Made by a program: the position numbers and the translations under genes. The notes under the pieces were generated by a model. That model saw only the letters and a list, made by a program, of their open reading frames with translations. It did no database searches and was not told where the DNA came from. Shown piece by piece: positions 1-63,383 of a stretch of 63,383 bases of DNA. Position 1 is the first letter of the stretch. Every line of letters starts with the position of its first letter. The stretch comes from Clostridia bacterium DTU065 (GTDB lineage Bacteria; Bacillota; DTU065). The stretch covers positions 1 to 63,383 of the forward strand of contig LFSI01000061.1 in assembly GCA_001512545.1 (NCBI GenBank), in the 5' to 3' direction.

Positions 1-196
1 GGAACAGATGCTTGTGCATCACGGTATTCCGGTTAGCATCTACTCCGATCGGCACTCCATTTAGATTCTCGAATTCCGAAGCAACAAATGCGAACTTACC
101 TCGGTTTCTGATAACTAGTTGCATACGTCTCTCGAACTCTTTGGGAAAGCCATCTGAGAACATGCTTGTTAAGACATATACACTCATCAAGACCAT
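1..196 (-). pseudogene. N-terminus of a probable peptidase S51/GATase-like protein, apparently disrupted near nt 65
   Basis: GGAGAAGGGA precedes ATG at 196. It reads MVLMSVYVLTSMFSDGFPKEFERRMQLVIRNRGKFAFVASEFE, then runs into the antisense of the transposase fragment. Family call is from recalled similarity only. Confidence 0.4.
2..64 (+). pseudogene. Truncated DDE transposase fragment (ISNCY/IS481-like integrase core), continuing from outside the window
   Basis: Frame starting at nt 2 reads EQMLVHHGIPVSIYSDRHSI*, resembling the 'GIPxSxYSDRHxIF' motif around the second catalytic Asp of these transposases. It stops prematurely at TAG 62-64. Confidence 0.6.
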
Positions 197-420
197 TCCC
201 TTCTCCGTCTTGCTCTGCAGACCAAGACGCCAAGTATCGCAACTGTTGCGAACATACTTAAGCAGAGCGGTTTCTTTCTACAAGGGAAAGCAGTTTTTCA
301 GAAAAACCAAATGGCTCAGAATCGTTGCTGTTGCAACTGATTCTGAGCCTTTTTCTCATTTTCGCGTTCACATTGAGCAACACACCACAATGTGTGCTTT
401 TGTCAACAACCCTAAAACCT

Positions 421-3400
421 TTAAAACAGAGACATCTGGTCGGTTTCGGGCAGTCCTTCCAAACATCCTGCAGAGCGCAGTGCATCAATCACCGCTCTGG
501 AGACTCTTGCCTTCTCCTGAAGATCCTGAATGGACCGGAACTCTCCGTTTGTGCTGGCTGCTGCAGCGAGAGCTTCTGCCGCTGCTGCTCCAACACCATC
601 CAGTGCTGAAAGGGGTGGGAGGAGCCCGGTAGGCGTGATCTTCATGGCGAAAGCATCGGACTCGTACAGGTCAATCTCCCGGAAAACGATTCCCCTTTGC
701 AGCGCTTCAAGAACAATCTCGAGGCTGGTGACAAGTCCAGCTTCTTTCTCTGAGAGGTCGCTGCCTTTGGCCTTCAGCTCCGCAAGGCGCATCTTGACGG
801 CATCTACTCCTTTGGCGGCAGAGTCTGCAGGAAACTCCGATGCTCTGATGGAGAAAAACGCTGCATAGTACGCTTCTGGGTAGTGCACTTTGAAGTAGGC
901 AATTCTAAACGCCATAATCACGTACGCTACAGCATGGGCTTTAGGGAAGAGGTAGCTGATCTTCCGGCAGGATTCAATGTACCACTGGGGTATGCCAACT
1001 TGCTCCATGGCAGAGACGTCTTCGTCGGAGAGGCCTCTACCCTTTCTCACCCGTTCCATGATACTGAAAGCTTTCTTAGGCTCCATGCCCTTTTGAATCA
1101 AAAAGTTCATGATATCATCGCGGGTGGCAATGGCGTCTTTGGCATCGGCTATACCATTTCGAATCAGGTCTTGGGCGTTGTTGGTCCAAACATCGGTGCC
1201 GTGGGAGAATCCGGAGATGCGGATCAGCTCGGCAAAGCTGGTGGGTTTGATCTCTTCAACCATGCGACGAACAAAGCTGGTACCAAACTCCGGTATGCCC
1301 AATACTCCTACTGAGAGGCCACCGATGTCTTCAGGTTCGAGGCCTAGGCTTTCCACTCCGGTAAAGAGAGCCATGGTCTTTGGATCATCTAGGGGGATCT
1401 CTGTTGGGTTAAGGCCGGTGAGATCTGCTAGCATCCGCAGCATGGTCGGATCGTCGTGTCCTAAGATATCCAGCTTTACCAGATTCTCGTCGATAGAATG
1501 GAAATCAAAATGGGTGGTTATAAAGCCCGCTTCGCTGTCGTTTGCCGGATGCTGAATCGGGGTAAATTCGTATATCTCTCTGCCTTCAGGCACCACCACC
1601 ATACCGCCAGGATGCTGGCCTGTAGTGCGCCTGATGCCCACGAGAGCCCTGGTAACCCTGTTAATCTCGGCTTCCGGCCACACGGTACCGCTTTCTTCCA
1701 GGTACTTGGCCACAAAACCATAGGCGGTCTTTTCCGCCAGCGTACCGATGGTTCCCGCCCTGAAGACGTGGTCTTTGCCGAAGAGCTCTTCGGTGTATTT
1801 GTGAATGGTCGACTGGTAGACCCCGGAGAAGTTGAGATCGATGTCGGGGACCTTATCTCCCTCAAAACCCATAAAGATCTCAAAAGGAATGTCGAATCCG
1901 TCACGGTGCAGGGGTGTGCCACAGCTCGGGCAATCCTTTTCCGGCAGGTCTACACCGCAGCCGTAGCTGGGGTCTGGTACCAGTTCGAAGTGGTGGCACT
2001 CGGGACAGATGTAGTGAGGCGGCAGCGGATTGACCTCGGTAATATCGCACATGGTGGCAACCAGTGAAGAGCCAACAGAGCCCCTAGACCCCACTAAGTA
2101 TCCGTCCTCGAGGGATTTGAGAACCAACTTGTTGGCGATGAGGTAAAGCACGGCAAAGCCGTTTGAGATAATCGCTTTCAGCTCTTTTTCCAACCTCTCC
2201 TTGACGATGGTTGGTAGGTTTTCACCATAGATCTCATAAGCTTTCTTGTAGGTCATTTCCTCGATGGCTTTTTCTGCCCCTTCGATCACCGGCGGGCAAA
2301 ACTCGTCGGAGATCGGTTTTACGTCTTCAATCATATCGGCTATAAGGTTGGTGTTGGTGACAACCACTTCATAAGCCGCTTCCTCTCCCAAGTATCTAAA
2401 CTCCTCTAGCATCTCTTCGGTAGTGCGGTAGTAGAGGGGAGGTTGATTTGCAGCATCTTGGTATCCCTGACCTGCCAGAAGCACTCGGCGGAAAACCTCG
2501 TCTTCAGGATTGAGAAAGTGCACATCGCCTGTTGCCACCACAGGAATATCCAAAGCCTTGCCGATCCTGTAGATGAGCGTATTGATCTCCTCTAGTTCTT
2601 TAAACGAAGAGACGATGTTTTCCCTAATCATGAAGGCGTTGTTTCCCAGAGGTTGGATCTCCAGGTAATCGTAAAATCTTGCAATCTCCAGGATCGCCTC
2701 ATCGTCAACCATATCGAAGATGCTGTCGTAGTAATTGCGTTTATGGAGAATGGCTTGGTAGAGCTCGCCAGCTTCGCAAGCTGAGCCTAAAATCAAGCCC
2801 TCCCGCAGCTCACATAGAGTCTCCTTGATCATGCGGGGATGCCTGTAAAAGCTTTCAATGTGGCTCAGACTAACCAGCTTGTAGAGGTTGAACATCCCCT
2901 TTTGGTTCTTCACCAGCACAATAATGTGGTAGGTGGGCTCTTCCTTGGCAGCACTGTTTGCCAGATACCCCTCTACGCCGTAGAGCACTTTAACGCCGAA
3001 CTTCGAGGCACGCTTGTAGAACTCGGGAAAAGCCTGCACAGTTCCGTGGTCCGTAACTGCCAGTCTGTCATGTCCCATCGTCTTTGCCAGAGCCAGGACG
3101 TCCTGCGGATCTACCACTGCATCAAGGGAACTGAGCTTGGTGTGCAGGTGAAGCTCAACCCGCTTTGCAGAAGCTCCGTCTATCCGCTCTTTGGGCTCTG
3201 CTTCGTTTATTGCGTTGGGATAGATTACAAGCCCGCGGGAGTATGTATCGTACTCCATCCTGCCCTCCAGAAGCACCCAACAGCCCTCCTTGATGAACTC
3301 GGGAAGGATTGCATCCTTGTCCAAGAAAACCTTCACAGGGTAGGTGCTGGTATAGTCCGTTACATCGAGTGTCAAGAGAGTCCTCCCGGTTTTAAACTCC

Positions 3401-3858
3401 CGTCGCTCCAAGCTGCAGATCCGACCGTAAACAGTGACGCTGGGCAGCTCCTCGCTGATTTCACTGAGCTTAACAGGAGTTCCAGTGACCGTGCTTTCAA
3501 AGACGCTCCTCCGCGCTCTGCGGCGACCACCGCCCTGTTCTGCAGCGTCGGGCCTGCTTCCGCTGTTTTGTCCGGTATTGGGCATGACCTTTGGCTTTAC
3601 GGGCTTAGGCTTATCTCCCGTATAGTCTGAGTCCTCAAGCCAGCAGCAGACGTTAATGGTTCTTGCTTCAGGAATGTGGGACTTGATGGCGTCTCTGATC
3701 TTTTGCTTGGTCTTGAAGTCCAGTTCTGTATGGCTTCTAACGTCGACCTCCAAGCGCCCCCGTTCCTCATCTACTACTACGCGCACTATCCGGACAGGGA
3801 GATCCGGTAGGAGCTTTCGGCATTTTTCTTCGTTTGGTTCGATAATGTAGGTTGCCAT
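421..3858 (-). CDS. polC: DNA polymerase III PolC-type, lacking the inserted 3'-5' exonuclease domain
   Basis: OB domain before PHP (RVELHLHT, TDHG), GSRGSVGSS, Zn finger CPEC..CPSC, KVPDIDLNF, KLDILGHDDPT, C-terminal QMSLF clamp motif; 1145 aa. Confidence 0.97.
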   Translation of the reverse strand: MATYIIEPNEEKCRKLLPDLPVRIVRVVVDEERGRLEVDVRSHTELDFKTKQKIRDAIKSHIPEARTINVCCWLEDSDYTGDKPKPVKPKVMPNTGQNSGSRPDAAEQGGGRRRARRSVFESTVTGTPVKLSEISEELPSVTVYGRICSLERREFKTGRTLLTLDVTDYTSTYPVKVFLDKDAILPEFIKEGCWVLLEGRMEYDTYSRGLVIYPNAINEAEPKERIDGASAKRVELHLHTKLSSLDAVVDPQDVLALAKTMGHDRLAVTDHGTVQAFPEFYKRASKFGVKVLYGVEGYLANSAAKEEPTYHIIVLVKNQKGMFNLYKLVSLSHIESFYRHPRMIKETLCELREGLILGSACEAGELYQAILHKRNYYDSIFDMVDDEAILEIARFYDYLEIQPLGNNAFMIRENIVSSFKELEEINTLIYRIGKALDIPVVATGDVHFLNPEDEVFRRVLLAGQGYQDAANQPPLYYRTTEEMLEEFRYLGEEAAYEVVVTNTNLIADMIEDVKPISDEFCPPVIEGAEKAIEEMTYKKAYEIYGENLPTIVKERLEKELKAIISNGFAVLYLIANKLVLKSLEDGYLVGSRGSVGSSLVATMCDITEVNPLPPHYICPECHHFELVPDPSYGCGVDLPEKDCPSCGTPLHRDGFDIPFEIFMGFEGDKVPDIDLNFSGVYQSTIHKYTEELFGKDHVFRAGTIGTLAEKTAYGFVAKYLEESGTVWPEAEINRVTRALVGIRRTTGQHPGGMVVVPEGREIYEFTPIQHPANDSEAGFITTHFDFHSIDENLVKLDILGHDDPTMLRMLADLTGLNPTEIPLDDPKTMALFTGVESLGLEPEDIGGLSVGVLGIPEFGTSFVRRMVEEIKPTSFAELIRISGFSHGTDVWTNNAQDLIRNGIADAKDAIATRDDIMNFLIQKGMEPKKAFSIMERVRKGRGLSDEDVSAMEQVGIPQWYIESCRKISYLFPKAHAVAYVIMAFRIAYFKVHYPEAYYAAFFSIRASEFPADSAAKGVDAVKMRLAELKAKGSDLSEKEAGLVTSLEIVLEALQRGIVFREIDLYESDAFAMKITPTGLLPPLSALDGVGAAAAEALAAAASTNGEFRSIQDLQEKARVSRAVIDALRSAGCLEGLPETDQMSLF

Positions 3859-3955
3859 GTGTGCACCTCCCTCCGCAAGACGACGACTCTTTCACAATTA
3901 AGAACACTCATGACCTGCGCCACGAGTGCTCTCGTCCGTACAGCGTTTTTCGGTT

Positions 3956-4588
3956 TTACATAGAAGCTTTAATAATCTCCCAGTACATTCTCAGCCGGAC
4001 CTTTAAGCCGCCGAAAAACCCCAATTTTTCTTCTTTCATAACCTGACTCATTTGATCCCACACTACGCGTTGTACTTTCCATCTGTGCTTTTTGCTGTAC
4101 TTCGTAATCTCGATTTCTACTCCGTAGCGGGATGTGGCAAGGTTGGGTATTTTCAAAAAATCTTCACGGAAAATCGCCCGTTGACCTGAAAGAAACGGCG
4201 CTACTTTCTGCGCTGCGTCTGTGGAAAATCTTCCGTGTCCGAAAATTCCCATGCTCATTTTCGCTCTACCCTCAAGAAGAGGTTTTGTTAGACTGCTAAT
4301 GTGTTCCGGGGTTAGTCCGATGAGATCAGCGTCTACGAATACGAGCATGTCCGCATCGGTAAACATTGCTCCCTCGAGCATTGCTCCGCCTTTACCTCTG
4401 TTGGGATTCAGCTCCAGGACTTCTGCTCCGCAGCTTTTGGCAACGTCTGCTGTGCGATCCTCACAGCCATCACAGACGACCAAAACCTGGTGGATGTAGC
4501 CCTGTTCTTTTGCAAACCCAAGAGGTACGAGGACTTTACTGATGTTGTCCTCCTCGTTGTAGGCTGGAACGATAGCTGCTATCTTCAA
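3956..4588 (-). CDS. Glycosyltransferase family 2
   Basis: IVPAYNEE, VVCDGCEDRT, NRGKGGA, FVDADL. Likely TTG start at 4588 after GGAGG. Confidence 0.9.
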   Translation of the reverse strand: MKIAAIVPAYNEEDNISKVLVPLGFAKEQGYIHQVLVVCDGCEDRTADVAKSCGAEVLELNPNRGKGGAMLEGAMFTDADMLVFVDADLIGLTPEHISSLTKPLLEGRAKMSMGIFGHGRFSTDAAQKVAPFLSGQRAIFREDFLKIPNLATSRYGVEIEITKYSKKHRWKVQRVVWDQMSQVMKEEKLGFFGGLKVRLRMYWEIIKASM

Positions 4589-4635
4589 CCTCCACACCTC
4601 TATTCTTGTTCTTTTCCCGGACTGCCTCAAACTGT

Positions 4636-5715
4636 TTACTTCAAGGCGTCTTTCTGTTTCTTTTCCTGTAGAAGGCGCTCTAAATGCACGGTAAACCGTT
4701 CAAAAAGATCTTCTTCCTTAACCTTCTCTACTATTTCTCCACCCACAAAGATTACACCTGCACCTCTGCCTCCGGCAACACCTATGTCTGCTTCTCTTGC
4801 CTCCCCAGGTCCGTTAACAACGCACCCCATCACTGCAATGGTGATGTCCTCTGGTATGGATTCGGTGAGCTTTTCTACCTGGGTTGCAAGTGTGTAAAGA
4901 TCGATCTCTGTTCTGCCGCATGTCGGGCAGGAGATGATGGTTGGTCCCATCTTTCTGCGTCCGGTGGCTTTGAGAATCTCTTTGGCCACCTTAACCTCCT
5001 CTGTGGGAGGTGCAGTTAGAGACACTCTGATAGTCTCCCCGATCCCTTCAAGAAGCAGTACTCCTAATCCAACTGCAGATTTAATGGTCCCCGAAAACGC
5101 TGTACCGGCTTCGGTTATGCCAAGATGCAGAGGGCTGTCGCAGATCTGGCGAAAGGTCCTGTTGACGCTAAGAGTCGTGGGAATATCGGATGCCTTTAGC
5201 GATACCACCACGTCGTAAAAACCGCTGTCGTAGAGGAAATCCACGTAATCCTTGGCGGATCTGGTCATTGCTTCAGCTTTGGTGATCTCGCCGGACTGTA
5301 TCTTCGCTAGGTAATCCCTGCCGATGCTGCCAGAGTTAACTCCTACGCGTATGGCACTTCTGCCACTTGCAGCTCTGGCAACTTCCCGGAGTTTGTCCAG
5401 ACCTCCGAGATTGCCGGGGTTTACCCGGACTTTGCTTGCACCGGCTTCGATGGCTTCTACCGCCAAACGCCAGTCAAAGTGAATATCGGCAACAATCGGA
5501 CAAGGTGCAGACTTCACGATCTCTTTAAACGCCTTGATGGTGTCTTTACTAGGGACTGCAACGCGGACGAAGTCGCAGCCAACCTCGCACAGAGCGTTGA
5601 TCTGCTCTAAGGTGGCTTTGACGTCTTCCGTCTTCGTATTGGTCATGGACTGAATGAGCACGGGGGCATCGCCCCCAAGCTGGAGAGGTCCAATCTTAAC
5701 TTCGCGAACTTTCAT
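4636..5715 (-). CDS. ispG: HMBPP synthase
   Basis: IQSMTNT, ADIHFD, LHLGITEAG, SCPTCGR, MGCVVNGPGE. Confidence 0.97.
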   Translation of the reverse strand: MKVREVKIGPLQLGGDAPVLIQSMTNTKTEDVKATLEQINALCEVGCDFVRVAVPSKDTIKAFKEIVKSAPCPIVADIHFDWRLAVEAIEAGASKVRVNPGNLGGLDKLREVARAASGRSAIRVGVNSGSIGRDYLAKIQSGEITKAEAMTRSAKDYVDFLYDSGFYDVVVSLKASDIPTTLSVNRTFRQICDSPLHLGITEAGTAFSGTIKSAVGLGVLLLEGIGETIRVSLTAPPTEEVKVAKEILKATGRRKMGPTIISCPTCGRTEIDLYTLATQVEKLTESIPEDITIAVMGCVVNGPGEAREADIGVAGGRGAGVIFVGGEIVEKVKEEDLFERFTVHLERLLQEKKQKDALK

Positions 5716-5722
5716 CCTATCA

Positions 5723-6808
5723 CTATCTTTCCAAGAAGCTCAACCAGCCCAACCGGGAGAAATCGCTGTAGGTTGCAAACAAAAACAACCCAGCAATAAA
5801 GACCAGACCGGTCATCTGAGCGATAGCTTTTTGTCTCTCGGTCAGAGGTTTCCTGCGGATCAACTCGATGATGATCAGAAGGATCCAACCTCCGTCCAGG
5901 ATTGGGACCGGCAAAAGGTTGACTATGGCAAAGTTCACCGAGAGGAACACCGCAAGATACATTACGTTGAGCAGACCGAGCAAGAAGTTAACTTCCATGT
6001 ACGATGCTGTTTCGCCGATGATCTGAACCATGCCGATGGGGCCGGCAACGTCCGCTTCCACTTTTCCGGTGATCATGGCTTTCAGTCCCCTAAATAGGGT
6101 CACTATCATGATCTTGGTGTTGTCCCAGCCGGAAACCAACAGGTTCAAAGCGTTCAGCGGTATCTGCTTGTACGTCAAACCGTCTACGCCGATGATGGAT
6201 CGGCCGAGCTCCTCGTTGAACTCGGGACTAACTTCAAAAGTCAGGAAGGTGTCATCTCTTTTTACCTTGAGCTGCAGACTCTGCCCCTGACTTGAGGCAA
6301 TCAGCTGCAGAAACTGGCCCTGGTTGTAAAGGTTCATGTTGTCAACGGCCCAAATCTCGTCTCCGGACTGAATGCCCGCCCGTTCTGCAGGGCTTCCAGG
6401 TACCGACTGTCCTACCACCGGAACTTGCCTGCCGCTCATGCCGATGATCAGCACTGAAATCACCATGGCAAACACGATGTTCATCAACGGTCCAGCGGCA
6501 ATTGTGGCCACTTTGCCCCAAGCGGGCTTATTGGTGTAAAGCCTTTCAGGCGGAACGTCTCCTCTTTCTGCGTCTGCTGCTCCATCCATGCCAGCGACGC
6601 TGACAAACCCTCCAAATGGAAATGCTCGGATGGAGTACTGAGTCTCTTTAGTCTTCTTTTTGAACAGTACAGGTCCAAAACCGATACTGAACTCGTAAAC
6701 CCAGATTCCCAGAGCCTTTGCCACAAGAAAGTGACCTAGTTCGTGAACGATCACAAGGACCGCAAATACCAAAACAATCGTTATCAGTTGAACGATTATG
6801 TTCTCCAC
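5723..6808 (-). CDS. rseP: RIP metalloprotease RseP/RasP
   Basis: HELGH, PDZ domain, NLLPVPILDGG; position after dxr. Confidence 0.95.
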   Translation of the reverse strand: MENIIVQLITIVLVFAVLVIVHELGHFLVAKALGIWVYEFSIGFGPVLFKKKTKETQYSIRAFPFGGFVSVAGMDGAADAERGDVPPERLYTNKPAWGKVATIAAGPLMNIVFAMVISVLIIGMSGRQVPVVGQSVPGSPAERAGIQSGDEIWAVDNMNLYNQGQFLQLIASSQGQSLQLKVKRDDTFLTFEVSPEFNEELGRSIIGVDGLTYKQIPLNALNLLVSGWDNTKIMIVTLFRGLKAMITGKVEADVAGPIGMVQIIGETASYMEVNFLLGLLNVMYLAVFLSVNFAIVNLLPVPILDGGWILLIIIELIRRKPLTERQKAIAQMTGLVFIAGLFLFATYSDFSRLGWLSFLER

Positions 6809-7956
6809 CTCCCGGTTTCTATAAGACCGACGGCAAACTCTCTTACCAGCTTATCAACTTCGAGCAGTTCGGACAGGGTCGAAGCTGATCTTGTGGGAAA
6901 ACGCTCAAGGGTCTCTAGAACAACCTCGTAGATGCCGCCAAAGGTGATCTTCCGTTTGAGGAAGTGTTCCACAGCCACTTCGTTGGCGGCATTCAACACA
7001 ACTGGCCTATCCCCACCTGCTCTTCCAGCCTCATACGCAAGCCTTAAGCAGCCGAACTTTTCCAGATCCGGCGCGAAAAACTCCAAGGTCTTTCCTACCA
7101 AATTCAGCCTTTCGGACCTGGGCTTTCTCTGGGGGTAGGTCAGCGCCAGCTGAATTGGCACCCGCATGTCCGCAATGCCCAGCTGGGCGATGATCGCACC
7201 ATCATTATATTCAACATAAGAATGGATTATTGATTGCGGATGAACCAACACTTCTATTCTATCGTAGTCTATGCCAAACAGGTAGTGGGCTTCGATGACC
7301 TCAAGCCCTTTGTTCATCATTGTAGCTGAATCAATGGTGATTTTGCCACCCATATCCCACGTTGGATGAGCGAGAGCATCTTCTAGCGCTGCAACTCGCA
7401 TCTTTTCAGCTGGCACATGCAAGAATGGTCCCCCTGATGCAGTAAGGACGATTTTCCCCACTGCATCTATATCTTGACCAAGTAAGCACTGGAAAATAGC
7501 CGAGTGTTCGCTGTCAATAGGTATGAGTTCGGTTCCGTGCTGGCTGCATTCAGCCAAAAGGAGCTCTCCACCTAGAACCAAAGACTCCTTGTTTGCCAGT
7601 GCAAGTCTTTTGCCAAGCCTTGCAGCTGCAAGGGCTGGCAAGAGACCAGCTGCTCCAACAACGCTGACAATGGTGATATCGGCATCCGCTTCCAAGACTA
7701 GGGTTTCCAGGGGCTTGTCCCCACCTACAACCTGCGCAATAGAGCCCGTTAAGCGGGCTTCCAGTTCTTCCCTGGCCTTTGGGTCCTGCACAGCCACAAG
7801 ACGCGGCTGAAACTCTCCAATCTGTGCATAGAGCTTGTCTACGCTGGTGTTTGCAGCCAACGCTACAACCTGAAACTCATGGTCTAGATCCCGTAGTACG
7901 TCTAATGCTTGAGTGCCTATTGATCCGGTGCTGCCAATAATTGCCACAGTCTTCAT
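6796..7956 (-). CDS. dxr: 1-deoxy-D-xylulose 5-phosphate reductoisomerase
   Basis: GSTGSIG, LANKE, PIDSEHSAIFQ, MGGKITIDSATMMNKGLE. Confidence 0.98.
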   Translation of the reverse strand: MKTVAIIGSTGSIGTQALDVLRDLDHEFQVVALAANTSVDKLYAQIGEFQPRLVAVQDPKAREELEARLTGSIAQVVGGDKPLETLVLEADADITIVSVVGAAGLLPALAAARLGKRLALANKESLVLGGELLLAECSQHGTELIPIDSEHSAIFQCLLGQDIDAVGKIVLTASGGPFLHVPAEKMRVAALEDALAHPTWDMGGKITIDSATMMNKGLEVIEAHYLFGIDYDRIEVLVHPQSIIHSYVEYNDGAIIAQLGIADMRVPIQLALTYPQRKPRSERLNLVGKTLEFFAPDLEKFGCLRLAYEAGRAGGDRPVVLNAANEVAVEHFLKRKITFGGIYEVVLETLERFPTRSASTLSELLEVDKLVREFAVGLIETGRWRT

Positions 7957-7963
7957 TAAAAGT

Positions 7964-8725
7964 TCACCTCAGAATCCAGCTGATTGCCAAATAGAGAAAC
8001 GGTGCAAGGACAATCATGCTGTCACACCGATCCAAAACCCCGCCGTGACCTGGAAGGATGAAACCACTATCCTTGATGCCGCACTCCCTCTTCATGGCCG
8101 ATTCCAAAAGATCGCCTACTTGGGCAACGACACTTCCTCCAACACCAATGAGAGCTCCGTAGAGCGTCGGGACTATGCCGAACAAACCGGCGACCAGTCC
8201 GCCAAGGAGTCCTCCCACCAGACCTCCAAAGGCACCTTCCCAGGACTTCTTCGGCGAAACTGCCGGCCAAAGCTTGTTTCTACCGTACTTAATACCCCAA
8301 AAGTAGGCAATTGTATCGCTTCCCCAGGTAATCAAGAGCAAGAGGATGATGTACCCAAAGCTCAGATCTCTTAGTAGCGGCAGGAAGGCAAACAGGCCTC
8401 CTGCATAGACGCTGCCCATAAGGAGGAGAGAGCCGTTTTTAAGTACCGATCTTGTGCGGAACAGCTCTAGTATCAGAAGGGCGACAAAAAGAACTACTAG
8501 CAGATTGTACAGCTTGAAATAAACGCAAAGGTATGAGGCAACTCCGCCTAGGATCAGAGCGGAAAGGCTTAGGTTGCTGCCTAAACCTGCGGCAAACCCG
8601 TGGAACTCATACAGCGCGATGACGGCCGCAAGAAGCCCCAGGGTGAAAAACCACCAGCCCCCCAAACTTGCAACTATCAATAGTAGGGGAATTCCCACCA
8701 CTGCCGTCAAAACCCTCGTCTTCAT
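7964..8725 (-). CDS. cdsA: Phosphatidate cytidylyltransferase
   Basis: SPKKSWEG, GDLLESAMKR..IKDSG..LPGHGGVLDRCD. Confidence 0.97.
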   Translation of the reverse strand: MKTRVLTAVVGIPLLLIVASLGGWWFFTLGLLAAVIALYEFHGFAAGLGSNLSLSALILGGVASYLCVYFKLYNLLVVLFVALLILELFRTRSVLKNGSLLLMGSVYAGGLFAFLPLLRDLSFGYIILLLLITWGSDTIAYFWGIKYGRNKLWPAVSPKKSWEGAFGGLVGGLLGGLVAGLFGIVPTLYGALIGVGGSVVAQVGDLLESAMKRECGIKDSGFILPGHGGVLDRCDSMIVLAPFLYLAISWILR

Positions 8726-8737
8726 AGAAAACCCTCC

Positions 8738-9457
8738 TCATACGTTTCCAAAGCGTCTACCTCTCTTGCCGTAATCTACAAGCGCCTTTAGGTATTCTTC
8801 CTCGGTAAAATCCGGCCAAAGAGTATCGGTAAACCATAGTTCCGAATAGGCTCCCTGCCAGAGTAAAAAGTTTGATAGGCGCATTTCTCCGCTGGTTCGG
8901 ATAATCAGGTCGGGATCGGGCTGGGATGCGGTATCTAAGTATGTATCTATCAAATCAGGTGTAACACTGTCTATGGGAAATTTGCCTGATTCAACGTCCC
9001 TGTAGATGCGCTTTATCGCCCGCACCAGTTCGTCTTTCCCGCCGTAGTTTAAAGCCAGGTTCAGAATCATACCGGTGTTATTGTCGGTTTTTTGTATGGC
9101 TTCTAGCAAAGCCTGCTGCACTTCCCGCGGAAGGTTGGAAATGTCGCCTATAGCCCTGAGCCTTACGTTTTCTCTGCACAGTTCGTCCAGTTCCTTTTTA
9201 AGGTAGCTGATGAGCAGGTTCATCAGATAGCTGACTTCCTCCTCTGGACGCCGCCAGTTTTCGGTGGAAAAAGCGTACAAAGTAAGGACTTCGACGCCGA
9301 CTTCGCCACTGGTTCTAACCACCATTCTGACTGTTTTGGCTCCCTCACGGTGGCCGGCAACCCGAGGCAGACCTCGCTTCTTGGCCCACCTGCCATTTCC
9401 ATCCATTATGATGGCCACATGTCTCGGTACTACGGTTAATGCAGGTCTCTGCGGCAT
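8738..9457 (-). CDS. uppS: Undecaprenyl diphosphate synthase
   Basis: HVAIIMDGNGRWA, YAFSTENW, RTSGEMRLSNFLLWQ. Confidence 0.98.
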   Translation of the reverse strand: MPQRPALTVVPRHVAIIMDGNGRWAKKRGLPRVAGHREGAKTVRMVVRTSGEVGVEVLTLYAFSTENWRRPEEEVSYLMNLLISYLKKELDELCRENVRLRAIGDISNLPREVQQALLEAIQKTDNNTGMILNLALNYGGKDELVRAIKRIYRDVESGKFPIDSVTPDLIDTYLDTASQPDPDLIIRTSGEMRLSNFLLWQGAYSELWFTDTLWPDFTEEEYLKALVDYGKRGRRFGNV

Positions 9458-9476
9458 AAAAATCCCCCTAACTAGA

Positions 9477-9662
9477 CTACGAAAGACCGGTGTCTGTCGG
9501 CACTTCGAAAGCCGTGGTTATCTCTATTACTTGGTCCAACCTGCGAATCCGCAGGATCATCTCCCGACCTGTATTCTCTGCATTCAAGCGCTTAACAACA
9601 AAGGGAGCGTTTGGCTCCCTTTGAAGCAAGTCGCTAAGAGGCCGTCCCAAATAGCGTTCCAA
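9477..9662 (-). CDS. Small hypothetical protein between frr and uppS
   Basis: 61-aa ORF filling the gap; GGAGG (end of frr) lies upstream of the TTG start. Confidence 0.55.
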   Translation of the reverse strand: MERYLGRPLSDLLQREPNAPFVVKRLNAENTGREMILRIRRLDQVIEITTAFEVPTDTGLS

Positions 9663-9665
9663 GAC

Positions 9666-10220
9666 CTAAACCTCCATGATCTCTTTCTCTTTGTCTGCTA
9701 GAATGCCGTCTATTTTGGCAATGTAGTCGTCGGTCAACTTCTGCACTTCGTTTTGACCTTTTTTGAGATCATCTTCGGTGATCTCTTTGTCTTTCTCCAG
9801 TTTTTTCAGTGCTTCGTTGCTGTCCCTGCGTACGTTGCGCACTGCAACTCGCATATCCTCACAGATCTTCTTGGCCACCTTAACCAGCTCTTTGCGGCGT
9901 TCTTCTGTGAGCGGAGGAATGGCTATTCTCAAGACATTGCCGTCTGATGCCGGGTTGAACCCCAAGTCGGCAATGCGAATCGCCTTATCGATGGCATTTA
10001 TGGTGGATTTGTCATAAGGCTGAACGACGATCATTCTCGGTTCGGGCACGGAAACTATCGCCACCTGATTCAGAGGCATCTTCGTACCGTAGGCCTCTAC
10101 CTCAACGCGGTCGAGCAGCGCAGGATTAGCCCTGCCCGTGCGCAACGTGCTGAGCTCTCTTTTAGCTGCTTCAACAACCTTTTCCATTCTGGCTTTAGCT
10201 TCATCAAGTACCTTTTGCAT
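9666..10220 (-). CDS. frr: Ribosome recycling factor
   Basis: LRTGRANP, PPLTEERRKELVK, VRNVRRD. Confidence 0.98.
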   Translation of the reverse strand: MQKVLDEAKARMEKVVEAAKRELSTLRTGRANPALLDRVEVEAYGTKMPLNQVAIVSVPEPRMIVVQPYDKSTINAIDKAIRIADLGFNPASDGNVLRIAIPPLTEERRKELVKVAKKICEDMRVAVRNVRRDSNEALKKLEKDKEITEDDLKKGQNEVQKLTDDYIAKIDGILADKEKEIMEV

Positions 10221-10942
10221 TATTCTCCTCCCCCAATCAATGTTCCAATTGATTCACCCATAACGGCCTTCAAGGCACTTCCCTGTTTGTTAAAGTCAAA
10301 AACAATAATGGGAATATTGTTAACCATACACAGCGACGCCGCAGTAGCGTCAATCACCTGCAGACCTTTGTTCAAAAGATCAAGATAGCCGATCTGATCG
10401 TACTTAGTTGCGGTAGCATCCACAGCTGGATCTGCTGAAAAGACGCCATCCACGCCGCGTTTGGCCATGAGAATTACTTCTGCCTCGATCTCGGCAGCTC
10501 GCAAAGCTGCCGTGGTGTCGGTGGAAAAATAAGGATTTCCCGTTCCCGAAGCAAAAATCACCACACGTCCCTTCTCCAGGTGCCTTACGGCTCGCCTCCT
10601 GATGTAGGGCTCTGCGATCTGTCTCATTTCGATTGCGGTCATGCACCTGGTGTCAACGCCGTTTTGCTCCAGAGCGTCCTGAAGACCCAAAGCATTGATT
10701 ACTGTGGCAAGCATGCCCATATAGTCAGCTTGAGCGCGATCCATGCCTTTGGCACTGCCCCGTGCGCCCCGCCAAATGTTTCCTCCACCTACAACCAGTG
10801 CTACTTGTACTCCCGACTCTGTAAGTTCTTTGATCTCTTGAGAAATACGGTGCAGTACGGCAGGATCTAGTCCATAACCCTGCTCTCCTGCCAAAGCTTC
10901 GCCGCTCAGTTTCAGCAGAACTCGCCGGTATTTTGGCTCCAT
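10220..10942 (-). CDS. pyrH: UMP kinase
   Basis: [29 protein letters not shown]. Confidence 0.98.
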
Positions 10943-10970
10943 GTTTGCCCTCCTGTTCTCTCCTTGAATA

Positions 10971-10995
10971 ATTCTCTTTTTTAGCTTAACATCCT
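10971..10995 (-). promoter_or_regulatory. Candidate SigH-type promoter upstream of pyrH
   Basis: - strand AGGA-N17-GAAT, matching the SigH consensus. Confidence 0.5.
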
Positions 10996-11005
10996 TGTGT
11001 ATTGC

Positions 11006-11036
11006 AAAAAAAGGAGAACACTTGAGGTGCTCTCCT
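11006..11036 (-). terminator. Intrinsic terminator after tsf
   Basis: AGGAGAGCAC/GTGTTCTCCT stem followed by a T run on the - strand. Confidence 0.8.
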
Positions 11037-11042
11037 AATTTA

Positions 11043-11966
11043 TTACTGATTGGTCATTTTGGCGACCTCAGCTGCCAGATCGTCAACTTTTTTCTCGATT
11101 CCTTCGCCGCGCTCGAAACGCACAAAGTCGAGAACTTCGATATTCGTACCGAGACTCTTGGCAACTTGCTTAATATAGGCATCAACTGTCATTTTATCCT
11201 CGCGGATGAATTCCTGCTCCAACAGACAGACCTCGCTGTAGTACTTGCTCATACGACCGTCAACGATCTTGTCAACGATTTTCTCTGGCTTACCTTCTTG
11301 GAGAGCTTGAGCTCTATAGATCTTTCTCTCTTCTTCGAGCTTCTCTGCACTCACCTGATTGCGGTTCACTACCTGGGGATTTGCAGCAGCGATTTGCAGT
11401 GCAAGGTCTTTCATCAGCTCGGTGAAGGTTTCGCTCTTAACAGCGTCAGCGGAGTCAGCTTTGGCATGAACCAGAACGCCGATCTTACCGTTTAGGTGAA
11501 TGTACGATGTGATGTTCTCGTTTTCCGATGCTGCCTCAAGAACTCTAAAGCGACGAACTGTGATGTTTTCTCCGGTGTTTGCGATTTTGGACTTGAGGTA
11601 TTCCTCGAAAGTTGCACCATCGTAAGCGAGCTGCATCAAAGCAGCGGTATCTGCTGGCTTCTCTTTCATAATGAGCGCGATAGTCTCACTCACCAATTCC
11701 TTGAAACCATCGGTGTTAGCAACAAAGTCGGTCTCGCAGTTGATCTCTGCGATAACTGCTGCGTTGCCCTCTACCAAAGTATCTACCAAACCCTCAGCTG
11801 CAATGCGGCCGGTCTTCTTGGCTGCAGCAGCCAGACCTTTCTCACGCAAAAGTTCGATAGCTTTATCGATGTCCCCACCTGTTTCTGTGAGTGCCTTTTT
11901 GCAGTCCATCATTCCAGCACCAGTTCTCTCGCGCAACTCTTTTACCATTTCTGCAGTAATAGCCAT
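11043..11966 (-). CDS. tsf: Elongation factor Ts
   Basis: [30 protein letters not shown] 11966 follows AGGGAGG. Confidence 0.98.
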
Positions 11967-12047
11967 TTGATAGCCTCCCTTCGTTAAAAAAAGGGGTGAA
12001 GAATTATGCACTAAACTCCACCCCGAAAGCGGTCAAGTTTGAAGACT

Positions 12048-12818
12048 TTACTCTTCGTCTTCTTCTAGATCTGCACTGTCGTAATCGATGACTTCTTCGA
12101 CCTCTTCTTCAACTTCAACGGTACCAAGTGCATCTCTACCTTCTCTGCCTTCGATTACCGCATTGGCCACAATCGAAGTAATGAGTTTGACAGCGCGGAT
12201 AGCATCGTCGTTACCTGGGATCACGTAATCAACTTCATCAGGATCACAGTTAGTATCTACAATTGCAACAGTTGGAATTCCAAGCTTTCTAGCCTCGGCA
12301 ATGGCGATTCTCTCTTTACGAGGATCGATAATGAAAATCGCTCCAGGCAGCTTGTTCATACCTTCAATACCGCCGAGGTATCTCTTCAGCTTCTCATACT
12401 CTTTCTTCAGCTGCTGAACTTCTTTCTTCGGCAGGCGTTCAAAGCTACCGTCGTTAGCCATAGCCTCGAGCTTCTGCATATGCTTAACGCGAGAACGGAT
12501 GGTCTTGTAGTTTGTCAGCATACCGCCCAGCCAGCGCTCGTTGACGTAGAACTGACCGCAGCGTTCAGCTTCCTCTTTGATAGTATCCTGTGCTTGTTTC
12601 TTGGTGCCAACAAAAACAATGCTGCCACCTTCTGCAGCAACTGAACGAACGAAGTCGTATGCCTCTTCGATTTTCTTAACAGTTTTCTGCAGGTCAATAA
12701 TGTAGATTCCATTGCGCTCGGTGAAGATGTAAGGCTTCATCTTAGGGTTCCATCTTCTTGTCTGGTGACCGAAATGTACGCCAGCTTCGAGCAACTGTTT
12801 CATTGAAACAACAGCCAT
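12048..12818 (-). CDS. rpsB: 30S ribosomal protein S2
   Basis: [32 protein letters not shown] 12818 follows AAAGGAGG. Confidence 0.99.
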
Positions 12819-12937
12819 GAAAAATTCCTCCTTTAGTTTTTCCTCCTCTAGCATCATTTCTTAGAAGAAACCGGCAAGCGGCACTCTCTTCCAGATCCGC
12901 CAGAGTGTGTGGTTTAACACCGTTGAAAATTATACCA
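12819..12937 (-). promoter_or_regulatory. rpsB extended -10 promoter and structured 5' leader (probable S2 autoregulatory leader)
   Basis: TGgTATAAT at 12937-12929, then a ~105-nt leader containing CACACACTCTGG...GAGGAGG. S2 leaders are known; the fold was not computed. Confidence 0.55.
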
Positions 12938-13113
12938 TATCGATTTGCCTTTAACAAGGGGACAAACCACGCCGATCCGTCTGTATTTTGTCCCCTCACT
13001 TGTAAAAGTAAATCTACCCCTTAAGAGACGTGTAGTAGAACTGACTATCAAAACCATAGGAGTGGCTCCTGGTAAATTTGGTCAAGAGTACGCCCCTACT
13101 TGTACCCAAAATG

Positions 13114-14043
13114 CTACTCAGGGAGAAACCTTAAGACTCGCAGGTTCCAGAGCATGGGCTTGATCTGGACCGGCTCACCTTGCAAAGCCCTGTCAAATAG
13201 CTTGATAGCTTCTTCCAGGCGATAGTTCAGCATGGCTTCCCCGTTTTTTGCGCTGGCAAGCTTGGGATCGCCCATGTAGGGTTTCATAGGGTTAGAACTG
13301 ACCCAGGCCAGTGTGTTTGCCAGGTGTTCTAGATCGCGGCCGGCCTGCTTGGCTCCAACTTTCATCAGAGAGCGGGCGAGCGCCAAGACCAGTTTGGCTC
13401 CCCCAGTATGCTCTGCAGGGAGGGATGGGTCCAGTTCCGAGTAGTTCTCCCTCACCTTTTGGGGGCATGAGGCCAGCATTAGAGACGTTTCGTTGGTACC
13501 TGCGTGGCTATCCGGATCATCGCCACAGTTGCCGGGACCAAGACCTGTTCTCTCAAAAAGCTCCTCATCGTGCTGGACCATTCTGCGAAAGACAAGGTTA
13601 AATGGGTCTATTAGGTAGAAGCGGTGCTTTTTCCACAGAACTGCTGAAGCTTTTGCGATCGCCAGCTGATGCCTGGGCCCTCCGTGGTTATCTGCAATAA
13701 ACAGGTAGCGAAAACCCTGTTTGGCCAGGCCTTTGCCGTAGTCGATCAGGATCTTCTCCAAAGCAGTTGCCCGCACAGAAAGCGACCCTAAAGATGGTAG
13801 TGCATCGGAACCGACATATAGAGGCGGAAGCTTCACCAAAGACAGGTCGGGGTGCTTTTCTCGCAGAACTTTGGCATACCGTCCTAAAAGTTCTTCTGCG
13901 ATGAACACGTCGGTGCCTACGGGAAGATGGTACCCGTGGACTTCAATTGGACTTACGCTCATTAAAAACACAGTCTGAGCGGTATCAAGCTGCGAGATCT
14001 CAGTTTGCGTCAACTCGACGTACTCCAACAAATCACTGGACAT
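13114..14043 (-). CDS. Creatininase/creatinine amidohydrolase family protein
   Basis: SPIEVHGYHLPVGTD, DNHGG, DSHAGTNETS. Likely start ATG 14043. Confidence 0.88.
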   Translation of the reverse strand: MSSDLLEYVELTQTEISQLDTAQTVFLMSVSPIEVHGYHLPVGTDVFIAEELLGRYAKVLREKHPDLSLVKLPPLYVGSDALPSLGSLSVRATALEKILIDYGKGLAKQGFRYLFIADNHGGPRHQLAIAKASAVLWKKHRFYLIDPFNLVFRRMVQHDEELFERTGLGPGNCGDDPDSHAGTNETSLMLASCPQKVRENYSELDPSLPAEHTGGAKLVLALARSLMKVGAKQAGRDLEHLANTLAWVSSNPMKPYMGDPKLASAKNGEAMLNYRLEEAIKLFDRALQGEPVQIKPMLWNLRVLRFLPE

Positions 14044-14219
14044 CTTTTTCTTCACACCTTCTTCATGGTTCTTACTGTAAAGGTTCAAAACAGTTCCAAA
14101 AATCCCTGCATTAGAGGCTGTCATCCTAATGAAACTAGCCTTTCTTCCCATAAACACCAACAAGCTTCCTGCCGAGACAAAAAAAAGACACAAGAAGGAG
14201 GTACCTTCCTGTGTCACTA

Positions 14220-14684
14220 TTATCTTGTCAATTCTCTGATTACCGTATAGATGTCCAGAGGACCGTAGGTTATGTCAAACTTGTAGTCCCTAGCTTTGAT
14301 TCTTGCTGTAAGCTGCATTTTTGTAAGCTCGTCGATAAAAAGGTCTGCATCCTCGATAACACCCAGGTTTTCGAGGTCAACAGCAACGGCTTTCGCACTG
14401 GTCCCGGACCTAACGGTGTAGTGCTGAATCTTCTCTTCCAATGGAGTCCTCGGTATTTCAGGGGTGTCCAGTGAGAAGTTTTCTTCAGCCCCTGCGTGCG
14501 CGGCAGGATCCACAAACGGTGCCTCAGGAACTCCAAGGTCTTTGGGAAACACCATCCCCAGTTCTTTCGCTCTGGTGATTACAGCGTTGTCTTCGGGCTT
14601 TGCCTGCAGGCTCGCCAGCCAGATTATGGAGACGAAGATAATCCCCAGACCAAGGCCGATAAAAAAGTCTTTTCTCGATCTCAA
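14220..14684 (-). CDS. Membrane-anchored hypothetical protein with MltG/YceG-like N-domain similarity
   Basis: N-terminal TM, RAKELGMV, 'VRSGTSAKAVAVDLENLGVI'; typical position at the end of Bacillota fla operons. Confidence 0.65.
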   Translation of the reverse strand: MRSRKDFFIGLGLGIIFVSIIWLASLQAKPEDNAVITRAKELGMVFPKDLGVPEAPFVDPAAHAGAEENFSLDTPEIPRTPLEEKIQHYTVRSGTSAKAVAVDLENLGVIEDADLFIDELTKMQLTARIKARDYKFDITYGPLDIYTVIRELTR

Positions 14685-15124
14685 TGCTTGTCACCTGCCT
14701 CATATAAGGCGAGAATGAGCTCCACTTCACCTTTACCGATGTTAAGTCTTGTTGCGATTTCTTCAACGTTCAAGCCTTTAGCCCTGAGGCCCAAAACATC
14801 CCTGTGCTTTTGGGGAAGATGCTGCGTTTTGCTTTCGTCTTTTTCGGGGGCAAGAGGAGTGCTTAGTGCATCCTGAAGGGATGTGAGCTTGGTGATAGTC
14901 GCTTCCAGTCTCTCCCCAGCAAGACTCAAGTTGCTCTCTAGCTCACCGAGAAAGTCGTCAAGTTTTGCGTTTAGGTCGTCGTGAAAACCGGTGAAAGAAG
15001 ACGCAGTTTCAGAGAAAGACCTATCGGCATCGCCTTTCTTTTTTTCCTGCGAAGGTATTTTTTCCGGAAGAAGCAGAGCCAAGCCAACGATTAAGACTCC
15101 TACTCCTAGTAGTATGAATGGCAA
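14681..15124 (-). CDS. Membrane-anchored coiled-coil protein with C-terminal HTH-like motif (DUF6115/YlxL-like)
   Basis: N-terminal TM; C-terminal 'GLNVEEIATRLNIGKGEVELIL'. Confidence 0.65.
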   Translation of the reverse strand: MPFILLGVGVLIVGLALLLPEKIPSQEKKKGDADRSFSETASSFTGFHDDLNAKLDDFLGELESNLSLAGERLEATITKLTSLQDALSTPLAPEKDESKTQHLPQKHRDVLGLRAKGLNVEEIATRLNIGKGEVELILALYEAGDKH

Positions 15125-15142
15125 CGTGGTCCACCTACTTTC

Positions 15143-15466
15143 TCAAATCTTGATGTCGATTCTTTTACCCAAGTTTTCTGGTTCGATTACTCCAATATCG
15201 TCTGGGTCTTTTTTATCGCCTTTCTTTTTTCCCTGGTGTCCATACTGATTCTGTCCGCTCGTCTCGTCTTCTTTGAGTCTAACCTGCTCCATATCGCGCT
15301 GCTGGGTTTTGGTCACCTGCGTAGAGTTTTTCAGCGTTTCCTTGAAGTTGGCTGAAGACACCAGCTGACTGTTGACATTGGTTCTGTTGTCCCTTACCGC
15401 TTCTCCTTTTTGGATCTCTTGGGAACGAGGAAGCAAAACCTGCATATCAGCGGGTTTGATCGACAT
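15143..15466 (-). CDS. Conserved hypothetical protein downstream of sigD
   Basis: MSIKPADMQVLLPRSQE...LGKRIDIKI pattern; good SD (GGGGTGAGG). Confidence 0.7.
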   Translation of the reverse strand: MSIKPADMQVLLPRSQEIQKGEAVRDNRTNVNSQLVSSANFKETLKNSTQVTKTQQRDMEQVRLKEDETSGQNQYGHQGKKKGDKKDPDDIGVIEPENLGKRIDIKI

Positions 15467-15497
15467 GTGAACCTCACCCCTTCAGGATCAATCGAGA

Positions 15498-16238
15498 CTA
15501 AAAGAACAACGCTTTCTTGCGGCCCAACCGTCCTCTCATCCGCAAAATAGCTTTTGCATGGAGCTGCGATATTCGGGATGTAGACAGTTCCATAATCCCT
15601 GCTATCTCCGTGAGAGACAGTCCTTCATAATAATGCAGTGCCAAAACCAGGCGTTCCTTTTCTGGAAGCTTCTGCAGCGCGTCCACAATCAGTGCCTTGA
15701 TCTGTTTTTTCTCTAACTCGTCGCTGATATCCTCCTTCGCCGGCAGCGTGTCCATAACGACCTGAGTCTGACCTTCACCGTCGGTATAAACGGGGGTCTC
15801 TAGAGAAATGACCTCCCTGTGCACATCTTGAATGATCTTGCGGAACTCAGCGACATCTATGCCAAGCCGCTCTGCCACCTCTTCGTCTGTGGCAGGTCTT
15901 TCCAGCTTGACTTCCAACTCATCGTAAACACTAGCAATGACCTTAGCCTTCCGTCTTGCGCCTTCGCTCAGCCAGTCGTCTTTCCTCAGACCGTCCAGTA
16001 TAGCGCCTTTGATGCGCAGTCTGCCGTAGGCTTCAAACGGTACGCCCCGCTTAGGATCGTACTTGTCCACAGCGTCGACCAAGCCAAGGTACCCCAGGCT
16101 TTCCAGATCGGCTTCTTCAATGTGGCTGGGTAGAGTTTTGGCAAAACTCCTTGCCATTTCTTTCACAAGATACATATAGCGCTTGATCAGTTCTTCCCTG
16201 CTCTCTTCGACCTTATCCTGTGAAAGCATATACCCCAT
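15498..16238 (-). CDS. fliA: Flagellar sigma factor FliA/SigD
   Basis: GLVDAVDKYDP, RIKGAILDGLRKDDW, LSTSRISQLHAKA. Start is ATG 16238 or 16229. Confidence 0.95.
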   Translation of the reverse strand: MGYMLSQDKVEESREELIKRYMYLVKEMARSFAKTLPSHIEEADLESLGYLGLVDAVDKYDPKRGVPFEAYGRLRIKGAILDGLRKDDWLSEGARRKAKVIASVYDELEVKLERPATDEEVAERLGIDVAEFRKIIQDVHREVISLETPVYTDGEGQTQVVMDTLPAKEDISDELEKKQIKALIVDALQKLPEKERLVLALHYYEGLSLTEIAGIMELSTSRISQLHAKAILRMRGRLGRKKALFF

Positions 16239-16245
16239 ACCTCCT

Positions 16246-17127
16246 TTAGCGGAGCATCCGCGCCATCTTTCCCAGCAGGCTTTTAAGCCCACCGGCTTCT
16301 TTGCCCGGAATGCTGGCTTTAAGGTTGCCCTGCATTAGGTAATCTGAAGCGGCTCTTTTTATCGCAAGGGAACTCTTGGCGTTTTTTTCGTAGAGCAGTA
16401 GGGGTACTTGTGCCCTAACCGCTTTGCTTACTGTAGTATCAAAAGGAATGATTCCGATTAAATATAGATCCTTTTCGAGAAAATTCCTGCTGACTTTGTG
16501 AAGCTTCGAGAAAACCTCTTCTCCATGCCTGGTGCTGTCGGCTTGGTTTACCACCACGCCAATAGGTAGATCTGCACTCCCCCGATGAATCACTTTAATG
16601 ATATTGAAAGCGTCTGCAAGAGAAGTTGGATCCGGTGTCGTGACCACCACCACTTCCTCTGCAGCAAGGGCAAAGCTCAGTACCTGTTTATTAATGCCTG
16701 CACCAGTATCAATAATGAGATAATCGAAGTATTCATCCAACACCGGAAGGGACTCCAAAAGCACCCTGAGTTTCCTTTCATCGATGAGTGCAGACACGAT
16801 TCCCGATCCCCCTGGGATAAGGAACACACCTCCGGGGCATTTGAGGATGATCTCCTTCAAAGTCTTCTGACCGCTAATAAGGTGTGTGATGTTGTATGGT
16901 GCGGTAACTCCCATCAAGACATCAAGGTTTGCTAGACCCAAATCAGCATCGAGTATCCCCACTTGAAAGCCCATCTGTCTGAGGGCAAGGGAAAAGTTGA
17001 GTGAAAAATTGCTCTTACCTACACCGCCTTTGCCGCTTGTAACTACAATGGTTTTGGTCTTGCGCGAAGGCTTTGTCGTACTGTTTTTCCCTGTCATTCT
17101 GCGCAGTCCGTCTGCTTGGTCCTGCAT
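16246..17127 (-). CDS. flhG: MinD-like flagellar number regulator FlhG
   Basis: MQDQADGLR, SGKGGVGKS, DADLGLAN; follows flhF. Confidence 0.93.
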   Translation of the reverse strand: MQDQADGLRRMTGKNSTTKPSRKTKTIVVTSGKGGVGKSNFSLNFSLALRQMGFQVGILDADLGLANLDVLMGVTAPYNITHLISGQKTLKEIILKCPGGVFLIPGGSGIVSALIDERKLRVLLESLPVLDEYFDYLIIDTGAGINKQVLSFALAAEEVVVVTTPDPTSLADAFNIIKVIHRGSADLPIGVVVNQADSTRHGEEVFSKLHKVSRNFLEKDLYLIGIIPFDTTVSKAVRAQVPLLLYEKNAKSSLAIKRAASDYLMQGNLKASIPGKEAGGLKSLLGKMARMLR

Positions 17128-17129
17128 CT

Positions 17130-18230
17130 TCAGCCCTCCAAAATCAGATCCACGACGAAGTCTGCATCTGGAACCTTCAGATCCTCAGGAACTCTCTGAC
17201 CATTAGTGATGTAGCTGAGGGGCAGTCCGGTAGTCCGCAGTAAGTCAAACAGCATACCGTAGTTGGCTGCCTCGTCGATCTTGGAGTAGATCAGGTGCGT
17301 GACACCGATGGGCAGGAAAGCTGTAAGGATGGTCTTAAGGCTTTCTTGTCTCAACGACGCATTCACCACCAGATGCACTTCATCGGGTTTTCTAATCTGG
17401 ACGAACTCCCGAAGTTCGCTTAACTGGACCAAGTTCTGCTGGCTCCTGCCTGCAGTGTCCACAAAGACCAAATCCATATCGGCAAAGCGCCTGAGCGCTT
17501 TAACGTACTCTTCCTTATTGTAGGCGACTTCAATGGGGATGTTAATGATTTCAGCATAGGTCCGCAGCTGCTCCACAGCTGCGATGCGGTATGTATCTAC
17601 GGTAACCAGACCTACTTTGAAACCTTCCTCCAGATGATACTTTGCTGCCAGCTTGGCGATTGTCGTGGTCTTGCCGATCCCTGTGGTGCCAACCAGAAAG
17701 ACCACTTTGGGCTTTTTCTCTTCTGTAACCTCGATAGGACCACACCTAATCCACTTCTTCATAACTTTCTTGATGTCGTCGGAAAAATCGGCGTTCCTCT
17801 GCAGATCCAAGCCTTCGTAGATCAGTTCCTGGACGATGGCGTCTGCAGAGTCGGGCTGCATCCCCGTATCAAGGAGCATCGACCTGATCCTTCTTATGGG
17901 CTCCTCGACGCTGCTTCCACCTCTACCGTTGTCGTCGTTTTTGATACTCTGGAGAACTGTTTGAGCTTGCAGGGACTTTACCATTTCCTTAAGCTTTTCC
18001 AATTCCTTTTTGGTCCCATCATCGTTTTGAAGCGGTGGCACCACAAAAGGCTGCTGCGGCGGACTTTCTAGGACTGCTGTTACCTCTATCATAGCAGGCT
18101 GGAACAGTCCCCTGAGCCCTTTCGCCCGGACTTTCCTGGTCTCTAAGATCAGGGCATCGGGGCCTAGCTCCTGTTTTACCTTATCCAGTGCCTGTTTTAC
18201 GTCAGGCGCCCGGTACTTTTTAACTTGCAT
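17130..18230 (-). CDS. flhF: SRP-family GTPase FlhF
   Basis: VKQELGPDALIL, GTTGIGKTTT, DTYRIAA, DTAGRS. Confidence 0.96.
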   Translation of the reverse strand: MQVKKYRAPDVKQALDKVKQELGPDALILETRKVRAKGLRGLFQPAMIEVTAVLESPPQQPFVVPPLQNDDGTKKELEKLKEMVKSLQAQTVLQSIKNDDNGRGGSSVEEPIRRIRSMLLDTGMQPDSADAIVQELIYEGLDLQRNADFSDDIKKVMKKWIRCGPIEVTEEKKPKVVFLVGTTGIGKTTTIAKLAAKYHLEEGFKVGLVTVDTYRIAAVEQLRTYAEIINIPIEVAYNKEEYVKALRRFADMDLVFVDTAGRSQQNLVQLSELREFVQIRKPDEVHLVVNASLRQESLKTILTAFLPIGVTHLIYSKIDEAANYGMLFDLLRTTGLPLSYITNGQRVPEDLKVPDADFVVDLILEG

Positions 18231-20295
18231 TGACTAGCTTCACCATCCCTACACCTTGGACCTGTACGCTTGGATCGATCTCATTGTAACTAATTACTTT
18301 AATACGCGGTATGGCATGCTCCACAAGCCGGTAGAACGCCAGCCTAACTTGGGGAGATATGAGAATAATCGGCATAATACCTCTGCCTGCGACATTCTCT
18401 ATTTCTTTACTAATACCATTGAGAAGGGACTGCCAAACATCAGGGGGCAGTGCCAGACTCCCGGTCTCCTGCTCTGTTTTCACCGCATCGAGGAGAATCT
18501 CCTCGATATCAGGACTTACGGTAATGACCTGAATGCGGTTTTTGTCATCAGCAAGAGATCTTGTGATCTGTCTTCTCAGACCCTGTCTAACCATCTCTGT
18601 TAGGTAGTCGGTGTCCTTGCTGATTGCAGCGTAATCTGCCAAAATCTCGCAGATTTCGATGAGGTTGCGGATGGATACTCCCTCTTTCACCAGATTCTGC
18701 AAGACCTTTTGAATGTCGCCTAAAGACAGAGGTTCAGGAGTAAGCTCTTCGATAACTGCAGGTGCGTTTTCCTTGACGGTGTTAATGAGGTTTTTAACCT
18801 CCTGCCTGCCGATGAACTCCTGAGCATGGTTTCTCAAAATCTCGGTGAGGTGGGTTGCTAGAACCGAGGGCGGATCCACAGTGGTATATCCAGCAAGTTC
18901 TGCTTCTTCCCTGTCTTTTTCGGGAATCCACAAAGCCGAAAGTCCGAAGGCAGGTTCGGTTGTTGGAATACCGTCTACGGGAGTGAGGACCTCCCCTGCG
19001 TCCATTGCCAGATAGTGATTGGGCATCAGCTCACCTCTTCCCACTTCTACACCTTTGATTTTGATCACGTAGCTGTTGGGAGGAAGCTGGAGGTTGTCTC
19101 GGATTCTGACGATAGGCAGAACCACGCCTAAATCCAAAGCCAACTGCTTTCTGATTAAGGTGATGCGGTCCAGAAGATCTCCGCCCTGTTCCTGATCGAC
19201 GTAAGGAATGAGGCTGTAGCCGATCTCCAGCTCAATGGGGTCGTACTGGACGATACCCAGAACCTTCTGGGGCGTTTCCGCAGCATGAAGTTCTGCTGCC
19301 GTCTCTTCCTCTGCCTGTTTGGCACTCTCCATTTGTGCAGTTCTACTTGTGAGGTAGCCAAATCCTGCAAGTAAAAGGGCAATAACCAGAAACGGCACGG
19401 TAGGAAGACCCGGTACTAAGCCTAGAACCAAAAGCAGTACCGCAGCGATATAAAGTGGCTTGGCTTGAGTAAACAGCTGTACGTTAAGCTCGTGACCTAG
19501 GTTGCTGTCTGATGCAGCTCGCGTCACCAGAATACCCATAGCAGTTGACATCAGAAGCGCTGGGATCTGTGAAACCAGTCCGTCGCCAACGGTTAGAAGC
19601 GAATACAGCTGTAGAGATTGCTCCAAGGACATCCCTCTCTGCAGTACTCCGATAAGCAAGCCGCCGATAACGTCGATAATCACGATAATGATGCCGGCGA
19701 TAGCGTCGCCCTTAACGAACTTGGAAGCACCGTCCATGGCTCCGTAGAAGTCCGCTTCTCGTTCTACTTCCCGGCGCCTTTCCTTGGCCTGTTCATCGCT
19801 GATCAGACCAGCATTGAGGTCGGCGTCGATACTCATCTGCTTACCCGGCATAGCATCCAGCGTGAAGCGGGCGGCAACTTCTGCGACGCGCTCTGCACCT
19901 TTGGTAATAACAATGAATTGAATGATGACGATAATCACAAAGATCACAAAGCCAACGATGGCGTTGCCTCCCACAACGAAGTTGCCGAACGCGGTGATGA
20001 TTTTTCCCGCATTGGCCTCAAGGAGGATAAGCCTTGTTGAAGATACGCTGAGGGACAAGCGGAATAGAGTCATAATCAAAAGGAGGCTGGGAAACACTGC
20101 AAAGTCCAGCGATCTGGTGATGCTCATGGTGAGAATCAAAACCAGAACCGAAAGGCTGATATTTACAGCCAAAAGAAGATCCAATACTCCGGGGTTCACG
20201 GGGATGACAAGCAGCAGTACTACAAACAGAACTGCAACTACAGAAACGACTTCGCCATACTGACTCAATCGCAAAAGCCGCTGCAAGAGATTCAT
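18220..20295 (-). CDS. flhA: Flagellar export gate protein FlhA
   Basis: RVAEVAARFTLDAMPGKQMSIDADL, FYGAMDGASKFVKGD. Confidence 0.98.
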   Translation of the reverse strand: MNLLQRLLRLSQYGEVVSVVAVLFVVLLLVIPVNPGVLDLLLAVNISLSVLVLILTMSITRSLDFAVFPSLLLIMTLFRLSLSVSSTRLILLEANAGKIITAFGNFVVGGNAIVGFVIFVIIVIIQFIVITKGAERVAEVAARFTLDAMPGKQMSIDADLNAGLISDEQAKERRREVEREADFYGAMDGASKFVKGDAIAGIIIVIIDVIGGLLIGVLQRGMSLEQSLQLYSLLTVGDGLVSQIPALLMSTAMGILVTRAASDSNLGHELNVQLFTQAKPLYIAAVLLLVLGLVPGLPTVPFLVIALLLAGFGYLTSRTAQMESAKQAEEETAAELHAAETPQKVLGIVQYDPIELEIGYSLIPYVDQEQGGDLLDRITLIRKQLALDLGVVLPIVRIRDNLQLPPNSYVIKIKGVEVGRGELMPNHYLAMDAGEVLTPVDGIPTTEPAFGLSALWIPEKDREEAELAGYTTVDPPSVLATHLTEILRNHAQEFIGRQEVKNLINTVKENAPAVIEELTPEPLSLGDIQKVLQNLVKEGVSIRNLIEICEILADYAAISKDTDYLTEMVRQGLRRQITRSLADDKNRIQVITVSPDIEEILLDAVKTEQETGSLALPPDVWQSLLNGISKEIENVAGRGIMPIILISPQVRLAFYRLVEHAIPRIKVISYNEIDPSVQVQGVGMVKLVNAS

Positions 20296-20322
20296 CTCGA
20301 TCTTCTCCTTTCTGTAAATATC

Positions 20323-21417
20323 CTAAATAGATTTCCGCTTGAGTTTGTAGACGAAAGCTAGAACTTCAGCTACAGCTTTGTAGAGTTCCGGAGGAATAAG
20401 CTGACCAATCTCGGCAAGCTTGTAGATGGTTCTTGCAAGCTCCGGTCTTTCAACGATGGGAACGTCGTGTTCCATGGCGATCTCCTTGATTTTGGCAGCG
20501 AGAAGGCCTCTGCCTTTTGCCACGACCTCAGGAGCACCTTTTTCCGGTTCATATCTAAGAGCTACAGCAACGTGAGTGGGGTTGGTGATCACTACATCTG
20601 CTGTGGGGATCGCCTGTACCATACGGGCTCTAGCAAGTTGTCTCTGCTTGGCACGGATCCTGGCCTTTATCTGGGGATCTCCTTCTGTCTGCTTGTACTC
20701 TTCCTTGATTTCCTGCTTGCTCATGCGGATGGACTTTTCATACTCCCACCACTGGAAGAGGAAATCCAAAATGCCGATGACCAAAAGGAGAAAACCTACT
20801 TTTACGCCCACATCGGAGATGGCATCAACAATCAGATAGAAAGCATCTGCCAGGCTCACCTGTCCTAAAGTGAGCACTTTTGCGGCATTGGCCGCTAAGG
20901 CGCCGTAGGCTATGTAACCGACGATCAAGACCTTAAGCAGCGACTTTAAGAGGTTAACCAGAGACCTCTTAGAAAACATGCGCTTAAGTCCTTCAAGGGG
21001 ATTGATTCTTTCAAACTTCGGCTGCAATAGGCTGGGAACGTAAAGCGGACCGGTCTGCAACACGTTGATAAGGACACCTGCGACGGCAACGATCAGCATA
21101 AGAGGCAAAGTGAAAGCCCCGATGACGAGGATGCTTTTAAAGAGGATGTCCGTCACGGTGTGATAGGTGAACTGATCGATCTGTGAAACCGAAAGTGAAC
21201 TGGCCAAAAAGCTCAAAGCGTAACCTCGAACGATCTCCAGATACTTGGGCAGTATGGAAAACGATACCAAGATAGAGACAGCAACAACCAGGTCCTGGCT
21301 TTTAAACACCTGGCCTTTTTTGCGTACGTCTCGCCTTTTCTTGGGAGTAGCAGGTTCGGTTTTCTCTCCTGCAAAAAACTGCAGGTTGATCCTTACTCTC
21401 AGCTCTTCCATAAACAA
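20323..21417 (-). CDS. flhB: Flagellar export protein FlhB
   Basis: EKTEPATPKK, EGDPQIK, autocleavage motif NPTH. Confidence 0.98.
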   Translation of the reverse strand: MFMEELRVRINLQFFAGEKTEPATPKKRRDVRKKGQVFKSQDLVVAVSILVSFSILPKYLEIVRGYALSFLASSLSVSQIDQFTYHTVTDILFKSILVIGAFTLPLMLIVAVAGVLINVLQTGPLYVPSLLQPKFERINPLEGLKRMFSKRSLVNLLKSLLKVLIVGYIAYGALAANAAKVLTLGQVSLADAFYLIVDAISDVGVKVGFLLLVIGILDFLFQWWEYEKSIRMSKQEIKEEYKQTEGDPQIKARIRAKQRQLARARMVQAIPTADVVITNPTHVAVALRYEPEKGAPEVVAKGRGLLAAKIKEIAMEHDVPIVERPELARTIYKLAEIGQLIPPELYKAVAEVLAFVYKLKRKSI

Positions 21418-21421
21418 ACCC

Positions 21422-22201
21422 CTATCCTAAAGACCTTAAGAGTCCCACCAGGGCTTCGATTAAAGCACCGCTGGTGCCAAAAAGCCGCTTTACAATCTGA
21501 AGGTAAAAAGGAAGCCCTAATGCCACTACTGCAAGCCCCACGCCGATCTTTACGGGAAAACCTACGATAAAGACGTTAATCTGAGGAACGGCGCGGTTTA
21601 AAAGCCCAAGTCCGATGTCCACAAGTAAAATCGCAGCGATAACCGGCATTGCCAGGCTCACTGCCACAAGAAAGGTTTGGGAAAACCACGAGACAAACAG
21701 TTCCACGCTCTTTCCAGGAACCGACAGCTGACCTAGGGGCACAAGCTGGTAGCTGTGGGCAAGAGCTCTGAGAATCAGGTGGTGCCCGTTTATCGAAAGC
21801 ATAGTCAGCACGACCAAAACATAGTGGAATCTTCCCATAAGGGGCACCTGTCCGCCCATGTTAGGGTCGAGGAAGTTAACCATTCCGAAGCCGATGGGCA
21901 TGTCGATCAGCTGCCCTGCGGTCTGAAAAACGCCGAAAAAAAGGCTGACCAAAAGCCCCAGAACTATGCCAACCAAAAGCTCTTTTGCAAGGAGCACGGC
22001 AAAGCCCACTAGGGCAAGATCCAGCGCAAAGCTTGCATCGCCTAAAAAGGGATACAGCAAAAAGGAAAAGCTGAGGATCAACCCCACCTTAAATACCGCC
22101 GGCAGGTTGGAGCTGGAAAAAATCGGCGTTGCAACGATCACTCCGCTCACTCTAGCCATAGTCAGAAGCATGCTCACACCGAAAACTGCCAGGTCCGTCA
22201 C
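21422..22201 (-). CDS. fliR: Flagellar export protein FliR
   Basis: AGQLIDMPIGFG, RAVPQINVFIVGFP. Confidence 0.96.
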   Translation of the reverse strand: MTDLAVFGVSMLLTMARVSGVIVATPIFSSSNLPAVFKVGLILSFSFLLYPFLGDASFALDLALVGFAVLLAKELLVGIVLGLLVSLFFGVFQTAGQLIDMPIGFGMVNFLDPNMGGQVPLMGRFHYVLVVLTMLSINGHHLILRALAHSYQLVPLGQLSVPGKSVELFVSWFSQTFLVAVSLAMPVIAAILLVDIGLGLLNRAVPQINVFIVGFPVKIGVGLAVVALGLPFYLQIVKRLFGTSGALIEALVGLLRSLG

Positions 22202-22212
22202 CTAATCACACC

Positions 22213-22482
22213 CTAACTAATAAACGAATGGAGGTTGAGGAGAAGCCTTTCTGCAAAGGCTTTTGCCGTTTGCATAATCCACGGACTGAAAAGCACAATG
22301 GCTAGCAGAATGGCTACGATCTTGGGCACAAAAGTCAGGGTCTGCTCCTGGATCTGCGTTGCAGCTTGAATGATGCTGATCACAAGACCCACGATCAGCC
22401 CGATAATCAGCGCAGGAGCAGCTATAAGCAGGGCGGTTAAAACCGCATCTCGCCCGATCTGGAGAATAATGGCTTCATTCAT
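22213..22482 (-). CDS. fliQ: Flagellar export protein FliQ
   Basis: QAATQIQEQTLTFVPK. Confidence 0.97.
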   Translation of the reverse strand: MNEAIILQIGRDAVLTALLIAAPALIIGLIVGLVISIIQAATQIQEQTLTFVPKIVAILLAIVLFSPWIMQTAKAFAERLLLNLHSFIS

Positions 22483-22492
22483 CGTTTCTCTC

Positions 22493-23251
22493 CTACCTAA
22501 AGCTCAAAACAAGTGAGCGGGTAATAATGTTCCAGCCATCGACCATGACAAACAGAAGAATCTTAAACGGCAGAGATATCATAACAGGAGGTAGCATCAT
22601 CATTCCCATGGACATGAGAATGCTAGCTACAACCATGTCGATAACTAAGAAGGGTATAAAGAGAACAAAGCCCATTTGAAAAGCGGTTTTCAGCTCGCTG
22701 ATCAAGTACGCGGGCATAAGCACGTAGTCCGGCACGTCTTCTACAGTGGGAACACTCGCCACACCGTGCATCTGCATAAACAGGTCCAGATCGCTTTTGC
22801 GCGTCTGGTTGCGCATATACTCTCTGATGGGCTTAAGGGCATTTTGCGTGGCCTCTTGAAAGCCTATCTCCTCATTGATGTAGGGCTGAATGGCGGTGTT
22901 GTTGACCTCCACGAACACCGGTGCCATCACGAAAATCGTAAGAAAAAGCGCAAGGCCGATAATCACCTGATTGGGAGGTATCTGTTGGAGTCCCATGGCA
23001 TTGCGCAGAAGCGACAGGACAATCACGATCCGGGTGAACGCCGTAGCCAGTATCAGTATTGAAGGTACGAGAGACAGAATCGTGAGGAGCAGAACGAGCG
23101 TCAGCGTAGACGCCACCTCTTGGGGACCTTCCGCTTCGCCTATGGAGATGTTTAAAGATGGTAGCAACGTTTCTTCGGCAAATGCGACGCTAGGCAGCGC
23201 CAAAAAAATCAAAACCAAAAGCAGTACCAAGCTCTTTTTTGTCAGTGTCAT
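22493..23251 (-). CDS. fliP: Flagellar export protein FliP
   Basis: FTRIVIVLSLLR, PPNQV, SELKTAFQMG, PPVMISLPFK. Confidence 0.98.
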   Translation of the reverse strand: MTLTKKSLVLLLVLIFLALPSVAFAEETLLPSLNISIGEAEGPQEVASTLTLVLLLTILSLVPSILILATAFTRIVIVLSLLRNAMGLQQIPPNQVIIGLALFLTIFVMAPVFVEVNNTAIQPYINEEIGFQEATQNALKPIREYMRNQTRKSDLDLFMQMHGVASVPTVEDVPDYVLMPAYLISELKTAFQMGFVLFIPFLVIDMVVASILMSMGMMMLPPVMISLPFKILLFVMVDGWNIITRSLVLSFR

Positions 23252-23553
23252 CTTTCTCCGTCACCAGCCATTTCCTCTGACTCGACGTCAAATCCGTCTG
23301 AGGCTTCAGTGTCTCCAGGATCGAACTGCGTAAGCACATGCATTCCGGCAGGCGATACTCCTACAGCGAGTATCCGGTCTTTAACCCGGACAAGGTAGAT
23401 AATCAGCCTGTTTCCGAGAGGCAGAGCCTCAACGATCTCAAGATCGCGGCCTTTTTTTGCGATCTTTTTCCCTGCCAAAAAGTAAAGCAGGTAGATCATA
23501 CCAAGCACGCCGAGTGTTGCCCCAAGCCACTTCAAAAGATACGTCAGGTCCAC
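23248..23553 (-). CDS. fliO: Flagellar biosynthesis protein FliO/FliZ
   Basis: TM segment then 'LEIVEALPLG..IYLVRV..ILAVGVS'; located before fliP. Confidence 0.85.
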   Translation of the reverse strand: MDLTYLLKWLGATLGVLGMIYLLYFLAGKKIAKKGRDLEIVEALPLGNRLIIYLVRVKDRILAVGVSPAGMHVLTQFDPGDTEASDGFDVESEEMAGDGER

Positions 23554-23565
23554 CAGTATCCCCTC

Positions 23566-24630
23566 TTACTTAATTCTGTTTATCCGCTGCTTCCTGCTGG
23601 CAATCTCCGTGATCTTCACGCCGAAAGTCTCGTCAATAACGACAACCTCGCCCTTGGCGATGAGCACTCCGTTTGCCAGAACATCTACCGGCTCACCGGC
23701 TAGGCGATCGAGCTCCACTACGGATCCAGGCTTCAGATTGAGGATCTCTTCCAGGCTCTTCTTGGTTCTTCCCAGTTCAACGGTGACCATGACCGGCAAG
23801 TCCAAAATGATCTCCAAGTTGTCTTCCCCTTTGACAGGTTGCTTACTTCCGCCTTTGAGATTGCCGAACTGTACTGGCTTTACCACAACCTCTTCAGCTG
23901 GCTCTTCTTCGCTTGATAACTCATTCATAAGGTGAGCAAAGATGTCTTCATCCTGCCCGTTGTTGCTGTCTTCGATCAGATCGTCGATGCTAGAAACCGT
24001 TTCTTGTTGGTCTTCATCGGGAAGGATCAGCGGGACATCGTCGTTTTTCATGACAAAACCAAGCATACCTACCTCATCCTCATTCCATTCAAGATTGTAT
24101 TTTAGTACGACGTACTCTGCTTTGGAATCCAAGAACTCCTGCAGGCTGCTGAGACCTTTAGGTAGAGCTACAGAAAGGGAGATGTGCCGTTCTGCAAGGT
24201 CCGATGTCTGCGCGGAAAACTCGTCTGCCAACACTTCGATGACCTTGCCGAAGACCTCCATATTGCTAGCTGTAAAGTACTCTTCAGTACGCTCGGGCTC
24301 TTCGGATATCTTTTTGAGAATGCTGGAAGCTGCCTGTTCATCTACAAAGATCAGCACTTCAACCTGCTCTTCTGTACTACCTAGGCTGATCACATACCTC
24401 TTGTCGTCAACTTCAGCGCCTTTTTTGACGTAGCACTCGGCTGCAAAGGTGACGGCACGATTGGCTGTAAGCAGGCCAAGGGCTTCCCCGAGTTTGGGCT
24501 CTAGTGCAGTAAAGAGCTTCTTCACTACTTCTGCAGGAGGTCGCACTTCCTGTTTTGCCGGGCTCTTGCCTTTTTTCGCTCCTGCCTTTACCAGAGCATC
24601 TATTTCGCTTTGAGATAAAAGGTGATCACT
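23566..24630 (-). CDS. fliY: Flagellar switch protein FliY/FliN with degenerate CheC-like domain
   Basis: N-terminal LSQSEIDAL and C-terminal FliN/SpoA domain (VTVELGRT, GEPVDVLANG, GEVVVIDE). Start 24630 or 24648. Confidence 0.85.
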   Translation of the reverse strand, partial: SDHLLSQSEIDALVKAGAKKGKSPAKQEVRPPAEVVKKLFTALEPKLGEALGLLTANRAVTFAAECYVKKGAEVDDKRYVISLGSTEEQVEVLIFVDEQAASSILKKISEEPERTEEYFTASNMEVFGKVIEVLADEFSAQTSDLAERHISLSVALPKGLSSLQEFLDSKAEYVVLKYNLEWNEDEVGMLGFVMKNDDVPLILPDEDQQETVSSIDDLIEDSNNGQDEDIFAHLMNELSSEEEPAEEVVVKPVQFGNLKGGSKQPVKGEDNLEIILDLPVMVTVELGRTKKSLEEILNLKPGSVVELDRLAGEPVDVLANGVLIAKGEVVVIDETFGVKITEIASRKQRINRIK

Positions 24631-25597
24631 CATCTTGCTTACCTCCATCTGAAACTACATCCAGTATCTCCACACCGAGCTTCTTGCCCACAAGGCCCGG
24701 CCGGCCCAAAAACTTGGTTTTTCCGTTCAGCTTGACCTCCAGAGGATCGCCGATCTGCGACTCCAAAGTCAATACGTCGCCCACTTCCATCTCCAAGAGC
24801 TGACCCACTGTGATCTGCGCTTTGCCGAGCTCGAGTACGAGTTCGAACTCGGTAGGCCTTAATAGGTCTTTGAGCTTGCGCATTGCCGACTCGTCGCTTC
24901 CGGTCTTGTCGGTGGCAAACCAGAACTGCGCGCTCAGCCTGGACATGACCTGCTCGAGCATGGTGTAGGGCAAGCAGACGTTCATCTTACCTACCCTGTT
25001 GAGAAGGCTCATCTCCATTGTAACGGCAATCACCATCTCCGTAGGCGGAGCTGCGTGACTGTACATGGGGTTGGACTCAAGGTTAACCAGCTCAGGTCTT
25101 AGACTCACCACGTTGATCCAAGCGTTGTGAACATCGGGGGTGAGTTTGTCGATCATGTTTCTGATCACCGTGACTTCGATCTCGGTGAGCTGGCGGATGT
25201 GATCTTTAGAATCCCCGTATCCACCTAAAAGCCTTTCAACTATGCAGATGCTGATATCAGGGTTGATCTCCCAGATCATGTATCCCGGAAGGGGATCCAG
25301 AGAGATGGTGGCCATGAGTGTGGGATTGGGGAGGTTGCTGACAAACTCCTCATAACTTGTCTGTTCAAGAGAGATAAGTTCGATGTGGACCGGGGCCCTG
25401 AGGTGAGCTGACAACGATGACGACCACAGTCTTGCCAGGTTCTCGTGGAGCATCTGCAGCGTTCTCATATGGTCTTTGGAGAACTTATCAGGATGCTTGA
25501 AATCATAGCGTTTGATCTTCTTCGTCTGACCAGTGACGGTCTCTTTCACGCTGGAAAGTAACGCGTCAAGTTCCTGCTGCGACAGTATCTCGTTCAT
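24626..25597 (-). CDS. fliM: Flagellar motor switch protein FliM
   Basis: ILSQQELDALL, YDFKHPDKFSK, LLGG, LTEIE. Confidence 0.97.
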   Translation of the reverse strand: MNEILSQQELDALLSSVKETVTGQTKKIKRYDFKHPDKFSKDHMRTLQMLHENLARLWSSSLSAHLRAPVHIELISLEQTSYEEFVSNLPNPTLMATISLDPLPGYMIWEINPDISICIVERLLGGYGDSKDHIRQLTEIEVTVIRNMIDKLTPDVHNAWINVVSLRPELVNLESNPMYSHAAPPTEMVIAVTMEMSLLNRVGKMNVCLPYTMLEQVMSRLSAQFWFATDKTGSDESAMRKLKDLLRPTEFELVLELGKAQITVGQLLEMEVGDVLTLESQIGDPLEVKLNGKTKFLGRPGLVGKKLGVEILDVVSDGGKQDE

Positions 25598-25616
25598 TTA
25601 GCTCACCACCTTATCT

Positions 25617-26090
25617 CTAATTGCCAATCAAGAATTCAGTAAAGTAAACGCTGGTAACAGGTTCTCTCGGCAGTATCTCGTTGAATGCCTTTCGGATCTC
25701 CTGTCTGAGTCTAATCTGACCTTCTCCGCCTGTTAGATCTGTTGCTGTCTTGCTGCGTAAAAGCTCGATTACCTTATCCTGCAAAACGGGCTTGTACACG
25801 TCAAAGTCGTCGGGGATTTTTTCGGTGCCGAGCTCCACGACCAGCTTCACGCGGATAAGCGGAGCTTTTTGACCGAGTACACCGTTTTGTAAGTTGACGG
25901 TAATGGCGTCAAACTCCACGCGGGGACCGAACTCAGGTTTGTCCTCCACCGCTTCGACGACTTTAGGCTGGGCAAGTAGGCGACTAGTAAGCAGAGCGCT
26001 ACCTGATGTAGCCAGAATTACCAAAGCTATTAAAAACACCACGAATTTGGCATCTACGACAATCTTGCCTTTTTCAGCCATCCAATTCAT
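25617..26090 (-). CDS. fliL: Flagellar basal body protein FliL
   Basis: N-terminal TM, ITVNL, VYFTEFLI. Confidence 0.92.
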   Translation of the reverse strand: MNWMAEKGKIVVDAKFVVFLIALVILATSGSALLTSRLLAQPKVVEAVEDKPEFGPRVEFDAITVNLQNGVLGQKAPLIRVKLVVELGTEKIPDDFDVYKPVLQDKVIELLRSKTATDLTGGEGQIRLRQEIRKAFNEILPREPVTSVYFTEFLIGN

Positions 26091-26101
26091 CCTCTCTTGC
26101 C

Positions 26102-26881
26102 TTACTTAACTGGGTAAGTCCTACTTAACTCTTCAAGCCATTCGGCACCGGGTTCGCTTCCTGCTAGCGACGGATGCAAAACTATAATATCAACCCTGCG
26201 GTTCCTGTTCCTACCTTCGGGAGTAGCGTTGGATTCGATGGGACGGTACTCGCCATAACCCAACGCCGAAAGCCTTTCGGAGTCCAGCGAACCCTCTTCG
26301 ATCAAGAAGCGCACAACTTTAACTGCTCTAGCTACCGAGAGTTCCCAGTTGGAAGGGAATCTCGCGTTATTGATGGGGACGTTGTCTGTATGGCCCTCGA
26401 TGCGAATGGGCAGGGGAACTTTTTCCAGGATGACGCTGAGTTTTTTGAGCATCTCCTTTGGTGCTTCTTTCAGTGCATCCGAACCTATATCAAAGAGAAC
26501 CACATCCTTAAAACGCATCACCAAACCGCGATCTTCTAGGGAGAGTTCTACCTGATCCACAAATCCTTCTTCTTCTAAAAGATCTTGGATTACAGCAGCA
26601 AGAGCCTCTAAGCTTTGAAGCTGAATCTGGCTTGAGTCTGCAAACGGTGAAAGCTCCTCGGAGTTGTAGCCTTCAGGTATAAGGTTGGTTCCTCCATCCA
26701 AAAACCCTGCCATGTTCTTGAAAGCCACCATAATTTCTCTAAACCGTTGGTTATCAAGGGATGAAAAGCTGTAAAGCAGGATGAAAAAGCAGAGAAGCAA
26801 GCTCATCATGTCACCCCAAGTAGTCATATACCCGGGTGCTCCGCCACCTTCTTCTGCCTGAGGTTTTTTTCTACGACGCAC
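26102..26881 (-). CDS. motB: Flagellar stator MotB
   Basis: TWGDMMSLLLCFF with essential Asp; OmpA domain EGHTDN, SNWELS, RNRRVDI. Confidence 0.95.
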   Translation of the reverse strand: MRRRKKPQAEEGGGAPGYMTTWGDMMSLLLCFFILLYSFSSLDNQRFREIMVAFKNMAGFLDGGTNLIPEGYNSEELSPFADSSQIQLQSLEALAAVIQDLLEEEGFVDQVELSLEDRGLVMRFKDVVLFDIGSDALKEAPKEMLKKLSVILEKVPLPIRIEGHTDNVPINNARFPSNWELSVARAVKVVRFLIEEGSLDSERLSALGYGEYRPIESNATPEGRNRNRRVDIIVLHPSLAGSEPGAEWLEELSRTYPVK

Positions 26882-27686
26882 TGCGCATCACCTGTTCCCT
26901 ATCTCTTCTGAACTCCTGGAGTCCGTTGCGGCTTTGCGGTGAGAGGAACGATTTCAGCTTCTCTTCCACTATGCGTGGGTTCTCACCAGCTTGCAGAGAC
27001 AGAATGCCTTCTACCATGAGTTCCTTCAACAATACCTCATTTCTCGATCTGATTGCAAGCTTTCCTGCGAGCGGAGTAGCAACCACGTTGGCAAGAAGTG
27101 AGCCGTAGAAGGTGGTAATCAGCGCAACACCCATGGCTGCAGCGATAGCATCTGGGTTGTCGATGGTGGTAAGCATCTGAATTAAACCGATCAACGTACC
27201 GAGCATACCAAAAGCCGGAGCCATGTTGGCCACGAACTTAAAGATGTTCTGGCCCATCTGGTGCCTTTCCTCAAGGTAGGAAATCTCGATCTCCAAGATG
27301 CTTCTGACCAGATCCGGATCGGTGCCGTCGACTACCAGTTGAATGCCCTTCTTCAGAAACTCATCGTTTTCGTTTTGCAGATCGTCTTCCAGAGCCAGAA
27401 GCCCTTCTCTACGAGCTTTGTCTGCCAAGTGCACCAACGAGGAAATGACTTCCTGTGGGTTATACGAATCCTCTTTCAGGGCGATGGCAACGATCTTGGG
27501 TAGCTTTGCCAGGTCCTTTAGGGGAAAGTTCATGACTGTAGAAAACACCGTTCCCCCGAAGGTGATCAGCATCGACGGAATATGGATGAATATTCCGGCG
27601 CTGCGAGGTTCCAGCAAAATCGCCCAAATTACGACCACCCAGCCCAATACAAAACCAAGTAGTGTACCTAGGTCCAAAAACTCCAC
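26871..27686 (-). CDS. motA: Flagellar stator MotA
   Basis: ARREGLLALE, APAFGMLGTLIGLI, ALITTFYG, GENPR. Confidence 0.96.
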   Translation of the reverse strand: MEFLDLGTLLGFVLGWVVVIWAILLEPRSAGIFIHIPSMLITFGGTVFSTVMNFPLKDLAKLPKIVAIALKEDSYNPQEVISSLVHLADKARREGLLALEDDLQNENDEFLKKGIQLVVDGTDPDLVRSILEIEISYLEERHQMGQNIFKFVANMAPAFGMLGTLIGLIQMLTTIDNPDAIAAAMGVALITTFYGSLLANVVATPLAGKLAIRSRNEVLLKELMVEGILSLQAGENPRIVEEKLKSFLSPQSRNGLQEFRRDREQVMRSAS

Positions 27687-27689
27687 CCC

Positions 27690-27881
27690 CTATGCATTGA
27701 GAACCCTAATGTTGCGTTTCAATGCCTGAATCGTTTCGATGATCTCTTCTGTGTTTTCTTTAACGATGACTTTTTTGCCACCTGCGTAAGTTATGACGGT
27801 GTCGGGCGTAGCTTCAACGGTTTCTATCCAAAAAGAGTTCAGGTAAAAGGTCTTGCCATCGAGTTTGGTCAGCTTAAGCAT
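27690..27881 (-). CDS. flbD: FlbD/SwrD family flagellar protein
   Basis: MLKLTKLDG..FYLN..IETVEATPDTVIT. Confidence 0.92.
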   Translation of the reverse strand: MLKLTKLDGKTFYLNSFWIETVEATPDTVITYAGGKKVIVKENTEEIIETIQALKRNIRVLNA

Positions 27882-27912
27882 ACATTCCCCTCCAGACCTG
27901 GATTAGATCAAC

Positions 27913-27939
27913 CTAGTGGCCTGGAAGCCAGGCCACTAG
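27913..27939. other. Perfect stem-loop immediately after flgE, without a U-tract
   Basis: CTAGTGGCCTGG-AAG-CCAGGCCACTAG, a 12-bp perfect inverted repeat. Confidence 0.7.
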
Positions 27940-27942
27940 ATA

Positions 27943-29556
27943 CTATCTACGCAGATTGACTATCTCTTGGAGCATTTCATCGCTTGCGGTAATAATGCGG
28001 GAGTTGGCTTGGAACCCGCGCTGAGTAATGATCATCTCCGTGAACTCTTCTGACAGATCCACGTTGGACATCTCCAGTGTGGATGGCTTGACCGAGCCTC
28101 TTCCGCCAGTGCCAGGCGCACCAATTTGGGCTGCGCCGGAGTTAGAAGACTCTTCGAACAGAGTACCAGGTGCCCTGAGGAGACCGGCTGGGTTGGCAAA
28201 GTTTGCCACTGCGATCTGTCCAATGGCTCTGTTTAGACCGTTGGAGTAGATACCTGTGATAACACCTCTTGTGTCCACCAAGAAGTCGTCCAGTGTACCG
28301 GCTTTGTAACCGTTGTGATCACGCTTTAGGTCTGTCTGCTGGGCAAACTGGGTCAATTTATCGAAGGCAGCTTGAATGACAAGCACATCGGCATCTCCCG
28401 GCACTCTAAAGCGCAGGGAAGACGCGACATTACCGCTTGCGTCGAAATAGGTTACGTTCTGCACTGTACCTCCAGAAGTGAAGGTGATTTCACCGTATGC
28501 GGCACCTAGAGTCTCCAGGTTCGGTGAGTCTACCTCCCAACGCCACTGGTTGTTGGCGAGCTTGGTAAACTTCATCGTGATTTCGTGCTCATTGCCCTGG
28601 GAATCGATAATCTGCAGTGCAGTAACAGCTGGATCTGCGGGAGTGAAGAGGAAATCCGAAAGGGCGAGTTTTTCTCCTCCCACAGCAAACAGAGAGCTGG
28701 GATCTGACGGATCGATAACTAGATCGCCGATCACCGATGCCGGATCGTCGCTTGCGCTGATGGTGAAAGTCTCAGTTGAATCCATCTGTATCGATTTTAT
28801 AGAACCATCGCTGTTCAGTTCGATCACACCGGTGATGTTGGCCTGCGGTCCGCTAACAGTGGTAATCCTGCCGGACACCGGAGAAATCACAAAGCGGAAC
28901 TCGTTGAAGTCTCCTGTCGGCTCCAAGGCCATGTGCAATCTAGCTGAATGGGCACCGCTGGAAACCACCCACGGATTGGCTTTGAGTTCCAACTTGCCCG
29001 TAGTGTTGGCGTTGAGATTGCCGGAGTAGTTAATGTTGGAGGTGGCAACCGGCTCGATGGTATCTCCTTTAACGATCTGGATTCTCTCCAGAGGTTTATT
29101 GAGATAAATCTTGCCGTTGACAGCCATCCAGCCCATGACGGTCATTCCCGTGTTTGAAGAAACCAGGTTGTTGTCGTCGTCCAAGCTGAACGCACCCGCT
29201 CTGGTGTAGTAGTTTTTGTTACCGTCGGACACCACGAAAAACCCGTCGCCTTCAATGGCCAGGTCCGAGGCATTGCTCGTTCCTTGAAGGTTTCCTGGTT
29301 TATGGACGGTTTCAATGGATCCAAGACCGACACCAAGGCCTACCTGCATTGGGTTAATGCCGCCTTTGTCGTCCTGAGGTGCAGTTGCACCTCTGATGGT
29401 CTGGGTGAGGATTTCCTGGAAAGTTACCCGTGAACCTTTAAAACCGACTGTATTGACATTGGCAATGTTATTGCCAATAACGTCCATTTTGGTCTGATGT
29501 GTTCTCAGGCCGGTAACGCCTGAGTAAAGCGAACGCATCATAGTCATACCCTCCAT
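27943..29556 (-). CDS. flgE: Flagellar hook protein FlgE
   Basis: MDVIGNNIANVNTVGFK, YTRAGAF, LEMSNVDLSEEFTEMIITQRGFQANSR. Start may be 29547-29538. Confidence 0.96.
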   Translation of the reverse strand: MEGMTMMRSLYSGVTGLRTHQTKMDVIGNNIANVNTVGFKGSRVTFQEILTQTIRGATAPQDDKGGINPMQVGLGVGLGSIETVHKPGNLQGTSNASDLAIEGDGFFVVSDGNKNYYTRAGAFSLDDDNNLVSSNTGMTVMGWMAVNGKIYLNKPLERIQIVKGDTIEPVATSNINYSGNLNANTTGKLELKANPWVVSSGAHSARLHMALEPTGDFNEFRFVISPVSGRITTVSGPQANITGVIELNSDGSIKSIQMDSTETFTISASDDPASVIGDLVIDPSDPSSLFAVGGEKLALSDFLFTPADPAVTALQIIDSQGNEHEITMKFTKLANNQWRWEVDSPNLETLGAAYGEITFTSGGTVQNVTYFDASGNVASSLRFRVPGDADVLVIQAAFDKLTQFAQQTDLKRDHNGYKAGTLDDFLVDTRGVITGIYSNGLNRAIGQIAVANFANPAGLLRAPGTLFEESSNSGAAQIGAPGTGGRGSVKPSTLEMSNVDLSEEFTEMIITQRGFQANSRIITASDEMLQEIVNLRR

Positions 29557-29612
29557 TCATGCCGCTTCCGTCGATCCGCGGCATAAAGCGTCCTTTGCAG
29601 GGCCCGCTTTTT

Positions 29613-29999
29613 TTAATTTATTACCGTACTGTCAATCTGCGTAAAAACTTTCCTAGCTGTCTCTCTTCCCGATAGGGCAGTGACAACCGTGTTGTTCTTC
29701 ACGCTTACTACAAACGCCAAGTCGTCGACGAGCACCAGAGTATTCTGGCTGCCCTTCTCTTTTGCCAGCATTACCCCTTCATTCAGCCTCTTGATCTGCG
29801 TATCGCTGGGAGTTAGCTCCCTGCTCTGAATTCTCTGTAGAGCGTGTTTGGAAAATCTAACTTCTTCACCTAGTGCTTTCTCGAGGTGGCTCGCAAAGTC
29901 ACCTTGAGGAGGTCGTTTAGTGCTTTGGGTACTAGTTGGCTGAACATTGGACAGGTGAGGCGTGATCTTGGGTTTAATTATCGGAGTCATGCATCTCAC
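29613..29999 (-). CDS. Flagellar operon protein (TIGR02530-type)
   Basis: VRFSKHALQRI, AFVVSVKNNTVVTA, VFTQIDSTVI; between flgD and flgE. Confidence 0.88.
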   Translation of the reverse strand: MRCMTPIIKPKITPHLSNVQPTSTQSTKRPPQGDFASHLEKALGEEVRFSKHALQRIQSRELTPSDTQIKRLNEGVMLAKEKGSQNTLVLVDDLAFVVSVKNNTVVTALSGRETARKVFTQIDSTVIN

Positions 30000-30407
30000 C
30001 TACTTGCTTATTTCAATCAGATCGGTTATTAGATAATCTTTGCCGTTTACCATAATCACCGGTCCTGCTGTACTGAACCGAACGGCTTCAACTGTGCCTT
30101 CGTCAACGGTACCGTCGCCCTTGTCCACCTTCACCTGAAGACCGATAAGGTTGGTTGCTTGAGCAAACATCGTCATCGCCTGCTGCGTGCCTACGTACTC
30201 CTGAACCAATTTATTCAGGTTCTGCATCTGCTCCAAGGAGCTGAACTGCGCCATCTGTGCGATGAACTCTTTGTCGTCTACAGGATTGGTTGGATCCTGG
30301 TACCTTAGCTGAGTGATAAGCAGTTTAAGAAAGTCGTCTTTGCCAAGGATGTTCCTGTCAGTCTCGCTTTTCTGCAGAGAAATACTGCTCTGGCTTTCAA
30401 TTCGCAC
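30000..30407 (-). CDS. flgD: Hook capping protein FlgD
   Basis: [40 protein letters not shown]. Confidence 0.97.
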
Positions 30408-30421
30408 TTAAATCACCTGCC

Positions 30422-32002
30422 TTATACGCGGTAGTCTACCAAACCGTCTTTAGGTTTGGTGTAGGCTACCTCCGGTGGATTTTCTGAAGGTATGCCTTCT
30501 TCAGATCTCCCATTCAAGCTCATCAGCTTGGAAAACTCGCTGGCTAGTTCCAGCCTTGTTTCGTAGCTTCCCTGATGGTTGAAAAAGTTGGTTCCCAGAC
30601 TGAACTCGCCAAGCTGGAGACCTTGACTCTCCAAAGCTTTCTTTAAGACCGGAAGCTGCTCTTCGATGATCCTCTGGCTGAGAACGGTTTCGGTCTCAAG
30701 CTTCAGCTGCACAACGTCTGCCTTCACGCTAACGGAGATCTTCAGCTCACCCAACTCTTTTGGGTAGAGTCTGATGTTTACCGACTGCTCTTCTTCAGAA
30801 GCGCTGGTCAGCCTCCCTGCCAGGACCTCAAAGAACTGGTCGTACTCCAAAACCTCCAGGGCTCTGTCTCCCTGCACCCTACTTGGTGTGCTCCCCGAAA
30901 GCTCCCTAGCACCGAGCTCTTTCAGCGCTTCGGCAAAGCTCACTTCGAACTCAAGGTTTAGCGGCTGTTTTTCTTTCTGCACATCCCCGGTCCTTCGAAC
31001 CTCGAAACGGCTCTTTTCGGCTGCCACGAGATCTTTTCCATCGGAAGTTCCGATGGACTCATCCCAAGCTTCAGATGTGGCCCCACGCACCGCGGAAACC
31101 TCCGCTTCTTCTTCCAAACTCGTTCCTTCTTCTGGCAGTTTGCTGATTTCTGGTGATGCTTCTAGGGACTTTTGGAGCTTGGAAAGCTTGCCGTAGGCCT
31201 GCAGCACCGCTTTGCGGTCTAGAGGGCTCACTAGCTGAACCTCTGTCGTTGAAGCTTCTTTTGCGCTTCTGGAGCTTACCGCCGCTCTTGTGTGAAGAGA
31301 AGCCACTTCAACCTCAGCCTTCGGCTCTGCTTCTAGAGTGCTGCCGTAGGTTTGTCTGGGGTATGTCTCTTTAAGCAGATCTACAGCAGTAAGTTCAGAG
31401 GTTTCGCCTTCCAAGATTCCGAGGTTATCGGTGCCTGCAGGTAGGTCTTCGATGATGCTGACCCCAACCTGAGAAACACCTTGGTCTTCACTTGCAACTG
31501 CATCAGAAGCTGCTTCTAGAGCGGTAGCTGGCGGTGCTTCAAGCGGCACTTCAAGGGGAAGTTCGGTAAGCTCAATTTCTGTTTCCAATGCTTCTCCCAC
31601 TACTTCCATCCCGTAGAGCTCGAGGAAGTTTCCCTCTTGCCCACCATCTGCTGGCGCAGGCACTGCTGCAGTTAGCTGTTCCAAAGAGAGATCTGTGCTT
31701 TTAAGGTCCTGCTCCCAAAGACCTAGAGGCTCAACAGATTCACCTTCTTGAACCTCATCAGCTTGAGGCCTAATCTCTGGTGCAAACTGCAGATTCCAAA
31801 AGGCAGCTACAGGTTCTGATTCGCCGACAAGCTCAGACTCCTGCTGCTCTTGCACTTCGGGCTCTGGCTTGCCGCTTGAAGGCTTCTTGCCCTGTATTGC
31901 CGCTTTGAGAAAGGCACCAAACCCCAGAGGCTCGCTTCTGGACTTTGCAGGCTCTTTAGACAGGCTTAACGCAGCCTCCAGACTTACAATTCCTACATCC
32001 AT
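30422..32002 (-). CDS. fliK: Hook-length control protein FliK
   Basis: Long acidic low-complexity N-terminus; C-terminal T3S4 domain (IRLYPKELGELKI..LKKALESQGL), ending VDYRV. ATG 32002 follows GGGAGG. Confidence 0.88.
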   Translation of the reverse strand: MDVGIVSLEAALSLSKEPAKSRSEPLGFGAFLKAAIQGKKPSSGKPEPEVQEQQESELVGESEPVAAFWNLQFAPEIRPQADEVQEGESVEPLGLWEQDLKSTDLSLEQLTAAVPAPADGGQEGNFLELYGMEVVGEALETEIELTELPLEVPLEAPPATALEAASDAVASEDQGVSQVGVSIIEDLPAGTDNLGILEGETSELTAVDLLKETYPRQTYGSTLEAEPKAEVEVASLHTRAAVSSRSAKEASTTEVQLVSPLDRKAVLQAYGKLSKLQKSLEASPEISKLPEEGTSLEEEAEVSAVRGATSEAWDESIGTSDGKDLVAAEKSRFEVRRTGDVQKEKQPLNLEFEVSFAEALKELGARELSGSTPSRVQGDRALEVLEYDQFFEVLAGRLTSASEEEQSVNIRLYPKELGELKISVSVKADVVQLKLETETVLSQRIIEEQLPVLKKALESQGLQLGEFSLGTNFFNHQGSYETRLELASEFSKLMSLNGRSEEGIPSENPPEVAYTKPKDGLVDYRV

Positions 32003-32006
32003 CCAT

Positions 32007-32582
32007 TCACCTCCCTTCCATTTTGCTGGATACTTTGGGAAGCAGCGCTGCTGCTTCTTGTGGATCCATACTCTGCAGAATGGCAATCACCGTATCCTGG
32101 TCCATACTGGCTAATAGATCCACCTTTCTATCTTCGGGAAGGTTCTCGAGGATTGCGAGAACCGATCTGGTTTCCATTTCACTGAGGAGCATAGCTTCAA
32201 CTCTGAGGCTCTCCACATTTGCCTTGATCGCTAAAAGATCCTGCCGGTCCTTTTCCAAAGCCAATCTCTCATCTTCCAGCCTTTTTTCGCGGCTGTTTAG
32301 TTCCTGTTCTCTTCTATCCAGGTTCTTTTGACGCTCCATGAGTCCACTTTGTATCTCCAAGAGTTCTGCTTCAAAAGCCAAAAGCTCATCTTTTTTCTCC
32401 TGGAGCAGTATGTCCTCGCTGAGGCCCAGCCTGTATGTTTCAATATAGGGGTGGGTAACACTCCACTTGTCCAAAGCCGTCATTGTGATGGCCTTCACAT
32501 CGATGATGTCGGCCAGGTCCAAAACGTAGATACCAACTATAAGTGCAGCTATGACGGCAAGTACTACCATGAACCACTTCAT
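32007..32582 (-). CDS. YlxF/MotE-like flagellar protein (MgtE-N-like)
   Basis: TM, coiled coil, then 'ILQSMDPQEAAALL'; between fliJ and fliK. Confidence 0.8.
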   Translation of the reverse strand: MKWFMVVLAVIAALIVGIYVLDLADIIDVKAITMTALDKWSVTHPYIETYRLGLSEDILLQEKKDELLAFEAELLEIQSGLMERQKNLDRREQELNSREKRLEDERLALEKDRQDLLAIKANVESLRVEAMLLSEMETRSVLAILENLPEDRKVDLLASMDQDTVIAILQSMDPQEAAALLPKVSSKMEGR

Positions 32583-33028
32583 CTGTATTCCCCCTCTTTT
32601 CTAGAGAAAGCGAGTATCCCGATTTCGTCTAGAAAGAGCTGCTCTTCGTGTTCTACTGCTTTCTTGTACCTCTCCTGAGCTTTTTCCCTGAGTTTTTCCA
32701 GGAGCTTTCTGTTTCGCATGGCATCTATCAAAATCATCCGCTTGGTCTTGAGGTCATCTTCCAGTTCGGCGAGCTTCTGGTAAGCTCGTTCAATCCGCAC
32801 CATGAGCGCTTGCAGGTAGCTTTCTCGGTTGACAAGAGACAGTATCTCTTCTTCCTCCGAACCGAACCTAACGCTCTGGTACTTCACTTCCAAGTTGTGA
32901 ATGAAGTTCTTCTGCTGCAGCACGAGATTCTGAGCCTTGGCAAACTCCTCTAGAGCCATGTCTTCTTTGGCTCTGGCCACATCTAGGACTTTTTGCAGGC
33001 TAAACTTGAATTTTTTCACGAAGATCAC
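32579..33028 (-). CDS. fliJ: Flagellar export protein FliJ
   Basis: FKFSLQKVLD, LEKLREK, EQLFLDE. Confidence 0.92.
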   Translation of the reverse strand: MIFVKKFKFSLQKVLDVARAKEDMALEEFAKAQNLVLQQKNFIHNLEVKYQSVRFGSEEEEILSLVNRESYLQALMVRIERAYQKLAELEDDLKTKRMILIDAMRNRKLLEKLREKAQERYKKAVEHEEQLFLDEIGILAFSRKEGEYR

Positions 33029-34344
33029 TCCGCAAAGATGGCCTGTAGATTAGTGAGGGTGGTGTCAAAGTCCAGCTTTTCCTCTACTTCCTGGCGCAAG
33101 AATTGGTTCACCGCCTCAATCTTTTCCAGGGCGTAGTCGATATCGGCGTTGCTCCCAGGTTCGTAGGCTCCGATGTTAATCAGGTCCTCTGCACCTCTGT
33201 AGCTCGCCAGAACCCTCCGGAGATGTTTGGCGTTGTTTCTGTGGGTTTTATCTGTAATGTCAGGCATGGAACGGCTGACGCTAGCCAAAACATCTATGGC
33301 GGGATAGTGTCCTTTTTCTGCCAGTTCTCGAGAGAGAGCGATGTGGCCGTCGAGAACACCGCGCACGGTGTCGGAGACCGGCTCGTTCAGGTCATCGCCT
33401 TCAACCAGAACCGTATAGAGCCCGGTGATCGAACCCCGCTCGCCTGCTCCGGCCCTCTCTAAAAGCTTGGGCAGGAGGGCAAAAACCGAAGGTGTGTAAC
33501 CTCTGGTTGTCGGGGGCTCTCCAGTTGCCAGACCTACCTCTCTTTGGGCCATGGCAAACCTGGTGACAGAATCCATCATCAACAGGACATCGTGCCCCAT
33601 ATCTCTGAAGTATTCGGCAATTGTAGTTGCTACAAACGCCGCTTTAATGCGGGCCAGTGCAGGTTGGTCAGAGGTAGATACCACCACTACCGACCGCTTC
33701 AAACCCTCTTCCTGTAGATCTCTTTCGATAAACTCGCGGACTTCGCGGCCGCGTTCGCCAATGAGGCCGATGACGTTGACGCTAGCTGCAGTGTTGCGGG
33801 CGATCATACCCATCAAGGTAGATTTGCCCACACCGCTGCCGGCAAAGATCCCGAGCCTCTGCCCCTTGCCGCAGGTAAGCAGCCCGTCTATGGCTTTGAT
33901 TCCCAAGGGTAAGGGGTGCTGAATCCGCTGTCTTTTCAGCGGATGCGGGGGTTTGTTAACTATTGGGTAGAGGTCGAAGTCAGCGATTTCACCCAACCCA
34001 TCCATAGGGTTGCCGAGGCCGTCGAGAACCCGTCCTAGAAGTTTTTCGGACACTCTGACTGTGAGGGGTTGTCCCGTTGCCGAGACTTCTGCTCCGGGAA
34101 CGATGCCGTCCATTTCGCCGATGGGCATGAGGAGGATCTTTTTGTCCCGAAAGCCCACCACCTCCGCCAGCACCTGGCCGTTTCCGGTAGAAACCTGGCA
34201 GATCTCGCCGACGGCAGCTTTAGGGCCGTTGGAGACCATAACCAAGCCCGTGACCTGGTCGATCTGCCCGTACATCTTCACGGGACTGGTGCTTTTTACC
34301 TCGTCAAGCAAATTCTGCCATCTACTCATCAGATTCACCTTCAA
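33025..34344 (-). CDS. fliI: Flagellar export ATPase FliI
   Basis: FAGSGVGKSTL, GERGREVREF, MDSVTRFAMAQRE. Confidence 0.97.
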   Translation of the reverse strand: MKVNLMSRWQNLLDEVKSTSPVKMYGQIDQVTGLVMVSNGPKAAVGEICQVSTGNGQVLAEVVGFRDKKILLMPIGEMDGIVPGAEVSATGQPLTVRVSEKLLGRVLDGLGNPMDGLGEIADFDLYPIVNKPPHPLKRQRIQHPLPLGIKAIDGLLTCGKGQRLGIFAGSGVGKSTLMGMIARNTAASVNVIGLIGERGREVREFIERDLQEEGLKRSVVVVSTSDQPALARIKAAFVATTIAEYFRDMGHDVLLMMDSVTRFAMAQREVGLATGEPPTTRGYTPSVFALLPKLLERAGAGERGSITGLYTVLVEGDDLNEPVSDTVRGVLDGHIALSRELAEKGHYPAIDVLASVSRSMPDITDKTHRNNAKHLRRVLASYRGAEDLINIGAYEPGSNADIDYALEKIEAVNQFLRQEVEEKLDFDTTLTNLQAIFAE

Positions 34345-35077
34345 CCTGTACCTCTCTGCTTCTAAAGCGGTCGATAATGCTGTCTATGCGGGTAGAAAGC
34401 GTGGCATCGATGTTTCCCGTGTTGCTGGTAGCTAAAAAGCCGCCTCTTTCAACGCGATCTGAAGGGACAATCTTCAGTTCCTTTACGTTTACGCACTTTT
34501 GCAGGATGAGGTGCTTGTTGGCGGTGACAAGGTCTAGTTCCTCGCGGTTGACTTCTACCACCAGTTCAGTGCACTCCTCAATTAACGGTAGCGTTTCATC
34601 CAAGACTCTAAGGATCAGTGCATCGTCAACAGCGGTGTAACAGATCTTCTCGATGCTGACCCGAAGAAGCTGAAGCAGAGCTTCGTGGGCTTCATCTGCC
34701 AGGCGTTTTTTCGTTTCGGTGAGTTCTTCCAGAGCTGTCGAAAAGTTTGCCAGCCACACTTGGAGGTTTTCCTCGTGTTCTACTCTTGCCTTACTTAGGC
34801 CTTCCTCATAGCCCTCCCTGTAGGCCTTTTCTCTTATTTTCACAGCGTCTTTTTCTGCAGCATCTATCAACAGGGCGGCCTTTTGCTGAGCTTCGGCGTA
34901 GATCCTTTTCGCCTGTCTTTGGACATCTTCCAGATCGACTTCCTGGTGGAGTTCCTCTGCTACCGCGGCAGTTTCTTCTTCTGCGATAAAAGCCTCTTTT
35001 TCAGCATCCAGACTGACAATCTCATCTGACAGCAGGAAGCCGTCTTTAAGCAGCTTAGACGATGATCTCATCTTCAC
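34322..35077 (-). CDS. fliH: Flagellar assembly protein FliH
   Basis: AYREGYEEG motif, VERGGF..GNIDATL. Confidence 0.9.
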   Translation of the reverse strand: MKMRSSSKLLKDGFLLSDEIVSLDAEKEAFIAEEETAAVAEELHQEVDLEDVQRQAKRIYAEAQQKAALLIDAAEKDAVKIREKAYREGYEEGLSKARVEHEENLQVWLANFSTALEELTETKKRLADEAHEALLQLLRVSIEKICYTAVDDALILRVLDETLPLIEECTELVVEVNREELDLVTANKHLILQKCVNVKELKIVPSDRVERGGFLATSNTGNIDATLSTRIDSIIDRFRSREVQVEGESDE

Positions 35078-36086
35078 CGCCCCTACTTATGACAACTTCG
35101 CCAGCATCTTCAAGCTTCCGTATGATGGCAACAATCCGTTGCTGGGCTTCTTCAACATCTCTAAGTCTAACCGGTCCGAGGTAGTCGATCTCTTCTTTAA
35201 GCATGGACGCGGCTCTCTGGGACATGTTCTTGAAGATCTTCTGCTGGACGACTTCGTTGCTGCCTTTAAGCGCCAATGCCCAGTCTTTGGACTCGACTTC
35301 GCGGATAATACGCTGAATGGCTCTGTCGTCGAGACCTGCAACGTCTTCGAAGACAAACATGCGCTTTCTGACGCTTTCTGCAAGTTCCGGATCGACGGTC
35401 TCCAGACCGTCCATGATGGTCTTTTCTGTAGTCCTGTCTACCCTGTTTAAAATCTCAACTACAGCTTGGATGCCGCCGGCGCTTGTGGATTCCTGGTTGA
35501 TGAAGCTTGCCAGGCGCTTTTCCAACACCGACTCAACTTCGCTCAAGACCTCAGGGCTTGTCCCTTCCATGGTAGCAAGACGCTTGGCCACTTCGACCTG
35601 TTCTTCCGGAGAAAGAGACGACAGAATGGCTGCAGCCTGTTCAGGCTGGAGATAGGCCATGATCAAGGAGATCGTCTGGGGATGCTCCCCCTGGATGAAG
35701 TTGAACAGCTGATTGGGGTCGGCTCTTCTGGCAAAGTCGAAGGGCCTGACCTGCAGCGAAGAGGTCAGCCTCAGGATGATCTCCTCTGCCTTGACCGGAC
35801 CGAAAGCCTTCTCCAGAAGATCTCTGGCATACTCGATACCGCCTGTGGCGATATATTCCTGGGCTTTAGCGATCTCTTTAAACTCCGCCAATATCTCGTC
35901 TCTCAGCTGCGGTTCGACTTTTTTGATGTTGGCGATCTCCAGGGTGAGGTCTTCGATCTCTTCTTCTCTCAGATGTTTATAGACATTTGCAGACAGTTCC
36001 GGTCCTAAAGTCACCATGAGAATGGCCGCTTTTTGCTTTCCTGTTAGTCCTCCGCGTCTGCTTCTAAATTGTTGCATTTCAGCCAC
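35055..36086 (-). CDS. fliG: Flagellar motor switch protein FliG
   Basis: KAAIL, EHPQ, MFVFED, GPVRLRDVEEAQ. Confidence 0.98.
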   Translation of the reverse strand: MAEMQQFRSRRGGLTGKQKAAILMVTLGPELSANVYKHLREEEIEDLTLEIANIKKVEPQLRDEILAEFKEIAKAQEYIATGGIEYARDLLEKAFGPVKAEEIILRLTSSLQVRPFDFARRADPNQLFNFIQGEHPQTISLIMAYLQPEQAAAILSSLSPEEQVEVAKRLATMEGTSPEVLSEVESVLEKRLASFINQESTSAGGIQAVVEILNRVDRTTEKTIMDGLETVDPELAESVRKRMFVFEDVAGLDDRAIQRIIREVESKDWALALKGSNEVVQQKIFKNMSQRAASMLKEEIDYLGPVRLRDVEEAQQRIVAIIRKLEDAGEVVISRGGEDEIIV

Positions 36087-36095
36087 CTCTCTCTC

Positions 36096-37625
36096 CTAAT
36101 CTTCAGCCAACCAGGACTGAAGCACTTTAGCAACTTCTTCAGGTTTCTGTCTGGCAACAAGCTTCAGTTCTCTTTCAAGAGTAAGCCGTGGAGCAGGAAC
36201 ACTCTCTTGTTCTTCCTCGGCTTCAGTAACAGCTGCAGTCTCTTCAAGTACGGCAGCTTCTCTCTGGCGTCTGGTGCGACCGCGCAGTGCAAACAACAGC
36301 ACCAACAAGAGGACTACTGCCACCGGCACGATGTAGATGTAAGGTAATTCGGGACCGGCTGCAACAAGTGGTGCTTCGGTAACGGTTTCAGCAGTGAAGA
36401 AAGGCATGCTTTCCACGGTCAGCTGATCTCCTCTCCCAAAATCAAGACCGCTGGCTGCAATCACAGCTTGCCTGACCATCTCTTTGGTGCTTTCATCCAA
36501 GTCGCCGTGGAGCCAGACTGCTACAGATAACCTTTTTATGGAACCAGGTGCTACCACATGATGCTCTAGCACCTTGGAGATTTCGTAATTGGTGATAGTA
36601 TCGGAACGCTCGTAAGAACTGCTATCTTGGGTGTTAGTGTCGAAGGTGTATCCTGGTATGTTGCTGGTGATACCGGCTACGCCGATCGGAACAGAGCTGC
36701 TCGTCCCTGATTGAACTTCTCGGCTCTGCTGCTCGCTTCGAACAATGCCGCGATTTCCGGTTACCGGCTCATACCTTTCGGCTGTAGTCTCTTTGTAGTC
36801 GAAGGCGACTTCTGCAGAGACTCTCACGATGGCATTGCCAAAGCCGAAGATCCGCTCGAGCATGCTCTGAAGGTTAACCGCCAGTTCTCTGTCAATCTGG
36901 CGCTTCAGCTCAAGCTGATTGGAAGGCGCGGTTGATTGGCCGAACTGCGTGTTAAACATGGACGGATCCGACAATACGTTCCACGAACTATCCATGATGG
37001 TAACATTTTGGGGCGACAGTCCCGGAACTGCTCCCGCAAGAAAGTTAGCTATGCTTTTGATCTGATCTGTACTGATTCTGGCATACGGCTCTAGAGTCAG
37101 CACCACAGAAGCTGTTGCAGTTCCAGTGTCGGTTAAAAAGGGAGATGATTCCGGCAAAACCACGTGCACCCGTGCATCTTTCACGCCGCTGAGGGTCCGG
37201 ATGCTTCGGACTAACTCGCCTTCGAGGGCTCTTTTGAACATCTGCTGTTGTTCAAAATCTGTAATACCCCATTTTGTTTGATCAAATAACTCATTGCCTA
37301 CCACGCCACCGGTCAAGAGCCCCGATGCAGACAGCTTAATCCGCAAGCTGTCCACCTTGTCCGATGGCACCAAAATCGTCCTTCCACCATCTTTTAGCTG
37401 GTAGGGGATTTTCTCTTCCTCTAGAGCGGCCATGATCTGACCTGCATCCACAAGGGCAAGGTCGTAAAACAGCGGCGAAAACTCCTTGGTGTTGCCCCAG
37501 ATCGAGATCGCCACAAGTGTCACAAAAATGGATGCAGACAAGATTATGGCGAGCCATTTGATCTTTTTGTCGAGGTTTTGCCACAGTTCTTTTATTTGAT
37601 TCCCCAGCTGCGCCAATTGGTTCAT
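36096..37625 (-). CDS. fliF: Flagellar MS-ring protein FliF
   Basis: RALEGELVRSI, ARVHVVLP, ATASVVL, two TMs, C-terminal SWLAED. Confidence 0.96.
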   Translation of the reverse strand: MNQLAQLGNQIKELWQNLDKKIKWLAIILSASIFVTLVAISIWGNTKEFSPLFYDLALVDAGQIMAALEEEKIPYQLKDGGRTILVPSDKVDSLRIKLSASGLLTGGVVGNELFDQTKWGITDFEQQQMFKRALEGELVRSIRTLSGVKDARVHVVLPESSPFLTDTGTATASVVLTLEPYARISTDQIKSIANFLAGAVPGLSPQNVTIMDSSWNVLSDPSMFNTQFGQSTAPSNQLELKRQIDRELAVNLQSMLERIFGFGNAIVRVSAEVAFDYKETTAERYEPVTGNRGIVRSEQQSREVQSGTSSSVPIGVAGITSNIPGYTFDTNTQDSSSYERSDTITNYEISKVLEHHVVAPGSIKRLSVAVWLHGDLDESTKEMVRQAVIAASGLDFGRGDQLTVESMPFFTAETVTEAPLVAAGPELPYIYIVPVAVVLLLVLLFALRGRTRRQREAAVLEETAAVTEAEEEQESVPAPRLTLERELKLVARQKPEEVAKVLQSWLAED

Positions 37626-37643
37626 TCTAACCCTACTCCTTTA

Positions 37644-37937
37644 TTAAACCTGCATCCTCATGATCTCTTTGTATCCTTCAATAAGTCGGTCTTTAATTGC
37701 CAGTGTAATGTCTAGCGCTATAGCCGCTTTTTGTGCTGCAATGGTGAGGTCGTGAAGTTCAACAGTAGGATCCTTCAGTGCCACCCGAACGCTCACTTCT
37801 TCAGCCTCAAGCTGCGCCTGGTTAACGCTGCTTAATGCATCTTTTAGAAAACTGCCGAAGGAATCGGTTAAGACCTTCTGGGCAGACTTATTTTCCGTGT
37901 TGAGATTTGCGAGTTTGCCAACCCCTGAAACGTTCAT
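37644..37937 (-). CDS. fliE: Hook-basal body protein FliE
   Basis: SFGSFLKDAL..YKEIMRMQV. Confidence 0.95.
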   Translation of the reverse strand: MNVSGVGKLANLNTENKSAQKVLTDSFGSFLKDALSSVNQAQLEAEEVSVRVALKDPTVELHDLTIAAQKAAIALDITLAIKDRLIEGYKEIMRMQV

Positions 37938-37950
37938 TCACAGAACCTCC

Positions 37951-38391
37951 TTAGCGTCCAATTTCCAGAGCTTTCGCTGCTGCGGACTTGTAGGCATTGA
38001 TCACTTGAACATTGGCCTCGTATGCCCGGCTCGCAGTGATTAGGTCAACCATCTCTTTGACCACATCAACGTTGGGCATCTCTACGTAGCCTTCTTCGTT
38101 GGCATCGGGATGATCTGGGTCGTAGATCAGCTTAAATGGAGAGTTGTCCACGGCAACACCCACAACCTTTACCCCTTTAGGAACTCTGGCGGTTGCAGTG
38201 CTTCCACCACTGCCCTTGTTCATCTCGCTTTCCAGGATCGTTGCAAAAACAGGTACTCTCCTCTGGTAAGCTCCACCTGTTTCCGTTCTGGTGGAGTTTG
38301 CGTTGGCAATGTTGCTGGAAATGATATCCATCCTCAGCCGTTCTGCAGTAAGACCAGAGGCGCTAATTTCTAAAATAGAGAACATACCCAT
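37951..38391 (-). CDS. flgC: Basal body rod protein FlgC
   Basis: SASGLTAERLRMD, YDPDHPDA, SRAYEAN. Confidence 0.97.
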   Translation of the reverse strand: MGMFSILEISASGLTAERLRMDIISSNIANANSTRTETGGAYQRRVPVFATILESEMNKGSGGSTATARVPKGVKVVGVAVDNSPFKLIYDPDHPDANEEGYVEMPNVDVVKEMVDLITASRAYEANVQVINAYKSAAAKALEIGR

Positions 38392-38798
38392 TATTGTCTA
38401 CCTCCTTGGAGAACAGATTGCAGGAGTTTGAACTTGTTGCTCAGCCCCGTTGCAACCCCGGAATAGTAAAGGTTGTTTTCCACCAAGGCAGCAACTTCTT
38501 TTTCGATGTCCACGTTGTTGCCATCGGTACGCATGAGGTAATTTGCCTGAGGAGTTGTACGCACCTGAGCTCTTCCTGTCTGAACGTTCGCCGGAATGTG
38601 GTTTGGGTTGGTTCTAGCTAGAGGAAGACTGGTGTTTCCTCCTAGGCTGCGTTTCAGTTCTGCGGCAAAATCCATATCCTGAGCTATGTACCCGGGAGTA
38701 TTGACGTTGGCGATATTGTTGGCAATCTGGTTAAACCTTTTGCTGCTTACGTTCAAAGCCTCATGAAGGAGCTTGTCCTTATCATTGAAGATGCGCAT
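38391..38798 (-). CDS. flgB: Basal body rod protein FlgB
   Basis: IANNIANVNTPGY, RTDGNNVDIE. Confidence 0.97.
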   Translation of the reverse strand: MRIFNDKDKLLHEALNVSSKRFNQIANNIANVNTPGYIAQDMDFAAELKRSLGGNTSLPLARTNPNHIPANVQTGRAQVRTTPQANYLMRTDGNNVDIEKEVAALVENNLYYSGVATGLSNKFKLLQSVLQGGRQ

Positions 38799-39087
38799 TA
38801 TATCAACACCTTTCTCAAAATGGATTTGAAAACGGTTCTCAGAGTCAAAAACTGGTAGTTTTTCTTTAAGAGTAAATTCACCACAAAAGGCTTTTTTACT
38901 TTTTCTCAGTTATAGGTCTTAAGTCCCAAGTGAGTCTGTTTCTTGCGTTTTCTTCCAAAACTAGTAACAAATACCTAGCAGGAGAATATGCCAACGCTGC
39001 CTCTGGAAAAGCGTTGGCAGTGCAGCATCCTTACTGGAGTAGAATAAACCGCTTACATACTGCTTGCATAAAACGCTTACCTAAGGC

Positions 39088-39138
39088 AATAAAGGGAGCA
39101 CTGCTCCCTACCTCTTTTGGTAGGTCAGCAGCACTCCC
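39088..39138 (-). terminator. Long hairpin terminator after the spmAB-DUF151 operon
   Basis: GGGAGTGCTGCT..CCTACC/GGTAGG..AGCAGTGCTCCC followed by TTTATT. Confidence 0.65.
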
Positions 39139-39159
39139 GACTGTAGTTGCAAAAATTTG

Positions 39160-39699
39160 CTACTTATCGATAAAGCGATTCCATTCTTCAGGGGTCACAT
39201 CATCCAAAAACTGCCTGAAAGCCTCGACTTCATCTTTTGCAATCGGTTCATTTGACGGCATTTTTACGTTGGAGATTATCTCGACATCGACTTCCCTTAA
39301 GACCAGATCACCAGCTAGCTTCTCACTCAAGTAGATTGGGGCATTGCTCTTAAGTGCCAACGCTACAGCATCAGAAGGGCGAGCATCAATCTCTAGCTTT
39401 ACAGGAGCACCATCTCCTGTACCGTCTTGAACAAGCGTGATAACTGCATAATACGTATTGTCCTTAAAATCGGTGATATCTACTTTTTCAATGCGGTATT
39501 TTAAGGTTGTTAAAATCCTAATCATCAAATCATGGGTTTGAGGTCTTGGGCTTTTTACACCTTCTAGCTCGGATGCTATAGCAGTTGCTTCGGCAATGCC
39601 GATAAACATCGGTAAAACCTTGTCCCCACTGGATAAGAGTAGAACAATACTCATTGTCTTGGGATCAATACCTACTCCGCGTACCTTTACCTCATGCAA
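39160..39699 (-). CDS. Bifunctional nuclease family protein (DUF151)
   Basis: LPMFIGIAEATAI, RPQTHDL, IDARPSDAVALAL. TTG start at 39699. Confidence 0.93.
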   Translation of the reverse strand: MHEVKVRGVGIDPKTMSIVLLLSSGDKVLPMFIGIAEATAIASELEGVKSPRPQTHDLMIRILTTLKYRIEKVDITDFKDNTYYAVITLVQDGTGDGAPVKLEIDARPSDAVALALKSNAPIYLSEKLAGDLVLREVDVEIISNVKMPSNEPIAKDEVEAFRQFLDDVTPEEWNRFIDK

Positions 39700-39770
39700 A
39701 ATGCTCACCCCTTTCTCTAAAAGCATTATAACAAGAACGGTCAAACATGAACACTGGCATTTGCTTTAAG

Positions 39771-40280
39771 TTATAACAGAACTCTCCATATAAGGCTGCT
39801 TGCGATAAGGACCAAGAACTGCACAACTAAAGCTACTATAAAAATATGCCTGCTTTTTTTGATCTGTACTGAGGCCAGGTAGGTCGCTGCGACGTAAAAC
39901 GCAGTTTCGGTGCTGGCCATGAACGTGGATGCGCTGAGACCAATCAGCGAATCGGGACCGTGTTCCCCAAGGAGTTTTGTCAGGATAGCAAGGGATGCGG
40001 AGCCTGAAAACGGCCGCATCAAGGCCAGTGGCACCAGCTCCTTCGAGACGCCAAATGGACTGAGAACAAGGCCGATCGTATCTACTATATACCCCCACAG
40101 TATACCGTTTCTAACCAGTGCCATAGCTACAAATATGCCGATAATTGTGGGGAGGATGCGCCAAAGGGCAATGATGCCATCTTTTGCGCCTTCGTAGAAG
40201 TGCTCGAAAATGTTGATTCTGGCCTTCAATCCCAAGACGATGCAAAACAAGACAATCAACGCCGGCACGTACCCACTCAT
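39771..40280 (-). CDS. spmB: Spore maturation protein B
   Basis: FYEGAKDG, PLALMRPFSGSASL, STETAFYV. Confidence 0.92.
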   Translation of the reverse strand: MSGYVPALIVLFCIVLGLKARINIFEHFYEGAKDGIIALWRILPTIIGIFVAMALVRNGILWGYIVDTIGLVLSPFGVSKELVPLALMRPFSGSASLAILTKLLGEHGPDSLIGLSASTFMASTETAFYVAATYLASVQIKKSRHIFIVALVVQFLVLIASSLIWRVLL

Positions 40281-40838
40281 TTACCCCTCACCCCACAGCC
40301 GATCGAGGAGTAAAGCAAGGGCTGCTCCAAAGACAGAAACGACTAGCGTCGGCACCCAGATCAACGCCGCTTTCTGGGAGCCCACAGCCGCTCTCATGCT
40401 GATCACCGTTGACGGAAACACCGTAAAGCCAGTGCTAAGAAGTACCAGGAACGTTGCCATGTTCGGTGTGAGCTGTCCGCCTTTTTTTAACTCGGCCATG
40501 GCTCTAAGACCCCAGACCGTTGCCGCGTTTCCGAGGCCAAGGAGGTTGGCAGCGATACTGGCAAAGATAGCCTCCTCCTGGGCAGGGCTTAGCGGTCTGC
40601 GGAAAACTCTTTTGAATATAGGTCTGGCAAATTTTGCGGTCAAAAAGCCCAAAAGTCCCGTTTTGTCCAAAATCCCATAGATGCCGGACCAAAAAGCCAT
40701 AATACCAAACAGACTCAATACGTACTGTATGGAATCGCTTCCACCCTGGGTTATGCAAACCAAAAGCCTTTCAGGCTTACCTTCGAGAATCGCCGAGACA
40801 ATACCGATAATCATCAAACCTGCCCACACTGAGCTCAT
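40281..40838 (-). CDS. spmA: Spore maturation protein A
   Basis: GIMAFWSG, ANLLGLGNAAT..GLRAM; upstream of spmB. Confidence 0.92.
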   Translation of the reverse strand: MSSVWAGLMIIGIVSAILEGKPERLLVCITQGGSDSIQYVLSLFGIMAFWSGIYGILDKTGLLGFLTAKFARPIFKRVFRRPLSPAQEEAIFASIAANLLGLGNAATVWGLRAMAELKKGGQLTPNMATFLVLLSTGFTVFPSTVISMRAAVGSQKAALIWVPTLVVSVFGAALALLLDRLWGEG

Positions 40839-40857
40839 CTTCGACCCTCCTCTTACA

Positions 40858-40886
40858 GACTATATGGCAGGATGAGGGCGATTATT
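40858..40886 (-). promoter_or_regulatory. SigE-type promoter for spmAB
   Basis: - strand TAATAAT-N14-CATATAGT; spmAB is SigE-controlled in B. subtilis. Confidence 0.7.
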
Positions 40887-41052
40887 AACATCTGAAGTGT
40901 GCAGGCCTTCTTCCTAGAGATTTCCAAAGCTGGTTAAGGTGCCAGAAATAGTGCAATGACACCATTTGTGAAAGATCTTATAATGTGGGTAAGCCTGAGT
41001 GATCGGTATATCACTAGGCACGAACTCACAAAGTTTGGAAGGAGGACCATCT

Positions 41053-41805
41053 TTGCGACAAAAAAACAGAATAAGCCTGAGAAAATCACTGGTGATCACT
41101 GCTGTAATGGTTGCAGTATCAGTCTATGTATTTGCTGGTTCATATACAGTAAGATCGGGAGATACACTCTGGATCATCGCCAACAAGCACGGAACCAGCT
41201 TGGAAACCTTGAGGAAGTTGAATCCAGGTGTGGGAACCATGATCTACCCCGGTCAGGTGATCACCGTGCCTTCTACTGGTTCCGGAGGTGGCAGTACCAT
41301 CACGGTCCAAATGGGAGACACCCTCTGGAAGATTGCTTCCAAATACGGCACTACGGTGAATTCCATTAAGTCGCTAAACGGACTGACATCAGATATGATT
41401 TATCCAGGCCAAGTCTTAAGGGTCTCCTCTGGCGGGGCCAGCCAACAGACCAATCTGGACATCGATCTTCTGGCAAGGCTCGTTCACGCCGAAGCTCAGG
41501 GAGAACCTTATGAAGGACAAGTTGCAGTTGCCGCTGTTGTTTTGAATCGCATGAAGGATTCCCGCTTTCCCAATACTCTTGAAGGCGTAGTCTACGAAAA
41601 ACATGCATTTGAGCCGGTTTCTAACGGTCACATCTACAAGCCAGCAAGCAGCACTGCCTACAAAGCAGCACAGGACGCCATCAACGGTTGGGATCCCAGC
41701 TACAACAGCATCTTCTTCTACAACCCTGACAAACTCAAAGGGTGGAACTGGGTTCTCACAAGGCCCGTTGTCCGTAGAATCGGCAATCATGTTTTTGCAA
41801 GATAA
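41053..41805 (+). CDS. 2xLysM plus SleB-like (Hydrolase_2) cell wall hydrolase
   Basis: Signal peptide, two LysM repeats (GDTLWIIA, GDTLWKIA), LARLVHAEAQGEPYEGQVAVAAVVLNR, IGNHVF. TTG 41053 follows GGAGG. Confidence 0.93.
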   Translation: MRQKNRISLRKSLVITAVMVAVSVYVFAGSYTVRSGDTLWIIANKHGTSLETLRKLNPGVGTMIYPGQVITVPSTGSGGGSTITVQMGDTLWKIASKYGTTVNSIKSLNGLTSDMIYPGQVLRVSSGGASQQTNLDIDLLARLVHAEAQGEPYEGQVAVAAVVLNRMKDSRFPNTLEGVVYEKHAFEPVSNGHIYKPASSTAYKAAQDAINGWDPSYNSIFFYNPDKLKGWNWVLTRPVVRRIGNHVFAR

Positions 41806-41852
41806 ACCAATAACTAAAAACCTTTGACAACCTGCGAAATCGCGGTTGCAAA

Positions 41853-41886
41853 GAGCCTGACAAGTAACACTGTCAGGCTCTTTTCT
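41853..41886 (+). terminator. Intrinsic terminator (likely bidirectional)
   Basis: GAGCCTGACA/TGTCAGGCTC stem plus TTTT. Confidence 0.75.
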
Positions 41887-41892
41887 CTGCTT

Positions 41893-42048
41893 TTATGCAG
41901 GTTTGCCAACAATTAGTCCAATGATCAGGATCACTGCTGCCAAAATGAAGCTGTAGATTGCACCCTTTTTGTTGCGTTGCCTGGTCAAGTACATAATGCC
42001 AGCTGCTACGTTAAAAAGAGCCGCAATGAGAAAAACGGCGTTCATCAG
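41893..42048 (-). CDS. Small two-TM membrane protein
   Basis: MNAVFLIAALF..., strong SD GGAGG before ATG 42048. Confidence 0.65.
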   Translation of the reverse strand: MMNAVFLIAALFNVAAGIMYLTRQRNKKGAIYSFILAAVILIIGLIVGKPA

Positions 42049-42247
42049 ATAACCTCCATCCTCCAAATGGCACAAAACCGGTGTACAACTTGATTACAGT
42101 ATTCTTCATCTTAATCCCGTTTCCCTTGTTTGCAACGGGCTTTGTTCAAGCAGGGCAGCTGCGTATTAGAGCAGCTGCCCCTCTATAAAAAGGCTGCTGC
42201 ACACTTTGTCAATGAAGCGTGCAACAGCCTCTGTAGTCAGTTAAAAC

Positions 42248-43024
42248 TTAGTATTTTTTCAAGAAGTCAGCTGCTTTCTTGATATCTGCCACTGGATCGG
42301 GACCTACTTCTCTTTCGATAGTGAAGTAGCCGTTGAAGCCGATCTCTTTCATCGCTGCAATGTATGCATCCCAGTCGACGTGTCCCTCACCGAGAGCCAC
42401 TTCTTGGCCTTTGCCATCAACTCTGATGCCGTCTTTAGCGTGAGTGTGGACGATATAAGGAGCGAGAACCTTTACGCCTCCCAAGTAGTCGAAGCCCTTC
42501 ATGACCAGGTTGGCGGGATCGTAGTTAACGGCGATACCCTTGGACTGCACTGCATCGAGGAAGTCCTTCATAAGCTCCGGACTTTCAGGACCGGTTTCGC
42601 TAGCCAAAAACGCACCGTGGTTTTCTGCGTATTTTGCCACTTCTTTTACAGCGTCAAGCATCATCTTGCCCTGTTCGGTTTCTCTCCAATCCTCGGGAAC
42701 AACGCCGATATGAGTGGTCATGATCGGAGCGTTCAGAGATACTGACAGGTCGATCAGGCGCTTGGTCCTTTCGACGCGCTCTTCTAGACCTTGCGGATTG
42801 GCAAACCCGCCGATATCGCCGCAGGTTGCAGAGATTTCCAGGTTATTGGACTCCAAAAGATGCAGGAGATCCTTCTTGCCGGTTTCTGTGAGGTTCTCAG
42901 GGGCAAGTTCTCCTGTTGCGATCCACAGCTGTACACCGTGGCCGCCTACCTCCTTAGCTTTCTCAAGCGACTCTTTCAGCGGAAGTCTAAACGATGTGTG
43001 AATTACGCCAATTTTTAAAGCCAT
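42248..43024 (-). CDS. Sugar phosphate isomerase/epimerase (xylose isomerase-like TIM barrel)
   Basis: SETGPE, NYDPAN, HTHAKD, LGEGHVDW, TIERE. Confidence 0.9.
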   Translation of the reverse strand: MALKIGVIHTSFRLPLKESLEKAKEVGGHGVQLWIATGELAPENLTETGKKDLLHLLESNNLEISATCGDIGGFANPQGLEERVERTKRLIDLSVSLNAPIMTTHIGVVPEDWRETEQGKMMLDAVKEVAKYAENHGAFLASETGPESPELMKDFLDAVQSKGIAVNYDPANLVMKGFDYLGGVKVLAPYIVHTHAKDGIRVDGKGQEVALGEGHVDWDAYIAAMKEIGFNGYFTIEREVGPDPVADIKKAADFLKKY

Positions 43025-43095
43025 TTTTCTCACTCCTGTAATAACGATTCTACAGTTACAGTATTACCGCATTTGGGCACAAATCCTGCTAAATA

Positions 43096-45120
43096 TCAAC
43101 CGCATCTTGAAAATCCGCAGAAAAGACAGGTCATGCAGCCGTCTTCATGCTTCATATGCCCACCGCACTCAGGGCAAGCTCCCATGGAGCTTTCAGCTAC
43201 AGTGGAGGTCTGCTTCACTACATCGGCCATCGGCAGTTTTTCCGACACCATCTCGCTGGCGTGTTCGCCATTGCCGTTTTGGCGCCAGGCAACATAGTGC
43301 TCGATGGCAAGGCCGATGGCATCTGGGCAGGAGAGAACTACTCCGTTTTCTGTCCAGGCAGGTGATGGGCAGCGAATGCCCCTCAGGTGCTTGGTGATGG
43401 CTTCGGTAGATACTCCGGCCCTCATAGCCAGGGAGATCAGCCTGCTGATGGCATCCATCTGGCTTGATGCACAACCTCCGGATTTACCCAGCCTGGCGAA
43501 TAATTCGCAGAGGCCGTTTTCGTCTTCGTTGATGGTTACATACAAACTGCCGCACCCGGTTTTGATCTTTTCAGTCCTGCCGTACGTTACGCTTGGCCGT
43601 ACCCTAGGACTGATCCTGTGGGTGTCCTCTTCCTGGGTCTTGGATTCGGTTTTCCCGGTGCTTAGAACCTGCATCTGTCTGGAACCGTCGCGATAGACGG
43701 TTACGCCTTTGCAGCCCAGCTCGAAGGCGAGTCTAAACACCTTAGCAATATCTTCCCTGGTTGCCTCTTTCGGGAAGTTAACGGTCTTACTTACGGCATT
43801 ATCCACACCGTTTTGCTGGAAGACCGCTTGCATGCGTACGTGCCATTCAGGCGTAATATCGTGAGCTGTCACGAAAACTCTTCTCCAGTGCTCGGGAATC
43901 TCTTCCATATGCTGGATGGAACCTTCTTCAGCGATTTTTTCCATCAGCTCATCTGAATAGAAGTCTTCGCGCATGGCAACTTCTCTAAAGATCGGATGAA
44001 CCTCCAGAAGCCTCTGCTCATCCAAAATCGTCCGAACAAAGGACAGTGCAAACAACGGTTCAATGCCGCTAGAGCACCCTGCAATGATGCTGATCGATCC
44101 TGTAGGTGCGATCGTCGTAGTGGTGGCATTTCTTAGAGCCTGATACTTGTCCTTGTAAATGCTCTTTTCGAAGTTGGGGAAGCTGCCCCTCTCGAGGGCG
44201 ATTGCCTGAGATCTTTCCTTTGAGCGCTTGTCGATGAAGGCCATGATCTGGGCTCCGAGATCCAGAGCTTCCTGTGAGTTGTACGGGATCTCCAACATGA
44301 ACAGCATATCTGCAAAGCCCATTACGCCGAGACCGATCTTTCTGTTGGCTTTGGCCAGCTCTTCAATCTCGGGGAGCGGATAGCGATTGACATCGATAAC
44401 GTTGTCGAGGAAGTCCACTGCCAAATCAACAACCTGCCCCAAGTCTTCCCAATCGATCTTCCCGTCTTTGACGAACTTGGAGAGGTTAATTGAACCGAGG
44501 TTGCAAGCCTCGTAGGGCAAAAGCGGCTGTTCACCGCAGGGGTTGGTGGATTCGATCTCGCCAAGTTCTGGAGTGGGATTGTCGCGATTGATTCTATCCA
44601 AAAAGACGATCCCGGGCTCTCCATTGAGCCAGGCCATCTCCACCATGAGGTCGAACACCTCTCTGGCCCTCAGCTTCTGCACGACCTTTCCGTTGCGCGG
44701 GTTGAGCAGGTCGTACTCTGTATCATGTTCTACTGCTTGCATAAATGCTTCGGTGATTCCGACGGATATATTGAAATTGGTTAGTTCAGTGTTATCGCGT
44801 TTGCAGGTGATGAACTCTAGAATATCAGGATGATCGACTCTGAGGATGCCCATGTTGGCACCTCTTCTCACGCCACCCTGCTTGATCACTTCTGTGCTCG
44901 CGTTGAAAACCTTCATGAACGATATGGGTCCGGAAGCCACGCCGCCAGTTGTCTTGACACTGTCGTTGGCTGGACGAATCCGGGAAAACGAAAAACCTGT
45001 ACCTCCACCGCTTTTGTGGATGAGAGCTGCGTTCTTGACACTTTCAAAAATGCTCTCCATTGAATCCTCAATGGGAAGTACAAAACATGCCGAAAGTTGT
45101 TGTAGTTCTCTTCCTGCATT
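43096..45120 (-). CDS. nrdJ: Class II (adenosylcobalamin) ribonucleotide reductase, exon 2
   Basis: Begins [14 protein letters not shown] immediately after the intron. Contains [42 protein letters not shown] domain and C-terminal Zn ribbon. Confidence 0.96.
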
Positions 45121-46372
45121 GTAGGGTAGGGAGTATCCCCCCCTCCGAACCGTACGTGCGAGTTTCCCCGCATACGGCTCTCTAGTCAGCTTGAATGAGT
45201 TTGAGCCTCTTTCTTATCTCCTTGGTCGAGGTCCTATACTTACACGCCAAAGTCTTCTCCAGGCTTCTTTGCAAAATGTACAGCATATCTGCTTCTTCAC
45301 TGGGTTTGGAAAGCAGTGAAAGCAGGCGTTTGAACCTCTTCTCTTCTTCTTTGTAGAAGCTGATGATTCTTTCCATTGGAAGGTTAAGTAGGCTGCTTCT
45401 GTGGATGGGCTTGCCTTCCCGCATATAAGGCCTGAGGAGTTTGGCCTTAAAAGAAGGATCCAGAGTAATTCTGCCTTTTTGCCATCTGAGACCGAGTCCT
45501 TCTAATAAAAAAGACTTAACGTCTCCGTCTGGGCTGAATCTGTAGATGCCCTCATCCCATATAAGTACTTTTTCTGTAGGGAAATACGCTTTCCAGGGTT
45601 TAAGGTAAAAAACCAAGTGCCAGAATCTACCATCGTCGATTTTCTCCTTGATCTCCAAAGGAAAGTCGGAAAGCTCTTCAGCTTTCAAGTCAACTTCCTT
45701 CAGAAAGCCCAGGATTTTGTCGGTCTTAAACTCAACCTGGTAGACTGCACCTAAAACCGCGGCCACTGCGCTTTTCAGCTCGGATAGATGCTCACTTTCT
45801 AGCATTCTGTACCTCTCAGCCTTCAGCGCATCAACGATTTCCCTGCTGTACTCCGGTTTGTAGAAATCCGGATTGTAGAGCTGCCTGTATACCCGTGTAA
45901 GAATCCTCTTCTCAGAACTCCTTCGCAGGCATTCCAAGACAACGAGGCTTTCCTGCATTACGCATACCTCCGTTTCTCAGTACCTGGCTGACCTGCTCCC
46001 CTTCGCCATTAGGACGGCGTTACCGCCTTGACTACTACGAGAGCTCCGTAAGTGGCTCTGCCACCTATCCCAAGTTCATTAGCAAACACAACGCATCATT
46101 TAGGCTCTCCGTTCGTTCTTTTCAGCACCTGTCTGGTGCCCTGTCTGGTTTCGGGAATAAAGAAAGACCGATGAACATCTTTCTTTAAAACCAGATGCTT
46201 ACGCAGATCCCCACTTGATCCAGAAGAACTAGAGTTCAAGCAATCCAGCTTTAGCCATGTGATGCTTAGCGACCTGCATGCTGTTGTCCCTTGCGGTTAG
46301 CAGGTTCACTAACAGGACGTTTCCCGAGTCCTGTACCGTTTTCGGCAGTATTTGCTAACTGTCTTGGCGCAC
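45121..46372 (-). mobile_element. Group II intron (IIA, mitochondrial-like class), 1252 nt, phase 0 in nrdJ
   Basis: 5' GTGCGCC at 46372; DV GAGCCGTATGCGGGGAAACTCGCACGTACGGTTC (45180-45147); short DVI with bulged A at -7; ends ..CCCTAC at 45121. EBS1 46173-46168 and EBS2 46215-46210 complement exon 1. Removal restores NSPTLM-NAG. Confidence 0.96.
45182..45958 (-). CDS. Streamlined intron-encoded maturase (RT-dead; NTE/RT0 and domain X retained)
   Basis: Lies in DIV after [30 protein letters not shown] (N-terminal extension), [10 protein letters not shown], and [10 protein letters not shown]...[13 protein letters not shown] (domain X) are present. No YADD, PQG or HNH. Stop abuts DV. Confidence 0.88.
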
Positions 46373-46603
46373 CATCAGAGTGGGACTATTCGGCATGAAT
46401 TTGAGACTGGTCATCAGCTCGTAGAAGCGTTCTGCTTTCTTTTTGATGTTGGCTTTCTTATCGTATAGCTTGTCCGCTTCAGCGATGTTGTACGCTACGC
46501 GATAAAACATTTCTTCAGGAGTTTCAAAGGTTCCGTCATCTTTTTTTCTCAGATAACGCTTCTCTAAAACCGTTCGGGCGTTGCTGCTTAGCTCTATTGA
46601 CAA
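46373..46603 (-). CDS. nrdJ: Class II ribonucleotide reductase, exon 1 (77 aa)
   Basis: AAAGGAGG SD then TTG 46603; NARTVLEKRYL..ETPEEMFYRVA..FMPNSPTLM, ending at the intron's GTGCG. Confidence 0.94.
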
Positions 46604-46695
46604 AAAAACTCCTCCTTTCGACACAGAAGTAGATGCTCTGTCTATATTTTCCACATTAGAGCATCTACTCCTTCTAACCTAGTTTATTCCCTTTT

Positions 46696-47733
46696 TTACC
46701 GTGCCAAAACTAGCTGAGTACCCGGATAGTAAAAGCTTAATATTTCTTTATAATCAAAACCTTCCTTTGCCATGCCGTCGGCGCCGTACTGGCTCATGCC
46801 CACTCCGTGCCCGAACCCTACCGTCTGAAAGGTGATGTAGTTGCCGTTTGCACTGACCTCAAAGGTGAAGTTGGTCGACCGCAGCCCGAGCTTTGTGCGC
46901 ACATCAACGCCTCTAACCACCGTGCTGCCGATCTGAACGAGTTCAACCCGCCCCGAGCGGTTGCGCGAAAGGATTTTAATAGGGCTTGCAGTTGGGTCGG
47001 GGTTGGACCACGGTTCAAGGAGAGTTGCAGCAGCAAAGACCTCGGGGCCTTGAGGCAAGTTCCTGGCCAAAACCAAGTTTTTTACATCCAAGCTTACTCC
47101 AAACGCCTTCTCCAGCTCTGCAATGCTTACGGTTTTTGCATCGGTGTAGCGTGGGGAATGTTTGTCGTAGGGGTTGGGTTTGGCTTTTAAATAAGGATAG
47201 TATGCGCCAAAAACCGCCGTACTGTCTTCAGTGTACGGACCTGCGGTGGAGTAGTACAGAGCTTCGATTAAGGCTCCATCGTAAACCAGGACCTCTCCTT
47301 TGGTGCTGTAAACCGCATCCCTGATCTTCTTCTCGTATTGCGCAAAGTCGTCCTGCCACTTCTGCTTGCGCTCGTCCTCCGACAACCAGGCTTGCCCTTC
47401 CTGAGGCAGGTTGGTAATGTCAGCGTTTTCCGGGTAGGGAGAACCGGTCCTGGCTATCCTTTCCAGCCGCTTGAGCGTATAAGTCCTCGCAGCTACGGCC
47501 TGGCTCTTAAGCGCTTCTGCGTGAAACGAAGCGGGCATCTCCGCAGCCACTACTCCAACCAGGTATTCTTCCAGATCCAGTTCTAAAAGGCCCTTGCCGT
47601 AGACATACAGCCGGACTTTTCTGTCCAAAAGGGCTCTTTCTTTCTTCGTTCCTACCGCCAGCACAATGCAGCAGATTAACAAGACGCCTACTGCAAACCA
47701 AACTGCAGTTAAAACGGCATTTCTCTTATCCAA
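46696..47733 (-). CDS. spoIID: Stage II sporulation protein D
   Basis: LEEYLVGVVAAEMPASFHAEALKSQAVAARTY, GFGHGVGMSQYGA. Upstream CATATTAT resembles a SigE -10. Confidence 0.93.
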   Translation of the reverse strand: MDKRNAVLTAVWFAVGVLLICCIVLAVGTKKERALLDRKVRLYVYGKGLLELDLEEYLVGVVAAEMPASFHAEALKSQAVAARTYTLKRLERIARTGSPYPENADITNLPQEGQAWLSEDERKQKWQDDFAQYEKKIRDAVYSTKGEVLVYDGALIEALYYSTAGPYTEDSTAVFGAYYPYLKAKPNPYDKHSPRYTDAKTVSIAELEKAFGVSLDVKNLVLARNLPQGPEVFAAATLLEPWSNPDPTASPIKILSRNRSGRVELVQIGSTVVRGVDVRTKLGLRSTNFTFEVSANGNYITFQTVGFGHGVGMSQYGADGMAKEGFDYKEILSFYYPGTQLVLAR

Positions 47734-47915
47734 AACCAGCTTCCCCTTCCTTGTTTTGGAAATACCTCTCTACACTCTACTTAACCATAATATGCATTGA
47801 GCTGCAAAGTGGTACAAAGAGATTTCCGGGGTCCCAAAAACTTAAGTATAGCCAAGTCCAATGCCAGTGGGAGTCTGTTGGGACACCCGCTGGGTCTTTT
47901 GCCATGCGCTGCCCT

Positions 47916-47966
47916 AAAAGTAAAGGGATGCAGGAGTGGCGCCTAAAGCCTTGTCTCTGCATCCCT
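47916..47966 (-). terminator. Terminator after the DJ-1/PfpI gene
   Basis: AGGGATGCAG/CTGCATCCCT stem plus TTACTTTT. Confidence 0.65.
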
Positions 47967-48004
47967 CAGTTTGGGCATCTCTTTATTCTACTTACAGCAG
48001 CAGT

Positions 48005-48523
48005 TTACTTTTGCAGCGCCTCGAGCGCTTCCATTACGGCTTTGGCAAAGTCTCTTGCTGCCGCTGGACCGTTTCCGGTAACGATCCTTTCATCAACTTC
48101 AACGGGGTTCCCTGTATAGAAGGCTCCCCCTTTGACCAAGTCGTTCTCACCGTCAGGGTAGACTGTTGCTTTCTTCCCCTGAAGGAGACCGGCTCTACTC
48201 AGAATCACCGGAGCGATGCAGATCGCAGAAACGATCTTTCCGTTTCTGTAAGCCTCTCTGGCTAGCCCGTGGGCTATAGGCGAATCGAAGTATTCGCTTG
48301 ATCCTCCGCCCCCAACAAAAACCAGAGCGTCGAAGTCGTCGGTTGTCAGTTCTTTGAAATCTATGTCAGGTGTGACCTTAGCCCCAAAGCGGCCGGTGCA
48401 TTCTCCGAGCGTTGATGAAGCGGTAATAACTTCGTGGCCGTTCTTCAGGAACTCCTCTTTCGGATGGAGGTACTCCTCATCGCGAAACTCACTTTTTGCT
48501 ATAATCATCGCTATCTTTGCCAC
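48005..48523 (-). CDS. DJ-1/PfpI family protein
   Basis: FRDEE, DALVFVGG, SAICIAP, IVTGNGP. Confidence 0.93.
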   Translation of the reverse strand: MAKIAMIIAKSEFRDEEYLHPKEEFLKNGHEVITASSTLGECTGRFGAKVTPDIDFKELTTDDFDALVFVGGGGSSEYFDSPIAHGLAREAYRNGKIVSAICIAPVILSRAGLLQGKKATVYPDGENDLVKGGAFYTGNPVEVDERIVTGNGPAAARDFAKAVMEALEALQK

Positions 48524-48653
48524 ATGATCGCCCCCTACATCTTATTTTGTACTTCTTGTTCCATTTTCCCCTTCCCGTTCTTTTGAAACTCTCGGGAACT
48601 CGCATTCCAGAATTTGCCAGAATAAAACCGGCAAAAAAAGTCATGATAATACT

Positions 48654-48734
48654 GAGGCGCTAATCAATATGCTTGTTTGTTGATTGGTTGCCTGCACACC
48701 CACAGGTTTTTCAACCTGTGGGTTGCTCTTTTTT
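48654..48734 (+). ncRNA. Candidate small RNA, copy 1
   Basis: GAGGC-led hairpin, then ACCCACAGG/CCTGTGGGT terminator stem with T tail; paralogous to 51973-52053. Confidence 0.55.
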
Positions 48735-48866
48735 ATCTATTATAGCACTTTGCTGCAAAAAAAAGACATCTCCTGCAAAACGTTTCCAGTGGGCCTTTGC
48801 TTTGATGTGGTCAGGAGCAGACAAAAAAGCAGCTGATGCGTTTTTCGCGTCCGCTGCTTTTTGCCT

Positions 48867-49853
48867 TTACATGGAAACAAATGGAGAGTACAACCGCAAG
48901 ATGCCGCCCTGGGTTTTTAACGTCTGCTCTTTGGCATCCTTGCCCCGTACGTAGCTGAAGTTCGGTCCTTCTGCACCCACAACGTTTGTGGAGATCTCTG
49001 TGCCCGTAGTCTCAACTAAGAGCTCAGCGTCTGTGCGGAGCATTTTTATCGTGACTTCAGATTCTTCGGCAGTTATGCGAGAAAAATGGTCTCCCAGTTC
49101 GAGATAAGCGTTGGTTCCCTCCAGGTGTAAACCGAGGTTGTTTTCAGTTCTCCTCACTCTGAGGGTGCCGCCTTTAACCGTAAGGTCCACTTCGTCGACG
49201 TACTCGAGACTCACCGTAGAGTTCTGCGCATTCCCCTTTACAAGTGCCACTGAGCTTACATTGACAACCGTCTCTGTTGCATCCAGTATGATTTGATCCT
49301 TCTTGGCCTCAGCTTGGGCTATCTCCAGCTGGCACCGAGTGGTCTCGATGATCTCCGGAGTTGAGTTTGTCAGTTGGACATAGGAATCTGCTGCCTTTAT
49401 TTTACCGGTCTTCACATCTGTTAGACTCAGATATGAGCTTCTTGCGTCTATCTCCGCTACGTTGACGCTTACGTAAACCGACGCACCGTAAGCGGTGACT
49501 TGGGGAAGGATTGCCTCGGGCAGGCTGACCGTAGCAACGCTTCCTTCTAGAACCTTCAGAACTATCCCGTCTTCGCTCCGAACCACGCTGACCGCATCTT
49601 CGGATTGAGCGGTAACTGTCAGGGACTTTTTCTTGGTAGGTTCAAGGTTAAGCCTGCTCTCATCAACTTCTATAAAGAACCTCTCGCCCTCTTCAATCTC
49701 GATGGTCTGAGTTTGCATCTCCGAGCGTGCGGAGAGGTCTACTTCCACCATGCTCTCGAAGAACCTCAGAAAAGGTTCGTTTATCTTGAAATCCAAGATC
49801 ATGACTGCAGTAAGAACGAGCATAACTGCAATTAAGCCAAATCGTTTGATCAT
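48867..49853 (-). CDS. Membrane-anchored beta-solenoid protein (DUF4097-like)
   Basis: N-terminal TM and repetitive beta-strand pattern; last gene of the GntR/ABC operon. Confidence 0.65.
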   Translation of the reverse strand: MIKRFGLIAVMLVLTAVMILDFKINEPFLRFFESMVEVDLSARSEMQTQTIEIEEGERFFIEVDESRLNLEPTKKKSLTVTAQSEDAVSVVRSEDGIVLKVLEGSVATVSLPEAILPQVTAYGASVYVSVNVAEIDARSSYLSLTDVKTGKIKAADSYVQLTNSTPEIIETTRCQLEIAQAEAKKDQIILDATETVVNVSSVALVKGNAQNSTVSLEYVDEVDLTVKGGTLRVRRTENNLGLHLEGTNAYLELGDHFSRITAEESEVTIKMLRTDAELLVETTGTEISTNVVGAEGPNFSYVRGKDAKEQTLKTQGGILRLYSPFVSM

Positions 49854-49864
49854 CTCTCTCCCCC

Positions 49865-50548
49865 CTAGATTGCCGGTTCGTTATCCCAAAGTTTTCCGTT
49901 GATAAACAACAGCGCTACTGAAACTGCCAAAACCGCAAGGATAAACCCACTGCTTACGTAGCTGCCTGACGTTCCTGCTATGGCAAAGTCCGGCAGAAAC
50001 TCAAAGACTTTAGCCACAAGAGGGACGATCCGAATTACAAGATAGAAGGTGAGAACGAAGGCCCAGAAGCTGAATGCACTTCTGAACTTGGCTACGTAGT
50101 TGGCTATAAGGTAAGAAAACTGCATCAAGACTATGCCGAAAAATGGTGCAAGGAGGAAAAACGCCGCTTCCAAAATGCCTGTGTCGCTAAACAAGAACAC
50201 AGTGTCTCCCTCGCCCACAATGAATCTGAAGTAAAGGGCACACCAAAAAACAAGATACAGCACATAGCTGGACATCAGCCAGCCAATTTTTACCAAGAGG
50301 TGAACATATCCGGGGACAGGGAGGCTTTTTTTGATGTAGATGGTGTTGTTTTTCCGTTCCTTCGCAAGAGGGCTCGTGCAGAGAATGCCATAGGCGAAGA
50401 TGGAGAGGATCAATGGAAAACTGAAGAGCTCTTCCGGAAACAGACCGAAATTCATCAGGACTTTAACTGCAATCGTTCCCACTATCATCAGCAGCCAGTA
50501 AAAGCCGTTTTCGCGCCATTCATGCAGATACAGCTTCCAAGAAATCAT
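49865..50548 (-). CDS. ABC-2 type permease
   Basis: About six TMs, 'KSLPV...LLVK'; follows the ATPase. Confidence 0.8.
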   Translation of the reverse strand: MISWKLYLHEWRENGFYWLLMIVGTIAVKVLMNFGLFPEELFSFPLILSIFAYGILCTSPLAKERKNNTIYIKKSLPVPGYVHLLVKIGWLMSSYVLYLVFWCALYFRFIVGEGDTVFLFSDTGILEAAFFLLAPFFGIVLMQFSYLIANYVAKFRSAFSFWAFVLTFYLVIRIVPLVAKVFEFLPDFAIAGTSGSYVSSGFILAVLAVSVALLFINGKLWDNEPAI

Positions 50549-51231
50549 AAGTATACCTCCTCCAAAAGCCTTTTAAGAGAAGAACTCTCTCGCAGGGATT
50601 CCATATGACCTTGCCACTTGATCTGACCTTTCTCCAGCAGGACTACTTCGTCGAAAAGGCCTTCCGATTCAAACACCTCGTGGGTCGAAAGGATGATGCT
50701 TTGGTTTGCCGGATCGAACTCTCTAGCGATGGCTTTGATAATGGTGTCTCTGGACAGAGGGTCGATACCGGAAAGAGGTTCGTCTAGAAGGAGCAGCGGA
50801 GCTCTTCTGGATAGTGTAAGAACAAGTTTCAGACGAACCCGCATACCTTTGGAAAAGCTTCTGATAACCTGATTTCGCTCTAGCGCAAGCTCCTCGAGAA
50901 GAGCTTCTGCCCTCTGGGTGTCGAAATCCTTAAAACAGCTTTTGTAGAAGTTTAGAACATCAATTACTCGGTGACTCTGATAAAAAGGATCGATTTCAGG
51001 AAGATACGCTACCTGGTTTTTGGTCCTGACGCCCACTTTTTGTCCGTCCACGAGAATCTTCCCTGAATCTACAGGAATCAGTCCGGCAATTGCTTTGAGC
51101 AGCGTGGATTTCCCTGAACCGTTGGGACCGAGAAGTCCGATGATCTTTCCCCGGTCTAGTTCGTAAGAGAAACCCCGCAATGCAGGCTTGCCAAAATAGG
51201 TCTTAGTTACATCTGTAGCTGTAAGCAGCAT
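50545..51231 (-). CDS. ABC transporter ATP-binding protein (YtrB-like)
   Basis: GPNGSGKST, FSKGM, LLLDEP, STH. Confidence 0.93.
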   Translation of the reverse strand: MLLTATDVTKTYFGKPALRGFSYELDRGKIIGLLGPNGSGKSTLLKAIAGLIPVDSGKILVDGQKVGVRTKNQVAYLPEIDPFYQSHRVIDVLNFYKSCFKDFDTQRAEALLEELALERNQVIRSFSKGMRVRLKLVLTLSRRAPLLLLDEPLSGIDPLSRDTIIKAIAREFDPANQSIILSTHEVFESEGLFDEVVLLEKGQIKWQGHMESLRESSSLKRLLEEVYL

Positions 51232-51232
51232 C

Positions 51233-51607
51233 TTACTCCACCCCTTTTTCCAGTGCTTTTTCCAAGAGTTCTTTGATTTCACTGTGGCTCAGCCCCAGCT
51301 CAGACATTTCCGTGAGAAACTCACCTAGTGCTCTTTCAGCCAGGTCTTTCTGCAGCTCTTTGATGGAAATGGTGCTGCTGACGAAGGTACCCTGGCCTCG
51401 CAGCGTTTCAGCGATTTTGGTGTCTTCCAGTTCTCTGTATGCTCGTTGAACGGTATTGGGATTTACACTCATGATTGCAGCCAGCTCCCTTTGCGAAGGT
51501 AGTTTTTCACCGGGTTTGAGGTCCCCACGCACAATGCGCTTTTTGATCTCATCGATGATCTGCAGATAGATGGGCCTTTCTGGGTTAAACTCCAAGTTTA
51601 CCACCAC
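51233..51607 (-). CDS. GntR family regulator, YtrA subfamily
   Basis: PIYLQI, LPSQRELA, VNPNTVQRAYRELE, RGQGTFV. Confidence 0.95.
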   Translation of the reverse strand: MVVNLEFNPERPIYLQIIDEIKKRIVRGDLKPGEKLPSQRELAAIMSVNPNTVQRAYRELEDTKIAETLRGQGTFVSSTISIKELQKDLAERALGEFLTEMSELGLSHSEIKELLEKALEKGVE

Positions 51608-51610
51608 CAG

Positions 51611-51664
51611 TGCATTAGTTGACTAGTACACTATGATTGTAGGCAAAGCTGCAGCGGCTGTCAA
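51611..51664 (-). promoter_or_regulatory. SigA promoter with YtrA-type operator
   Basis: TTGACA(51664-51659)-N17-TACAAT(51641-51636), then imperfect palindrome TGTACTAGTCAACTAATGCA (51630-51611). Confidence 0.82.
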
Positions 51665-51972
51665 GGGGATCTGTGCACAATTTTTAAATACTGCCGTTTA
51701 AAAAGCAAAAAAGCCCTCAAATAGCAGCTGCTTGCGTGATTTAAGGACATCACCGTTTTTATGGACGCTGCTTCACATCGCTCAAAAACCGTTTGATCGC
51801 AGCCACGAGAGCTTTATGATTCCCCTTCGTTCCTCTCTCCTGCTGCATACTAGACAGCGAACGCCCTTTACGTCCCACCGCACCACGCTCCTCGCAAGTA
51901 GTACGGTTTACCCACCTTTTCATACCAAAATCTACCAGTATAATCGCTGTGGCAGTGGTTATCATAACTAAT

Positions 51973-52053
51973 GAGGCAGCAGTCACTATGCAGAATTTTT
52001 GATTGCTTGCCTTCATACCCACAGGTCTTTTGACCTGTGGGTTTATTTTTTTT
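51973..52053 (+). ncRNA. Candidate small RNA, copy 2
   Basis: GAGGCAGCAGTCA/TGATTGCTTGCCTT hairpin, then ACCCACAGG/CCTGTGGGT stem plus T8. Confidence 0.55.
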
Positions 52054-52098
52054 GCACCGAAAAGCCTACCATTCCATTTACTACCAGACTACAGACAG

Positions 52099-52149
52099 TT
52101 GCCCTTTGCAGAGTTCGGGTATATAATAATATACACAAACATATGTTCG
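52099..52149 (+). promoter_or_regulatory. SigA promoter with LexA (SOS/Cheo) box
   Basis: TTGCCC-N17-TATAAT, then CAAACATATGTTCG (52136-52149), one mismatch from cGAAC-N4-GTTCg. Confidence 0.8.
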
Positions 52150-52167
52150 CTATAGAGGTGACCTGCT

Positions 52168-53010
52168 TTGTTTTCCTACTTACTTACTGCTCCATCTCTA
52201 GAAAAACGCTATAAGGTCTACTGCAAAACACCCTTCTTCCGCGAAGAGCTCTCCGGCTATGCAATGATGCTCGGCGAAACCAGCAAGGACGAACTTCTGG
52301 ACTGGGGCAGGCAGCTTGGAGGCTGCCTCAGCGTGGCCGAAAATTTGTTGATTGCCAAAGCCATTGCGCTTTTTCAAAATAAGTCCGGGCTTTTTTGGGC
52401 AAATTCTAGAACCGCCTTTTATAAACTTCCCGTTTACTACCTCTGGCCTGTTGCAACGAAAACTCTCGATGACTTCTTTGAAACAGGCTTCACCACAATT
52501 GGCTCTCTGCAAGAAATTCCCCTAGAATCTCTGGAAGGCCGCTTAGGAGAAGAAGGCAAAAAAATCTACAACTACTGCAGGGGTATCGACCATACGCAGA
52601 TTCGGCCTAATCCTCCGTTCTTTGAGAAAGTCTTCCGCAGCAAAGATCCGGACCAAGTTCTTTTGTCCCTCATGCGGGAGCTCCCCAAGCATGCTAAAAG
52701 CATTTGGCTCACTTCAGAAAAAAGCAGCATCGAACTGTGCCAGGACAAAATCGGCAGGCTCTCTCTGTCTCTAGCCCTAAAAGCTCTTTTCCCCTGGGAA
52801 ACTCTAACCTGCCTGGTTTGGGAAATGCCCAAGGCCCATCAAAAAAGTCTTTTTGACTTCAGCCTTCCAGACGTGGTTCAAAGCCTTCTGGACCAAGAGA
52901 AAAACCTGACCCTTGGCATCTCCGTCAGCCGCCGCGAAAAAGTGCGTAGATCCAACTTCATCTGGGGGTATGGAAGTGGCTCATATCTGGGAAAAACCCA
53001 TAGCAATTAA
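52168..53010 (+). CDS. Degenerate Y-family polymerase-like (ImuB-like) protein
   Basis: AENLLIAKA, LPVYYLWPV, GFTTIGSLQEIP..LEGRLG..IYNYCRGID match the Y-family thumb/HhH region; no catalytic palm motifs; upstream of dnaE2. Confidence 0.7.
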   Translation: MFSYLLTAPSLEKRYKVYCKTPFFREELSGYAMMLGETSKDELLDWGRQLGGCLSVAENLLIAKAIALFQNKSGLFWANSRTAFYKLPVYYLWPVATKTLDDFFETGFTTIGSLQEIPLESLEGRLGEEGKKIYNYCRGIDHTQIRPNPPFFEKVFRSKDPDQVLLSLMRELPKHAKSIWLTSEKSSIELCQDKIGRLSLSLALKALFPWETLTCLVWEMPKAHQKSLFDFSLPDVVQSLLDQEKNLTLGISVSRREKVRRSNFIWGYGSGSYLGKTHSN

Positions 53011-53203
53011 AGACAACAGTTTTGTGTTTAGAAACGTCCGCTACACCATCGTTGCAGAGCTGGACAGCTGGTGTGAAAGCGGAGCCTGGTGGCATGGAGA
53101 GCCGGTGCTGTACTTTTCTCTGGTGAAAACGGACCCTGAAGGGCTTTTTGAAATAGCGTACACCCCTACTAAAGAAGCGCTCTTATATCAGAGTTTTGAC
53201 TAA
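52970..53203 (+). CDS. Small dnaE2-associated protein (DUF6504-like)
   Basis: FVFRNVRYTI..DSWCESGAWW..GLFEI; overlaps both neighbours. Confidence 0.65.
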   Translation: MEVAHIWEKPIAIKDNSFVFRNVRYTIVAELDSWCESGAWWHGEPVLYFSLVKTDPEGLFEIAYTPTKEALLYQSFD

Positions 53204-53216
53204 AGGAGATTGTATT

Positions 53217-56024
53217 ATGGCTATATCACTTCACACTCATTCTGCCTACTCGCTCCTTGACGGAGCAAGCAGGCCTTACGACCTGATTAAAAGAGGCAGT
53301 GAGCTGGGATATGTGGCAATAGCTCTAACCGATCACGACAGCGTCTCTGGAGTTTGGGAGTTTCAAAGACTTGCCCTTGATGCAGGGATCAAACCAATTA
53401 TCGGCTGCGAAGTTACGCTAGAAGACGGCAGCCACCTGACGCTGATAGCGGAAAACTACACCGGCTACCAGAAAATCTGCTCTTACTTAAACATGACCGA
53501 TAAAGCTGACAAGTTCCTCCCCCATGGGGAGGGAATTTTTGCCCTTTCCGGCTGCAGGAACTCCAAGCTGCAGAGGCTACTCCTAAGGCGACGCTACAAA
53601 GAGGCACTGGAACTGGCAAAAGAGCTTTACTTGTTTTTCGAAGGACGCTTTTTTATCGAAATGACCAATGACCTTCTTCCCCGTACCAACGAGATCTTGA
53701 ATAGCCTAGATGAACTCGGTAAAGAACTGCAAATTCCCACTGTGGCATCGGTGGATGTTCACTATGCCTGCGAAGAAGACTTTCCGGTTCACGATAGCTT
53801 GAGCTGCATTCGTCTGGGCATCAAGCTCGAAGACGTGCACCCTGAAAGATCCTTCAACAACGCCGGCTATCTCTGCTCCCCTGATGAGCTTGTAAAGCGC
53901 TTTTCGAACTTCTCCAATGCCCTACAGGGAATGCACTATTTGGCAGAGATATGCGAGTCAAAGCCCCTGTCGCCGCCAATGCTTTTACCTAGCACTCCCG
54001 GCGCTAAAGAAAAACTCCGGGAGATTGCCTTGGCAGGTCTTGAGAAAAAATACGGAACAGGCAACCGCAGAGCTTTGGCAAGGTTGGAGCACGAGCTCTC
54101 TACCATCTCCGCCCTGGGCTACGACAGCTACTTTCTTCTGGTCCACGACCTCATTTGCGAGGCAAGAAGGAGGAATATCGCCTATCAGGGACGTGGATCG
54201 GCAGCAGGATCCCTAGTAAGCTACTGCCTAGATCTCACGCAAGTAGATCCCATTGAACATAACTTGGTGTTTGAGCGTTTTTTAAGCGTTGAACGGGGGC
54301 AGCAGCCGGACATCGACATCGATTTCGATTGGGCTAAAAGAGATCAGCTTTGGGATTATCTAGAAGGCAAGTACGGCAGCAGTCATGTGGCAAGTATCGC
54401 AGCTTTCCACTGCTACAGGGAAGACATGGCTCGAAATGATCTTCTCAGAATCGGCTTGTCTCCAGAGCTCATTCCGCAGCTTACAGGTAAAATGTACGGT
54501 CTGCCCAGGCATATCGCCACGCACTCTAGCGGAATCGCCATAGCTTCGGAAGACCTTTCGCGCCACGCTCCCCTTGTGGAAGCGGCAACTGGCCGAAAAA
54601 TTGTCGCACTGGACAAAGACGACATTGAAGAAATAGGCATTGTAAAGCTCGATCTTCTTTCCCTGCGAACTCTCGGAGCCCTTTCCGAGCTGAATCTGCC
54701 CATCAAGCCCGAAGACCCAGCCACCTATAAAATGCTGCAGGAAGGAAAGAGCCTGGGAGTCTTTCAGCTGGAAAGCCCTGCACAAAGAAGCCTCCAGCAG
54801 AGGCTAAAACCTGAGAGGTTCAGCGATGTCGTGGCAAGCGTAGCGCTGATCAGGCCCGGACCTATTAGGGGCAATATGGTAGAGCCCTACATCAAGCGCC
54901 ACAACAGGGAAGAAGAGGCTAGCTACCCTGCAGAAGAGCTGAAACCCTACCTGGAAAAAACCTTCGGCCTCATTGTCTTCCAGGAACAGATCATTCAGAT
55001 CGTATCTGCTCTAGGGGGCTTCTCACCAGGAGAGTCCGACAAGCTGCGCAAAATGCTCTCCAATAAAAAGAGGGAACGCGAGCTTTACGACTTTCACGTC
55101 CAGTTCGTGGAGCGGGCCGTAGCAAGGGGTGTGCCCGAAGACACCGCAGAAAGCATCTTCCAAACCCTCGAAGGCTTTTCCGGCTACGGCTTCTGCGAAG
55201 CTCATTCTGCTTCTTTTGCCCAAACAGCTTATAAAACTGCTTTTTTGCGGTGCCACTACCCTGCAGAATTTTTCGGCGCTCTCATCAACAACCAGCCTCT
55301 CGGGTACTATCTTCCCCAGTCTCTCCTTTGGGAAGCCAAACGCCTGGGAGTAAAAGTTGTGCCTTTAGACATCAACAAATCGCCGCATGAAACCTACGGT
55401 AAAGACTCCATGCTTTATTTGGGGCTGAAGCTCATCAATGGCTTCTCTGCAAAAACCATGGACTACATTCTGGAAAACCGTCCCTTAAGTCTGGAAGACA
55501 TCAAAAAGATCCCCAGCAAAGAGCGGCGCCTTTTGGTGCTTTCAGGGGCGCTGGACTCCTTCGGCCAAAGCCGCAGAAGCCTTCTGTGGGAAGCGTGGGG
55601 CACAAAGCCGATTCCCGGCGACTTTACTCCTTGGGAGCGCTTTTTGCGAGAGATCAAGGTTTTGGACCTGTCTCCTTCTTACCACGTAATGCACTTTTTC
55701 AGGCCCAAAATCCCCAACTATATACCTACAGCCGACGAGGTTTTCCAGAGACAAGGGCGCATTCAATTTGCAGGACAGATCCTCAGACCTCACCGCCCGC
55801 CCACTAAAAGCGGCAAAACGGTAGTGTTCTTTGTTATGGAAGATGAAACCGGGCAGGTGGATGTCACTTACTTCCCCAGAGAAAACCATCAGATTTCCAT
55901 CAGGGAGGGAGGCATAGCGGTCGTTACCGGAACCATAGATCAGGAAAGAAAGAGCATCATTTTAGAGGGAATCTCCTACCTCGGAAGACCTGTGGCAAAC
56001 CCTGATCTGCGACAGGAGGTATAG
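53217..56024 (+). CDS. dnaE2: Error-prone DNA polymerase III alpha (DnaE2-like)
   Basis: LHTHSAYSLLDG, GRGSAAGS, PDIDIDF, KLDLLSL, GVFQLESP, YGFCEAHSASFA, RPPTKSGK; SOS cassette context. Confidence 0.88.
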   Translation: MAISLHTHSAYSLLDGASRPYDLIKRGSELGYVAIALTDHDSVSGVWEFQRLALDAGIKPIIGCEVTLEDGSHLTLIAENYTGYQKICSYLNMTDKADKFLPHGEGIFALSGCRNSKLQRLLLRRRYKEALELAKELYLFFEGRFFIEMTNDLLPRTNEILNSLDELGKELQIPTVASVDVHYACEEDFPVHDSLSCIRLGIKLEDVHPERSFNNAGYLCSPDELVKRFSNFSNALQGMHYLAEICESKPLSPPMLLPSTPGAKEKLREIALAGLEKKYGTGNRRALARLEHELSTISALGYDSYFLLVHDLICEARRRNIAYQGRGSAAGSLVSYCLDLTQVDPIEHNLVFERFLSVERGQQPDIDIDFDWAKRDQLWDYLEGKYGSSHVASIAAFHCYREDMARNDLLRIGLSPELIPQLTGKMYGLPRHIATHSSGIAIASEDLSRHAPLVEAATGRKIVALDKDDIEEIGIVKLDLLSLRTLGALSELNLPIKPEDPATYKMLQEGKSLGVFQLESPAQRSLQQRLKPERFSDVVASVALIRPGPIRGNMVEPYIKRHNREEEASYPAEELKPYLEKTFGLIVFQEQIIQIVSALGGFSPGESDKLRKMLSNKKRERELYDFHVQFVERAVARGVPEDTAESIFQTLEGFSGYGFCEAHSASFAQTAYKTAFLRCHYPAEFFGALINNQPLGYYLPQSLLWEAKRLGVKVVPLDINKSPHETYGKDSMLYLGLKLINGFSAKTMDYILENRPLSLEDIKKIPSKERRLLVLSGALDSFGQSRRSLLWEAWGTKPIPGDFTPWERFLREIKVLDLSPSYHVMHFFRPKIPNYIPTADEVFQRQGRIQFAGQILRPHRPPTKSGKTVVFFVMEDETGQVDVTYFPRENHQISIREGGIAVVTGTIDQERKSIILEGISYLGRPVANPDLRQEV

Positions 56025-56281
56025 TGCAAAGTCCTAAGAGTCGCGGAAGCGTAAAGATGCAAAACTCGTTTGAGGCCCTTCCTCCGTTTAGGTGCTCGCA
56101 AATCTCATCAAAATTGAAGTGTCGGTTTCCGCCCATTGCTTCCTCTTGCATCGTAATCTTGCTAGGCAAACTGCCTTTACCTCCCTGCTCCATCAACCCC
56201 ACAACCATCGGAAAGAAGGAACTACCGCCAGACAAGAGAATAAGACAAGTAAAATATTTCTACTTAAAGTGGGGACAAACA

Positions 56282-57154
56282 ATGGCGTATAAAGTGATAG
56301 TGAACCCGATAGCCGGAAGAGGACTGGCTAAGAGCAACGTGCCAAAAGTCAAAGCAGTTTTGGAGCAAATGGACATTGATTACCAGCTGTTTCTCACAGA
56401 AGGACCTGGACATGCTGCAGAGCTTGCGGCAGATCTGGACGACTACTCTGGAGTAGTCGCTATAGGCGGAGATGGTACGCTCAATGAGGTTGTAAACGGC
56501 ATGCCGAAAAACAAACCTCTCTGCGTTGTTCCGCTTGGTACTGGCAATGATTTTGCCAGATCATTCAATATTCCATTTGGAGTGGAAAGTCTGAGGTTGA
56601 TCACCGAAGGACAGCTTCGCGAGATAGATATGGGTGTATATTCCGAAGGTGTTTTTTTATGTTCGGTAGCTGTAGGACTAGCCTCAGATGTAATGATGAG
56701 GGTCAACGCCAAACGCCACATGCGCTTTCTCAGGGGGAAACTGGCGTTTTTGGTTGAAGTCATCGCTTCGGCATTCCAGCTCAAACCGCTAGAGCTTACC
56801 ATCGATGCCGACGACCAGCACAGAGAGCTTACCTCCATTCTGGTATACGTTATGAACACCTCCTACACCGGCGGTGGAATCTACCTGGCACCTGAGGCAG
56901 ATCCCGGTGATGGCTACCTCGACCTGGTGGTAGCTAAAGATGTCACCGGTTGGGAGCTCCTCAAGGTCCTCCCGAAAACCTACTCTGGACGCCATGTGAA
57001 TCACCCCAAGGTAGAGTTTCTTAGGGCAAAAAGCATTCAAATCAAGAGCACTGTAGATACGGAGATCATGGTGGATGGCGAAATCAAAGGAAAGACTCCT
57101 CTGAACGTCACCCTTTACCCGAAAAAACTCCAGGTTTTCGTGCCCAAGCTGTAA
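56282..57154 (+). CDS. Diacylglycerol/lipid kinase family (YegS/BmrU)
   Basis: IVNPIAG, GGDGTLNEV, PLGTGNDFAR, VDGE. Real start is ATG 56282. Confidence 0.93.
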   Translation: MAYKVIVNPIAGRGLAKSNVPKVKAVLEQMDIDYQLFLTEGPGHAAELAADLDDYSGVVAIGGDGTLNEVVNGMPKNKPLCVVPLGTGNDFARSFNIPFGVESLRLITEGQLREIDMGVYSEGVFLCSVAVGLASDVMMRVNAKRHMRFLRGKLAFLVEVIASAFQLKPLELTIDADDQHRELTSILVYVMNTSYTGGGIYLAPEADPGDGYLDLVVAKDVTGWELLKVLPKTYSGRHVNHPKVEFLRAKSIQIKSTVDTEIMVDGEIKGKTPLNVTLYPKKLQVFVPKL

Positions 57155-57166
57155 GGAGGCACTGCC

Positions 57167-58207
57167 ATGCTCCGGAGAAATACAGTTCTTTTTCTGTTTC
57201 TTGCTTCACTGCTTCTATCGGGATGCCTTTTCCGCGAAACTCGAGTTGGCAGCATCGCAGGAACCATAGTGATCCGGGAGGAGCTGGCAGATGCTGTAGA
57301 GATTAACTCGCACCCAGCAATACCCAAAGGTTACGTTCCCCTTAAAGATGCTACTGTAACAACAAAGAGCGGTAGATCTACCAAGACCAACCAGAATGGG
57401 TATTTCCTCATAGACCGCATCCCCGAAGGTCGCGAAGAAGTCACCGTAACGGTGCCCCAGCTCGATCTGGTGAAGCGCTTTGAAGTAGACGTTTACCCGG
57501 GCGTTGTTAACACGATCTTCTATCCTGTTGGCAAAGGGTACTACATCATCATCGGAATTGGCAAATATTTGCATTTAGCCGATCTTAACTCTGCTGATGC
57601 CAATGCTGTGGAAGCCTTTTTTGCAAGCTCGCCAAACGTGGTCAAAACCATTAGAGACGAAGATGCCACCCGTGCCAACATTGAGGAGCAGTTCGCTGAA
57701 CTAAAAAAGATGTTGAGCCCCGAAGACTTTCTTGTGATCTATTTCTCAGGTCACGGACACCAAGGACTTCTAGCCCTGTACGGCTACAGCGAAGAAAACC
57801 GCGAGGAAGCCCTATACGAAAGCGATCTCAAGGAACTGTTGTCTCAGATGCCTACAGAAAACATCACGCTGATCGTTGACGCCTGCAATTCTGGCTCGCT
57901 TTTTGATGGAACCGTCCAGACTCGTGCTCTCAAAGAGACCAACTACGTCATTTTGGCGTCGTCGCAACCGGACCAGAACTCCTATCAGTATGCCGATGAC
58001 GGCGGTTTGGGGTACTTCACCAAGCATTTTTTACTAGGGCTCCTGAACCGCAGGGCTGACTACAACAAAGACGGAAGTATCACGTCCAAGGAGATTTTTA
58101 CCTACGTCTACGGGGAACTGACCTACTACGCATCTTCAACGGAATATGCCCAAACGCCCACATACCACGATCCATTAGATCGTGAGCCTGTAATCTACAG
58201 GTATTAA
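57167..58207 (+). CDS. Lipoprotein with carboxypeptidase-regulatory-like domain and caspase-fold (peptidase C14) domain
   Basis: Lipobox LLLSGC; TKTNQNGYFLI beta-sandwich; YFSGHG and DACNSG His/Cys dyad; LASSQPDQNSY; ADYNKDGSIT. Confidence 0.88.
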   Translation: MLRRNTVLFLFLASLLLSGCLFRETRVGSIAGTIVIREELADAVEINSHPAIPKGYVPLKDATVTTKSGRSTKTNQNGYFLIDRIPEGREEVTVTVPQLDLVKRFEVDVYPGVVNTIFYPVGKGYYIIIGIGKYLHLADLNSADANAVEAFFASSPNVVKTIRDEDATRANIEEQFAELKKMLSPEDFLVIYFSGHGHQGLLALYGYSEENREEALYESDLKELLSQMPTENITLIVDACNSGSLFDGTVQTRALKETNYVILASSQPDQNSYQYADDGGLGYFTKHFLLGLLNRRADYNKDGSITSKEIFTYVYGELTYYASSTEYAQTPTYHDPLDREPVIYRY

Positions 58208-58264
58208 CAACAGAAAAGCCCTGTTGGCTGATAAAGTAAGTAGGGCAACGATCACAGAATCAAT

Positions 58265-58295
58265 AAAACCCAGCGCTTCTAACCGCTGGGTTTTT
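58265..58295. terminator. Bidirectional terminator between the caspase gene and hslU
   Basis: AAAACCCAGCG/CGCTGGGTTTT. Confidence 0.75.
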
Positions 58296-58350
58296 GGTTT
58301 GTTGGCTAATCGCTGCCAACACCGAAAAAAGCAGGCTTTCGCCTGCATTT

Positions 58351-59715
58351 CTAAAGGATGTACTGACTGAGATCTCGATCTTGAATGAGATCTTTCAGCT
58401 TCATTTCCACATATTTGTCGTCGATTACCACTTTTTGGCCAGAAAGCTCCGGTGCGTCAAAGGCCACTTCTTCCAGAACGGTTTCTAAAATGGTATTGAG
58501 CCTTCGCGCTCCGATGTCTTCGGTGTTCTCGTTGACTTTGCGGGCACATGCAGCCATCTCTCTAATGCCCGACTTGGTGAACTCTACCTCCAAACCCTCG
58601 GTTTTCAGGAGTTCTTTGTACTGTTGCAGAAGCGAGTTCTTGGGCTCTTCCAAGATTCTGACAAAGTCCTCTTCGGTGAGACTCGATAGCTCCACCCTCA
58701 CTGGGAGACGACCTTGGAGTTCGGGTATCAGTTGAGAAGGCTTGGAAACATGGAAAGCTCCAGCTGCGATGAAGAGAACGTGGTCGGTCTTCACATGACC
58801 GTACCTTGTGGCTACTACCGATCCTTCGAGGATGGGCAAGATGTCTCTCTGGACTCCTTCTCTGGAAACGTCCGGTCCGCTGTTGGAAGAACTTCCGGCT
58901 ATTTTATCAATTTCATCAATGAAGACGATACCTTCGTTTTCCGCAAGTTCAATAGCTTCCTGATTGATGGAATCCTTATCGAGAAGTTTTTCCGCTTCCA
59001 GTTCAGTGAGGATTTCTCTCGCTTTCTTTACGGTAACCTTCTTCTTCACCGTTCGTTTGGGCAAAAAGCCACCAAATACATCCTGGAGATTGACACCTGA
59101 ATCATCAATACCAAAGGAAAAAAGATCCAGCTGAGCTTCTCTCTCTGGCACAGTGATCTCGATTAGCTCGTCTTCCAGCTCGCCGGCTTCAAGCTTCCTC
59201 CTGATCTCTTCTTTCTCTTCAACGGAAACCTGCGGTCGTTGATCAGCCTGTTCGGAGCCAAAGAGGATGGAAAAGGGGTTGCTCTTCTCCTCTTTCCTCG
59301 TGGGAGCGAGAAGGTCTAAGAGGTTGATCTCTGCCTGCGCCCGCGCAATTTCTCTGACTTCTTCAATCTTCCTACTGCGGACAAGCCTCCTGGCTTCCTC
59401 AACCAAATCTCGGATGATCGATTCCACATCTCTTCCCACATAGCCCACTTCGGTAAATTTGGTTGCTTCAACCTTGACAAAAGGTGCACCAACCAGCTTG
59501 GCAAGTCGTCTGGCAATTTCAGTTTTGCCAACGCCTGTAGGTCCGATCATCAGAATGTTATTAGGGGCTACCTCTTCCCTCATTTCCGGCGGAAGCATCC
59601 TGCGTCTGTGCCTGTTTCTCAGCGCAACAGCCACAGCCCTTTTGGCCTTATGCTGGCCAACTATATATTTATCGAGATACTCGACTATCTCTTTTGGGGT
59701 TAAACCCTCCATCAC
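58351..59715 (-). CDS. hslU: ATP-dependent protease ATPase subunit HslU/ClpY
   Basis: [37 protein letters not shown]. Confidence 0.98.
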
Positions 59716-60257
59716 TCACCCTCCAACTCTAGAACAGAAATATGGTCGTTGGTGTAGACGCATATCTCTGCAGCAATCTTCAAGCTTTCTTCCACAATGG
59801 TTCTGGCGCTGAGATTGGTGTGCCGGTACAACGCTCTGGCACTGCTCAGCGCATAGCTGCTTCCCGAGCCGATGGCGGCAATGTTATCGTCTGGTTCGAT
59901 AACCTCTCCAGAGCCAGAGATGACAAAGATATGCTCACTATCGGCAACAATGAGAAGAGCTTCTAGCTTCTGGAGAATCCTGTCGCTCCGCCATTCTTTA
60001 GCCAACTCGACGCTGGCTCTCACAAGGTTTCCCCTGTGCTCAGAAAGCTTCTTCTCAAAGCGCTCAAACAGCGTAAACGCGTCTGCCACCGACCCGGCAA
60101 AACCGGCAATAACCTTTCCGGAGTATAGCCTCCGCAGCTTGTTGGCGGTGGTTTTGAACACGGTATTTTCGCCAAAAGTAATCTGCCCGTCGCCTCCAAT
60201 GGCTACTTGCCCGTTGCGACGGACTGCAATGATGGTAGTTCCTTTAAACATCTTCAC
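59712..60257 (-). CDS. hslV: ATP-dependent protease subunit HslV/ClpQ
   Basis: GTTIIAV, GDGQIT, AGSVADA, AIGSG, ICVYTN. Confidence 0.98.
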
Positions 60258-61167
60258 TTTCTCCTTTAGCCCTGGGATGAGCCTTAAAGTAAACCTCGCG
60301 CAGACGGCTCCGGCTCAAGTGAGTGTAGATCTGCGTGGTGGAAATGCTCTCGTGTCCCAAAAGCTCCTGCACAGACCGGATATCCGCGCCATTTTCCAAC
60401 ATATGGGTGGCAAAAGTATGTCTGAGGGAGTGCGGCGAGATGCCGCTGTTCAACCCTGCGATCTTCACATACTTATCTACCATATATTCAACTGTACGGG
60501 GATTGATGCGCATCCCCCGGCTGCTCACAAACACCGCTTCTGTCTCTTTACCTTTCAGCAGTGCATCCCTTGCCAGGGTAAGGTAGTCCTCAAGATAGTT
60601 GTAGGCGTAGTAGCCCAGAGGAGTAATGCGTTCCTTTCCTCCCTTGCCCCTAATCCTGAGGTAGCCGATATCCCAGTCGATATCTGTAAGGTTCAGGCCA
60701 ACAAGCTCGCTGAGTCTAAGACCTGCGCTGTAGAAAAGCTCCAGGATCGCTCTGTCCCGTCTCCCTATAGGCGTGGTGAGGTCTGGGGTTTCTAAAAGCT
60801 TCTCAATGTCCTTTGGATAGAGAAACAAAGGCAGATACTGCCCTTTTTTCGGCGTTTTGATGTCAACTATCGGATTATCTTGAAATAGATTCCTTTTTTC
60901 CAGATAGCGAAAAAAACTCCTTAGGGCTGCAAGCTTCCTGGCCACTGTGGTTCTTTCCCTTTTTAAATCGTACAGATAACCGAGATACTGCCTGACCTTT
61001 GCCGTGGTAAGTTCGTAACTGTCTTCTGCTTCCACATAATCCAGAAACTCCCGGATGTCCAGAGCATACGCCTGACACGTATGCTCCGAGTAGCCTTTTT
61101 CTGCCTGCAGAAAGAACATGAAGCGATCGAACCAGTCTTCTACACGTTTTTTAAGAACCAGCATCAC
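60244..61167 (-). CDS. xerC: Tyrosine recombinase XerC/CodV
   Basis: [32 protein letters not shown]; topA-xerC-hslVU synteny. Confidence 0.93.
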
Positions 61168-63242
61168 TCATCACCAGCCGGCATTCTGTTTCCGCACTCG
61201 CTGCTCAGACACAGATACTCTCTTTTTGCTCCTCTCCCCTTCACTGCCATGGTCTTGCCGCATTTCGGGCAGTTCTTCGCTGTAGGAGTATACCAGGTGG
61301 TAAACTCGCAGTCGGGATAGTTTTCACATCCGTAAAATACCCTGCCTTTTTTCGACCTGCGCTCAACCAACTTACCTCCATCAAGTGGGCAGGAGCCAGG
61401 CATCTCTTTAAGGAGCGGTTTGGTAAACCTGCATTCGGGAAAACCGGGACACGCCAGAAACCTCCCGTAACGGCCCATCTTCACTACTAACAGTCTCCCG
61501 CAGTTAGGACAGGGTTCATCAGTTTGTTCATCTGCGATTTCCACCTTGTCCGCAGTCTTTTCCGCCTTTTTCAGTTTTTCATCGAAAGCCGTGTAAAAAC
61601 CCTTTAAAATCTTTACCGGCGAGTTTTCTCCTTCTTCTATGGCATCCAACCGTGCTTCTAGTTCCCTAGTGAAATCCACATCGACAATGTCGTCGAAATA
61701 GTGTTTTAGAAGATCGACAGTTACCTGTCCCAGCTCGGTTGGCACGAGTTTTTTCTCCTCTTCAACGACGTATCCTCTTTTTTTGATGGTATCGATAATC
61801 GTCGCATAAGTTGAAGGTCTGCCGATGCCAAGTTCCTCTAGTTCCTTGACGAGGCTGGCCTGAGTGTATCTTGCCGGTGGCTGGGTGAAGTGCTGGTCTT
61901 CTTTCAGCTCTTTCAAGACGCAGCTTTGACCCTCAGCCAAAGACTCGGGAACTTCGCTCTCGGCGCCGTTGTCCTGTTCTGGATACAGGGTTAAAAAGCC
62001 CGGAAACTTCAGCGTCGATCCTGAAACGCTGAACAAGGCTCTCTGGTCTGTGCTGGCAATTTTTACCTGAACCGTGTCGTAGACGGCACTTTCTGCCTGA
62101 CTGGCCAAAAAGCGGCGCCAGATCAGCTCATACAGCCTGTACTGGTCTCTTGTCAGATACTGTTTGATGCTGTCGGGAGTTTTGTCCACGTAGCTCGGCC
62201 TGATGGCCTCGTGAGCATCCTGCGATTTTTTCCCCGACTGATAGGCTCTCGGCTTTGTAGGCACGTACTTATCGCCAAAACTCTCCTTGAGAAAAGCTCT
62301 GGCCTGGGCCGATGCCTGTTCCGAGATGCGCACTGAGTCTGTACGCATATAGGTGATAAGACCCACAGAGCCTTCTTTTCCCAGTTCAATTCCCTCGTAA
62401 AGCTGCTGAGCTACGCGCATCGTCCGCGAAGCAGCAAAGTTCAGCCTTCTAAAGGCTTCCTGCTGTAGAGTTGAAGTGGTAAAAGGAGGAAGTGGGTTTT
62501 TACGGCGTTCTTTTTTCTCAACACTTTGGATCGTATATGAAAAGCTTTTTAGCTGCGCAGAGACTGCCTGTGTCTGTTCGGCTGTTGCCAGCTCTGGCTT
62601 ATTTCCTTCCCATCTGGCAAGTTTCGCTCTGATCTCGCCGCTTTCAGTGGAAAAGATGCCGTCGATAGTCCAGTACTCTTCAGGTACGAAATTCTCAATC
62701 TCTTCTTCTCTCTCGGTGATCAGCCTCACCGCCACAGATTGGACTCTGCCGGCGCTCAAACCCTTTTTTACTTTTTTCCATAAAAAAGGACTCAGCCTGT
62801 AGCCGACGATGCGATCCAGTATTCGTCTGGTCTGCTGCGCATCTACCAGGTTGAAGTCTATGACCCGTGGAGATTTGGCCGCTGTTTTAACTGCTTCTTT
62901 GGTGATTTCGTTGAAAGCGATTCTGATCGGTTTGTGGGTATCCAGGTCAAGGATCTCTGCGAGATGCCAAGCTATGGCTTCGCCCTCGCGATCGGGGTCG
63001 GTGGCTATCAGGACGCGATCCGCTTTTTTAGCTTCTGCGCGTAGCTTCTTCAAGAGCTCACCTTTGCCCCGAATGGTAATATACTTCGGCTTGAAGTTGT
63101 CTTCTATGTCGACACCAAACTGACTCTTGGGTAGATCGCGCACGTGTCCCATGGACGCTTCAACTTTGTACGAAGAACCCAAGAATTTTTTGATGGTTTT
63201 GGCCTTGGCTGGTGATTCTACTATCAACAGAGTTTTCGCCAT
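61164..63242 (-). CDS. topA: DNA topoisomerase I
   Basis: VESPAKAKTI, DPDREGE, SAGRVQS, LITYMRTDS, C-terminal Zn ribbons. Confidence 0.99.
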   Translation of the reverse strand: MAKTLLIVESPAKAKTIKKFLGSSYKVEASMGHVRDLPKSQFGVDIEDNFKPKYITIRGKGELLKKLRAEAKKADRVLIATDPDREGEAIAWHLAEILDLDTHKPIRIAFNEITKEAVKTAAKSPRVIDFNLVDAQQTRRILDRIVGYRLSPFLWKKVKKGLSAGRVQSVAVRLITEREEEIENFVPEEYWTIDGIFSTESGEIRAKLARWEGNKPELATAEQTQAVSAQLKSFSYTIQSVEKKERRKNPLPPFTTSTLQQEAFRRLNFAASRTMRVAQQLYEGIELGKEGSVGLITYMRTDSVRISEQASAQARAFLKESFGDKYVPTKPRAYQSGKKSQDAHEAIRPSYVDKTPDSIKQYLTRDQYRLYELIWRRFLASQAESAVYDTVQVKIASTDQRALFSVSGSTLKFPGFLTLYPEQDNGAESEVPESLAEGQSCVLKELKEDQHFTQPPARYTQASLVKELEELGIGRPSTYATIIDTIKKRGYVVEEEKKLVPTELGQVTVDLLKHYFDDIVDVDFTRELEARLDAIEEGENSPVKILKGFYTAFDEKLKKAEKTADKVEIADEQTDEPCPNCGRLLVVKMGRYGRFLACPGFPECRFTKPLLKEMPGSCPLDGGKLVERRSKKGRVFYGCENYPDCEFTTWYTPTAKNCPKCGKTMAVKGRGAKREYLCLSSECGNRMPAGDE

Positions 63243-63257
63243 CTAGGTCATCCTTTC

Positions 63258-63383
63258 TTAGTTAGGCAGCTCCTGTGTTGAAGACAGAACTCCTGCAACA
63301 AAATCCGCTCTGCTTTTGTCTTCCAGTACTAGGTTGATTGCCTTCGAGAGATAGTCCGATTCGTCTTGTTCTTTTGCCAAGTT
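63258..63383 (-). CDS. 3' end of an unidentified CDS upstream of topA (partial)
   Basis: Open frame NLAKEQDESDYLSKAINLVLEDKSRADFVAGVLSSTQELPN* ending just before the topA SD. Confidence 0.5.
   Translation of the reverse strand, partial: NLAKEQDESDYLSKAINLVLEDKSRADFVAGVLSSTQELPN

Follow-up and report, generated by a model that had tools for sequence, protein, structure and literature searches.

Group II introns in the RIR and dnaN genes of Trichodesmium erythraeum have reportedly been described by Liu et al. in 2003 and by Meng et al. in 2005, and a group II intron is said, by the title of a 2005 paper of Chee and Takami, to reside in the recA gene of Geobacillus kaustophilus. The locus described here, an nrdJ gene in the genome of Clostridia bacterium DTU065 (assembly GCA_001512545.1), lies on contig LFSI01000061.1 within the window, the 63,383-nucleotide stretch of DNA that was analysed and to which all coordinates refer. 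As far as its title tells, the Geobacillus case resembles the present one in that a Bacillota housekeeping gene (recA) harbours a group II intron; however, that title concerns a single recA intron, whereas the genome examined here has four in recA, and the main case is nrdJ.

According to passages of a 2015 review (PMC4424553), most bacterial introns avoid housekeeping genes, ORF-less introns are rare in bacteria, and degenerate intron-encoded proteins (IEPs) were represented by one known bacterial case, O.i.I2 of Oceanobacillus iheyensis. The locus described here departs from this picture. It is very probable that nrdJ is interrupted by a functional, vertically inherited group II intron, whose IEP is a maturase devoid of reverse transcriptase (RT) and which is no longer mobile alone. 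Such a maturase-only intron, immobile by itself, would have been kept in a core gene of four genera for long enough that synonymous divergence is saturated; recA and parA together contain another five introns.

Among known systems, the Trichodesmium RNR and dnaN introns and the chloroplast protein MatK come nearest. That an RNR gene can harbour group II introns was already known from Trichodesmium, as excerpts of two papers indicate (PMC4649490, PMC12584367), a precedent that the initial annotation, which named group I introns and inteins as better known in RNR genes, had not mentioned. In those excerpts, Trichodesmium is similar to the present host in carrying group II introns within RNR and replication/repair genes of a free-living bacterium, and in having several related ORF-less introns beside a few ORF-bearing ones. 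A general maturase function in trans is reported there for a Trichodesmium IEP, and may also exist in the present case. The Trichodesmium helper is described as an RT whose source is an intron of full length, whereas both conserved ORFs found here are without an RVT_1 match. Moreover, Trichodesmium is a cyanobacterium, whereas the present host is an uncultured member of the Bacillota in which the host genes are nrdJ, recA, and parA, and the state is common to all six species of a GTDB class.

As portrayed in the same passages of the 2015 review (PMC4424553), MatK, which is encoded in the chloroplast trnK intron, resembles the present protein in being an IEP of the IIA lineage in which domain X is kept although RT motifs are lost; its intron, too, is fixed and lies within an essential gene, and MatK is thought to serve several introns. 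In contrast to the 258-aa protein described here, which is bacterial and shorter, MatK belongs to an organelle, and its alignment still extends over RT motifs 5–7. O.i.I2, also a Bacillota intron, encodes an ML-class IEP without YADD in an open frame, and is presumed there to be maturase-only (PMC4424553). Compared by description, O.i.I2 appears to be confined to a single genome, whereas the present ORF, from which much more of the RT is missing, is kept in four genera.

Architecture and conservation of the interrupted nrdJ gene

All features of the locus lie on the minus strand. Exon 1 of nrdJ (46373..46603) comprises 77 codons from a TTG at 46603, just downstream of the ribosome-binding site AAGGAGG, and matches Pfam Ribonuc_red_lgN (E 7.7e-24), while exon 2 (43096..45120) comprises 674 codons and a stop, and matches Ribonuc_red_lgC (E 4e-133) and TSCPD. 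Excision of the intron yields one 751-aa nrdJ frame from the TTG, in which the junction separates the ...SPTLM codons from those of NAG.... As the initial annotation had read from the DNA, the unspliced exon 1 frame stops after five intron codons (VRQDS), and the automatic exon 2 ORF starts at 45060 without the SAC segment. Neither exon contains a stop or a frameshift. Exon 1 aligns to residues 12–94 of the Thermotoga maritima B12-dependent RNR, and exon 2 matches the same protein from residue 127 onwards (E 2e-127); by its sequence, nrdJ would encode a class II (B12-dependent) ribonucleotide reductase. The T. maritima protein was dropped as a test of exon contiguity, because its alignment leaves the stretch between residues 94 and 127 unaligned, and homologs from the phylum were used instead. 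All 27 intron-less homologs from outside the class read through the predicted junction, 26 of them with the peptide NSPTLMNAG and one with NSPALSNAG.

Group II introns have the consensus termini 5′ GUGYG and 3′ AY, and a bulged A in domain VI (DVI) that lies 7–8 nt from the 3′ end. The nrdJ intron (45121..46372; 1252 nt) begins with GTGCG and ends with CTAC, and its domain V (DV)/DVI region matches Rfam family RF00029 over the full model (positions 1–77) at 73.9 bits (E 1.1e-12), the gathering score being 40. In the RF00029 alignment, DV (45147..45180) is 34 nt long, with an AGC triad and a GAAA tetraloop, and is followed by a linker, DVI, and the 3′ end (45121..45146), in which the bulged A falls at 45127 (−7). 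Of the Rfam models that had been proposed as a check, Intron_gpII (RF00029) is matched, but none of the D1–D4 families gave a match at E ≤ 10 over 44900–46600, where the remaining matches at that threshold are chance ones and a plastid D5 model that stays under its own cut-off. Domains I–III and the start of DIV, including the ribosome-binding site of the intron ORF, occupy 45959..46372 and contain long invariant blocks; the consensus fold of DI–DIII, derived from five orthologs, has 130 pairs, with compensatory changes in 19.

The final 12 nt of exon 1 consist of IBS2 (46384–46379) and IBS1 (46378–46373). EBS2, AGTGGG (46210..46215), complements IBS2 CCCACT and is unchanged in all five orthologs. 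EBS1, CATCGG (46168..46173), is located in the loop that the AAAGAAAGA/TCTTTCTTT stem closes and pairs with IBS1 CTGATG through five Watson–Crick pairs and one G–U pair. In two of the five orthologs EBS1 reads CATCGA, so that the invariant EBS1–IBS1 core amounts to 5 bp, and the stem flanking the EBS1 hairpin stays paired despite changes in two of the related genomes (G001 and G005). Another exact complement, of 5 nt, occurs at intron position 109, but it is upstream of EBS2 and is not conserved in G005, and it was therefore not taken as EBS1. Across the genome, an exact 6-nt Watson–Crick complement to the intron's own 5′ exon end is present in five of the six introns, compared with 2 of 30 mismatched intron/exon combinations, more than chance would give. 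The division of nrdJ by a group II intron at 46372–45121, which the initial annotation had proposed, is borne out by the RF00029 score, the termini, and the orthologs at the same site, and the two pairings, the 34-nt DV with its AGC triad, and the branch A at −7 were each recovered where they had been placed.

The group IIA label given to the intron earlier stands on a different footing. In IIA introns, a delta nucleotide adjoining EBS1 forms a pair with position 1 of the 3′ exon, and DI has IIA-specific features. In the nrdJ intron, the U at 46174 adjoins EBS1, is able to pair with the A at position +1 of exon 2, and is invariant across orthologs. The label is supported only indirectly, by the LtrA-like intron protein; the RNA side offers this one possible, never-varying U–A pair. 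A blastn comparison of DI–DIII with a plasmid collection gave no match.

The intron was surveyed in a class set of six species from four genera, all represented by metagenome-assembled genomes (MAGs), with the present genome designated G000 and the others G001–G005. It occupies the same nrdJ site in all five class genomes whose locus includes the junction, and the contig of the sixth starts inside the intron; a survey of relatives had been proposed earlier. The orthologs measure 1248–1267 nt, their termini (GTGCG...CTAC) are identical in five of five, and DV is invariant save for compensatory changes in its upper stem. All five intron-bearing genomes share one exon 15-mer as the pairing partner of EBS1 and EBS2, and this 15-mer occurs in none of the 26 intron-less homologs encoding the same peptide; the IBS codons are frozen, and selection acts on the exon pairing sites. 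The same site everywhere, together with an ORF that has diverged to saturated dS, constitutes a pattern of vertical descent, by which the intron is probably vertically inherited.

Ligated and unspliced contigs in RNA libraries

Metatranscriptome contigs from four runs (X1–X4) were compared with the locus. In X4, a 2421-nt contig with a depth of 119.9 joins 45120 directly to 46373, skipping 1252 nt, and agrees with the window at every one of the 408 letters compared, and an exon 2 contig ends exactly at 45120. The ATG/AAT junction, whose coverage by RNA had been named as a check, is thus present in ligated form in an RNA-library contig from one of the four runs. The shorter side of this joint is 30 letters long, one below the 31-letter rule for a bridging record, which probably reflects the cutting of a k=31 unitig at a branch. 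The same run contains a 1222-nt intron-only contig (45151–46372) with a depth of 2228, compared with 176 for the exon 2 contig, which hints that excised intron RNA accumulates, contig depths being unable to rank the parts of a gene. Contigs from X1 and X3 run unspliced from the intron into exon 1, and a single unspliced contig from X2 spans the whole gene; the RNA libraries may contain DNA, from which unspliced contigs may derive. X1, X2, and X3 yielded no spliced contig, which is uninformative either way because contigs drop minor forms. Since the intron is real, intact, and conserved, and a ligation product is present in an RNA contig, the making of NrdJ requires splicing, as the initial annotation had held.

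By the most probable mechanism, the pre-mRNA would be spliced to encode the 751-aa NrdJ, the intron would recognise its 5′ exon via the EBS1–IBS1 and EBS2–IBS2 pairings, and the canonical DV and the bulged A in DVI would be used for splicing. A search for other RNR classes, also proposed earlier, identified an intact class III NrdD in the genome (a 717-aa open frame; 630 bits) with a glycyl-radical domain, and no class I small subunit (no Ribonuc_red_sm match in G000). The existence of this alternative enzyme would allow nrdJ to be a pseudogene with a dead intron, its dNTPs supplied by NrdD, and the joined contig, found in one of four runs and with its 30-letter side, could then be intron-less DNA of another strain. 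This is extremely improbable, given that the exons have remained free of stops and frameshifts, that the exon 2 protein is 90–91% identical across genera (over its first 198 residues, in G004 and G005), that the IBS codons are frozen while the ribozyme has undergone compensatory changes, that the joined contig is without any difference from the window, and that every class genome carries the intron.

The same enzyme bears on the suggestion of the initial annotation that splicing could gate dNTP synthesis, which is not supported, because NrdD is intact, and nothing that was examined shows regulation. A regulatory gate would make splicing of the nrdJ intron rate-limiting and controlled, so that it sets the dNTP supply. 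It would accord with the coexistence of spliced and unspliced 3′ junction contigs in X4 (depths 119.9 and 87.5), and for some introns of bacterial housekeeping genes, splicing is described as modulating the expression of the host gene, and as coordinating RIR and dnaN in Trichodesmium (excerpts of PMC12584367). However, splicing efficiency cannot be read from contig depths, and DNA may be the source of the unspliced contigs; with NrdD and its glycyl-radical domain intact, nrdJ is not the only dNTP route in an organism of anaerobic digesters, and no sensor or switch element was found. Such a gate is distinctly unlikely, and a functional, vertically inherited intron within nrdJ is the preferred reading.

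The intron-encoded protein

The intron ORF (45182..45958) encodes 258 aa, and its stop codon abuts DV. Comparisons with Pfam, with PDB, and by hhalign divide the protein into an LtrA-like N-terminus, a divergent middle, and an X/thumb domain. Pfam returned Intron_maturas2 alone (E 6.8e-4; 20.1 bits, just under the cut-off of 20.8), with no RVT_1 match in the ORF. LtrA of Ll.LtrB (PDB 5g2x, 8h2h) is the sole significant PDB match of the ORF profile (E 7.6e-4 at a threshold of E ≤ 0.001), and it is aligned through residues 1–41, at the N-terminus, and 414–475, in the thumb/X region. About 370 LtrA residues between these two segments have only about 140 counterparts in the intron ORF. LtrA, which drives retrohoming, is 599 residues long and has domains for DNA binding and endonuclease activity in addition to the RT, whereas the portions corresponding to its residues ~42–413 and 476–599 are without a counterpart here. 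When the ORF was compared by hhalign with 12 full-length IEPs, the X domain was aligned with a probability of 99.6; nothing detectable matched the middle 130 residues by Pfam, PDB profile, or hhalign. The predicted structure has a mean pLDDT of 70.8, with residues 75–122 below 50, and Foldseek found no PDB structure at E ≤ 0.001, with LtrA first in rank at E 0.36.

The Pfam match is to Intron_maturas2 and not to GIIM, and the nearest full-length relatives of the ORF carry RVT_1 together with Intron_maturas2; the protein would belong, on weak scores, to the mitochondrial-like (ML, LtrA-type) lineage. A related-locus search with the single ORF found nothing, and one with the ORF alignment returned five MAG loci, all from Bacillota/Firmicutes.

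The ORF is present without stops in all six class genomes at 49–62% identity, and its best-conserved part is the X/maturase domain; the ribosome-binding site and start region are invariant in five of five orthologs. The dN/dS ratio is 0.07–0.28 in 10 of 15 pairs, and the other five pairs are saturated in dS and give no ratio. The ORF is under purifying selection, and it is best described as a putative maturase-only IEP, with an X domain under selection and the RT motifs gone, an assignment drawn from weak single-sequence scores (Pfam 20.1 bits, PDB E 7.6e-4). The IEP would have lost the RT fingers/palm, as well as any portion for DNA binding or endonuclease activity, while keeping the N-terminal segment and X/thumb. 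The 258-aa protein presumably helps its own intron to fold and splice, and may also act in trans on some ORF-less recA and parA introns; we infer the maturase activity, the dependence of splicing on it, and the trans action alike.

Splicing by a protein-independent ribozyme, with the 258-aa ORF dispensable for splicing or otherwise employed, would agree with a ribozyme core that is complete and highly conserved and with the lack of an ORF in four of the six introns of the genome; the ORF-less bacterial intron C.te.I1 self-splices and has no IEP gene in its genome, according to passages of the 2015 review (PMC4424553). Self-splicing in vivo is nevertheless unlikely for the nrdJ intron, whose ORF is open in six of six genomes with dN/dS well below 1, is best conserved in its X/maturase domain, and has retained an invariant ribosome-binding site and start in five of five orthologs. 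A protein-assisted intron is the preferred reading.

Loss of mobility and the other introns of the class

The nrdJ intron has no RT domain, is present as a single full copy in G000, and occupies the same site in the class genomes, none of which befits a mobile retroelement, and it would no longer be one on its own. RVT_1 was not matched anywhere in G000; that genome is 93% complete in 95 contigs, and an RT gene could therefore be unassembled. Retrohoming might then continue with RT supplied in trans by another, unassembled intron, and the presence of introns does vary among the class genomes (recA sites a and d, nrdJ site 2), with three RVT_1 matches in G001 and DV matches at contig starts in G003, G004, and G005. 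Continued mobility is very unlikely, however, for an intron with one copy in G000, the same site in all genomes, and an ORF saturated in dS, in a class where five of six genomes contain no RVT_1.

In G000, four introns split recA in addition to the one in nrdJ, and a further one splits parA in its P-loop; a second conserved, RT-less ORF for a putative maturase, without any RVT_1 match, resides in recA intron 3. We place at even chances the wider proposition that the class has reached an organelle-like end state while free-living, with fixed, vertical introns in nrdJ, recA, and parA that are mostly ORF-less (down to 507 nt), two conserved RT-less maturases (nrdJ intron 1 and recA intron 3) that would serve them all, and an RT found in few genomes. 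If true, the class would provide a bacterial model for the step from a selfish retroelement to a host-dependent splicing system. The present case offers a bacterial system, abundant in anaerobic digesters, in which intron fixation and dependence on trans-acting factors can be studied. Standard gene callers will mis-annotate nrdJ, recA, and parA in MAGs of the class as fragments or pseudogenes, which distorts marker-gene and metabolic inferences.

A full-text literature search, with most subscription papers outside its scope, found no description of these nrdJ, recA, and parA introns or of RT-less maturases in Bacillota MAGs. A bioRxiv survey (10.1101/2021.09.28.462093) reports ORF-less introns in Firmicutes, and its supplementary tables may contain related cases. 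The DV matches at the contig starts of G003, G004, and G005 suggest unassembled multi-copy introns in these three genomes.

The split nrdJ gene and its conserved intron

The gene for the class II B12-dependent ribonucleotide reductase (RNR), nrdJ, lies on the minus strand and appears in the ORF listing as three separate ORFs, as the initial annotation had proposed: a 99-aa frame ending in ...NSPTLMVRQDS and a stop (46355-46654; Pfam Ribonuc_red_lgN), a 258-aa ORF within the intron (45182-45958), and a 654-aa ORF starting with MESIFES (43096-45060; Pfam Ribonuc_red_lgC and TSCPD). The proposed group II intron is borne out by a match to the full Intron_gpII DV/DVI model (RF00029) at 45121-45182 on the minus strand, which scores 73.9 bits (cut-off 40); at Rfam gathering thresholds, no other RNA family is found in the 63-kb window. 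In the alignment, DV spans 34 nt, carries an AGC triad, and is capped by a GAAA loop, and the bulged A of DVI lies seven nt from the end. Direct reading of the sequence places the 5' junction between 46373 and 46372 (...CCC ACT CTG ATG, then GTGCGCC...) and the 3' junction between 45121 and 45120 (...CCCTAC, then AAT GCA GGA), and excision of 46372-45121 (1252 nt) yields the single 751-aa frame that had been claimed, starting from a TTG at 46603 that sits 7 nt past AAGGAGG. The genes on either side, for a SpoIID-family sporulation protein upstream (46696-47733, minus strand) and a xylose-isomerase-like TIM-barrel protein downstream (42248-43033, minus strand), look ordinary.

Residues 1-200 of exon 2 were searched for in 81 genomes sampled from the same phylum and matched in 52 of them; of these matches, 30 loci were compared, three from the class of the window and 27 from other families. 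The predicted junction is read straight through in all 27 non-class loci, as NSPTLMNAG in 26 and NSPALSNAG in one, and open frames at the homologous loci are mostly 740-800 aa long. Among solved structures, the closest is the T. maritima B12-dependent RNR, matched by exon 2 at E 2e-127. The GTDB class itself is small, with just six species that belong to four genera of a single family, and the intron occupies exactly the same site in all five genomes whose locus includes the 5' junction, the sixth falling outside that count since its contig begins within the intron. The five orthologs are 1248-1267 nt long with identical termini and are 80% identical overall, with long invariant blocks over the ribozyme parts and a far more variable ORF. 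Their consensus fold for DI-DIII contains 130 pairs, 19 of which preserve pairing through changes on both sides.

The exon-binding site EBS2 (AGTGGG, intron 158-163) and the core of EBS1 (CATCG, from intron 200) are invariant among the orthologs, and the stem surrounding EBS1 covaries. Their pairing partners, 15 exon nucleotides, do not differ among the five intron-bearing genomes despite saturated synonymous divergence elsewhere in these genomes; among 26 intron-less homologs with the same SPTLM peptide, 24 different codon strings occur, none equals this 15-mer, from which they differ at 4.4 positions on average. Such a frozen stretch is what would be expected under selection on IBS-EBS pairing. 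The six group II introns in the genome of the window also served as controls for one another: within DI, five of them have a 6-nt stretch exactly Watson-Crick complementary to the end of their own 5' exon, and the nrdJ intron forms five Watson-Crick pairs plus one G-U; of 30 mismatched intron/exon combinations from the same genome, only 2 show an exact 6-nt complement.

Splicing in RNA data and the supply of dNTPs

Among the matches listed, 24 public runs contain the 2 kb surrounding the intron; 18 of them, from 16 studies, are recorded as RNA, mostly metatranscriptomes of biogas fermenters and anaerobic digesters. Four RNA runs from four studies (X1-X4) were compared, all as assembled contigs. 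The spliced junction expected from the initial annotation is present in X4, where a 2421-nt contig (depth 119.9) joins 45091-45120 directly to 46373-46750 with no differing letter and omits exactly the 1252-nt intron; no joined contig was seen in X1, X2, or X3. In X4, a 12.6-kb exon 2 contig also terminates exactly at 45120, and the unspliced 3' junction appears in a short contig of 86 nt at depth 87.5. The short side of the joint has 30 letters, one under the 31-letter bridging criterion, a shortfall that would fit a k=31 unitig cut where the spliced and unspliced paths diverge. Contigs running from the intron into exon 1 occur in X1 and X3, and a single unspliced contig spans the whole gene in X2; RNA libraries may contain DNA. 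The X4 joint is good evidence, though short of proof, that splicing occurs in vivo.

A 1222-nt contig in X4 consists of intron sequence only (45151-46372) and has a depth of 2228, with two exon contigs at 176 and 120, and contigs that are wholly or largely intron have a mean depth 10 to 30 times that of exon contigs in three of the four runs (X4, X1, and X3). This excess is compatible with, and a hint of, stable excised intron RNA that accumulates, contig depths being coarse and unable to rank the parts of one gene.

A functional, vertically inherited group II intron in nrdJ is very likely the core explanation. The earlier reading of the intron as real, spliced, and required for NrdJ is supported, but its further suggestion that splicing gates dNTP synthesis is unsupported. 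The genome has only one Ribonuc_red_lgC gene, which is nrdJ, and no class I RNR small subunit was found in it; a check for other RNR classes revealed an intact class III anaerobic enzyme, NrdD (contig C23:11182-12897, locus L052; 630 bits, with the glycyl-radical domain), so nrdJ is not the only RNR. NrdJ production needs splicing, but the overall supply of dNTPs need not depend on it, and no evidence of regulation through splicing of the intron was found.

A maturase remnant lacking the reverse transcriptase

Pfam gives the 258-aa ORF only a marginal Intron_maturas2 match (residues 173-246, E 6.8e-4, 20.1 bits vs 20.8) and no match to the reverse transcriptase (RT) domain RVT_1. A profile of the six ORF orthologs, searched against 1.84 billion representative proteins, returned 169 matches at E <= 1e-3, of which only two are close (261 aa and 151 aa), while the remainder align chiefly to the C-terminal 90 residues, inside intron-encoded proteins (IEPs) of about 330-610 aa. 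Among PDB sequences, the only match at E <= 0.001 is LtrA, the IEP of Ll.LtrB, with a collinear alignment of two segments (ORF 1-38 to LtrA 1-41, ORF 182-243 to LtrA 414-475). Alignment with hhalign to 12 full-length relatives places ORF 164-251 on the X domain (probability 99.6), and for the AlphaFold model (mean pLDDT 70.8, best over residues 150-250) an LtrA chain comes first in Foldseek (E 0.36, probability 0.99). A homolog of the ORF lies within nrdJ in all six class genomes, open in each and at 49-62% identity, with dN/dS of 0.07-0.28 in the 10 of 15 pairs with unsaturated dS (dN 0.067 and dS 0.327 in the least saturated pair); only two weak matches occur outside the class in 401 sampled genomes of the phylum. 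The weak maturase match, the collinear LtrA match, the X-domain alignment, the model, and the conservation together indicate that the protein is a conserved remnant of an ML-type IEP, reduced to the N-terminal segment plus the maturase/thumb domain, with the polymerase core and everything beyond domain X lost. The IIA label given initially to the intron is plausible through this IEP lineage, and splicing probably requires the protein.

A second nrdJ intron follows NPCGEQ in four relatives (G001, G003, G004, and G005; loci L016, L017, L019, L020, and L029), and the site, corresponding to a position near 44520 in the window, is read through in the genome of the window and in G002, a pattern that could reflect precise loss or later gain. 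The G003 copy, about 1080 nt long, has only a 65-aa ORF left, a remnant of an IEP start. In G058, a phylum genome from another family, an intron at the NPCGEQ site (L022 706-1878) encodes a 390-aa ORF with Intron_maturas2 and no RVT_1, and thus holds a second, independent degenerate IEP in nrdJ.

An organelle-like set of introns in the class

RVT_1 was found nowhere in the genome of the window (93% complete, 95 contigs) and in only one of the six class genomes. Lower-scoring 77-nt DV/DVI matches stand at the very starts of contigs in G003 (C8, C56, and C37), G004 (C15 and C21), and G005 (C23), which suggests a different multi-copy, probably mobile intron family that breaks assemblies and is partly unassembled, so the absence of RT from those genomes may be an assembly effect.

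According to passages of two papers (PMC4649490, PMC12584367), an RNR gene of Trichodesmium contains group II introns, and one IEP there aids several ORF-less introns of other genes; the nrdJ case likewise combines an intron in an RNR gene with ORF-less introns elsewhere. The 258-aa protein resembles MatK and O.i.I2 in having lost RT and kept domain X. Passages of a 2015 review (PMC4424553) describe the MatK state as one in which RT motifs are lost but domain X is kept, name O.i.I2 as the sole bacterial case as of that year, and state that non-mobile derivatives seem not to persist in bacteria. The nrdJ case brings together these known features in a new lineage, and it has persisted for a long time. 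The literature searched, whose reach excluded supplements and subscription journals, held no description of these introns. Of more interest than the nrdJ intron itself are the RT-less maturase and the class-wide, organelle-like intron set.

The genome of the window has six RF00029 matches, one in nrdJ, four in recA (C31), and one in parA/soj (C6), the last two genes lying outside the window. The four recA introns (C31:13241-17950; locus L012 742-5450) are 786, 712, 1338, and 824 nt long and split the gene after ...IDAEH, ...TGEQ, ...FGNPE, and ...ALKF, leaving an exon 4 of only 30 nt. Intron 3 encodes a 313-aa ORF with a GIIM match and no RT, conserved in all six class genomes at 55-62% identity with no stops. 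The parA/soj intron (locus L013 1589-1083, minus strand; 507 nt) splits the Walker A/P-loop between QKGGVG and KSTT and is one of four introns without an ORF, the nrdJ intron and recA intron 3 being the exceptions. In the class survey, the parA and FGNPE-site introns occur in six of six genomes and the GEQ-site intron in five of six, and the IDAEH and ALKF sites are occupied in the genus of the window only.

Introns 1 and 2 of recA (L012 1040-1825 and 1907-2618) look like paralogs: they have a common 3' end and a DV with CGC replacing the AGC triad, one of the two starts with GTACG, and both are inserted in similar targets (GAACA[C/A]G followed by CA[T/C]TGA). Intron 1 is present only in the genome of the window among the loci compared, those of G001 not covering that site; taken with the common 3' end and DV and the similar targets, this points to the late arrival of an intron copy at a look-alike site.
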